A DNA stretch of 64,000 nt from Catajapyx aquilonaris (Eukaryota): the NCBI GenBank assembly GCA_000934665.2, contig KZ538313.1, positions 1-64,000 of the forward strand, given 5' to 3'. The notes under the pieces are model-generated. The model did no database searches. It had not been told where the DNA came from and saw nothing but the letters and a program-made list of their open reading frames with translations. Position 1 is the stretch's first letter; every line of letters begins with the position of its first letter. Below are positions 1-64,000 of this stretch, piece after piece. The translations under genes were made by a program, and so were the position numbers.

Positions 1-27
1 ACGGCCCACACGACCTTTGTTGCTCTA

Positions 28-189
28 CTCTCTAAAAAATAAGACTTAAATTAACTCTTTTTAACCTTGAAAGTGGTCATTACCAAAAATGAGTTATTAT
101 AACTCATTTTTGGTAATGACCACTTTCAAGGTTTAAAAGAGTTAATTTAAGTCTTATTGAGTTTTTTTAACTCTATTTTATTTAGAGAG
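28..189. mobile_element. Palindromic (foldback) MITE-like element
   Basis: Termini CTCTCTAAA...TTTAGAGAG are flanked by TA on both sides (26-27, 190-191). The interior 38-158 is a palindrome centred on 98, with 60-bp arms and one mismatch (62/134). Confidence 0.65.
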
Positions 190-3100
190 TATACATTGCA
201 AGACCTCTAGCAATTTTTTTAAAAGCTCGAGCAGTTATTTACACTTAAACCAAGTAACCAATGTGACTTTTAATGATTCCCTGGAACTTAGATAATTACT
301 GTAGACGGAAGAGAACTTTGCAGCAGCTTATTACGTGCAAAAACTTTGTTAGGAAATGCCTGTAATGGGATACCTATGCTTGTGAGGTTTCCTTCCTTTG
401 TGTTCTGCAATTATTGAGCAAGTTCCGAGCATGTTGTGTTTTGGTCTGGGAAGCGGTTCGCTAATATTGCTTAGCAACCTTTGAACCGAGAAGAAAGGAG
501 CGGTTGAACTTTCAATCGCATCTAGGGCGGTTCCAAGAGCTTTCAGGCTTCCTCTGTTAATTTCCACAAGTCCGGAGCCCCGGAAACTGGAATTTGATCA
601 GACGAAATCCACTGCTCACACGCAGGATGCTGATGCGCCCTATATTCCTCTTAAATGCTAATTAAAAATGAAATATCGGGACATTACAATTACTGATTGC
701 ATCTCGCGCAATTACAGTAATTCAGCTCCTGAAGCCAACTCTAATTACCGCACAATTTAATTAAGATAAGGGATGCTCCTAGTATTCATCAGGAAGTCAA
801 CATTGTTATTACCCCCCACTATATAGCCTAGTTATATATGATTCCTGATAAGCTGCAGGAACTTGCATGTAAGAGATTTCAAACTTGACCAAATATTATT
901 GATAAAATATTTTCAGCATTTTTTCCCCTTCACCTGGAGCAAGAAAATTGCTATTTTTTTCCACTCATTTTTGCAGCACTTTCTGGGCGGGTGCATTTTC
1001 GTTCACCATTCTTCAAAGCCGGATGACGCATTGTGGTTGGAGCATGGAGAAAGATAAATGGAGTAAGAAAAGAGAGAGATTGTTGAGAAGAGGGAATGTA
1101 AGAGTCAAGGGAGCCGCTGCTATACACAAGGAGAAGGCCTGACCTGGCATTCCGGATGAGCCTACCATTATCCCAGCTTGTTTGAGGAAGTGCAGCATCC
1201 TCTGGCCTTCCCCAAACAACTCACTTTTCATCGGACAAGAAAGAAGTTATCGAAAGGGCGTATCCGGATTTTACTTGGGGGGCGGAGAAAGAAAAAAGTC
1301 GCCCCCCCCCCTCCAAAAAAAAAAGAAGAGCAAGTTTTTAAAACGCTCAGACGGGAAGAAAACTTTTTGAAGAAAAGTTCTTGTGGTAGCACACTTGAAT
1401 CGATAAGTTCTGTGCTTCCGGCATGGTAGAGGAGAAAATAACGTCTTCAATCTGGTTGGCAGGATTTGTGCGAACTATATGCAGACAGCAGCTCCAACAA
1501 TAATGGAAACCAAGAAAAGTTATCCTAGTAATGATGAAAGGAAGGAATAAAAATTTATATACTTACATCCACTTATTACGTTGTCGGTAAGATTACATAT
1601 TTATGAAATTGAGATCGAGCACTCTTAACTACATAACAACCAGCCAAAAACTGGCAAGGCTTAAGGCTTTTTAACTGAAAAAAATGAGGGGCTAATATAT
1701 TCTAATTTAATTTTCACCGCAGTATGGATGCCAGTCTCCGAATTGTGAAGTTACAAGTAAAGTTGCGGAGAAGGGATTTATCTTCATTGTAGTTTGGGGG
1801 GGGGGGGTATTGCTGGCTAAAAATGAACTTTGTAGTATATATGGTTTAAGCTCTAAATCAAGGCTAAAACATTATCCCTATTATATGAACTTCCGCCAGT
1901 GAAAAATTGCCAACGATAATGTCATAGTGTAGCTGCCCCCACTGCTCCGTTCCAATGATTTGAAGCTTAAAAATAAACTGTTATGAACAAGGAGGGCTTT
2001 TTATTTTTTGCACAATAAACAGCATCAGTGGCAAAACGTGAACAAACGCTGAGTTTTTATCAGAGTTCAAACAATGGAGCATTATGCTGTTAATGTTGAT
2101 TTATTGCTCAATATTGCAACATCAGGTTCTCAAATTGTGACATGTGCGATTAGCCGTGCCAGTAACGCAAAAAAGGCGAAGTATAACACAAAGGCAGAGT
2201 TGTCAATACATCAACGGCTAATTACTCGACAATGATTGCATGAAAATCTTGAACTCAATGTTATCAGCATTTCAAAGGATTTATCTAAAAAAAATATTGT
2301 GCTATTTATTCAGGTACTGACAAATTAATGCAGCACATCCTACTTCCTATATTTATGAACTAAACGTAACTTATTTTGAGGAGACCGTGATTAATTATAT
2401 TATACTAAACCCCGCAAGACATGATTTGATATAACTTTAACATACACACTATACGATACTACTGAAGTTCAGGTATTCACCTCAAAGTAAGGTAAACAGT
2501 GCCTAAGAATATGAAAATGGGGGAAAAAATGTTTTCACAAGCACAAATTCATTCTGTAGCATAATTTTAAAATCTGCCTGGGGACATCATTACTATATCC
2601 TAAGTTAAACACTATATTTCTCATCTTCTGTACTTTATATAACTTTAACCTAGTTGTCCCCCCTGACGTTAACCTCAACATACGAAAAACAGTGCCGAAA
2701 AGTCCAATGTTTTCATATAGGCCAGCAGCTAATATTTCAGTGAAAATATTCCTTCTTGCTAATCCTGTATATCACGACGTGAATCTGGAACAATATTTTC
2801 GCAGCTGCTAATAAAGTGTAATTGAGTTTGGTAAGGCGTAAGGGCATGAGCCTGGAGTTTACTGTGGCTTAATGAACAGTATTGATTTCTGCAAGTATAT
2901 CACGTGGAAGCAGTAGGAGAGAAAGAGAGTGTGTGTGAGAGGGGAAAAAAAGGTGTCCAAATTCTCCATCAATCGTATTTCCCAAGAGCTGCTTCGCAAG
3001 GTCAACTTAAACACTTTTTTTTCTGGCTCGTTGATCGGATGGAAGAGTCTATTGTGTATTGGAATGAGATTGGGAAGATGTGGAGGTCGGAGAAAATTGC

Positions 3101-5970
3101 AGGTGCTTCTCTCCTCTCTCTCCATACACACTCTGAAGGAAGGAACTTGTGCAGTCTCTCCATTGCCTTCAAACTCCGGGGCCTTCGGATTGCCCTTCCC
3201 CAGTTTTCCAGAAGGGAGGAAATGCACAAATGTTTTCTGAACTTTTGGCGCTTGTCAATAGAGCAGGAGAAATAAGCATGCAAATACAGGGCAGCCTGCT
3301 GCACACTTTGACACTTCCAACAATAGGGCGAAACGTGATTGATTAGTCGCTCCAGTCGGGCATGCGCACCAATTTACCCGTGGAACGCGGATTGCAAAAT
3401 ACTCACAATTTTGTTGAAAAAGTAAGATGTTCAGGCGTATCATAATGATAGATATCGAGGCAAATCAGTCCTCAGGGATGCACATAAATAATGAAAAAAA
3501 TAATGATGAAAAAAATAATTCACGACGAAATTTTTTACCAATTAACATAAATGTAATAAACGGTGTTGCGGTTGTTTGAAATTGTTATACCTGACAACTA
3601 TTCAAAAATAATTGCATATTGGATGCGACCAAATCAACGAAGAGCAAATTGTGGATATGTTATGAATTTCCACATTTTCCATTACAACACGGGCAATGCA
3701 TGTAATAACGCGCAATTATTATCAATCGAAAGCGGAAAATGTATTATACTATATGTTTTAATATTGTGTGTATCCAGCTAATACCCTGCAGCAAGCTCTG
3801 CTTCATTTTCATATACCATAATAATTATGGTATGAAAATGAAGCAACTAATTATTAGTTTTATGATTAAATATGTAACATCGTTAAATTAACAATATTGA
3901 GACACATTATCAGTTCACCGAGAGGTAACCTACAATAGCCTACAGAATGGCCAATTAGTCTAAATTAGGCTAATTCCATATGATAACAACTGCTTTTTCG
4001 TCGGGATTGTACTTATTTATTTATTGTACTTTTTCAATAATTCATTTATTAATATATTTATTAGTTATTTCTCTGCAGTATCCATAGCTAGAAAAACGCT
4101 CTGCAACCATTTACAAAATGTATAACACAGAGAGATATAAATTATAAGGAAATAAATGAAACACTGCAATTATTGTTACAACTAATAATAGTTACATCTG
4201 ACTTTTTTTTTGTAATTACATCACCTCTGAACTTTCCTCTGATATCATCCCCTCGTTTTGAGATTTTTTGGGGCAATATTTGCAAAAAAAATAATCATTC
4301 TTACTCAGACCGCAGTATGTCATATTTTACTAGCCTCATGTGTGCCACATTATGCAAAAAAAATAAATGTTAGCTTCATTTCCTTATTTTCCGCAGTTGT
4401 GCTCCTTAACCACACCCTAGGGTTTGACTCAAAGCTGTGCAGACCTTTTTAGCTTTCATAATAATCCAGTCAGCACTTGTAGTCGCGCTAAAGGCTTACA
4501 CGTTTAATACCACTGACTCGCAGCTGAGTAAACATGGCATTTTCTCCAAGAAAGAAGAAAATTGAGAGAGAAAAAAAACTAACCCTTACTTTTATCTATG
4601 GTCTTCTGCTCTCCAGAGAGGAAGAGAGAACAAGGCTACGTTTGCCAAGATGGTGGTTGCAGGGGCGGAAAAATGTCCCTTGCTTCGAGTTAGCAATTGA
4701 TGCACTTTACCTCTGGAGATAAGGCGAAAGACGCAAGTTTCTCCAGAGCTATATAAGACGCTAAAGTTGCGACATTCGCTCGTTTCGTTTGGATCCTCCC
4801 CGCTCCCTGAGATATAACGTTGGATGATTTGACGAAGAAAAAAAATTGAAAGAAGAGGAGAACGAGAAAAAAAAGCATGACATAAAAGGGATGATCTTGG
4901 AAGTTGTCCAAGTCACTGAATAGACCCTGTCCCTGTTCCTTGAAAGGGGACGGATTTTGCTATTCGGTTGAAAGGGATTTTTTTTGGAATAACTTATATA
5001 TATATTTAGGAGCATGTAGCGTGTAGTGCAGGTTGGTTCTGCAAAATGTCTTCAAATTGCCAAAAAAACCCTGAGCAGACTAAACTAACAATTTGTTCTT
5101 GGACACATGATGCGTGTCAATTTGATATTTTGTACGGATTTTACGACGAGAAAAAAAGGCATGCACACTGATTTCACTAAATATTTTCATTCATTTCATT
5201 CATTTTACATCACGGTTAGTATTCTTGAAAGTTATTTATGCCAAATTGTATCCACCAGAGAATATTACATCAATATAGACGAAGTCCTTAATGTGTATTT
5301 ACATTACAGGTGACAAAATCCCAGAAGAAATTACAAAATAATTTCAAGAACGTACACCAATTTTGGTTTAAATGCAATCTATCATAGATTTGGCAGAAAA
5401 TGTCACTCAATGTGATCATACCTAAAGGCAGTCAATCAGAGTAAGTGTGACAGGAGTCATATGTAATCAATGATCGTTCAATAACATTCTGGAACCCCCG
5501 CAATAATTTGATTTACACCCTTTTTCATCCCGTGATAGGATTAATTCATTATTGGGGGGTTTCAAAGAATAATTGATTGAACACAATAACCTTTCCATTT
5601 GCACAGCATACCACATTTTGTGTTTGTGGACGAGATAATTCTTCGGATAATATTCATGCCAGCATAACTAACTGTTAATTTATGTTTACATTTGCGTAAC
5701 TTTGCAAAATGTGGCCACGACATCGACACAACTGATAAAAAGGCAGCGTTTTTCTTCTATTAGGGCAATAAGAATTAATTATTACTGTAGCCTACCAGCA
5801 ATCGACCAATGTGTCTGACTTTGAGCTTATTTTAAGTTAAGTTATATCTCAATGCACATTACATCGCACTTTCATATTTATGATGTTTCAACACATTTGA
5901 TCAATCATCCCGAAACTCTACCCTTATTCTAAAATAATTATCCTGGTAAAGTGTGTGATTTAGGTATATA

Positions 5971-6083
5971 GTCTGGTGACCCGGGGTAGCTTGCCCCCTG
6001 GGTAACTTGTTGTTTACTGCTATCCTTTTACATATGTTGCCATGATGTTTACCCGGGGGCAAGCTTACCCCGGGTCACCAGAC
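5971..6083. mobile_element. Short MITE with ~35-bp imperfect terminal inverted repeats
   Basis: Left end GTCTGGTGACCCGGGGTAGCTTGCCCCCTGGGTAA matches right end TTACCCGGGGGCAAGCTTACCCCGGGTCACCAGAC in inverted orientation. TA lies on both flanks. Confidence 0.7.
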
Positions 6084-9000
6084 TAGGGGCCTTAAGGTGA
6101 AATTCTACCCAACTAAAATCAGAAAAAAATCGTCTTTAACTTGGGACATAATTATACACCGCTGAACCCTATTGGTCTGGAGCCTGTTAAAGAGAGGATA
6201 GTGCTTAGGATTACTCGTGAGGCGACTGGAAACGCGAGTGGAACGGAAACTGAGCTCGGTCGAGTGGAAAGGAATGGATGCCATGTATCGGCAGGCTTCG
6301 TGTTCGGCCAAGGGAACGTAATCTGAGCGTTAGGGCGTTCACTCGAAACACCCGAGAAACTCTTTGCCTGCTCTTCAGAGAGAAGAAGAAAGTTTGCAAC
6401 TATGAATAATCAACTGGGGGGGAAAAACTCTGCCGCATTAAAAAAAAGTGGTTGTTGAGACGAAGGCAGTGCTCAGCAACACAATAAAGCTGCAGTTATT
6501 AGCTCTTCAATTTTGTTAAGTGGCTAATGCTGTGGGGAAAGAGAATTTTCTCTTGGGGTGTTCACTCAAAGGAGGAATGGAGCAATTTCTGCCGCAATAA
6601 AATTGGCGCCCTGTCGGCAGAAGGCATTGAAACAGGAAATATCGACTTAGCTGCGGGATTTCCTCAATAACCGATATAGTCCCTGCCCCACGGCGTTTCA
6701 AACTGTTTCTAACCGGGGTTAGGTTCGCAAGTAGTGTCAAAAGGAACTGCAGCTGTTGCCCTTACAACAAAACCAGCAGACAAATATCGCCCATAGGTGC
6801 ACAGCTTCAAACAGAATTTTAATTCACGTGTATAATAAATGCAAAGAAGTACAGTACATTCATCATTTCGGGTGAAACATTCCGGCCACAAAAATGCTAG
6901 AAATGAATTATTACTCCATCATGCCAAGGAGAAGTTCTGGCGCCTGGAAAAAAAATTGGACTGTGATTGCATATGCCACGATGTCTTCTTCTGCCGGCGG
7001 TCGCAATTCTTCAGTCCAGAATATGCGATCTGGTGCTAAAGAAGCGCTTTGTGATTTCCCCCCATTTGGAGATCCGCCTCCGGGGAGCGTATCTCCCCGA
7101 ATGGCGGAAGTAATATCTTTCATATCCGGAGATATTTCTTATAGTGCAAGGGTTGGAAAGGGAAGGAGAGTAGTTTCCTTCTGGAATAATTTGTTGAGCT
7201 GGAGGGGGGGAAGGGAAAGACTTGGCTTCAAAACCAGGACCAAGTTAACCCCAGGCTGGATTCAGACGTGTTGGAAGCGCGGTATATCTCTGAATAGGAT
7301 GGTGTGCCCCAGTTTTCGGGGACTCTGATGAATAATTAAGCAGGCGACGGTTTCCAAGTCCTTGGATGTGTCGCAAACTCTAGGCCTCTAATAGAGAAGG
7401 TCACACTATCAAACTAATGAGCAAGCACAGCTTGTTCTAGTCGCAATATGTTAACCCCATAGCGATTTTAGTAACAGTTAGTCTACTTACGTGTCACCCT
7501 GTGAATATCGGATGCTTATACCCATATTTTTACTCTGCAAACAGTTTAATCCCTATAGATACATGCATACAATGACTTTTAGTGCTTTTTAATGAGGAGG
7601 AATGAGTTTTTAAATTATTATTAGCTGATGACTGGGTTGGATTGAAGGAAATGGAACGGATGGGATTTGATGAGATGTATTGATTTTGAGATTCGGTACG
7701 GTCATACACACACGATGTTGATTGTAAAAGCGGAGGGGTAAATTTTATCGGATGATTAACTAACGCCTGGTTCATTAAGTGCGTGAAACCGGCCCGTGCG
7801 CATATTATATCTTCGTTTTAGGGTTCAAAAAAAAATACTCCGGAAAATTAAAATGTCATGCAAGCTCCAGGTAACAATTGAGAGTGACGCAAATCGACAG
7901 TCATCATCGATCAAAGTGACATAAATGTGTTTTACTAATGACGCGAGCTTGAGCCATTTTCATCGAAACGCGACACCTGATTGTAAAAAAAGAGAGAGAC
8001 TGGAAATGGGAGTGCGTTAATATTCCGCTATGACACTGGAAGAGTGGACAGTAAATAATTACAACCGCGTTTCCGCAATTTCTCGGAATGCAACTTGTTA
8101 CGCGGAATGACTACAATATATTGATGTGCCTGATTATTTGTAATGTGGGTAATTGTGGAAATATTGCACAAATTGTTTTGAAGGAGAGAGAAGGGGGCTA
8201 TCTATATAGGAAGTCCTAATAGAATAAAAGGAGCCTATGAGCAAATGAGCTAACGACTCTTGCTTTTACGAGCTCAGTGAGCAAATTGACTCCTTTTAGA
8301 AGTTATTTCGGAGCAAACTTTAGTGGGTAGTAAATGCAACTAAGTTTGAGCAAGTGCCATTTAACACTTCCAAAATGTTATATTTTTCAGCTCTTGACGA
8401 GTTTCTTCAACTCGCATTTAAATAGTCTTTCATTCCCCAGTAAGAACAGCTTCTCCGAAAGCTGTAGTGTTAATGAACATTATTTGTTATTTAGCTCAGT
8501 GACAATCGTAACAATGATAAATGTAAAGTATGTGCAGTACAATCTCATTAACATGCAGTATATGACATAAACAGTTCAGTTTCACCACTCGATGCATCAA
8601 AAATATGCATACCCTTTGTTGTGGTGAGCACTACTGCAGTTGCATTCACCTGTGGACAAAAATGCGTCCTTTTTTATGCTCCATATTTCATTCAACTCAA
8701 CTCAGCAGAAAGTGCCCCTCGTTCCATGACAAGGTCCTCCGCATTGATGATTCAAAAAGTCAAAGAGCGCACTTCACCGAAAAGGCTGGGCATATTCCCC
8801 GCCCATATGCGTGCCAGGGATAGTTTGTAGGCTACCATTCTGTTTGATCCCACTTCCCTCGACAACCTTTGACAAAGCCAAGCTAGCCAATGATGCTTAT
8901 ATCATTCCGGACACCGAAAAAACGCACTGGGAAAAAACAAGCGAATTTTTCTACCTCTTTTCAGATGTCTGTCGAGCAATTTCTACCATTTAACACCTCC

Positions 9001-12000
9001 GGTGGCAGCTATAGAAACAGCTTATTTCTCACCTTTATTGTTGACTTGTGCTTGAAAATGGATCTTGGCAGCCATGCAAACCGAGAGCACCAAATTAGCC
9101 TCTCCTCCCACTTCGACCTTTTATTCCTCTTAATTAAAATCCGTCACTTCCATCGCACGTGTTGGGACCTTGCTCTTCCAGTCCCCCCTCTTCCCGGTAC
9201 CGCCCCCGCAGCGCAAGAAGATTGCCTTCAGAGGGGAATTGTAGGAGTAATGAAGGGATTTTATTTACCTGTGCCCCAGGGGTCCCTTTATCTAGTGATG
9301 TACAAGATGACGTGTTCTTTGAAGGCGGCTTGACTTGTCCTTATGCCTGTGTGTTGAGGTGTTTATAGAAACAGACCATTCAGTCCCTTTCAAATTGCAC
9401 CAGTTCAATCTCCTTACATTTACATTTTAAAATGACATGAGTCGAAACTATGGCGCTACAGCTGTCTTCTCTGTAATGGCATGTATATGACGTCAATCCT
9501 ATTTATAACAGACAATAACAGGGGTTGATGTCTACATAAATACCTGAAGATGAATCGATATTGATGTTTAACATTCGCGTCATGGTCCAAGTTGGCCTCA
9601 ATCTGACCGCTACGGAAACATGTGCACCACAATATATATTTCTTTCGAATATGAAAAACTCTACCTGCTGCATTTGAAATGTCTGAGCGGTTTGAAAGTT
9701 ACTAATTATAATTTTTCAGGTAGTTAAAATGTTCACGAGCACATTTTGGTTCAGTAATCTGCTTTGCTCGTTGTTGGCTTTATCTATTTGTGCGTCTCGA
9801 CTGGGTTCCGCTTCCCTTTATTTTATCACGCCTGCGGGAACTTGTCCTCGTCCAATGGAACCGGTGTCCTCCCAGTGCTGAGACACGATTCGCAGGTATA
9901 GCAAGCAGTAGTGCGAGAGAGGAAAATCATTCAATGTTGCTGGAAACGAGCCAGAGAGGCGTGAAATCTCTACCAGACAAGGCAGGCCACAAGTTGGCCG
10001 GAACAATATCTGCAGCAGAGTCCCTTTTCGTCATCACTCCTATAGACCTCATCCTCCACCCCATGGTCCAATAATATCGCCCTGACATTTAGCACGAATG
10101 TGGAAGATTCATGCTTCAATAATTCCCTAATTCTCCCTCCCTGGGAAACTTTGAAAGGTCAAGTACGAATTACCTTCCCGACGGGCTGTGGGAAATCAAA
10201 GTGCAGGTTCCCATCATCATCGACGATGGAGCTTAATATTCATGGAAATTAAGAGAAACCTTAGGAACATATCTGTACATTTTTGCTACAAAATAAAAAA
10301 ATGCGAGATCGCAGTTTTTTTGCTATTCACATAATGAGAACTCGAAATGTATAGCGAATTTGTAAAAAAATGAAGAATTTTCTCATCATGAAGTGTCTAC
10401 TGTTCTTCCTGTTTGGCGAATGACTTTCGCCATGAAAGATGCATTCTCTACTCCCAGAGTAATACGCTGTCATCTGTTCTTCGCTGGGAAGGTAGGCGTG
10501 GTCCAATATGTTTCCTAAATAATGGATTCGACGAAGCGTCAATATTGAGTCGACAAATGGAATGCATTGCCATCAGAGTCGAGCTTGAGCTGAATGTCTT
10601 TTGATACGGAAAGTTCGGCGAGGTCACAAAATGGAAGACGACGCTGTGCCGGTAATAAACTCGACGCTAATTGCAACGTGGTAATTGGCGAGACTTGTTT
10701 GATGTTACATCAACATTTTGGGCCGCGTGGTTAAAAAAGTCCATCAGTCGACATTTCCCGCCTTGATGCTGAAAATTAACTTTCTATCGCCCATTATTTT
10801 TTTGTGAAAAATTCATTTTTCCGTATAAGGTTCCAGATAATTCGCGCCCCCTGAGAAAATCGCCTTGGGCGCGTCTTTCTTGTCCCCTCCTCCTTTCCTT
10901 GATTTAATTGACAGCCTGGTGTAATTGGTTCACTCAAGTCGCTTCGGAGGAAGAAAATCAATTCACGTTTAAGAGCAAAGTTTGTGAGCAATCTACGGCG
11001 CTTGCGACTCAAGATGTCTTTTTTTTTCTTAGCCAGCTGACAATTCCAGAGTAGAAAAAGAGGAATTTTATTTCTCCAAAAGTTAATCACCCTATTTTGC
11101 AGATTGTCTATAGCTGTTGTTGAGGATTGGGATGGTCCTATTTTGGGGTTTTTTTGCATTTTCACACAATTGAGAGAGTTTTAATTAAGCGTCGTGGTAG
11201 AGTGTTGGACACCTTTTTTTTATGAGGTGAGCAAAAGTGGAAGGCCGAGAAGCCTAGATGTTGATGGGCCGCCATTTTACAACGGGCGACATTTTCCCGC
11301 CTCCGCCTCATTTCCCGCGCTCGTTTCCAAAATGGAGCCACTTTTGTCAGGAGCCTCGGTTGTCAGGAAGGGCTTGTCATGCCGTTTGTTTCAGAACCGA
11401 AACACGAAGTTGCTTCAAAAAAAAAAAAGAGGAACGAGAGAGTTTGGTGAATGTTGACGTTGCGCAACGCGACGGAAGGTCAACTCGTCGCGAAAATGTT
11501 TGCCGCTCCGGATAATCACTCCTGTCAATGGCGGGGGGCATTAAAAAGGGGGGAAGTGCAAAATGGATGCAAAATTTTCGAGACAAATAAATAATCCGTC
11601 GTTTTCATTGCATAAATCATCGCTTTGAAGTGTGCTCGGTTTAGCATTTTCAGCCGCTTCACCCCTTTTGTCAGCGTTTTTTTTTCAAAATGCGTGTATG
11701 GAAAGTCTGCAAATGTCAGGGCTGTTTGCAGATTAATTCGAAAGCGACGTAAACAATGTCGGTACCAACTGTTTCCGTCTTTGGTCTTGCCCTAAATTGG
11801 CATTCACAACCAATGGAAGTTCACCTGTTACATAAACTGTATTCAAATTAGTTGAACCTCGAGCACTTACTGCTGCATTTTGCTCAAATATTTTGTTCAA
11901 ATTTGCAAGTAATCTGCAAGATGTTATTGAAGCAGCATTCTGCAAATTTGTGCAAAACATTTCATCATAAATGCAAAAGTGAGGTAAAAAATATTTGAAA

Positions 12001-14648
12001 AATTCAGACTCACTTTCTTCCGTAGGCTATACGGAGTATGAATTTTTCAAATATTTTTTACCTCACTTTTTTTTCGATCCAGTACTTCGATTAAGAACAC
12101 GCTTTTGTGAACTGCTGCAATTTTGTTTGCGCTTTAATTTGCGTGGAGGGGGGAATGTAACGAGGACCCCCGGATTCAAGGTTCAATAATCAAAGTTGTC
12201 CCTGCGTACTTTTTTTTTCCTTTGCTCGCTATGGATTCCCGTCATTAACCGTACCTGTGTGATACATGTCTTCATCACAGTAATGAATCTCTCCGCTGAG
12301 ATTTGTTGGCAGCATGCTGGGATTGCAGCACGTTCTGAACGCGTGGCACACTCACCAGACCGTGTTTTTAACGAACGTGAAGTCTCGGAACAGGATGGGT
12401 TTTTGCCAAATTTACACGCCTTGAAATTCCATTATTGGCCCTGTGGGTACATTGCTCATCTGCAACATTACAGAACTTGTTATTTAAACCTCAGTCGTCG
12501 ATAATGATTTCTACCTTGAATTAACTTACAGTATAATCCTAAACATGTTAACAAAGTTCAATGCACGCATGACACTTTATGTTTACGAGCAGGCAATTTG
12601 TTTGGGCCAATTATTATCGCATTTTGAACCTGTTATCAAACTAACAAAAGTTATCTCTAATGAGAACCAGTCGCTTCAAGTGTAAAGCATTATTCTCGAG
12701 CATCATCGATGAATTATACACGTACTTGAGTTTAACATTGTATTTAGAGAGGAAAAACCTTAGAAGCATGAAACCTAGATCTGTAGGATTATTACCTGTA
12801 ACTTTTCTCAAGCTGTGAGTCCTGTTTCTTGCCTTGATTGTGACAAATACTGTAAGTCCTGACGCATTCAACGCGTGTAACTGCTTTCCAACCTGAAACA
12901 AAGCAAAGCCTCTGAATGGGTGCTCGTCACACACACTTCTTATTTCTAATCCCTCCTACATCTCCTTTGATATACGCTGAGACAGCATAGGTGCACCAAG
13001 GATCTATCTGCAAGACTTGAAAGTAGGCTTGAAAGCATCTGTGTTTCGGCATTGGAATGACTTTCATCTCCAGACATCATCGATCAGGGTCAAAGGAACA
13101 CGTCCCGGACTACCACTAGATATTTCATATACAGAATCCCAAATGCGCCCGGAACTTTATCTATACTGGTCTGTGCCCCAGATTTCAAAAGTTTCAACAT
13201 ACATATTTCGCAATGCCTAATAATTCTGAACTTATTGTGTAACATTAGCTCACCAAAGTAGAAGAGTGTAACTATTATCTGAAATTTTTGTTGACTAGTT
13301 TTGATATTGAGCGCGTCTTTCTTTTTCGCTCATATAACGCACTTCAAATCCTTGCTTCTTACTTGTTAGTAATTAAATGAGCTAATTAGGACGAACCGTA
13401 GCAAAAAGTGTATATTATGAGTACCGTATAAGATTACATCGAGTTGTTGATGCAGACATGGAATTATTGCAAAAATTAACCTGGATTAGACTGATGCTTT
13501 TCAACAGTCGAGATGTAAAACATAATATTTCTCCTGGAGTACCAACATTCACAGTGCTGAATAAATACATATTATCATTTAATTAACCACTGATAAATTA
13601 TAAACATGCACTCCTGCAGTTATTTCAAAAGCTGCGTCCGAGCTGATTGGCAGATGCCAGCGACAAAGACCTAAAGACAACGACTTCAGTATGAATCCAG
13701 CTTGGAATTTGCATCGCTCCAGACTTCGCTGATATGTTAACGGTCGGAACCTTTTGCGACGCGCACATTATTACATAATTAATGTGTTATCTTATGCCTT
13801 CCCGTATATTTATTGCCCATGGAAATATGCTTCGCGTCCACAGAGGTACACCTTGGAGAGAAACTGGGCTTGCATAATTTAAATGCGAATTTAAATGGAT
13901 GGCGATAAGGCATGAATTCGCGCCCGTATAATGCGCGGAGGTGCCGTAAAATATGCAAGGATATAGCTATTCTCTGGTGTAGCCGCCCATAAATTATACA
14001 TCGCCATTTGCGAAGAGTATTATCCAGCAGCAAATCAATACGAATATCTTCATCCTCTTTTCTTTGTCTTTCATATAGTGCGGCTATACACTGTGATCAA
14101 ATGTCAGTTTCAGTCAGAGAATATTATTCGCACCAAGTGCCGCATGTCATTAGTTTCAAACTATAAATAGATAGAGTAATTGAGTTCATGAAGGGCCCAA
14201 TCAACCTCACTAACATTCCCAAAATTTTGACGCCTGTGATGCATGATATTCACTTTTGACAGGGATGAAACATTCACAAAAGAAGCATATATTCTGCGTG
14301 TAAATTACACTTTTTCCTACAGTTGCAGCTGTCACCCGCAATTAATAAAACGATTTGGTGCAAAATATGAGGCCCCGCCATGCCGCAAATTCGCAATAAC
14401 TGGGAACATAACTGGCCAATAAATAGGGTCACTAGCTGTCAAAATAATTCATTTTAACTATATGCCTTGGACAAATTCATGTAAGTGTGGAATTTTTGTC
14501 CAAAAGAAAAATTTCATCTAGGCAATATTGCTATCGTGGTGGTTAATTCAGTTATCTCTCGTCACTTAATGAGCAACATAATCCATATACCGCTGGGCCC
14601 GTGATTTTTTTTCTTCTTTTTTTCCCGAAAATACTCCCCCCCCCCCCC

Positions 14649-14776
14649 NNNNNNNNNNNNNNNNNNNNNNNNNNNNNNNNNNNNNNNNNNNNNNNNNNNN
14701 NNNNNNNNNNNNNNNNNNNNNNNNNNNNNNNNNNNNNNNNNNNNNNNNNNNNNNNNNNNNNNNNNNNNNNNNNNNN
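14649..14776. other. Assembly gap (128 N) flanked by poly-C and poly-G
   Basis: Run of N visible directly, with a C-run on the left and a G-run on the right. Confidence 0.98.
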
Positions 14777-17700
14777 GGGGGGGGGAGGCCAGCAGAAGCT
14801 CTCATGTCCCCCAGGAGGGTTTTACGGTCGTTCCAGCTTAATGAAAATACCGTGCTGGCAACGGTCGCTGATGGGGCAGATGCGGATATTCTAATGAGAC
14901 CTGACAGTTTCCCTCGTTGTAGCAATTACTGTTGATGTTGCGGATTTTTTTGTGTGTGTTTCGGCAAGGCCGCTTATAAGCGCATTCTCTAAACAAAATC
15001 TGTCCACAGTACACTGGGACAAATTTATATATAGTACATGGAACTTATTACTGGCAGGCTACACCTATATACGTATAACAAAATATTTATCCCATCACGA
15101 TGCTTCCTATTATTACAGATTAGTAGCAGATTTCCTCTTACACCTGCAGAGATTTTTTTTCGACAAATCTGATAGGGTTGGATTGAATGGCCTGGTTGCC
15201 CTCAGGCAAAGCAAAGGGAGAAGAAGAGGTTGTGATGAACGACCTGGCAGGATTCCAGCTCACTCTGAGCCATCGACAGATAGGATTCCCTGGGCATAGG
15301 GAAAACCAGGTTTCGCGGAAGATTGGAAATAGAACGGTCTGTCGTCACGGTTCAAGCCTTTTCCGAACGACTTCTTGATCGACCTCTCTTGGCCTCTTCC
15401 TTGCTATGCTTGGAAAACAAAATCGCATTATACGATGCGGTAAACGAAGGATGTGCTGCGGAATAAACGATGCACGTGGGTGTGTTTATTTCAAGGTACA
15501 TGAAATGAATGGTGTAATTATGCCTTCGCGAAAACTTTATACTTGCAATGATCAATAAGGTACCTCCCACGTAGCGGAATGTAATATTAATTTCATACTG
15601 ATATCGCTCCTATAGGGTTTGGACACTGTATTCATATGAACACACACAGGAAGTTTGGAAAACTATACTGATTAAATTTCTGGTTTTAATATGTTAAGCA
15701 ATGAAACTGTAATCTTTGGTGCAGTTAGTAAGAGTGCAGACAAATTCTAAAGTTGACTTTATGGAAATGCACACAGTAGCCTTTCCTATATGTACCTTCA
15801 ATGCAATCTCCATTAATTACATACAGCGTGAGGCACATGTTATTTTCGCAAAAAGGCCGGTTTTTTTCACCTTGTAGGGTTTCAGCCATAATTTCGTTAT
15901 ACAGAGTCTGGGACTGCCCAAGTCCACAGCCTCAGGCGGAGGAAGTATGGAGAAAAGTAACAAATGTGTAAAGAGCAGAAGTAATAAGTATGTCTCCTTA
16001 CCCACGTCACTGAGTGAATATTATAGTAACTTCTTTCTTTCATTGAACTGAATGTAATCTGGGTCTCTCCCAACATGCAGACCCACTATTTTGATGATAT
16101 CATATACTATACGCAATTGAGAGTGATTTCTTTTGAATTTTCATCTCTGGGCAAATGTGGGATTTTGAAAAGTCTTGCGCCAGTACCATCTCATTAAAAT
16201 GGGATCTAGAAAGTACAGTACTTTTGTACACTACAAACGCTTCAGCCGTCATTTTTAAAGGTCTCTCAGAATTCATGAAATCCTCCTCCTCACCACCAAA
16301 AAAAAGGCCATACATCTTTAATGATGTAATGCCTCAAGTTACTTCAATTCCCATCCGAGAATTGTAGATGAAGACACGTTGCTTTAATCAGGTAGCTACA
16401 GCATATGCAATTTACAGTTCAACTAATGCATTGAAGTCTGTGGATTAGACATTTTGTACCGGCTATGAGACATGTTTTATTGAAGTACAGGCAAGACATG
16501 AATGACTTCATTGTCGACGACTTTAACGTCAGAATGGATTTTCCGACACTTTTCCAGCCAATGAGGCTACTCCTATTCCGGACATCGCTGATAGGCAATA
16601 AATTATGCCCGGATTTTCGCTGATCTTGCTATTACACAACCGCACCCACACACACACAAAAGTTCGGCCATAAAATCTGATGATTTACACTTCTGGAGAC
16701 GATCTGACGCGCGTGACGCACATTTGTGTCTAAATCGACTGTATTAGAGGGCTAAGCCGACTCTATATGCTTTATAGGGAATTTCACGTCCCCAAGTCCA
16801 CAAACCAAGAGCAAAGAAGAATAAAAATTATGAATTGTTTTGCTACACGAACCATTTCAAAGCGAAGTATCATTACGCAATCATACCAATTGATTTCCTT
16901 TAAATTAAATACTGGTGATGAACAATCCCCTGCTACTTTATATCCCTTTAAGCAAAGATAAATATGTGAAATTCCAAAATTAAAAAACCTAGGTGTATAC
17001 AAACAGCATACAAAGAGTCGCTTTGTCCAGAAACCAGTAAATATATAAACTTCACAAAATATTACCCGTTATTATTACAGTAAATATGCAATGTACAATA
17101 TCAACTTGTATTGTCATTTCCCTTTTGTGACTAACACAAAAAGAGACGCTTGTTCGTATAGCCTGCTTGTAAAAAAAAACCGAACAGTTGAGAATTTCCA
17201 GGCGGATAACTAAAGCAGACACTTGACATAATCTGAAAAATGGCCCCTATTCTGAACGAACATCTGGCATAAATTCGGGCCGGTTTGTAAAACGATTGAT
17301 TTGTGGGTTTTTTTTTTTACCAAACTTCCAGTACACCTTATTCACATGATTTAACCAACTTGTAAAACTTTCTGGACAATCCAGGGACCCCGTGATTAAC
17401 CCATCCAAATTTAATGCAAGTTCAGTGTCACCTCGTTATAGCCACTCGCGTTTTACAAGAGCACTAATCACAACCGCCAACTGTCAATTACATTGACGAG
17501 CTCATTAAATGTGATTAGCTGGAGCGGATAACACGATTCCCCTGGTCGCTTTAGTCATTATTAGCCTCAATAGGCTGCTTATGAAATTTTGAGCTTATGA
17601 TAAAAAAAACATAGAGAGGTGGGGGAGTTTGAAACACCCCTAAATTATGATCAGGGTTTTTATACCCCGAGTTCAGATAACGGTCGCAAAAACACGCGCC

Positions 17701-19091
17701 TAATTGCTGCCTGAAGTCAGGTCATATTTGCAGCACTGGCAGCCCGGTATGTATCAGGTTGTTAAAATTTGACCTACATATTCCTCGATAATGGCCCGAG
17801 TGTAGAATCCGGAAACGGAAACATCATTAAAACGTGGGCGGATATGATGGTTTTTGGGGGGCAGGCAAGGTGCACAGCAAACTTCAAACTTATTATTTAT
17901 AATAATACCAGCAGCAGTCTGGCCCGAAATATGGATTGCATGGGCCACAAGTCGCCCAATGCAGCATTAAAAATAAATACGTTGGCCACAAATAATATTT
18001 CGCTCATAAATGAATGTACAGAAAATAACAAAAATTAGCCACACAATTCACTTTAATCAGACGCTGTTCAGTTGATGACAAACTGTGTTCGAACCTAATT
18101 TTATTTCCTCTTTTTTTTATCCGCAATGCCCAGGGACTTTGTAACTATCTTCATCAACTAGGCATGATAATGGAGTAATTGGAGACCCGCTGTGGATTAA
18201 ATCAACGCAACGGGGCGGTTAACATATTTCGACCCCCTCCGGTATATAACAGCGCGAGGGGAAAATTAGGTTTACACACATTGAATTTGGTGTTATTTAA
18301 ATCCGGAGCCATTAAGCTCAGGTCGGGTGCCATGGGAGGCAATATCGTAAATGGTTTTACCACAAAAACAGGTCAGGTCAGGACTTTGCTGGAATCACGT
18401 TTTGTTCATTATTTGCATGTTTGTCTAAAACTAAAAGGAAAGTTTACATTACTTTATGTTGCTTATGTTTGCAAATATTCGTATACGAAGTGGTTCAAAT
18501 AATCTGCTTCTTATACGCTATATACTTTATGACTTCATTTACATAACTTTTAACAGCAAAAAAGTGATACAGTATCATATCAACATTATGGTGTCACTTT
18601 CAGATACAATATTGGCAATAGTGTATGTTGGCGTGTCCTGAGTGTCCCTTTAAAAGATCAATTCTTTCCAGAGGTCCCGAGAGGACATTGCAGAGAGTAT
18701 ATGGGGGGCCTCATACATTTTCATTGACAAGACAAATGGGTGAGCGTGTATAGATCTAGCGTGCTGGAAATGGCTTCATTCACACTTCCCTCTTCCGTCC
18801 GATCCCCCCTAGTTGTAATTCGTTTCCAGCAAAATTCATGGCTCCGAACTTTGTTCCATGTAATCATTATCTGGTGGAATTAATATGGCTCTCGTAAATT
18901 TGAAGCCATGAAGTATTGGTCCGAATGCAGGAAATACAGCACTGTCCGCTTGAGTTATAGATTTTGTGGAGTTAAAAAAAAGGTTACTTTCCAAATGATA
19001 TTTCTGGAGGATCTACAAAATAAGTGTTATTCCACTAGCGCAACCGTAGCCAAAATTTGTCAAAACTCTCGGCCTGATGATTTAGTGCCTT

Positions 19092-19165
19092 GATCAGAAG
19101 GTGGCAGCACTCACCAGGGGCCCTTCCATCTTTCCGCCGCGATCAAAAGGTGGCAGCACTCACCA
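19092..19165. repeat. 25-bp direct repeat containing AGGTGGCAGCAC
   Basis: GATCAGAAGGTGGCAGCACTCACCA (19092-19116) and GATCAAAAGGTGGCAGCACTCACCA (19141-19165) differ at one position. Confidence 0.8.
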
Positions 19166-22100
19166 CTTCCGGAGCGTTCCAGAGGCGAAAAAATAAGGCT
19201 ATTATTATAGGGGGAATAATTTAATATTGTTGGCTCCTTTAAAACTCCTGGTCTTGTCGTAAAAAAAGAAAGCATGTATAAACAAACCCCCATTTAGCCA
19301 GCGTGCTTTGTGAATGTTAAGCTCCCTTTATGATCATTGCTCATCCGAAATAACGAGGTCCCTACTGACAACTTCTCAGAGGCAAATGTTGCTGAAGATT
19401 CGAGTTACTCTGCCCATAGTAAAGAGGAATGACACCGAGGTCCCTGCCATTTAGGGATAAGCTTGAGAAGATATAGAGGCCGACTTTGTAAGGACCCAAT
19501 TAGTTAGAAAAGAGTTCCTCAAAAAGCCTTGCCGCCCCGACATGATGGAACTTTCTTCAAGTGACAGCAGAAGGAGACCTAATATTTCCATTAGTGCTGT
19601 CAAGGGGTGCAGAGAAGCACTTCTTTAAAAAGGGAATTAAAACAGTATGACTTGTTCTTTAATACGAGTATTTTTCTGCTTTCATGTGTAAGTCTTGTGT
19701 CACCTGACTGTAGGAGTGTGCTCAATCTTCAGCAGAAACGTGGAAGACACTGCATTTCCTTGGGGGAAAATTACACGCGCGATGTAGCAAGTTATATTTA
19801 GCTAGTAAATAATTCAACACCTCCTTCTTGTGTGTACTTAATGTACGTACAGTGCACTTCCATTTTAACAGGGTTTGAGTGGAGGTTCCCAAGATGCCAG
19901 ATTTTCATAATGAGATTCTACAAGACCACGAATTTCCCACTAGGGTGGGTGTATACAGTGATGGCGTAATGCAGGAGCAATTACCTTCATTATAGTGTAT
20001 AGCAGAGTTACTTCGGGGAATCTCGAAACCACACTGTGGCACCTTAAAAAGTGTTATACTCTACAAAATTCAATGAGACCAGCTGTACAGTTCACGTAGT
20101 TATTCGTAAAAGGTATATATCAAAATATAAACTGGAAGCATGATGCCTCAAAATCCAGTACAGCACTTTGAGTCTTGCAAGTACTGTAGATCAGAAGAAC
20201 ATGTCTGAAACGTCATGTCATAAAAGTTTAATGTTTATTTTATAGGCATTACGACTCTGTATTAATCATTTCCCATCTAAATAGTACAAATAAATATTTT
20301 CCCCACCTATTTCAAATCTATCCTCCAACATCTAATGACTCTCTCAATTAATGCCACATTGGCACTTTATTAACAACCACTTCAAAGTTAGAGTATAAGC
20401 TGATCATCGTAATTAGTCATGTCCCGCCAATAAAGTATTGCTGAAGCACCTTCAAGTTATTTGCATCGTCGGTGCTTCTGGGTTACTAATGATTCAGCTA
20501 ATTGGGATAAGTAAGTCAAAAAGGATACTAATTAGGACTGCTTGAACAACAATCACTGCTGAGAATTCGTATAAGATTGTTGTAGCCCCATTTTCTTGCT
20601 AGATAGTTTTATAAGATGTGTCCATGCGATATGACTTCATGGAATATAATATTTTTGGTCCCTATTATTAATCCGAGTAACTGCTTGACAATGACATTCG
20701 GGATAATATAACTGATACGGACACTTCCATCAACACACATTGCAGGAAGTTATTGTTTCATCGAGCCAGCATAATATGTTATTATCCTTGGGCGTCGTCG
20801 TCCTTGATTGCCATAATGTCATTATTATATCATTTACGTATCATGCAATGTGCATTTGCTTGGGGTCGCTGACATGAAAAAGGTGCAGTAGCAAGAATGA
20901 TGATGAGACAAAAAAATAACATTTTGAGGGGAATATCCGCCTTGTTGATCCACTTGGCTAGGAAATGAATTTTAAAAATAAACATTGGAGCCATGCACTT
21001 CCCACTAGCTGTGCCAACACTCTTCCTTACCATCTCCCCAATGTTAGTTTTATAAGATACACTACTCAAAGCTGGAGCAGTTTTCACTCCAAAGTTAATG
21101 AAAGGTTGCAATATTACATCCTGGCTCCATCACGCCCTATCGAACTTTGACATCGAAAAAGCTACTAATAAGTTCTGATAAAATAGCTCCGAGAAAGCGA
21201 TTCTTTGATATTTCCTCTCTCTTTTTTTTCAACTTCTACAGTACTTACCGCATCTGGCTCTATATGTACCAACCCGCTTTAATTAAATCGGTATTCTCTT
21301 AGGGGCGACCTCTTTCCTGCTGAAGGATCTCTCTGAATTGATCATCCTTTGTCTGCCTTTGAAGAGTTCAGATGTGGAGTTGGAGTGGAGCATCTGAATG
21401 CGATTCGTTTCTCTGCAGATTTATCAAATTGACGGGGACGCTTCAGTTGCATTTCCAATAAGAGATGAAAAATTACACATGCTAGACTGATGTTGTTTGT
21501 TCCCATATGCCAAGAACCAGACTTTTCATTCATTCGTGCACAATTACTTGTAATATTAGCCACATTGGCTTATAGTTTGAATGCCTGTAATCAATTCTGT
21601 TGTGCATGTACGACAAGTTTTAAAGAGGCGATTTGGACAGCACTTGAGTCGTGTGACACACTAGAAGACTCTCTAGTTTCCGCAACCAAAATGAAGGGAG
21701 GCGTAAACCATATTGCAGGCTGCGTGGGAGAGGACCAGAGAGTGCTTTTCGCGGCCGCTAAAAAGGATGGTGGAGGCCTGGAGGTGCTAATGGCGTTGCA
21801 AAAGTTGCTTCAGACAAAGGGAACCTCCACACCCCCCTCATCTCCAACCCACTCTGCTGCCGCTCCATTATAGTAGCCTATTCACTACAGGCTCTTATGC
21901 TCAGCAGCATTAAGAGTCGGTTCGTGCTCCTGAATTATTTATCGTGTTCGCCCGCATGTTATACGGAAGTGGTTCCTTGATAACTGTGTTACCTCGAGTA
22001 CACATTAGTGTGAGATCGAGGCTTCCCCACCAAACAAAAACTTGGAAAAAAAACGTGCAACGAGCCAATTTTTATGCTCCGTAATAATACTAATAATTTA

Positions 22101-22452
22101 TAAATTATATCGAAAGTTAGTACAGTTGGATGGTTTGGCTCCAGTTACAGCAATTACTGCGGAAGCATGAATTCGATACAAGCCACGCAGTTTACTGGCC
22201 TGGTTGGCTGCATTCCAATTCCTGACTGTGCCAGAGAGTAGGCCTTTTAAAATATTTCTCTCTACCAATTAACAAAGTATGCCCCGAATTTAGGACCATG
22301 GCTATACATGTTGCATTCAAATATGCCTTTTTTTGCAAATATTGGCTGTGAATTATTGTGCATAAAATTATACCCAGCTTTTACTTAATAATATGGTCCC
22401 TTTTCAACCTGATGCATTCGTATAAGTGGTATTCACATGGCGTCACGAGGAG

Positions 22453-22638
22453 GGTGACTCTAAAGTCTGGACACATACACATGTATAGGTAATTGGATTG
22501 TATTGTTGATTTCCAGTGTTGTGCCAACTAGCATATTGGTGACAGTCATGAGCTGGCAGAGTTGGCACTTGGAAGTTGGCACAACTGGCAACCAACAATA
22601 CAATCCAGTTATCTATGTGTCCAGACTTACGAGTCACC
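22453..22638. mobile_element. Degenerate foldback/MITE remnant
   Basis: The left arm GGTGACTC..AAGTCTGGACACATA..TGGATTGTATTGTTG..TTGTGCCAACT is the imperfect reverse complement of the right arm AGTTGGCACAA..CAACAATACAATCCA..TATGTGTCCAGACTT..GAGTCACC. Confidence 0.55.
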
Positions 22639-24240
22639 ATGTACTTGCAGTGTCTCACACATCAAAGGCCCAGAGTTCCTCACTCCATATGATCCCTAGC
22701 ACATTTTTAGTCTCTCCTGAAGCCAGGGTGTCTTGTCGAGAGCCTGAATTATCCCAGTCTTTGTTCCCTTTAATTAAAAATCCATCTATTGCACCTCCCT
22801 CTTCTCCATCCGTTCCAGGGAATACAAGCTTCAAAGGGAAGTGAGCTGAAAGGCTCCTTTTTAAATCTACCAAGAGCCGAAGATGAACTACACCGTATAA
22901 AAGCGTAGCGCACTTCTCTCTCTCTTTTTTTTCATTCCGTTAGTTGCGTGAGGTAGATCTTCTCGTGGGGAGTAAATGGAACCCGAGTTGTTAGCATGGT
23001 CGCCTGAATTAAATGGTGATTAATGGAGAGGCCCTGCTCTTCTCCATGGGAAGAATATGAGGAAGCTTGGGCACTATGATGGCGCCAGCAAAATGGAGAC
23101 GCAGCCTAGCTAGCTCCTCTGCCTGATTGGAATTCTGGGCATGGCTGGTTTCATAGTGGGCTTCCGAGGGCTAGCACTTTGATTATGGCTTCACTCGTGG
23201 GGAGAAAAAAAGAGAGGGCGCCTATTCCGGATCCATAAAATACGCAGCTGCGACTCTGCGAAATTCCCAGAAGAGGACTTCGGGATCGAGGTCCAGGCCA
23301 GGCGACATTTTGCGATGGGTCGTGACATCGTCCAGAAATAGAGGCAACAAAGTTGGAAACGCCGGGCATTTCACTGGAAACTTGTATAGGTCTACTTATC
23401 TCCTGTAAAAAAATTGATGTATTTACAACCAGAGATCATGGACGCCTGTGTTAATCTAGGTTAACACAACAAGAAAAACTGTTGCACGTGATGAACGCGG
23501 CCATCTCGGTAGCTCCTACCACGAATTGTCGCTCATCGTCAGACGCCCGCAAGGTCCGTCCAATTCCTAGTCTGCGGCTACAGCAGTGTAATTGAGTGTA
23601 ATGAAGGCTTAATTAACCTTTTGTGCGTGCATACATTACCGTAGGGCACCGTACCATCTCCCTTTGCACAATCACGACGTTGCACCTCCCATCACAAAGC
23701 TGCAGTATATTAAAGCCAGTTACTTAACTTATGAATAATGCAATATCCTCCCCCTTGGCGAGTATAAATTAATTGGGCGGTTAACATTTGCGGATGCGAG
23801 GCCTTACAGGCCTCAAAAGCGTTTACTGATGGCCTTTGATGTGTCCTGATTCCACCAGACAAGCGCTTCAAGCCCTGATTTTTTTGCAGTTTCAACTTTC
23901 AAGGAAAGGTGTTTATGAATTCACATCTTTTAGCCAGAAAAGCTTGTTACGAACAAGGTTACACGCCCCAGATGATTCACTAACTTCTCAAGACGGGGAA
24001 GATAAATGAGTCTTTCTATATTCGCTTTATACATTTTCCATATTCCGTGCTCACGTGAATCTATTAACATGCCAAATAGATTTTTTTTCTGGAAGGGATT
24101 TGAAGAGAGATTTCCGCCTAATGTTTGAATTGGCTTCGGGCTTTTCCACTGACTATTTCAATAGTTTTAAACTTGCAGGCAGCTACAACTGGAGCAGTGG
24201 TCAGATCAAGTGCAAACAGATTAATTAACTATACTCTTAA

Positions 24241-24514
24241 CCCTGGAACCGTGACGCACCTGAAAGTTATGGCAACCGTGACGTGGGGTCTTTTTGGACC
24301 CATCCATATTTTAACTTTTATTAATTTTTTATTATACTTTTCATTGTATTGACTATATGCAATATTCTTTGAACAATGCCTGAAATGATCGCTAAATCAA
24401 AATAAAAATGCAGTTCAATATACTTTTTAAAAGTGGCAAAAGTTCATTGTAATTATCATTTTAATGCATTTTATTTCTTTTGGGGTCCTAAAAGAACCCA
24501 CGTCGGTTCCAGGG
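24241..24514. mobile_element. Non-autonomous piggyBac-type MITE (274 bp)
   Basis: TTAA duplication at 24237-24240 and 24515-24518. TIRs CCCTGGAACCG...CGGTTCCAGGG have the CCC/GGG ends typical of piggyBac. Subterminal GGGTC..GGACCC motifs occur at both ends. Confidence 0.85.
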
Positions 24515-26392
24515 TTAATTAACTTACGCCCCTTACCTCGCCTATACAAACACAGCCATAGTGGTCTTAACATAATAAGCAATTCTAGTTGTTTATGTAT
24601 TTAATACACCGGTTCCATGGTAATAAGATAATCACATGTCAGTTGGCTGAACACTGCTGCAGTATTATTATATTTTTGGATCAAGAAAATAAACACCGTT
24701 TACAGGAGTTAAATAGCGAAATAATCAACTGGAGGAACCTACAATATAACGTATGGTGAAAAACTCGAGAATTAATGACATGGATAAAATGCACGTCATG
24801 ACACAATTTCGCAACTAAACAGGTTTCCCCGAATTCAATCTAATTCCGCAAATTCCGGGCCTAAATCCCTTCTTTCAATCTTATTCCGAGTGATTACATC
24901 TCCAATCTTATTGATTTCGCAGAGTTGCTTTTATACACCTCTTTCAAACGTAGAATTCTCTTCTTCTTCTTCTTCTTTTTTGTGCAAGTTTTAAAATCAA
25001 GTTTGCGTTCCTATACTCTCGCAAAATCGCATCTCGGGCCTTCTCTCTGAACACAAAGGCCTACACCACATATTTTTTGAACATTTGCATTCAGAAACCC
25101 ACAGCAACTTCCGCGGACAAGTTTACTTCGCTCTTCATACATACCAAGCTCCAAAATATGATTCGTATTCATGCACATGATACCACAAGCAGACTTCTCC
25201 TTCAATGAAAACCCATTTGGACACCGCTAGTCCATATACACTCTGACCTTTACAATTCCTTACTTCCTCTGGTTCCGATCTTATAATAAAAATGAGAGTC
25301 TGCCACCACCAGCTTTCCGACGAAAGAGATTTTTTTTTGTCCAATTTAAGCTACCAACATATTTGCGACTGACGTGCTTTTTTAGAGGTGAGTTTGAGCT
25401 TTTTAACTTCTCTTCGCATATACGATGCGGCGTGGAAGCATTAATATTATTAACCCTACATTTTTATTATTTGACTAGTTCTCCTGAAGAGCTGACTGCC
25501 CCTTTCATGAGGACAGGAGTGATTGTTTGTTCGTTTGTTTGTTGTTAACTTTGTAAGCTCTGGTTCCCTCCTGTGGACAACTGGGATTGTTTGTCGGAAA
25601 TTTTATGACACAGCCGCTGTTGCTCATGCTTTTTGCTGAATGTCCTGCTAGTGTACGGACATTGTAAACTCATCTAACACTCTTGTCAGGATACAAAATT
25701 GGCAGGTGCACTGTTATTTACATTGCACACATACGCTGGCTCATGAAGGGGTGAAGAAAACATTGAAATGAAATAAAATATTGTAATACTATATACAGTA
25801 CACGAAAGAGAAATGCGTGCAGATACAGCCTCCGACACTTCCTTCGTCTGGGCGACCGCCTGCTACACAAACGAAGCAGCATTTAATTTACAAAATAGTA
25901 TTATCACACTGTTAATAAAATCTAATTAAATTCAAAAAAAAATCTCGATGTCTGCTGATTCATCCAGCATGTATATACTATATTTCGAAAAAAAAAATAT
26001 TATTTGGCGATCGAGAATCTGCGAGCAAAATTTTTCCGCTCCGTGAATCCAACGCTTCCAGAGCCATCTAGTAGTGAGATCCATATCGACTAGTGGCAGA
26101 GGAACCGACAAAGTGCGGAGGAGTTCAGAAGCGAGCTGGCCGTGTTTGCGTGTGCCAGGGATCCAGCCACCTTGCTCTCTCTCTATCTATCTGCACATCC
26201 GCAAAAATAATTATCCGGAGGCGGGGGGGAGGGGGGCAGAGTATTCCGGGGGAAGGGGGAGAACCCGGATTTCCAATCGCGGGATGAACCAATCGATTCC
26301 AACACCTTGTGCCCATTTCGACAAGTGATAATCTTCTTACCGGACAGTGCCAGGAGTTTTTTTTTTTTTAATTGAATTGAATTTTTTCAAAA

Positions 26393-29300
26393 ATGGTAAG
26401 TGGTATTTTTTGGGGGGTGCGAATTGGCGGATTTATTTTGGCGGAATCTCTTTCCAGTATGGTTTCGTAAATTATGCGTTGGAACTGTTAGTGATCCACA
26501 ACTTTGGAGAAGCGGTATGGGAGGAAATCAAGTAAGTGTTAATTATTTGGCTAGATTTTATGAAAAATTGTCTGATGATCTTTGATATGAATTCGCTTAA
26601 TAAGTGCTAAAAACTACACACATTGTGCGATGGTAGTTATACACCAACATTATATCTGCGTTTAAGTAATCAATCTCTCTGAATTACTCTTGAAGGCAAA
26701 AGGGCAGGTTATATCCACTCAAATTACGGAGTGATCTCTGGTTACGTAATGTGAATGCATATACTGTATACACTCGACCTGATAAAACTGTCCCTAAGGC
26801 CCGGTAGTATGAAACCAAAATACTGGATAAAGATTTATTGAACGTGGTCACAGTGCGTAATCGGAGGTTTTATTTTTAATTGGAGTTGGTACAACCTGTG
26901 GTGCAACTGAAATAGTCAACTGTGCTTCGATTCATGGGCAGTGTTACGCTTTGAATGGAGAGACAAATCGTGCTTCTATATTATAGAGGTTCAATTAGTA
27001 GTTTCAATTTTACAAAATTTGAAATAAACAGGTTATTTTAAACAATGCTTTTAGTAGCTATTACTATAGAAAGATTAGCTATACTGACATTAGATGCCAT
27101 TTTTTATTGACTTCCAACGAGTTGCTTTTCAAAATGTTTTATATGAGGGTTAACAATATTGAACGTTTCCTCTCTCCATTTCATTTAGATGTTATTGCTA
27201 CACCTTATATACTGCCAAACTTTGCCAAAATGTGACATGTAAAATGACGATGATTTTTTCAGGAAACAAGCCGAGGTGGTGATGGAGGGTCAGTTTCTTG
27301 TGCGTCAAATCTACGAAGACGAGCTGACCTACAACATAGTCGGAGCAGCAACCAAAGTCCTACGTAAGCATTACAAGATTTGTTAAATTCTAATCTGCTA
27401 AATCCTCGCCAAATCATTTTCGCAAAGGCCTTGGAGGCCTTCCAGCTGGAATGGAGTAGCAATTACAACAAGTTCACCAGTTAATTGTCAATTAAGTGTC
27501 GTTGTCGCCTAGAATATGTCGTTAATTCCGAGTTTAAAGCCCGTTTTAATAGAGTGCTTTTCCGGAACAGTTTGGTTCCGGAATTTTGTTTCTGAGTGGT
27601 TTCCTCTTTACCTTTTTTTTTGGAGGCGGGATGTCCCACTGAGAGACGGTCATTGCTTTGGAATTGATTCGTGTCATTATGGCCCACTGGGGATATGACA
27701 AGGGTGTAAAACTGATGTTCTGCCCGCCGGACAAGTTTTTGTGTGTGATGTTAGCGAAAAAAAGGGGATGGGGTTAAATCACTGCTGGTTTTGTGGTTGA
27801 AAATTTTCGCAGAGCTTCCGGCCACTGCTATTCTGGAGCTGTTCGGCAAAACTTTCTTCGATTACTGCCAGGACTCGGGCTACGACAGGATTCTGCAAGT
27901 GCTGGGAGCTACCCCCAGGGATTTCTTGCAGGTTAGTTTTCAAGTACAATGTGTATCAATCATAATATTTAAAATATTGTACAATTTTTCAGAATCTGGA
28001 TGCCCTTCACGACCACTTGGGGACAATCTACCCTGGTATGCGAGCACCTTCATTCAGATGCACCGAGAGCCAGGAAAATGGAAACCTCATCCTACACTAT
28101 TATTCTGACCGACCTGGTCTGGAGTACATTGTCATCGGAATTGTCAAGGTAAGTAGACGATTAATTTCGACAAATCAAAATCAAAATAATGTTACAGTTT
28201 ATATCCGACGGTACTGTATCTTAATCCATTTGAAAGTGCTCAGTGTTTCCTATATACCCGCATTTAGCTCATCACCGGATCTTTCTCCCTGGGGGTAGTT
28301 ACTCACTCATGAAACCCGATTTCATCTTCCCAAATGCACTTACAGAAAAAAAAAATCCAGATCCCCCCCATCCTCTCAGGCAAGTCACAAGGTATAATGA
28401 GGAAGGAAACAAAAGTTCTGCAGCGAAATACACCGTTGCCATATCTGGATGTGACTCAAATAATATAGGAGCATGAAATCTATAGATTGAACTTTTGTCC
28501 TTACAGGCAGTTGCCAGCAAGCTTCACAACACCGAAGTGGAAGTGGAGATATTCAAATCGAGAGAGGAAGATGACCACGTCCAGTTCGTCATCAAAGAGA
28601 AAGGTGACCGAAGCCAGACGCGTCAAGATGACCTCTCAGAAATCCAGCTTCTTCCTCAAGGTATACATCTTACAATACTGAATCCCTTACACTTGAAGCT
28701 TTGGGTCGATTGTCGTCGACTTTTGAGAGGCCTCAATATATATACTCCCCATTGTTGTCATTGGAAAGTGCGCTATAGGCAATGAAGCGAGAGATCGATG
28801 AGAAATTTATGGCCGAGCCCTTTTAGGAAGGGCATATCGGGTGTTTGGAGGGGGGGAGGGGTTTGTATGACCAATATTTTAACTTTCCCATCCGAGGCTT
28901 TAAATCCTGTCGTCTGTGGCTGTTTATCACGGCTCTAATGTGCCGCGTGTCCGGCGCATAAACTGTCAGAGGAGTTATAGCCCGAGCCCCTTTAATTTAT
29001 ATACATTTTTAACGCCCTTCTCTCTCTCTCCGTGTCCAGTTCCCAAAGTGAGTCCGGCTACTTTCTGCCGGATATTCCCGTTTCATCTGATATTCAATCG
29101 GGATCTGGTTATCACACAGGCTGGAAACTCAATCTCCAGGGTGCTGCCTGAGGTCACCAGACCGGGATGTAAGGTCACCGACTTCTTGGAAATGGTATGA
29201 AATGTCTAGGAGAGTTTCCTCTTATATTTTTTGTATATGCTGCTGTGTACTTGCTAACTTGTTTAAAAAATTTATGCGTCAAAGTTACATAATGCACTGC

Positions 29301-32300
29301 AGCAATTCCACGCTTCATTTATTTATGGAGGTCATTTTCTCCGGAGCCTCCCAACACGTACAGTAGGTTGCATAAGTGTTGAATATTTCATCAGATACGA
29401 CCGCACCTGGACTTCACCTTTGGGAAGATCCTGTCTCACATTAACACAATTTACGTCCTGAGGACCAAGGAAGGCCTGATGGAGTACAGGACAAGGGACA
29501 ACAAGGAGGCCACCACGGAACAGTCCAGACTCAGGCTAAAAGGTCAAATGCTCCACCTTCCAGAAGACGACCTCATGGTATTTTTGTGCTCTCCAAGCGT
29601 CATGAATTTGGACGACCTAACCAGGTTAGGACAATACATTTTCCCCAATTGTTTCCCTCGATATATACATAAACATATCTTATTACTTCCAGACGTGGCC
29701 TATATCTCAGCGACATTCCAGTACACGACACGACACGCGACCTGGTGCTTCTCTCTGAGCAGTTTGAAGCCGAGTACAAACTGACCCAAGCTCTGGAAAT
29801 CCTGACGGATAAGCTCCAGCAGACGTACAGAGAGCTAGAGAGCGAGAAGCAGAAGACAGACAGGTACAAAACGCTATATATCCTGCGTTTATATATATAA
29901 AAAAAACAGTGAAAAATCGAGCTGTGTAATCCGATTCCGGAGCTCGGATCAGATGATTACTGCGAGTGAAATGAGATGAAATTGAGGCCAGAGGGGGGAA
30001 GGTATAGAGGAGGAGGAGGAGGAGGGGAGAAAAATGTCAAAACGAGATCCGGAGCACTTATCCTGATGGATGATATTAAGGTTCAATTTGTCGGATGTCA
30101 TCACCAGATGAGATGGGACGTCAAAATGTAGCTTGGTTGCTAAACGATGACATATCACTTTCATTACACCCGGGTTTGTAATAGCCTGAAAATATTATAC
30201 CCGCAGGTTAACCGGGTGATTTTTTTTTGATTGCTACTCGTGTTTTTTTTTACTTATGGAAATGGCTCTTTTTTGCCACCCTGTACCACAGGTTGCTGTA
30301 CTCGGTCCTTCCGATCAGCGTGGCGAACGAGCTTCGTCACAACAGACCCGTGGCTCCACAGCGTTATCCGACGGTAACGCTGCTGTTCTCTGGCATCGTC
30401 GGATTCAGCGACTACTGCTCCAGGAACTCGGCTATGAAGATAGTCCACATGCTGAACGAGATCTACACCACCTTCGACGTGCTGACCGACACGAAGAAGA
30501 ACCCTGAGGTCTACAAGGTGGAGACTGTGGGCGACAAGTACATGGCAGTCAGTGGTCTGCCTGAGCCCTGCCAGAGCCACGCCAGGTGCATCGCCATGCT
30601 GGCACTGGACATGATGGATCTCGTCAAGCAAGTCAGGGTCGACGGAGAGCAAGTTGTGAGTCTGGTTTCCCATTGCACACAAAAGTTAACCTGCTAGCTT
30701 TTTTTTAAAGATTATTTCGTTGCTTTGTTGGCTTTTTAAAAATTACCAACCGATTGAATCTGACCTTTCCAGCAAATCACGATCGGAATACACTCCGGCG
30801 AAGTAGTGACCGGGGTCATAGGTCAGCGCATGCCTCGATACTGCCTGTTCGGCAACACCGTGAACCTGACCAGCCGAACCGAGACCACAGGAGAGAAGGG
30901 TCGAATCAACGTGTCCGAAGACGCTTACAGGTGAGTTTTATTCTTATTTTGATCAGTCGGTGTCCAGGTCAAGGTATCTCTGTAGCGTGATGGGCAAGTC
31001 CAACAGTGCGATCCCGTCTGGCAGTGCCCAGTTTCGTCTCAACGCGGCTCTGATGGCGCACCTGCACAGGTGAATCAGCTCCGGCGGCTGGAGCCATCTC
31101 CTGCCAGGAATCAGACCCTCGGAGATCACCAGCTGGTGGATCACAATGTGCGAAAGCACCTTTTTTTCAAAAAAAAAACACTAGGATTGTAAAGCCTATT
31201 GCTATTACCTCGCCGTTGCTGAGCGGAAGCCTCGGAAGCGATCGAAGGAATAACTTCAGGCAGGTCACAGTCGGTTGGGGGAATCGGACAGCATTGCGAC
31301 ATGACCTCTCGTAAAACTCGGCCACGAAATACAACTTCTTAAGGACTGCTGAAACCGCCTCCATATTACCTGCAGTATGTCATGACAAGGATAAGAAAAC
31401 AATTCGTTGGTAAACCTTTTTGCAATAATTATTATATACCTTCAACGGTTGCACCGTATCTCAGAAGCAGACCAAGTCCCTTCTCAGAACCCCAGTTGAC
31501 GGCCGTTTTGACCGAATTGCCCCAGTAGCAGTTATCAAAAGGGATGTCCACGAATCGGAACGAGCCTTTCTCGAGGTCGAAGGTCATCCTGCCCTTGTTG
31601 GTAGTGTCCAGGAAGTACTCCAGCGCCTGCATGCATTGGGCCTCTGTCCTCAGGAAGCTCCCATATCCCATGACGTTGAACAGCTTTGGACACACCAGTC
31701 CAAGGATCAGCTTCTGGAAGATGCTCTGACACGATAGGATCTCGTCCAGCACCTGCCTGACCAAGGTCAGGTCACTGCAACCGTTGGCGAAGCAGACCAA
31801 GGCGGATATGTGAAGCAGCTCGTGAGACTTGGAGTGACAATGCTGCTCCCTCTGGGCCTTGGCTTTTCGGTGACAGTTGATGGCCACGGACACGACATCA
31901 CCTGTGTCGCGATGAGCGGGTGACCCTGCGAGTCGGAGGTTAATGTAGCAGGTCAGATCGTCGACCTGGCTTTTGATGGCGTTACTGGTGTCCGTTGGAC
32001 CCCAGAAGCGCGAAAATATGCGACCCATCAGGCCATCCCCAACCATTCCACCACAACAAACCTCATGCGGTTTCCTGGTTACGCCATATATATAGTTGAA
32101 ATCAATAATAATTGTTAAAATATTCAGACTTATCAAGACGTGATCTTTTCCAGATGGCTGGCTCTACCCGAAAATTCTCACCCGAGCTTCAAGTTCGAGC
32201 ACAGAGGAGCCATAACCATGAAGGGCAAGAAGGATCCAATGGAGGTGTGGTTCCTGAGTCGACAAGACAAGAGCTCTGAAGCGGCGCCTCAAACCAAATC

Positions 32301-32382
32301 GACGCCAACGACGCCAATGACGCCCAAGGAATGCCCATCGTCCAAAGCCTGCACTCCAACCTCAGCACCTACGTCCATGTGA
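26393..32382 (+). CDS. GUCY1B1: Soluble guanylate cyclase beta-1 subunit (NO receptor; H-NOX, PAS/HNOBA, coiled coil, cyclase domain), 12 coding exons, 637 aa
   Basis: Phase-consistent GT-AG exons: 26393-26395 (ATG only), 26458-26531, 27263-27363, 27813-27931, 27993-28148, 28507-28660, 29040-29194, 29395-29624, 29693-29863, 30292-30655, 30773-30930, 32154-32382 (sum 1914 nt). Motifs: [22 protein letters not shown] (heme His), YYSDR (YxSxR), [30 protein letters not shown]. Likely ortholog of Drosophila Gycbeta100B. Confidence 0.97.
30937..30942 (-). terminator. Putative polyadenylation signal (AATAAA) of the nested gene
   Basis: AATAAA on the minus strand, 10 nt after the TGA at 30953-30955 and 6 nt inside the host intron from the exon-11 donor junction. 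Confidence 0.5.
30953..32046 (-). CDS. stops: STOPS-like SOCS-box protein, nested antisense in the last intron of the sGC-beta gene; 3 exons, ~324 aa
   Basis: Minus-strand exons 32046-31440, 31369-31209 and 31159-30953 join in phase through GT-AG introns of 70 and 49 nt. C-terminal SOCS box: [41 protein letters not shown]. Upstream motifs ALEYFLD, RFVDIP and LLLRYGA match my recollection of insect STOPS / ASB17-annotated proteins. The start codon (32046 or 32028) and the last acceptor are less certain. Confidence 0.82.
32086..32093 (-). promoter_or_regulatory. Possible TATA box of the nested stops-like gene
   Basis: TATATATA-type run about 40 nt upstream of ATG 32046 on the minus strand. Confidence 0.3.
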
Positions 32383-35300
32383 CAAAAAAGGAAGGCCTCA
32401 AAGGCCTCCAATATCTGCCAGCTACTCTGAATATTGACCTCTGACCCATCCCAGATTCCCATCTGTACACATCCCCATTGTGCGTATGTATGTATGTATG
32501 TATGATTGTATGAAGACTGTACCGCTTCGCCTCTATTTTGAGGAAAAGTAACGGTCATGATGTCCGGTCAATTCCAAGTCCTCGAGCCGTTACGGGTAAC
32601 GGCTACCTTCTGGACCACTATAGTTTAGGAGGGACAAACTTTCGCTACATTAACAACCTGTACTACTGTAGACATGTATACTGTATATATATGTCGTTAT
32701 CTTGTAACTATGTGGAGACAATTGCGACCATTAAGCGGTGATCATAAACTGACAGTTTTTTTTTTTCAAAGACAGCAGACAAAAATGGTGTCAATGATTG
32801 AACTTACATTATTTTTATATTGCAGTTGATTTAGTAAACAGATTGATTTTACCTTGACCCGGTATCATAGGAAATGTTGCTAAATTTACAGCAAAATTTC
32901 ACATTTCATGCTCAGATTTTTACAAGGCCAAAAATTGACCGAAAACAAACTTCCTTTTTGAACAACTTACACGATAGAAGACAGTAATGACGGTTAATTA
33001 CACATTACATTCCTGGAAGATTTTTGGACGTAATGTTACTGCTTGGTCGTCGCAAAGGTTGGAAATACCACTAATTATGCGACCGTAGCCAACTGTATAC
33101 GTTTACAAATTCTAAGTGACTATATGGAAAGTCACGTTTCACTTTTTCCTTTAAGAGGTCTTCAGTTTTTATTGTCCACCCACTTTTTATTACCGATCTA
33201 TGTTGAGGGAACTAAAAAGAGTGGTCGGCCTTCGTAACGAGGCGGGAAGGTATTTGGAGTGGAAGAGAGATAAGGGGAGAGACGGCAACTTGCAAAAAAA
33301 AGGGGGCAGCCTACATCATTACACGCCAATATCCATATTCTGATTAGAGCCGAGTCCTACATTACTCCGCCCGCAGCTCGGTTTGGCACGCGAATTTGGA
33401 GAAGTCTATTGGTGTTAAGTACGTGCGGCCGTGTTTTGGGTTTGTATTACTTTCTCTCAACACTGCCCCACCTTTCAAAAAAAAAAAGATATATTATGCT
33501 GTAGGCCAACTAAACTGCTGCACACGACTCAACATTAAAAAAGGATGGAATTTGCAATTAACCAGTGCCATTTTCAGTGGTTGCTAATGGAATTCAATAG
33601 TAAATAATAGCTATAAAATGTAACATTGTTGTAAATTATGCAGTTGTTACAGATCCTTTTTGCAGAAAATGTAACAATTTCTCTCAGATTTGAGGCTGGT
33701 TTGCACCAATATTATTTTTTTGGCAAAATCGCAACTTCCAAATTATTATGTACAAGGTAAAGGTATGCATAGCTGCAGCACTCGTCTCCTTCAACACTAG
33801 GAGCTCAATGCTGTAATAGCAAATGTGCAGCAGTTTAGTGACCTGACTCACCCTGTACATATATACTGGTCAGAAATGTATAGTATTTGTTAGATGTGTA
33901 TATAAAGAGGTACCGACGTGTGTAATTACACGTTAGGGTGTATTGTAGGCGTTATTAGACACGCGGATGTTATTTTGTTAGGCGCAGGTTCTTCACCCTG
34001 TTTTTATTAATTTTAATGAGGGGGGGGGGGCATATTTTTATGACAGCCTTCACGCCTTTTGCTCGGAGCGTGGAAGTGACTACAAAGCGTCTATTTCACT
34101 CTAGGTTAATGGACTTAAAGGTTAGAGACACGAGTGGTGTCAGCAAGGGAGAGAATGGGTGTATGTATGTAATTATAATATAAAAAAAGAGGAGATTCGT
34201 CATGAAAACTGGGGCACAACATTACTGAATATAAAAATGCTGTTCCTTCAAGCACCACGTATGACGTCCCAGTCACGCTATTTTTAAACGCACCAGATAA
34301 AAAAAAAGGACACAGAAATTTGGGTTCCGTCAGCTATTTTAATGGTCACGGTTACGCACTTGTAGTTATTAGGCAGGATAACGAGGTTCAGGTTATTACG
34401 ACCAGTTATAATAATTGGTCCAGATGATTACAAATGGCGACAGCTTCTCATTTGTACTTTGCTGTGGATAAGTAGGAACATTTACGATGTTAAAAGTTGT
34501 AATTAGTGTCATGTCCATGTATGACGGAAGCAATTAACTTATTTTCTATTCTGGTAATATGGGCAATAAATTGAATTTTATTTAAAAAGCAAATGTGCTT
34601 CGGATGTTCCGACGACACTTGACACATTTGTTAGCAGCAAAACAGCATTTGGGCTAATTGATGCTAAATACCAATTGAGTCGACGATTGTTACATTCAGG
34701 ATAATATGTCACCTTTCTTCACAGTTAATTAAGATATGACAAGCCGCCTGCCTGCCAGTTTCATCAAGCATTAAAATTGATGATGGAAAGTATACCAAAA
34801 ACTTTGCAGTAAATGTCAACCAGTAAGAATTAATTTCCCTGCGAGCCCAGTAGTAATTTGCACGGAATTACTTAGTTTGAATACGTTAGATTTGCTCTCT
34901 CAGCATTTTCATTACTTCCTTATAATCCACCTCCCCAACTGTTTGTATCACGCTTTCATATTTACAACACTTGTGATATCTACCTCGCCGGTGACTATAT
35001 AATCATCACAATCCCCCCCCACAATTTATTGTCTAGTCACATGTACCGATTTAATGTCACCAATGATATCAGTGATAATAAATCGTGATGGAAGCAGCAG
35101 TGTGCGTGCAATAATTCACCCTGGCAAAGAAGAAGCAACCGGAAAAAAGTACCCCGGACGAGAAGAGGTCAGCAAAGCATAACGACTAATGCACTCAGGA
35201 TGGGGGTCTTAAGTTCCTCTATTTATTTTTTTTGCTCACCCTCCTTTTTTTCGCAAATTGCAGAAATGAGACACGCCCCAATCGAAATTTCCAACGTCCC

Positions 35301-38300
35301 GATCATCCTCTCCTTTTTCTCTACAAGTGTTTTGTGGCCATGGACAGGTAAGTAGGTAGGTTGTGAGGGTAGGTGGCCCCATCTTTCAGGTCACGTGAGT
35401 ATCTGAGAAGGGAATGCAGACCTGGGGCTTTTGCCTTGCATTGGAGCCCACGACAAGACCCACTCCAACCTTGAGTGCCGGCCGAGGAGGACGGATCCGA
35501 CCAGCTGGAAAAATACTTCAAAAAGATCGGATTTTTGTGCAGTGATTGTTGTTTTTTTGAATATTTTTGTCGAGAGTGATTTTTTTAAAAAAGATTAATT
35601 ATTGTGTGATGGACTAATGGAGCGGGTGGAACATGGTGGGTGACTAGGTAGGTGACGTTTTTTTTTGCGCTTCCAAGACTTGCTCCGTATGATAAGTAGG
35701 ACATAGTTGGGTGAATGTACAGGTGTACATGTCAACTTGCAATGTGTAATGAGTGTCCGGCGCATCCTTTTATTTATTGGAATCAGGCTGATTTCGTGTC
35801 CTACAATTGCATATGAAGATCGACCAAAAGTCACATCATCTAGGCTATTTTTTATGAATATAGTCTTCCAACAGTCTACTTAAAAGGTACTTAAAACTGT
35901 CATATATCAAAATCATAGGTCTGCATTTCACATTTTCACGTTTCATACTATAATTACGTAACCTTTCATTGTACGATATGTCTCCCAATAGAAGGCCTCA
36001 GCAGGTCACAACTAATTATGCAATATGCCATCATTCTGACCTATTCAGATAGATGAGTAATGCAAGTAAAATGAAAGCCCGCTTAAGATCTCACATTAGA
36101 AGGCGGATATGTAGAGGAAATAGTTGCTAATTGTTTAATCTAGAAATCAGTTGAATAATAAGATTCAATAATAGTCATTAAATGGGCGTGATTTCTGGTT
36201 TTCTTTACACTGAGGATTGAACAATAATTCATCTAAGGTTGTACTATTGGGTAATACACTCTGTTCTAACAGTCAGGATTTACACGCACTATATGAGATT
36301 ATTTGAATTCTATAGTTCAAGCAATGTAGAACGTAATAGTCCCATGCAGTAAGTTAGTAGTAGTATCCCTCTACGCATATTGACGTGGAACTAATGCCCA
36401 GTTTTTCACAAAAAAAATCCCCATTCATCATGCATATATAGGACAACACCCTAGCCTAATGCCACAATTAGGGTGTGACATGTTTCATGCATATTCTGTA
36501 ACTAGCACACAATGTATGCATCAGTCACCAGAATAATTGGCACCATTTTATAGGACACATGGCACGTTATTTAATTGGACGATACATGATGCAGTATAAC
36601 AACTGGTTCATTTTATGTTTTATCCTGTGCATCAGAAATTGACATGTCCGATGTGATGAAGCTGGTCGTGGACAGAATACAGACAATTAACCCCCTTTTT
36701 TCTCCCCCCTTGCAACACTTCGATGAGAAGTACGAGCGCATCCCCGCCGCGTATAAACATTTTATTGGGAGTCGTATCTGGACCACTTTCCTCGGGATCA
36801 GATCCTCTTTCTGGACGATAATCAGAGTGGTACAGAAGCTTAGAAGTGCTCGTCGAGAAGCAGAACATCGCATCGCATTCCGCCATGAGAGCAGGGCATT
36901 TTCACATCCGAGATGCGCTGCACTTTTAGCATGAAACGGTTGGTTACACTCATTGCTTTTTTCAATTTCACATGCTCCGGTACCTCAGACACGCAGTGCG
37001 CTGTATGATGCTGATGCAGTACTCTCGGACGCTTCTTTGCTGCTGCATCTCGCATGTAATCTACTCCAGAACAATTGCGGTTTGTTTTCTTTCCGGCACA
37101 ATGAGTCTGCTGCTTCCATCAGCAAACGTGCGATACCGCTACCAAGTTACCGTACCCTTCGTACTGTTTACTCTCAAACTAGGCGAGCATACCCAATGAG
37201 CGGTAATTTATCACGTCGTATTTATCGCATTCCGGTCCTGCAGGTGCCTTTTTTTTTTGCTTCCATTTCGACACCGCACATTTGTGAACGTCCAAATCCA
37301 TTAAATGTAATAGTTTGTAAGAATAAAGCAAAGTTTTCCGTACTGAACAATCATCCGAGATTTATGATAGAAATGACTATCTTCCATCGGGGTTACCGTG
37401 GGTTATTACCAGCTTTATCAATATTATACATATTGGCACTGATGACTACAGTATAATATAGCAGCAGAGCTAAAAACCGACCCATTTTCTCCTACAATTA
37501 TTATAATGTAAGATTGCATGTCGCCAAGCCCGCGAGATGCTCAGTGTTGCAGATCACCCCCTTGTTCTGCTGGAAGGAAATGACCTTCAGATCGACATTC
37601 ATCCTGAGAGTTAGGTCACCTCTACGCATGTACTGCCACTTATTTCAGTGTAAATTACATACAACTTTGTCATCTTCAGAAAAACGAGTGATGTCTGTCA
37701 AGGTGAACAATATTTTATTGGTGCAAAATATATATACGAGTATTGCCTGCACGATTACAGTGCTATGCATGCAAAATCACAACTGTACTGGTGTACAGTG
37801 AAACTGCAAGTTCCGTGCATTAACCACAAGAATGTATTACAAATATGACGTAAGTTTAGTAAGCGTTCAAAATATCTGCCCGGAAATTAACACAAATAAC
37901 TGACGCAATATCATCCAAACTTTACTTATTTGAAGAAAAAAAATAGAATTTTGTTCATGGGCTACACAATTTTATGCTGTACAATCAATTAAGAAGAATT
38001 ATGGTAATTGAAAGTACAACCACATTCAGTTCTCAAATTAACTCGTGATTATAATATTGAAGGGTCTGAGATCAAAAAGAGCCAAGTCCACTTTTGGGGG
38101 GGTTAATACGCGTCGAAATTATGTAGTTTAATGTAATTTGTTATTAATTACACATTTACGTATGCAGCTGAGCTGCGGCAACATATGGACGTAAAAAGTT
38201 TCAAGAGTGTACCAGTGACAGTTAAGTAATCATCAGTTTTTGCTCATTTTACGACCAGTTTTTTAAAACTGGACTTGGCTTTCATATTTTGACCAATAAT

Positions 38301-38480
38301 TAGACCAAGGCATTGTAAAATTGTGTAATCCGAAATAAAATAAAAGATTAACTTGCTATTATTCATGACAGCATTTTCGGTTTGTCGTGACAGGTCTCGA
38401 ATAATAAATTCAGAATTAATTAATTCCCCGCTCTAATTGCAGGCTCTTCCCCCCCGACCAGACATCTCTCTTGCCAAACA

Positions 38481-41400
38481 ATGTCCGGCAAACTGTCACG
38501 TCCCCCGTCGACCAAGCGTCGTCCGGCCCCTCCCGTGCCAGAAATCAGGAGGGACGGACACTCAATCAAGATAGTCCAGAAGGACCAGTCCAGCAGCTGT
38601 GCAGCAGGTACGCCCCCATCCCCTCCAGTCCGGATCATCCTGAACAACAACAACAACATGAAGGAGAAAGAGGTGGGCAGCAACAGCAGCAACAACAACG
38701 CCGAGTCAGTCACGGCGGCAGGTTACGTGGTGAGCATCGCGATCAACGGAGCCCATCAGCGAAACGGGAACGAGACCCGCATCCAGGTAGGCCACAACCA
38801 GTCGTCGACCACGCTTCAAGAGGACAACATCTCGGACGGAAGCGGCGGCATGGCCTGTGTCCGGATTAGGGTCGGAGGCGGCGGCGCCACGCAGGACTAT
38901 GCGGAGGCGTCCCGGAACCAGGATCCTTACTACTACTTCGGACAGGACGCGGCGATGGACAGCGGGGTGTGTAGTGACCACGACGGAAGCACGCCGCCTC
39001 CGATACCTCGAAAGGACGGCAGCCTGACCAGCAACAGTGGGGACAGTTACTCGGACGAGGACAGTGACGGTGAAAGTAACATAAGCACGGATTCGCTCAA
39101 TCCGGATAAGCCTCCTCCGCTGCCTCCCAAGACCAAGATCGGTCGGGACAATTTGCTCATTGCGTTGAACGAACGCACGTACTTGGAGCGGAATACCAAA
39201 AAGGTGCTGGAACCTCCGACGGAAGACCGGTACCTCAAGTTTCATCTGAACGAGAACCAGGAGGAAGGTGAGCAGCCCAAGGAGAGACGCCGGGAAGAGG
39301 AAGTAGACGACATCGACGCCAGTTTCGCTGGGGTACGACACCTGACCGATTCACCGACGGACGACAGGACCATACTCAGCACAGCCGGTACCATCAGAGG
39401 GGTCAAGAACAGGGTCAGGGCAGGGATAGCCACTTTTCTACAGCAGAACACCATCGTCAAGGTGAGGACACACAATTTTTGTCTCGGGACATCATAAATG
39501 TTTTCTATTTTCACTGGATTGGGGCGTCGTAAAATTCCGCTCTCGCTTCTTAATAGACCATTCGGACATTGAAGTGCTAAAGGTTTTCTACTTTCACAGC
39601 GTGTGTGTCGGTTACCAATTTTCGCGCTTAAACGGAGCGAATCCGATCAACAATTTCCATGTTTGCTTGGCTTTCACGGGACTAATGGCCCGTTTCTTGC
39701 TACTCTATGGACACGTGGCCCATAAAATGTACATGGAGGTGCTGTCATTAAAGACAAGCAATGTTTATTGCTCCGAGCTTGTAGTAATTTGGCAAAAGTG
39801 CTTATCTATATTGGCAGGCTTGCCATATGACACGGGCATGAAAAATTGCTAATTTTATATCTGGCTTATCATCACATCTTGTTTACCAGGAAGACATACA
39901 AACGGGCTGTTGCTTTATGTTGCCAACAGAGCATTTATGGTAGTTCCGATCAGTAATTCATTAATAAAATTGAGCACTGTGAGCTGGTTCATCTAATTGC
40001 AATTTATTCGCATGGTCGATATCAATCTTGCCATTTTAAACTTGTGTTGAAGCAGGTTTCTTGCGATATCCGGATATCCTTAGAAAACCCGACAAGCCAG
40101 GATATTTCGAAACATGTTTATTGCCGAAGCAATTAAACACACCTGTTTTTATAATCTGGCTCGCCGATATTCGTCGCTGGAGCGAACAATCCGCAACTTA
40201 TTCATCATCTCCTCCGATGACCTCATGGCGAGTGGTAAATAATAATGGTTCAAAGCACCTTCCAGGAAGTCCAGTCTCTGATTTTCGTTATCTCTTTCGG
40301 GGTGCATTTCCTGCGCCATGCTCAAGTTCATCGCCTGCAGCTCTGGAGGTACATGTCTTTGAGGCGCCAAAACTCTCCCAAAAGGAATTCCTGGTTGCTC
40401 ACTCGCTTATGAAGGCCTGCTCTTGCCCTTTGGGACGCACTGACCATTACGGAGAAGAGAAAGAAAGAAACAGAAAGAAAAAAACACAGAATGAAATAAA
40501 AGGTCCGTCGCGTTTCACTTCCGATTCGAAGAACAGACGGGCGTGACGGACAAGTGAACGTTATGTAACACGTGAGCTTCGGTCAAGGTTCGAAGATTGG
40601 TCCTATTCTGGTGTCACTCAGAGGGTCAGTCGAGAGGCGCAAAATATACTTGTTGAAGAGGCCTGAAAACATATGTGAAGGTCAAGGCGAAACGACTTGT
40701 AACTGTCATTTCGCTGTATTGACTCGTTTTTCAAGCGTGAGGATCTTTCCCATGGTTTTCCCTTTGACCTCTGACCACCCGCAGCAAAACTTGACCAAAC
40801 GACTTTTCGTTACCCACTATTCCAAATTTCAAGCCTATTTCTCTCAGCATGCAAGTTCGAAGTGTGACAAGCCGTTTTAATAACTAACAGCTGGGAAAAG
40901 AACGCCCGACCTGAATATGCACTACGACCATAAACAATCCGCAAAAACTAGAAGGATATTTGCAAATTGGATGCGACAACACCGGTAGATGCTGCGCCTA
41001 CTTTTTTCGGTTGCAAAAGATACCGTTGAAACATGTTTTTGCCATCTTTGCTGCATCGGTATCCCAAGGACGTCGTGATCAACATCATAACCTTTCACGA
41101 GTTGGGCGAACTTGTCAGAAACGCCCTTCTGTGTATAACAATGCTCGCCTTTTTTTTGTATATATAAAAAAATACAAGTGCATATACAAACAGGGTGGTC
41201 CACAATATAAAACCGGAATCATTTTACAGATTGTTTACTTCAACAGTGCGACCACCCTGTACATCACAAACACTATATAGAAAGGCTTGTTTTAAGGTTA
41301 GGTTTGGAAAAACTTGTGGAGAAATTTTTTAAGTCCATTTTATACCGGTTTAACTGGCTAGAGACGAGATCACGTTGCATCCAGTTCCACATGCAATATT

Positions 41401-44400
41401 CTTAGTGCCCTACTCAGCTGTCCAGCCATTTTTTAAACAATTTTCTGTGACATTGTTTTAACGCGGAGAAGACAGGGCCCTACATTTTTTTTAATATTGT
41501 GAGAGTCGGTTCGTCACAGACTAAGGAAACAACCACAATTGATCACGCTGCAACGCTTCTAAAATAGCGTCCTATTACGAAATAGGGTGAGTCTAATTGC
41601 ATGGGGCAGGCATTGCCTTAATTAAGGAGGCCTCGGAAGAGATAACAGCATGTAATTTCGCATGGAACACGACGCCCTCGTGTGCTCTGATAAAAAGGGA
41701 CACATGTACACAACGAATTAACGCCTCTTCCTCCAAACAGAGGGGAAACAGGAAGTGATCGCTAATTTATACAAAGAGAGATGAAAAATTGCAGCGTTGT
41801 GAAATGTTTTGTTGGTTTAAAAAAATTAAAGTAAAAAACTCATTGCGGAAGTGTCAACAAGTACGTGTATGTAAATGTAACCAGCTCGCCAGTTAAAAAC
41901 TTTCAAACATGTAAATTGATTCGCTTATACGTAACACGGTTTGCGAAGTCATAACGAGCTGTGTATTTCATTAACAGTGTTGCAAACAGCAGTTTCTTTA
42001 AAATGTACAGAAGGACTGCATTGTTGCCTGTAAAATATTAATGTTTCGCTTGTTAGGTGTTAACCGAACTGGCTGTGAAAAAAGGCTGTTAAAATACAGT
42101 AATTATTTCATCAACAAATTAAGTAAATTCGGGATATAAAAGTATAAGGTCAGTGGCTATGATAAAACCTGCCAAAGTAATATGAAGAATTTACAGGCTT
42201 ACTTTAAAGGTGTAAAGTCGCACATTGTATTTGCCCGTTTCGCAGTGTAATTTATAGCCGAAGTGCTGCGAGCAGCAATTGTGACGTCACACGCCTTTCA
42301 AAACACAACCACTTTTATTATCGACACAAATCATCGGCAATCCAAGGCGTGCTTTATGGCCTTTTGCAGAGCGTAATTGCACGGAAATAGCGTTTCATTA
42401 TTCATATGTATAAAAAAATATGACAACCAATTTCACGCCACTTAAATAGCCTCCTATTGGCTGCCAGAATGTTATCGGTCTGCTTGACTTTTGCATGACA
42501 TCACGAGTACTCAAAAGGCTCAATTATAAAGTTGGAGCCCGGGGCTCCGAATAATTTAGATCCGTCGTCATAGTTTAGTTCCGCCCGCCCCTACTGCCAT
42601 TCACTGGCTGAGTTTCATCCAATAATTTTCTCTCTATATCGTGACCCGGTTTTCTGAAACAACAACTACAGTGGTATGCCTTTTTAGTAGAGTAGGGTAG
42701 CCCGGAGCTCTGGCTGGCACGTACGGAAAGCAAGGCCAGGCAGTACTACCCAGCAAAAGAAGCAGAGTATGTCTGTCAAACGGGTTTTTATATATACTCG
42801 TGCTGGAGAGGAAATTCAAGTAGCTGCTCAAGTTTACACCGACAGGGACTGACGGATATTCTGATTGTCAGCAACGGGAATTGGCCCCGGGAATCGAGGG
42901 CATCTGGAAAAGCATCAATTTCTGGATCTGTCAAGTCTGGTTCTATCCAGGACTTAAATCTATAGACGTCTGAAAATGTAGTCAGTCACAATCGATTCAT
43001 TTTAAAATGTGATTACGAACGATTTTTTTTGGTCTCAACTTATAAGAAGATTTCGAGTGGGAATATTACTAACGACACACTGTCTAGCAAACATCTCAAA
43101 TTAGTCAAGGCGTAATGCATGCACCGTGTCCCTGCCTACTGTGTGCCTACGCCCTAAATAAGCGACATAACTAATTTCCTGCAAGGTGTGGCACTATACA
43201 AAAGGGTTGTGCTGAACCTCCCCTTGGAATCGCCCATTCAAATGTTCGCCATATTTGTCGCTCTTCATGTCATTGCATCAAGACATCATCAACAATAATT
43301 TCAAACGCAAGAAACTCTTGGCGTGTCGAGCTGCGGAAAACGAACCACTTCTCGAATAAAACAGCCTGTACTTTTCAAGCCTGTAACGAATCGGAATTAC
43401 AGGGTGTTAAAATTGGTAAAAACGGTGAATGGTCACCACGCCTTAGCACGTATTCGGTTGTTTTTTTTTGGACTCGATGTTGTTCGTGTGCAACACAAAT
43501 AAATCGGCAGAGGTGAAAGCATAGCCAATCAAAAAAATGGATAAATCAGAAGGTGTGACCGTTCAAAATTGACAAATTAGAAGGCACGATCCCAGATCTA
43601 ACACTTCACTGTCTGGTGATCAGAAATTTATATACATTTATAGGTCTACTATTGCTCCTAACAAGCATTTCGAGGAAAGATGCTGAAGTACACAGTTATT
43701 TTTATTTAAAAAAATATTAATTCCTACTACGCGACAGTGGCACGTAACTGCTGAGTGACATTTTGTATAAAAGAGGGTCAAAATTCAGATCGTAAGATAG
43801 ACGGACAGTTTTAAAAACCGTTGTTGGTGCGCAAATTTTGAACTCTGAATATAAAAAAATTCCGATCAAGTTTAAAGATTAAAATTCATCAACGGCTTTC
43901 AAAACTGTCATCCGCCCACAATTTTTGTTCTTCCAAAAAAAATTATAATTACGGGATTGAAAGTACTTTCTTTGAACTCTCTCACCTCTGGAGATCATCC
44001 TCGCATTGAGATCTGTACACAAAAAAAATAACACGATCCAAGGTTCATTCTGAAAGTGAACATTCCTGATGCTCGTGACCTCGACAACCAAGATGCATCT
44101 TCAAAATAAAAAAAATAAAAACCCATGGCAGGGTCGCGAAACGCATGCCTCTCTTCCATTCAGTGAAGAAAAAAAAAATTATTCGACGCGTTTCACTCTC
44201 GCTTGCAACAATCACCACAAGGAATCAGCTCTCCGGTATGGTTCTCCAAAAAGGAGATTCATTAAAACGTGGGAATCGCAGCGATGCTTTTCCCTCGACA
44301 GTTCCTTTTGTTTCGCTGTGGCTAGTTGAGAGGATATCCAAAATCTTGAGAACTAGGTCCTATTAATCCTTTCACTTCCTAAACGCGGCTGCATTTTTCT

Positions 44401-47400
44401 GGTGCTTTCGTTTTTTAAAAAAAAATATTTATTGAAAGGAGGATTTTTAGGTGCCAGGCGGTCACGGCATCGGAACTGATCGGATTTTGGGGGAGTTCGA
44501 TTTCGAACGGTTAGAAGAATCGGGGTCTTGAAACTGCGCGTGCGTTAAGGTCACGACATTTTGATGACGATCGCGGAAAAGACAGCATGTGAGTTGCCAC
44601 TTCCGTTTCATCCTCTTTTTATATTTCTTTTTGCATGAGGCGGCTACGCAACCAACAGAAGAAAATTCTCACTAACTATGGTACACATCCGCTCTCTCAG
44701 AAAACGTAACACTTCCTTATGTTTTATTTATTTTTTTCATTGGAAGGAAACGTAAATATGTTTGCAAACACTGATGGACTGTAAGTATAGAAAATGTGAC
44801 CGCAGAAATATTCATGTAAAACATTTTTATGGAAAATTACGACAAGGAATCGTAATCAAAATTGAGGTGGTGGAAATATTAAAGGGCTATTTAGGTGAAA
44901 CAACTCGAGAGCAAGATGTTTCGATAACAATGTGTCTTTTTCCCACATCGATAAGTTATTGAGCTTGCCAAAGTAGCTGGAGCAACATGCTATTACAACC
45001 TCGTGAGAAAAAGCTGCATAGGATAAACATGCCCGAAGCAAGGAATGCCTGCATATTACTCCATAATTATCTGGAATACTGCGTTCTAATTTACGACTAC
45101 GACTAATGTACGAGTTGCAATACCCAATTAAGGAATTGCCTATTGTTACGATCGCAATTTTTTTTGCACAACACTCACATTTTTTAGCGTATGGCAGGCT
45201 GATTTGTACGTGCAGAAAAATTATAACCACTTTCTTGCTAATTCTCGCAACATTAAATTTTTTTTAAAAATACAAGTACGAATATTTGGTTAAAATTGTA
45301 GGTAGCCTAAGCATTTACTTATTATCTCGCATGGTTTTTCTATTTTTCATCGAAACATATTTCCGTTCAGGTTTTCATATAATTTTTGGGGGGGAAATTG
45401 ATTGTGGCACCTATCTACTGTACCAAAAAAAAACACCCTGAAAATCCTTTTTATATTAAGAAAACGGTGCTTGAATACCCTTGCTTCTGCGTGATAATTT
45501 TTTTCCTCCACAATGCGCAATGTAACAATCCTCTGACAACAATGGGGATTCTGATTGCCCCTTGCGGTGTGACGTTATGTCATGAAGTGGGTCACCCTTT
45601 CCACCCCCAAAATAGTCGCATAGACCACCAGGGCATGACAGTTGGGAAGCGAAGTGACCGCCGTGACGTAACACTTTTATATACCCTTGTCTGTGGAGCA
45701 GACTAAAACCGTTATAACTCGCCAAAAACCTTCCCTTAAAACCGTTGCTCTATCTTACACGTTATATAATAATGAAATGTGTGCAGCTTTCCCAATTTTA
45801 TAGTGCCGCTTCCATTAAATATATTTAAGAACCGTGCAAATTACTGAAAATAGTGTTACTTCTTGGCATTTCCTCTGTCAGAAGGCGATGGCCTTATTAA
45901 GCTGGATTTCATCACTTGTACAGTAAGATGAGGGCCGGGTTGGGCCTAGTAGGAGGGTCATTAAGATATTAACCGCGGCTGCCTCGCTAATTAAGCCAGC
46001 CATGCGAAATAGTCCAGATGACTCGAAATCAGGCTCCGTTATTACAATGGCAGAGGGGGAAAAAATTATAGTCGGCTAACGTGGCCTGCAGCAATAGTCG
46101 GTAATGTTTTCTGGCGATGGGTTTTTCTCACTTGCTTTTCCTCGTGTTTTTTGTAGCATGGCTGCTACTTCTTACCAGAGCATGAAGAATAGCGAGAGAA
46201 AAAAAAAACTGTTGTGCCAATTTCCTTCTAGAAGAAGTTACGCGACGTTTGGCTCTTTTTATAATATCAATTATTATTATTATTTACCGCTTTACATATG
46301 ATGCACATATCCGCATGAGAGTGAATTAGTAGGACACAACCACGGATTGCATATGTCATATCATTTCAGATCCATTGCACATTTAGAGCGCAAAAAAATC
46401 AGGCTGTTCACTTCCATTCTGTCCTTCAAGGTTGGCTTGGTAAAATGTTAGCTGATTAATTATTCCGTGCGTTACACTCAGCGTATTGCACAGCAGGGTG
46501 GCCCATTATGCAGGTGAAGCTGCAGGTGGAGGGACTTTCTGATTAGAAGAATAAAAAGAAGAAGAAAAAAAAAGTGGACACCTTTCGTTCAAGGTGACCA
46601 AGTGGAAAAGTTGCAGAAATTTTCTCCAGGCCTGATGATGATGACACCATCATTATTCAACTCCCGGATGGGTCGGAATAACATCTGCATCTCAGCCACT
46701 CCTTCGCCTTTTGGTACGTCCATCACTGGAAAAACAGGCTTTTGATCCAGGACCTTCATTTTTTAACCACACATCTGAATCCGGGGCCAGCCTTTTAAGG
46801 ACGTGCAATAATCCGGAACAAGCTATGATAATTTAAAAAACACAATGAAAATGAGGCCAGTCGCGTGTCATCGAAATTCGCAACCAATTATTACGCGACA
46901 GTTGTGTAACGAGAGAGTGCTCCACATACATTCACAACCTTATACAGGGTGGTGCATCATCCCACAAAAATTTCAAGAGCTAAAGGTTCAGTCGCCTCTG
47001 GTGCTAATGGCTTTCATCCTTTTCGCACAGGGCGTTAGCCTTTTTTTCATCTTGCTAAATCTGGTCATGCCAGTGTTGGTGGCAGGACAAGGCACCCTCG
47101 CCTCCTCCATGTCTGGCACTATAGGAAAACAATGGGCAATGTCAATGGATGCCAAGAAGAAAAACCAACGGGGGGGAGCCCAAGAGGCCTCGAGATTCGA
47201 CGCGAATCGCTTAGTATATAAAGATAAGGCGGGGGCCCCTCTCTTCCGGTGGCCCAACAATGGATTCTCGAATTTGCAACGCCCGTCTCATTGGGAACCG
47301 CGATTTATTACTCGCGAAGTGGGAGGCCCGATTGCAAATCAGGTGTGGGCAGGAATGCAGAAATTGGCACGGATTGTATATGTAAACAACGATGCTCACC

Positions 47401-50400
47401 CATCCCATAGGTACAGTCATTTCTATAGGAGTAAGGTAGCAGACATGAAGCTCAAAATAGCCTCCAACAGAGGCCATCTTCCTGACAGGTCGTGAGGAAG
47501 AGGCTATTTTGAGCTTTACTCCTCACGCATTGATTTGTAATAATAATTTATTTCCATCGTTTCAGAGCTTTGTGGAGAAGGAGCATGGCAAAGTTGTGGT
47601 GTACGTGACAACAATGGGAGTCATCCGTGACACATACCTGAAGTGTCAGAAGGTGAGGCAGATACTTCGAACCCTTCTGATCAAGTATGAGGAGAGAGAT
47701 GTCTACATGAGCAAGGAAGTCCAGCAGGAGATCAGGGAGAGGATGGGATGCGACACTGTGTCATTGCCTCACCTCTTCCTCGAAGGAAGGCATCTTGGGG
47801 TGAGTCGAGAAGTCAGTGGACTTTAAAAAAAAGGGGGGGTCCATTTCAATCTGTGAAGAGTAGAAGAAGAAAAAAAGAGACCGGTCGGACAAGAAAGTCC
47901 ACATAGCTGAAGGTTTCCACAGGAAAAGGGTTGGGTGAAATGGCTTCGAGTCATGTTTATGTAAAGTGACAGGAATGATGGCTGATTTATCTGGCAAAAC
48001 CCGCAGCAGGTGGAAAACGGGGGAACGACCTTGCACCGGCTTAAATTTGAAGCGTGAAAATATATATATATTTTTAAAAAAATCCTGTCCGCCAAGGCAC
48101 TTCATAACAAAAATATTAAGCAGCAAATGACACGTCCAGAATGCGAATCGAATCGCGCTTCAAGGACTTTGCGAAAAGAAAGTGGCACGATTGTTGTGCT
48201 AATTGAGGCGGAATTGCGCAAACCGCACATCCTCCGCCTTCAAGTCTAAAAAACCGCTAGTATTTATCCACATTTTAAAAAAAGACAATTAGGTTTAGTT
48301 ACGGTCACCACACGGCCATGGTCAACGATTTTTTTTTTCTTTTTCGAAAAGTCCCATGCATATGGTTCTTCCGCCGTCGTAAAAAGGCCTTACACAGTTA
48401 GATGTACACACCAAATTGCGGCCGTCATTAAGAAGTACGCTACATAATACAGCGGCCTTCTGTTTTTCCTGGAGCACACGGAAACTGATTAAAAGCACGT
48501 GCCGCCATTAAATTTATGTGGAAGGCACGCTTGTTTGTGCGGAAACGCACTTTCTAGTACAGCTTGTAGAAATGACTAATATGATCATTGCTACCGCTTC
48601 TTGAATACGTACAACAATCAGCAACTGGTAACATACTGTGACACAGGGTAAGAATTAATATGCTATAATGTCAATTCAATACAGTGTATGAGGATTGGCT
48701 TCGTTTGACTGCCAGTGATTTCAGTTTTTCACTGTATATAATATGAGTGACAGAGTCGCTTCTGGGTGATTGTTGGCCCGCAAACTGCTTTCTAGACCTG
48801 ATCGGAAGTGCGATTTGCTATCTGACAACATACAAAGAGAGGAAGCCTAAATGGTTTGTACTGAGTGACGCCCCCAAAAAAGTGGGTCAAACACCTAAAA
48901 AATGATTAATCGGCAGTCTCATCCCAGTTGCTCATCCCAGCATCCATTTTGGCCAGGGGTCGATCCAAAAATCACGATCGTTGAGTCGCATGTAATCAGT
49001 TATTGTGTCATGAGAATGCGCGATATATAGAAGTAGGTTATAGCTGCTGCAATTGCCTGCAATCAGACATAACATGAGGGGGGGTGAAAGGCCTTTTAGG
49101 AAAAGAAAAAAAATGATTAATGAAGAGACCTAATCAAGCGAGGAAAGTGACTTGCAAGAATGCTCAGAAATGGTGTGGAAATTTTTGGGGGAAAATGAGA
49201 TGTGCGCTCTCATTCGCAGTAATTCTTGGATCAAAAAAGAAAGGAAAAGATCGTGGCGGTTTCTTTGGTGACAATAAAAGGCATAGGTTGGAAAAGAAGG
49301 GCAATAATAATGAAGCACGGAATGAGGAAAACAAGGCAGTTTCTTAGGGTTTAATTTTACTTTTTACCATTTTTTCCTCCAGGTCAGCTCTTAGGCGGTT
49401 TCAAGGTCTAGAAAGCGATAGAAATAGACAGTTTGACACGGAATTTTTTTAAAAATTGCACTTTCAATTAGTACAAAAGAAGTACTTAAGCCGTCAGTTC
49501 CTATCGGATGCGAAAACAAGTTGTTTACTCGCGAATAAACGATCGTGTGGGCATTTTTCAAACAAAAATATGATGCTTCATTGAGCATTAACTGTGCACG
49601 TAAATTACTTTTTCTTTCGTTTATGAACTTGGGAGGATTACATGGGCTCCTCTGCTCACATGTATTATTTAGAGATCAGTTACATCAAGCGTGAAGGCTC
49701 CTTTGTAAGTTTCCAAGTTCAACCGTTAATTCCACTTTCAATTACCTTCACAAAAAAAGCTCCCTAAGTACCTTTGTCAGGAGAATAATGTGCATGTGTG
49801 TATTGCAGATCATACATGCGTAAAGGAAGGTGGGGAGAAAAAAAGGACCTGCTTGTGACCCCGTTAAGATATTAAAACGCCCTTAACACACATGTAGGAG
49901 GAAACTGGAGAAACATGCTTCCGTTCTCAAATTCCAATCTAATCCAGCACGAATCCGCGGCCTTCTTTTTTGTGCGTGCAAAAAAAATTTCTCTCTCTGC
50001 AAAATTAAATCCATATCCGCCATATTGGATCCAGACGCCAATAAGACAAATAGGAACAGTATTATAATTATTTTAAATATTATTGTTATTTTATTGCCTT
50101 ACTGATAACGTCAATAGTGACGTCACTCGTACCGGTACATTTTCGGAAAAATCGGAGTAGTTCCTTCTATAAATTATTTTCTGCCCTATGCTGCCAATTT
50201 CGCTGTTAATTTGGCGGATTCCACTTGTTCAGCGATAGTGAATCCGGCCATAAATTTTTTGACGATGTGCCATTAACAATAATTTTGTGCTGGGGCGTGG
50301 CCTAGAGAGCGTGACGATGTGTCGGACGCCAATTTGTGCCACCTTTGTCAGAGATTAATGGAAGGCTTCATGCAATAACCCTCAGACATTTTTTTCTGAT

Positions 50401-53400
50401 GGGGTCCCCTTAATTTGCCCCGGTTTGTTAAACCCGAACCCGGAGTTTGCACAATGCCACCGGTGTACATACATACAAAAAAAAAAACAATTACCAAGGG
50501 TGTCTCGTAAAGAACCGGGCCTAGGTCAGGGCACGGAGCCGTATCGCAATTTTTTCTGCGAAAAAAATTGAAACCTGCTTGGCCATCATCGTGATATGCG
50601 TGTTATTTCCGGCTTTCTCGCATTTTCACCATCAGCACACACACGACTTTTTGCAAAAAAAAATTATCTTAGTACTTTCCTGATAGTGTTCTTGACAGTT
50701 TGTCAGGTATTTGACGACACGCACTTTTGTGTTAGCATGATGCATTATGGATGAGTGAAAACGCCTCAAAAGCTAACGACCTCTTCTGAACACCCCCCCA
50801 TATAGTCGATAGGACTGAGAAAGTGATCGGAAGTGTCACATGTATGTCGCACATTTCAATACAAGGCTAAGTAGGGTGCAGGTGTGCCGTAACTTTCATC
50901 CATTTATTAATAGCATTGGTAATGGCACCGTTTTGTACAAATCCGTTATTCACTTGCTACACGTATGGGATTAGTGTTTTTACAGCTCCGGAAAAAACCC
51001 AAGGATTCCCTCGGTCCAACGCCTCTTCCTCTTCTGATTTGTAGTGTGTTTCCTATTCAGTGGAATTCGGAGTGGGTCCTACCCTTCAGGTAGAATCGTT
51101 CCGCAGGATGAAGTTTCTCGGAGGGAAAATTACTTCCGTGGGTGTGTGGATGTTTTTTATCCTTACTTTTTTTTTTCATGACAGGAAGAATCCCTACGGT
51201 ATTGTGGTCAGCAAAGGTCTTCCGGGGGGCCAACCCTCTACTTACGGCCTCGAATTCTCGAATCTTAAAACCTCTGATTATTTGCCTACTTATGTGTGTA
51301 AAGGGAGTTTCATATCTCGGAGCAACTTTTTGGCCAAATCTTTTTCTTCTTCTTTCCCTTACCTGGAGGCAGACCAATTGTTCAATTGTTAAAGGGGGAA
51401 GATGTGGAAGTGACGCAACAGCTTGGGGACATCCGACCTAAAATGCGAGCTCCTTTTTTTTCTCCGAACGAGAAAGTTTTTTGAATAGTGTCATGCCGTT
51501 ATGTGCAAAAGAAAAAAATGTCTTGTGCTCGACTAGCACGAGGCGGAGGAAAAAAACCGGTTTTGAAATGGAGTCAAATATTTGTAGTAATAGGTATGTC
51601 CATATGGGCTTGGAGGAGGGCTTACAAATATGTTAAGAAGGTCGGAGTGTGTGACTTGCGAGGATATTATTTTCTTCTTAATGTTGTTGTCACTTCAAGC
51701 ACGACACATCTATAATATTAAAATCCTTGCGGGAGTTGGCTGAGCCCTATTGGTCCGCCGCATATTGTTACCGCCACCTCTCCATTGGCCCGCGTTCTAT
51801 ACTCATGCGCAATGATTGCTATCCTCTGATTCTTGCTATCCTCTGATTGATCCTCTGATTGCTATCCTCTGATATCTTGCTATCCTCTGATTGGTCCGAC
51901 GCATATTGTTACCGCCACATCTCCATTGGCCCGCGTTCTACTCATGCGCAATGGGGGTGTAAACAACTCCTCTGTTGGGTTACCGGGGAAACTGTACATA
52001 ATGCCAATTTCCTGATATTTCCATTAATTATGAAATAATTTTGCACAAAAAATATGTACACTTCAGAAAACATAGTTGCAAATTAGTTAATCATTTTAAC
52101 CATAGTTTCCGGATTGTGAGTACAAAGCAGATGTGTAACAATAATAATAAAAACATTTCCTGCATCACTTTCCTTATAGCTCTATTACATTTATTTAAAA
52201 TGAAGAGAGAAAAAAACACTATTTCATTTTAAAATTAATGTGCGATTTGTGGTATTAATTGCAAGCCATTTTTGTTACAGGATTCTGATACCATCGAGAG
52301 GTTAAATGAGTCTGGAGAGCTTCGGAAGCTGCTGCGACCATACAAAGTAAGTATAAACCCGGCACCATAACAATGATCCCAAAGGAAAAAAAAAAGGCAA
52401 TGCGTGCATCACAACTCCGGAAGAAAAAACAACAATACACTCGGCTGGAAATGGCCCTAATTTTTTTTTCCTCCATTTGAAAGAAAAAAAAATCCGCGTA
52501 ATTTCGCGTGACTTCCTACATTTTTATTCCCACGCTTCCAAGCCGTCATATTTTTAAAAAATATTCTGAGAAAACAAACAAAATATAAACAGGAAATGTT
52601 GCTTTCCTATATTTTGTCCAATTTTTTTTTTGGATTAACTGGACCGTGTCTTGTCGTCACATTTTTTTTTTCTTCTTCTTCTCCCCTCTCGCTTAGACAA
52701 GCCCATACTAACGGTATGTAGCCTGGGCCAAATTGCCCAAAGTAGGACGTAGCAAAACCTATCCTTTCGCGATGGGAGGAGAAAAGCAAAGGAATTCTCA
52801 AGTCCTCAGTTTAAAGAAGTCTGCAATATACACCTTACACGAGGGACTAGCATACTGACCCCATTTTTTTTTTGTAAACAGGTGGGCCACACTATGGTGG
52901 AGCCGAATGAGATAACAGGGCCAAAAACTGGGCTGGGCTTGGGAATTTACTTTTACCGCATTCCCAAACGGTTTTGATTGACAATGAGGTGTAACTTGCC
53001 AAAAAGCCTGAGGCATATTGATCTACTGTAGACAAAATATGTCTACAATAATTATTATAATGTAAGCAAAACTCACCAATGACTGAACCTCTTTCACACA
53101 AGTCCACACAGCTACTGATAACATTTTTTTTGTAAAACTATGTCAAATTGGGGCCACACTAGGATTAAAATAGGCAGCATATGACTTGCAAAAAATTGGC
53201 AGATTTCCAAGTAAAATGTAATCACTTTTGCATAACCTTTCATGTTATTAAGTATGTTGTTGCATTGCAGACAACTTGCAACAAGTCAACGTGTGAGAAG
53301 TGCGGAGGATTTCGTCTGCTTCCATGCCCGGTGTGCAGTGGAAGCAAGAAGAGCGTACATCGCAATCATTTCACTGCTGAATTTGTGGCCCTCAAGTGCA

Positions 53401-53456
53401 TGCATTGCGATGAGGCGGCACTTGTTAGATGCAACTTGTGCAATGATGGGAACTAG
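38481..53456 (+). CDS. GRXCR1: Glutaredoxin domain-containing cysteine-rich protein (GRXCR family, Drosophila CG31559/CG12206-like), 4 coding exons, 488 aa
   Basis: Exons 38481-39461, 47566-47799, 52281-52346 and 53271-53456 are all phase 0 with GT-AG introns (sum 1467 nt). Motifs: GTIRGVKNRVRAGIATF; Grx-like GKVVVYVTTMGVIRDTYLKCQKVRQIL..LPHLFLEGRHLG; LNESGELRKLL; C-terminal four-CxxC zinc-finger-like CEKCGGFRLLPCPVCSGSKKS..KCMHCDE..RCNLC. Family call is secure; one-to-one orthology to GRXCR1 versus GRXCR2 is not. Confidence 0.92.
41191..41259. mobile_element. Tiny Tc1/mariner-like remnant
   Basis: 10-bp TIR CAGGGTGGTC...GACCACCCTG, followed by TA on the right only. Confidence 0.3.
51749..51953. 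repeat. ~65-bp direct repeat enclosing a TTGCTATCCTCTGA minisatellite
   Basis: Copy 1 at 51749-51814 and copy 2 at 51890-51953 (ATTGGTCCG..CATATTGTTACCGCCAC..CCATTGGCCCGCGTTCTA..CTCATGCGCAATG). About 5 units of (TTGCT)ATCCTCTGA lie between them. Confidence 0.85.
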
Positions 53457-54250
53457 AAATGATATACCTTGGTTACATTTGGCTCGCATTGAGTTGGGAC
53501 AGTTTACAGGCAACAATGAGAGCAAAATTATAATGCTTTTGGATCCTACAGCTTCTTGTACAGGTTACGTATTGGCCAACTCAGTGCCAGCCAGTAAAGG
53601 GTGAGAAAAAATATTGCAGCAAAAGTTGGTACTCGCCAACATTTTACTTCGCACCATTTTTTTTTTTTTTGAGCCTGCTTGATCAAATTTTTCCGCATTA
53701 GTGACCAAGTTATTCATAATGAACTGAAACCAGCCGCAGCAATGTAAGTATAATGAATGGCAGCAAAATAATGGTTTTCCGTCCAGTCAGCATCGGTTTT
53801 TTTATGTCATTCATGATCACTATTGTAATTTTGATTGTACTGTACATAAATAAATAATTAAATAATAATACAAGTTCTACTATGTTCAATTGTTCAGCAA
53901 AGTCAATGCGCTTAGTTCACAACATGAAAGTCTACCAGCCCAGTCTTGAAATAAAGGTCAGTAGTACGCATTCAAAAGGAAAATGTATTTGCACATAATA
54001 CACGACGAACGATCCAAAAGGGTGTCCAGAACTTTTTGGCACTTACTGTAGTTTAAAAAAAATTATCACTGAGATCAGATATTCATGTAGCCACACTTAG
54101 CAAAAACTTGCTACATTTTAGAATAATCCCGAGTCACACACGAATTTGTTCAGGTCACATGATATCTTCCGAGTATTACATGAATGAGCCCAAGATACTG
54201 ATGCGAATCAAGTTGCCATGGGAGACTTCAATCGCATATCCAGTGTTACT

Positions 54251-57200
54251 TCACTTTTTCTTGCGTTTCTTGGCTTGCCTGCTTTGAGGTGACTCATCCG
54301 AAGTTTGCAGAATGCTTTCTTGGCAGCTCACAGGTGAGTCACTGACATTAATTATCTCATCTAGATCCTGGTCGCTAACGATGGCATTGTTGGCCTGGGC
54401 TTCCTCAGCTGCAGCTGCTGCCTCCTGCTCTAAACTCTGCAGCATTTGGAAGCCAGGCTCCAAGGTCTGTTGGGCATGTTCAGAAAATGCTTCATCCCCA
54501 TCTTCTGGAGCTGGAAAGTGAATTTCAGGTACATCTTCATCTTCATCTCCATTCTCCAAGTCTTGGCTGATGTCCAGACTAGCATCCGTCAAGGCTGGAA
54601 GAATTGGTGTCGGAAAAGGCTGCAGCTTTACAGTCTCGTACTCCTTCAACAGTTTGTGACACCCCTGCAAGGCGCGCTGGCGTCGGAGGAGGATGCGGCG
54701 GTGGTAGTAGTCATGGAGTGTCAAAACACTGCCGAGGCCCATCTCATGAAACACACGGTCCATGGCGTCCTGACAGTTCAAAAGCAATTCATGGAGTCAT
54801 ACCCTACATTTTGCAAGCCCATGTAAATAATTGTCCTTATTTTAAAATGAATTTTGGTGTTTTTTGTTTGAAGAAATACGTATTAGTTTCAAACTATGAT
54901 CGATCTAAAATAATAATAATAATAATATTATATTATGTTATATTATATACGTACGGTACTGTCCTGCCCTTTCACATTATCCACAATAAAACACAAGTAA
55001 TGCATAAGTCAGGAACGCACTCGGTCTGCTATGTTCTTTTGTTTGCTTTGCTGGCACCCTACCAACCGAATCGAATGACTGCCAATAACTGCGAAAAATT
55101 GTCAATTTCACCCCATACAATTGGTCTCATCATGTACTGTACATGGATGGACATATTAGCAGTTTTGGGTTTTTAGCACTTTCTGGTTTTCCTAATTTCA
55201 GATAAGAGATTGCCAATCTGTACTTGTACTTTCAGTGAATCGCAAATATATCAACTCACTGGAAATCCAGTGGGTCCAAACAATGCCTGGCCATCCACAG
55301 CATGCCTCAGGAGCTGGACCATCTTTATCATGAACTGTTCAGCTGCACCTACTACTGCGTCAATCGCAGATTCCGCAGCACCTGTCAAGGGAAAGAACTA
55401 TATAGGTATGGCATCCAGAATCACATTAGCCATCCAACAAGGCATGAGAAAATCACTACCCAAGCTAGCTTCTGTAACTTTTATCAGTAATATTTGCACA
55501 AATGCATTATAGGGTGAAGGAATACTCATGTACTTGCTATAATCGCTAGGAGCAGCCTGAGAGAACATGCAAATCTAATATAGGAATGAGCAAGTAGTTT
55601 TGGGTGCCCATGCGTACAGTGCCTTTAAAGTTTCTTGACGTCACATCCACCCTGCCAACTTCAAAGCAGCAAAAGTCAGCTTGAGGGCATCCAAATAATC
55701 CAGCCTTGAGAGAAAAACTCATCGTCCATGTACAGCACAGTACGTGAACAAATCCCTTTGGAGTAAGCATCCAGGTGGGACACCTCTGCTGTGCTGTTGT
55801 AGTTTAACTCATACACTAACATGATTGGTACTGCATTGTAATCCTACGAGACAATAATGTCAGGTGTGCCACTGCATTTGGTGATGAAAGCATGAAATTT
55901 AGTACGAATATCCCTCAGACCCTACTTTTCAAATCCAGATGTGGCGCCACGCCCGTTTTCGCCCAGGAGGAGGGTTGGATACCCTGAAGCGAGTGACAAG
56001 TCTTTTTCTGAACGAACTATGCTCCCCAGGAGGAAATGTGTCAAACAAATGTTGTAGAGAAACATGTATTCTACAAAAGAGTATAGAGTACCTTTTCCAC
56101 GTACAGGCCGTATTTTCGGAGCTACAGCGACTTGAACCCTGGCCTGCATGCGCGCGGCGGGGCTGGGTGCAACAGCAACGTTCGTAAATAAACCGACCCC
56201 AGGCCCGTTGTACAGTACTGTGCGTAGTGTAAGCTGCTTTAACTAACGTTTAATAAAAATAATTAAACTAACCATAGATTTTTAGTATCTCTTCAAGAAA
56301 ACCTCTGTAATATTTCTTCATTGTTGAGACATCCTGACATTTTTTTGGACTTTTATTATTTATTTATTTTTTGCCAATGCACAGACACGCTGCACCCGGA
56401 TAATTTGTGACTACAATGTAAATTACCTTTGAGCGTACCATCAGACTATCTGGCAATTACAGTAAAACCTCGATATAACGCTCTTCAAGGGGCAGCCCAA
56501 AAGTATCGTTATAAGCGGAATAGCGTTATATTCGGGAAAATTTACCATATGGAAATGATCAGGGGACCGGAAAAGCAGGAAAGCGTTATATGCAGGAGTG
56601 TTACCGTATTTACTCGCATATAAGACGCACTTTTTTTCCGATTTTTGTAGCTCAAAAAGTAGGGTGCATCTTATACGCGTGTGCATCTTATACGGCAGGG
56701 CACAAAGGGTGAAACCCGTGAGAAATCGTGAAAATCGTTTATTGAAAAATTTAAAAACATGGCACATTCGAATCAGTCATCGTCGCTCTCCTCGGCCTTC
56801 CACACACGTGCACAATTCCGGTGTGACCTTGCCAATTGTCCCATTTTCCACTAGTCCCCCCCCNCCCCCCCTTTTTTTTTACTACATGCATTGCACATGC
56901 ATTGCACACGAGGTTGCTGCCGGCAGCTCGAGGCCAGTTCCCAAACTACGGCAATAAATATGGGTGCGTCTTATATGAGTCAACAACCGATTTTCCATGA
57001 TTTTTCGCCTCAAAACCGGGGTGCGTCTTATACACGTGTGCGTCTTATATGCGAGTAAATACGGTATATCGACGTTTTACTGTACCGGTATACACGATTT
57101 TTCCTTCACCCTCTCTGTAATTCCAGTCAAAGAAATAGTAGGACTTGCAGCAATTATAATCGTAACAAGTTCAGGTAGATGACACATTTCACTTCCTAAT

Positions 57201-57938
57201 TGGCTTTGTGCATTGGTGACTTCAAATTTGAACATGTGGCATACTATCAAATCCAGTGATGGTGAGAATGGCAGCACAGCTCCTCTTAAATACCAATTTA
57301 CTGGCGTCACCAGTGAGCATGAAGGGCTCCTTGCGTTCCCCTGCAGCAAACTCACTGCAATAAAATGATATCAATATAGACCATTGCCATCACTCTTGGC
57401 ATGAGTCTGTTGTCACCTCAGGTTCCGATCCATAAAGTGTAAGGGATAGGTATACTCATTGCGAGGCTTCCAAACTGGACCTTCTGGCATGGGCGGAGGT
57501 GAGCTGCCTTCAGCCGGACTCCCATCACCCTGTCGGCATGAAGACACTAAAAAATCTGACCACAAGTACGCTAATGAAACATACTTTTGCTTGTACCTGC
57601 GGGTAGGAGTCAATCATGTTGGTAAGCGTCTCCGCATACTGCATCAACTCTATGGTGTGAACGACGATCGGATCCATCGCAATGGCCTCAGGCGGAATGC
57701 TGCGAATTCAAAAACTGAGATTTAGAGAAACCGTTTGTGATGACAACAACAACGGTGCGTACTCTAGCATCTGTGGGTGTTCCACAGTGGACGGCTGGTG
57801 CCTGTCCGAGCTCTCCAGCTCTATGGACCTGTTGGTGGTGACCATCTCCCACTCCGCGTCGGTCACGAAGAAAGGCTGGTCACTCATCTCGCCCCAGTGG
57901 GTCACGCAATGATCCATCGGCGGAGAAGAAGACATCAT
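54251..57938 (-). CDS. SUPT7L: STAGA complex 65 subunit gamma (SAGA histone-fold subunit, Spt7-like), 6 coding exons, 380 aa
   Basis: Minus-strand exons 57938-57763, 57699-57597, 57529-57417, 57354-57245, 55381-55260 and 54769-54251 are phase-consistent GT-AG (sum 1143 nt). Peptides HWGE, HQPS..MLDIPPE, VHTIELMQ, AILTITGFDSAAESAI, LLRHAVD..GPTGFPDAMDRVFHEMGLGSVLTLHDYY and a basic C-terminus KKRKKK parallel human SUPT7L (YWGE, MLDIPSE, IHTIQLIQ, FPDVMEQVFHEVGIGSVLSL). Probable 5'UTR intron at 57958-58037. Confidence 0.93.
56460..57082. mobile_element. Outer pogo/Tigger-like MITE, interrupted in its right TIR by a younger MITE
   Basis: TA-CAGTAAAACCTCGATATAAC at the left and TATCGACGTTTTACTG-TA at the right. 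Internal TATAACG/CGTTATA motifs. Confidence 0.75.
56604..57064. mobile_element. Inner Tc1/mariner-pogo-type MITE (461 bp) with perfect 27-bp TIRs
   Basis: CCGTATTTACTCGCATATAAGACGCAC (56604-56630) and its exact reverse complement (57038-57064). TA duplication at 56602-56603 and 57065-57066. Internal repeats of GTGC(A/G)TCTTATA. Confidence 0.9.
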
Positions 57939-58139
57939 TGGGCCACACAAGCACTCTCTGGAAAAAAAGGACACAAACGTGCCAAACGCGATCCAGACGT
58001 GGTGAGCCCGACCGCGTCTACTAGCTTTTAAGCATACCTGAGACGACTAGGGTGCCCTGCCAGACCGTGTCTCGAACGCGTCTAGTTTAACCGTACCCGA
58101 CACGCGACGAAGAGAGACGCGGTCAGTCACTCCCTGGGC

Positions 58140-58151
58140 GCCGCCATCTTG
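58140..58151 (-). promoter_or_regulatory. YY1/Pho-type motif CAAGATGGCGGC at the probable SUPT7L promoter
   Basis: Exact match to the canonical YY1 consensus, oriented towards SUPT7L, about 100 nt upstream of a candidate 5'UTR splice donor (58037) in CpG-rich sequence. Confidence 0.65.
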
Positions 58152-58155
58152 GTAC

Positions 58156-58401
58156 AGTGCTGCCAACCCGAGAAGTGTTGCCAACACGACCAATTGTGCC
58201 AACCGGACAAGTGCTGCCAACCCGAGAAGTGTTGCCAACACGACCAATTGTGCCAACCGGACAAGTGCTGCCAACCCGAGAAGTGTTGCCAACACGACCA
58301 ATTGTGCCAACACGACCAATTGTGCCAACCGGACAAGTGCTGCCAACCCGAGAAGTGTTGCCAACACGACCAATTGTGCCAACCGGACAAGTGCTGCCAA
58401 C
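58156..58401. repeat. Higher-order tandem repeat: 18-bp TGCCAAC-core monomers arranged in 54-bp units
   Basis: From 58161, with A=TGCCAACCCGAGAAGTGT, B=TGCCAACACGACCAATTG and C=TGCCAACCGGACAAGTGC, the order is ABC ABC ABBC ABC plus a final TGCCAAC (14 cores). Copies of each type are identical. Confidence 0.97.
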
Positions 58402-58998
58402 TGAAACTTTGAAGCGAGGTGGATGCAGCTTTAGGTTTTTAATATTGTCATTTTTTAAATAAAAAAAAGCTTTTAAACGCGATATGAAATGATACTTATT
58501 TGGTGTGTCTCTTTTGATCCTTTCTTTTTTTGGATTGTTTACGGTGAATGAGCCAGTAACTGCATATTTTGGCAGATTTCCATTGCCAAAAATGTGTGTG
58601 TCCTAGCACCACGAACAAGTAAATTTAAAAAAAAAAACTCTCCGGAGGGGGATTCCACAGACTTGTAGAATCTGGATTCTATTCAAAGGGCATATTCACA
58701 GCAGCATGGTCGTGCAAGATCGGGTTTCTCGGAAAGCAAAAAAGTTGCCAAGGTGACACTGTATACACTACTAGCCTACAACAAGGAGAAACCTAACATC
58801 AAGGTAAATTATTATAAAGAAAAGGACCAGCATTGGAATAACCAGCAGTGAGTAATTAGCCATTTCTTGTCATCACTAGAACTTGATTCTCCAGTGATTC
58901 TCAAAAACTATTTTAAACACATTAAATCGTAAAAATTGCATGTAATTAATGTAACTCAAAACTGAAGTAGCTTAGTTAAATTAGCTGACCTTCACTAA

Positions 58999-58999
<1 letters not shown>

Positions 59000-59088
<89 letters not shown>
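59000..59088. repeat. (ATT)n microsatellite, ~29 units
   Basis: Perfect trinucleotide run. Confidence 0.98.
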
Positions 59089-59279
59089 CGTCTACGTAAG
59101 CAAATTACATGAGTCGGCATGAAACATATTGTAGCCTATGGATGTTGGGTCACCTTGCTATCTGGGTGTGAGTACTCTGCTTTTAGACACTTGGCAAAAA
59201 TACCAGTGGAGTGCGAGTGGGAGAAAAGAGCGCTTATCTTCCAGTACAGAGAAAATTGAGCCTCCTTTTCATCGTCAAG

Positions 59280-59380
59280 AATAATATTCTTGCTGACATA
59301 GTGTATAATATACACTATGTCAGCAAGAATATTATTGCCCTTATTGCTAGTATTAGTATATTATACTAGCAATAAGGGCA
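59280..59380. repeat. Two abutting perfect inverted repeats (hairpins)
   Basis: 59280-59336 has 28-bp arms and a 1-nt loop. 59336-59380 has 18-bp arms and a 9-nt loop. Confidence 0.9.
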
Positions 59381-59478
59381 CAGACAAGAAACATGAGTCG
59401 ACAATTCAATGTGAAATAATGATCAGTCGGAAAAATGAAAAGTACAGCCTAGATAAAAACTGAAAAAAGAAAAAAATG

Positions 59479-59846
59479 CATCATCATCATCATCATCACG
59501 ACATTTCCCTGTGAGGGGTAGTCAGCGATGAAGGGAGACGCAAGCTAACCCAGCATAATTATATGAACTAATAATATTAGTGGAGATAATGGATACCCCG
59601 TGATAAATCCTCCTTGGGCTTCTTAGGGGATCATCTTTTAATTGACCAACTTTAATCATTGCCTGCGCTGTGATGGATTTTGATTGTGGGAGGAACCGGA
59701 GAACCCCGAGAAAACCCACGCGAACACGGACAGAACCCATCGAAACTCTATCCACATAAGCATACTCTGTCCGATCCGAGGATCGAACTCGGGACCTTAG
59801 AGGTGGAAGGCTGCGGCGCTATAACCACTCCGCCACCGTGTCGCCC
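59479..59846 (-). mobile_element. tRNA-derived SINE with V/Meta-type central domain and (TGA)n tail
   Basis: Minus strand begins GGGCGACACGGTGGCGGAGTGG (A box), then GAGTTCGATCC (B box), then GTGTTCGCGTGGGTTTTCTCGGGGTTCTCCGGTTCCTCCCACA (V/Meta-SINE-like core), and ends in (TGA)6-7. Confidence 0.8.
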
Positions 59847-60237
59847 AACAGATATCGCGAGGTTTTATGAAAACCTTTCTCATGTCCCATTCAGGAAGTG
59901 TACAGTATGTCCATTGAGTCAATGCCACTCAATTTTTCGACCCCGTCTTACGACGACCAGCTATACGCTATTTCTTAGTTGTCACTCCGCGAGCCCTCTC
60001 ATTCCATTTTTTCACTACCATGGTCTTCCTCATTGCAGGTTCTGCCAAATTTTGGCTACGGGTGCGCTAGTAGAGATATATATTGTGACAAACCTGAGAC
60101 GAAATGAAATAATCATAAATTCCAATCTTCATGTTTACAGTGAAATTATTTTCATTTTTCAATATCGATAACACCATCCCCCCGTACCTTCAGTGATGCA
60201 ACCTTTCTAAGTGACACTTTTCCTGCAGGTACACACC

Positions 60238-63200
60238 ATGGCTAATAATTCTTCCACACCAGAAGGAATGAACATGAGAGTCCAGCTGAAGGTTCAAATG
60301 TTGGACGTACCTGTGGAAGACCCGGACGGCAGCAAGGCAATGGCCAGAGCAGCTGAACTCGGCCGATGGGATCAGGTGTTTCGGATGGTCCAGAACGGAG
60401 CAAATGTCCGATCAGCATCATCTGAGGGCAGGTCGGCCATGCTCATCGCGGCTGGACGTGGCTACTGGGACACGGTCAAGTGGATGGTGATTGAAGGAGC
60501 GGACATTTGCTCAATGGACTACGAAGGTCGGAATGCCCTGGTCATCGCAGGACAGCAAGGGCAATGGAAAGTGGTCAAATGGCTCGTGGAAAAAGGATCT
60601 GACAACAGGTCTTTAGATGTCAGAAATGTCGGACAGACTGCGGTTGAGGTGGCGGCTGGACATGGTTATTGGGACATGGTTAAATGGCTGGTCAATTATG
60701 CTTTTGATGTGTGTAACACAAGGTATGGGGTCAGAACTGCGGTGGTCATTGCTGGTCAGTCCGGTCATTGGGATATGGTCAAATGGCTGGTAAACCGTGG
60801 AGCAGATTACGTCCACGCAGAGAAATACGGGGAAGGGACGGCGGTGGTCATCGCTGCCGAAAATGGACAGTGGGATAAAATCAAAATGATGGTCAAAAGT
60901 GGAGTGGACATCCGATCAGTACACACTGGGTTGAAGGTGGCTGCCAGTATTGCGATTGAAAACGGTCGAATGGACATGACTGAATGGCTGCTGGACAACA
61001 TGCCTCATTGCGACGCTAGCGATGACACCTGTAAATTTCAACTACACTATGCCGTAAATTACGATCATTTTGATATCATGAAATTGCTGGTACACAAAGG
61101 GGCTTACGAGAGGGGTGAAATGTTGGACGAATTCACTAAAAAAGGTCACTTAACCGCAGCCAAATGGATATCGAGCTACACTACTCCGACATTTTCATGC
61201 AATTCAAAATCTAAAGAACTAGTGGTAAAAGGATATTACGTTCGTCTCCAAGACGTAGACGTTGCTATCAAAAAATGCACTAACATTAAGATCCTTGAAG
61301 TCCATGCACTTAACACACTCTTTTTAGACCAAGATCTAGTGAAATCTAACTTGCAAGCTGTGATCATAGCACCGATCTGGAATGTCGTGGGAACCAGAAA
61401 GATTACCTTCAGCAGCAACTCCGGATCTCCTAGTTTACTAGCAATCGGAAATTTTGTTAACAGCCAGGATCTTACTATTTTAGTCAACAACCAGAAAGGT
61501 CTTCCTAACATGCAAATCGCAGGAAGTTCCCAGTTAATTCCACTGGATGTTATAAATTTAGGATGTAATTCAAAACCATATCGTGTCGTAAACAGTTACC
61601 AGGCGTATTTGAGAGAAAGATCAGTCGACAGGGAGTTAAAACAAGAGTTAATTGCACTATCAAGGCGATTAACTTTGAGTCCTAAGGTCGGTGCTCTTTA
61701 CGGAACGTATGGGTTGATTGATGCTCTGAGCGGAATGGAAAACCAGTTTCATGAATTGCACGACACGATTGATTTCGCTCCATTTTATCAGATACTATTG
61801 CAAGGGATCAGCAAGTACGCAGAACATCCGATCAGTACCGAAAAATCTCACGAGTACAGAAAAGCTCTTAGTTATTTGTACACGGCCACGTTGTCAAAAG
61901 CAAGCGAGCTGAACTATCGCTCTGACGGCAGCTTAATAATAGACATCAGCGAGTTCCTACGAGTAGCCATCGAGGACATTGTAAAATTGCAAGACATTTC
62001 AGACAAGTTTGCCATGAAGCAACAGATCGAAAGACGCAATGCTGGATACAAGACCGAAATAGACAACAAAATCAAGGAAGCCATGCAATTCACTGCCAAG
62101 ATAACGGCCGAAATAGACGCCATCAACGATCAAATAGAAAGAGAAATAACGAAATTGGTAGAAGAGGTTAGAGAGATGGTGAAAAGAGCCGAGAAGGAGA
62201 AGGAAGAACTGGAGAAGAAGCGTGAGGAACTGAAAAGAATGAGGGCTCTCGGGGTGTTGTTTGGTGTGTTGAAAGGACTCAGCGTCGTTTTAGGGTTTTT
62301 AGGTCCTATAGGCGCAGTAGCTGGAGGAATACTAGGAGTTGCTACGGGTATTGCCGAATCGTTCACCATGCGAAACAGACAATCCGGCGGGCCTGTAGAG
62401 GCAGTACCTGCTGGAGTCAAAAACTTGCTGGAAACTGCTGAAAACGGAGTTAATTACGTGATGAAGAGAAACCTACAGGCTTTCAACGAGCAGCTGAGCC
62501 AGCTGTCCAACGAGGCCAGCAAGTATCCGGACCAGTTAGGGGACACTTCAAGCGTGGTGACGGACATCCAGAGCAACCTGTCAAACGATGAAGCAGATGT
62601 CGACGAGCTGCAATCACAGCTGGACACAGAGTTGGCTAGAAAAAAGCAAGAGTTGGAATACAGGCAGACTGAGGCTGACAGAAAGACTCAAGGTGCTTTG
62701 AAGACTATTCAGTATGCGCATAAGGCTCTTCATGTGGCTCAAGTGTCGACTGATATTTACCTCAAGTATCAGCACGACTCTGACCAAATCGAGCAGGTGG
62801 AACAGGCCATAAAGCATGTTGATGCTAAAATAGCAGGGTTGAAAGTGTACGAACAGAAAATATACGACTTCATGGGTCCTACCCTGAAAAACATGCGCAG
62901 TGACCTCAAACAGTTGGAAGGTCACTTAGAAAACAAGACGCTCGTCGCTTTAGACTTCACCAAATGGCAGGTGCAAACAGCCATCGAGGATATGAGGATT
63001 GAGATGCACAAGTTCACTGAAGGTTTTGAGACTCAAAGCACGTTAACTAGGCAGATTCAAAAGTTAAACGAGGCCATGACTACACTAATCAACGTGTATG
63101 ATCGAATCCAAAATTATGGCGAGCAAAAAAGGCTGGCTGATTACATAGCTGAAATTGCGCTATCGGGTCACGTCACAGTTTACAACAATGAACTTGGAGA

Positions 63201-64000: not shown

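Follow-up and report, generated by a model that had tools for sequence, protein, structure and literature searches.

The window (the whole analysed stretch of 64,000 nt, positions 1 to 64,000 of contig KZ538313.1 from Catajapyx aquilonaris) carries on its forward strand a gene for the beta-1 subunit of the NO receptor sGC (sGC-beta1), the last intron of which houses, on the opposite strand, the entire coding sequence (CDS) of a small three-exon gene of the STOPS/ASB17 type. The features of the locus are as follows:

26458..32383, plus strand: host gene sGC-beta1 (11 coding exons identified; the exon with the initiator Met lies further upstream)
30773..30930, plus strand: penultimate coding exon of sGC-beta1, ending in ..VSEDAYR (splice joints and homolog alignment)
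30931..32153, plus strand: last intron of sGC-beta1, host of the nested gene (1223 nt, GT..AG, phase 2)
32154..32383, plus strand: last coding exon of sGC-beta1, with the end of the cyclase domain and a tail (splice joints and homolog alignment)
32086..32093, minus strand: TATA-like run 40-47 nt 5' of the stops ATG, in the 107-nt gap; candidate core promoter
31440..32046, minus strand: stops/ASB17 exon 1 (607 nt, ATG at 32046), helical N-terminal domain and a single ankyrin repeat (family alignment)
31370..31439, minus strand: stops intron 1 (70 nt, GT..AG, phase 1; predicted)
31209..31369, minus strand: stops exon 2 (161 nt), helical linker with a CLKLFLR motif (profile alignment)
31160..31208, minus strand: stops intron 2 (49 nt, GT..AG, phase 0; predicted)
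30953..31159, minus strand: stops exon 3 (207 nt), SOCS box and stop codon (Pfam SOCS_box, E 3.8e-11)
30937..30942, minus strand: AATAAA, candidate poly(A) signal adjoining the host donor GTGAGT

The 11 coding exons of the host yield a spliced product of 636 aa with no internal stops, and eight of the splice joints, including the skip of 1223 nt over the last intron, are present in RNA-type contigs from a single low-depth run (X1), the kind of which is not on record and the contigs of which are spliced at GT..AG. Across the last intron the frame continues from ..VSEDAYR to WLALPEN.., and the break falls within the catalytic domain, as the preliminary description of this DNA had it, at position 153 of the 183 positions of the Pfam cyclase profile. 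Homologs of the product bear the domains PF07700, PF07701 and PF00211 (H-NOX, HNOBA and cyclase), and the named ones are beta-1 subunits; most of the named beta-1 proteins of arthropods are 61–76% identical to it, and a PDB search places the host with the beta-1 type (Manduca sGC beta-1, E-value 1.7e-51, vs. alpha, 2.7e-17). Relative to termite sGC beta-1, the region encoded at 30293-30655 (plus strand) has a deletion of four residues in the N-terminal part of the cyclase domain, shared by the homolog P0059, and the protein bears an additional Pro/Thr/Ser-rich C-terminal tail. Elsewhere in the window we noted an open frame that covers at least 1263 codons, has N-terminal ankyrin repeats and leaves the window (60211-63999, plus strand), two open frames of 357 and 181 aa with no Pfam match at E 0.01 (38424-39494, plus strand, and 54254-54796, minus strand), and a tandem repeat (58126-58602, minus strand) whose translation is a repeated VGSTCPVGTIGRVGNTSR-like unit.

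The nested CDS (975 nt, 324 aa, three exons, no internal stops) lies entirely inside the one host intron; its span of 1094 nt takes up 89% of the intron and leaves gaps of 22 nt at the host donor and 107 nt at the acceptor. All of the sizes and coordinates first reported for the intron, the exons, the span and the two gaps hold. Both nested splice junctions are predicted from the sequence, and the contigs of run X1, of low depth, leave 31148 to 32083 uncovered, which says nothing either way on expression of the nested gene. The GC content of the stops exons is 0.53–0.59 against 0.27–0.30 in its introns, GC3 is 0.71 in stops and 0.65 in the host, and the N-terminus of the family aligns with the start of the nested product (blastp with P0003 from residue 4). 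A chance antisense open frame was rejected on the grounds of this contrast in GC, the GC3 and the profile score described below, collinear over both junctions, and the reading of the nested gene as a retrocopy or a pseudogene was likewise rejected. The sole AATAAA near the stops stop codon has its end 6 nt away from the host donor, and since cleavage usually takes place 10–30 nt beyond a poly(A) signal, the 3' end of the stops mRNA probably lies within the host exon. The stops CDS is nested, and the stops transcript may not be wholly nested.

A phmmer search with exon 1 over 1.84 billion representatives returned 26 matches, 25 of STOPS/ASB17 type and one a generic ankyrin protein, with a SOCS box in 22 of the 26 (one below the cut-off). 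Names are attached to 16 of the 25 clusters examined, all of them from winged insects ("stops" in Rhodnius, Anabrus and Haematobia, "ASB17" in several). A STOPS profile constructed from 20 homologs, with the window sequence excluded, scores the spliced product at 196.5 bits (best of 200 shuffles: 5.7), and the contributions of exon 1 (107 bits), exon 2 (9.7) and exon 3 (69) are collinear across both junctions. The blastp search of the nested product identified homologs from Blattella (E-value 4e-45), Rhodnius (stops, 2e-33) and Haematobia (stops, 8e-32), and the SOCS box (PF07525) scores 43.5 bits at a cut-off of 23.5. The product aligns to the single ankyrin segment of the family, with a helix pair at 178-196 in the model, and a Pfam Ank match on the product itself was not found. 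The consensus N-terminal motifs of STOPS/ASB17 are NG.VC.MGK.HN, CE.TFERL and GWKSDF; C70, H75, L100, C106 and G127 of the homologous N-terminal domain are kept in the nested product. The model of exon 1 (pLDDT 84.5) has a helix order like that of the family, and its VIA-align comparison gave middling helical matches (best Z 10.5). The Atlas search with exon 1 gave generic ankyrin clusters only, at low recognition, and word-based homolog searches with exon 1 gave nothing at 111–354 aa or 355–2000 aa because it is too divergent. For the cockroach homolog (model pLDDT 84) the best PDB match is human ASB8 (E-value 2.8e-5) and the best Atlas match is ASB17 (0.97). In the reciprocal comparison suggested in the preliminary description D. 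nasuta and Haematobia stood in for the D. melanogaster STOPS, and two different queries led to one and the same locus in this genome. Membership of another SOCS-box family was rejected, and the STOPS-like identity proposed at the outset is borne out by the profile, blastp, SOCS box and family matches: judged by its sequence, the nested gene is the single stops/ASB17 ortholog.

The sequence had been called divergent, and it proved to be the most divergent member of the family, with a median identity of 28% vs. 33–42% among the other members and an end branch of 2.91 in the STOPS tree vs. a median of 0.84. Over six species-matched pairs the distance ratio is 1.45 for STOPS and 1.14 for the host. 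Part of this divergence is expected, since the members come from related insects and the window protein from their outgroup. Of the 24 conserved N-terminal columns the nested product matches 11 (fraction among members: median 0.96, minimum 0.78), compared with five of six in the ankyrin and linker region and 11 of 11 in the SOCS box; the N-terminal changes could reflect outgroup distance or decay. The STOPS tree does not place the lineage, as it has two starred branches only and a long window branch, and a STOPS protein from the species of P0059, whose host protein is 91% identical to that of the window, was not found among the homolog hits.

A metagenome scan for stops loci detected seven (L002–L008). 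L007, whose last host exon matches ant and wasp proteins at 100% identity, has an opposite-strand stops between this exon and the VSEDAYR exon, with the same phase-2 junction and an intron of 3118 nt. L002–L005 have the same host acceptor and last exon, antisense to an intronless stops and some 1.2 kb upstream of it; these loci are counted as one lineage, being termite-like (checked for L002 and L004). The shared intron position is seen from both sides in one of the seven loci and from the acceptor side in five, and the flanks of L006 and L008 are too short. Inspection of the intron after VSEDAYR in other insects had been suggested as a check on the age of the pair, and it is in L007, and on the acceptor side in L002–L005, that stops was found there. 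The introns of stops itself differ: this copy has two, the termite-like loci lack them, and L007 has one at another site. The extreme compactness claimed for the present locus is evident from the comparison of its 1223-nt intron with the 3118 nt of L007 and with the 10-kb internal gene of the fly. Database records add further cases. In Laodelphax the tags of host and stops (LSTR011155/011156) are consecutive, on contigs equal in size, in Blattella both are recorded on a contig size of 1.12 Mb, and in Ischnura and Bacillus both are recorded on equal-sized chromosome-scale sequences, which is weak evidence. Altogether, among the six species with both proteins on record, four have them on equal-sized contigs and two do not: in the psyllid Diaphorina host and stops are on differently sized contigs of one assembly, and Halyomorpha differs too. 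Nesting can thus be lost or split, and the psyllid pair looks un-nested.

The age of the arrangement was estimated from the host. In a quick IQ-TREE run on the window protein with 55 homologs out of the 120 listed, the window protein and P0059 fall outside a clade of 27 rows (SH-aLRT 98), the named ones all from winged insects, to which they are joined at just 86. In this tree, which puts fish beside chelicerates and contains, by name, no myriapod, dipluran, silverfish or remipede, the springtails, water fleas, malacostracans and chelicerates are placed elsewhere. The placement is most readily read as that of a wingless hexapod, and possibly as that of a myriapod or remipede. The common position and phase of the intron are observed directly; the tree suggests that the nesting was present before winged insects and this lineage separated and was passed on ever after, and with the dating of insects it would have been retained for more than 400 million years. 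The proposal of an ancient nested pair is in agreement with the phase-2 intron of L007, the termite-like loci and the host tree, and an independent recent nesting in the fly was rejected.

The preliminary description tentatively placed both fly genes at 100B, and missed that their nesting was already tabulated and classed as young. The two fly identifiers were chosen independently of the nesting table, and we take FBgn0086704 to be fly stops, a symbol that full-text and supplement searches did not confirm. FBgn0013973 is given as the sGC beta 1 ortholog in the accessible part of PMC6094452, and the pair is tabulated as simple nesting, at 3R:31137501-31171333(+) and 3R:31158429-31168473(-), in Table S1 of Assis 2016 (PMC5174743). 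In the fly, too, the pair is nested and on opposite strands, with the identity of stops in it assumed. In the part of Table S5 that we could consult, the pair is classed as nested in the D. melanogaster lineage only ("young"), and the D. pseudoobscura orthologs are given spans of 3 bp, 42.6 kb apart on opposite strands; in the examined part of Tables S5-S6 most ortholog spans are 3 bp (PMC5174743). This geometry fits nesting. The TipE cluster is apparently also among the identifiers of the same table, and that cluster is nested across insects (PMC3240667, in part). With spans of 3 bp, a geometry that fits nesting and the apparent presence of the TipE cluster in the table, the "young" class of the fly pair, contradicted by our data, is probably an annotation artefact. 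Several further "young" nestings in the examined part of Tables S5-S6 of PMC5174743 may be old, given their 3-bp ortholog spans. In a search beyond the reach of which lay most subscription papers and several supplements, we found no paper devoted to the stops/sGC-beta1 nesting.

A link of the pair to vision and to NO/cGMP signalling had also been proposed. Three opsin motif patterns (used without a positive control) gave 0, 0 and 10 matches in this genome, the ten being at chance level (control: 7). A 7tm_1 search, in which 147 of the 464 candidates were scored, gave 154 matches, and among the 130 GPCR regions fetched none had an in-frame TM7 lysine or, by eye, the look of an opsin; an opsin-like pattern match at L122 was rejected as chance and a TM7 lysine flag at L025 as being in the wrong frame. 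The genome (G000) contains an expansion of closely related GPCRs of peptide-receptor-like type that have one TM3 signature in common, several of them in tandem (contigs C3285, C6569, C3832, C1656, C8559, C8102, C2529 and others), a second GPCR expansion (C2357, C2794, C12696, C9618 and C2149), and one weak match (29 bits) to 7tm_6, the odorant-receptor family. Cryptochrome/photolyase was not found in this genome by a search whose control was positive in 8 of 14 genomes. Arrestin matches occur on ten contigs, and among the nine read there is one of beta type. Arrestin domains also form tandem arrays, with 29 of the 48 Arrestin_N matches at C6324 9670-171271 and ten at C2003 2579-29330, those read being of alpha-arrestin type. 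There are two TRPC loci, one gene of ninaB/RPE65 type and a PLC-beta, which we take to be NORPA-like: its longer tested exon is nearest to cephalopod PLC-beta, and its shorter exon scores PLC-beta2 slightly higher. Among PLC genes we also noted three X domains on single long exons (C519, C537 and C456), presumably PLC-gamma-like, in addition to four PLC loci of which two are PLC-beta-like. The animal is likely eyeless. According to the accessible parts of PMC6938034, cryptochrome/photolyase loss is reported for blind soil arthropods and blind Campodea retains two opsin fragments. As for the function of the family, the consulted parts of the literature report that fly stops is eye-enriched (FPKM 110 in eye vs. 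2 in brain) and that STOPS raises NORPA in flies (PMC8527478, PMC6698658), that the fly ear transcriptome includes stops (PMC7198581), that stops has a mutant-based Gene Ontology annotation for hearing (PMC6698658, supplement), and that mammalian ASB17 acts in spermiation, degrades ESPN and stabilises TRAF6 (PMC8749070, PMC8842666). With neither opsin nor cryptochrome found in this incomplete search, and nothing that ties the two proteins together, coupling of the pair through vision or NO/cGMP signalling is unsupported.

We consider it reasonably probable that the locus represents an ancient, structurally locked antisense nesting of an Elongin-BC adaptor, probably with a non-visual role in this animal. 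With the intron splitting the catalytic domain of the host, an escape of stops would have to break neither gene, and the nesting would persist; the promoter space (107 nt) and the poly(A) signal of stops would press on the host splice sites and hinder escape further. SOCS box and Elongin B/C are a textbook pair, and STOPS, by analogy to its family, would serve as an ASB-type adaptor that engages Elongin B/C through the SOCS box, while its ankyrin and helical part would bind a partner and set its level (e.g. a PLC-beta of NORPA type). The role here may be mechanosensory, in other PLC-beta signalling or in testis; it is probably non-visual, given that opsins were not found and that a remodelled N-terminal motif stands beside an intact SOCS box. 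The two genes are probably transcribed in different cells, with less polymerase collision and without functional coupling, which fits the eye enrichment of fly stops and the divergence that nested pairs show in general. A bolder extension, possible but in our opinion rather doubtful, is that an opsin- and cryptochrome-less, eyeless and wingless hexapod keeps a functional stops, that the gene was ancestrally non-visual (a PLC-beta mechanosensor or an ASB17-like testis role) and was later recruited to the eye, and that the 13 changed columns are a vision-specific partner site.

The retention for over 400 million years (at the usual age of the split), the extreme packing and the likely 3' overlap at the host donor could also suggest functional coupling, in which sensory neurons would co-regulate STOPS (as PLC shut-off) with the NO receptor or let the two gate each other, for instance through common enhancers or an antisense overlap at the donor. 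We regard this as unlikely: long-lived nestings with poor correlation between host and nested gene are known (the TipE cluster, PMC3240667, in part), the class of fly genes with the greatest divergence in expression is that of nested ones in the accessible part of PMC5174743, fly stops is concentrated in the eye rather than the brain, the psyllid pair is apparently un-nested, and positive evidence was not found. It is more improbable still that stops is a decaying relic, relaxed after the loss of eyes and surviving as deletion from so tight an intron is risky, even though the N-terminal columns (11 of 24, below the minimum of the members), the end branch of 2.91 and the faster change of stops than of the host point in that direction; the frame is open over three exons with canonical splice sites, GC3 is 0.71 against an intron GC below 0.31, the exon 1 model has the family helix layout at a predicted pLDDT of 84.5, and relaxed selection would not leave one domain as clean as the SOCS box (11 of 11; ankyrin and linker five of six). 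Just as improbable is an ordinary visual STOPS in an animal with eyes or photoreceptors, with missed opsins and a divergence due to phylogenetic distance. The opsin search covered a part of the candidates (147 of 464), the ninaB-type gene, two TRPC loci and NORPA-like PLC are present, and even blind Campodea has its two opsin fragments (PMC6938034, in part); however, the three patterns gave chance matches only, none of the 130 GPCR regions is opsin-like, one beta-type arrestin was found among the nine of ten arrestin contigs read, and the cryptochrome/photolyase that was not found here is commonly lost in blind arthropods (PMC6938034, in part). The ancient nesting of an adaptor with a probably non-visual role remains our preferred explanation.

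Drosophila stops in Gycbeta100B (with the identity of stops as assumed) corresponds to the present case in family, host, opposite strands and a single internal gene, with the difference that a 10-kb internal gene lies in a 34-kb host there and one of 1.1 kb here. In STOPS of the fly type, unlike in this copy, the SOCS box is followed by a long acidic tail; this copy is altered at 13 of 24 conserved N-terminal columns, and the fly gene is eye-enriched. Vertebrate ASB17 and other ASB adaptors share the helical domain, the ankyrin repeat and the C-terminal SOCS box; in contrast to ASB adaptors, there is one recognisable ankyrin repeat here. The Cul5-box motif is LPLP; in this copy it reads LDLP, and it is degenerate in the cockroach too. 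The accessible part of PMC7198581 names Asb17 as ortholog of stops. The consulted part of PMC3240667 describes similar last-intron nestings across insect orders, with occasional escape, for the TipE/Teh cluster (last intron of CG18675) and GMC oxidoreductases (flotillin-2), and there host and nested genes are not clearly co-expressed. Unlike the TipE cluster, the present nesting involves a single gene in an intron that splits the catalytic domain of its host, reaches a lineage outside winged insects, and has 89% of the intron occupied by the nested span.

The family and the annotated nesting in the fly host were already known; new are the depth of conservation, the conflict with the published "young" call, and the retention of stops with a remodelled N-terminal domain where opsin was not found. 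Few very old single-gene nestings are known in insects, and this locus is one more; the 3-bp ortholog spans in the examined part of PMC5174743 bear on the statistics of young vs. old nestings. As a 1.2-kb intron that contains an entire spliced gene in antisense, the locus is also a compact model of transcriptional interference. Should the animal truly lack opsins, it would provide a natural test of STOPS function in cells other than photoreceptors and map the residues that possibly contact a visual partner, and if the 13 altered columns are indeed the partner site, they would give a direct handle on the target of STOPS.
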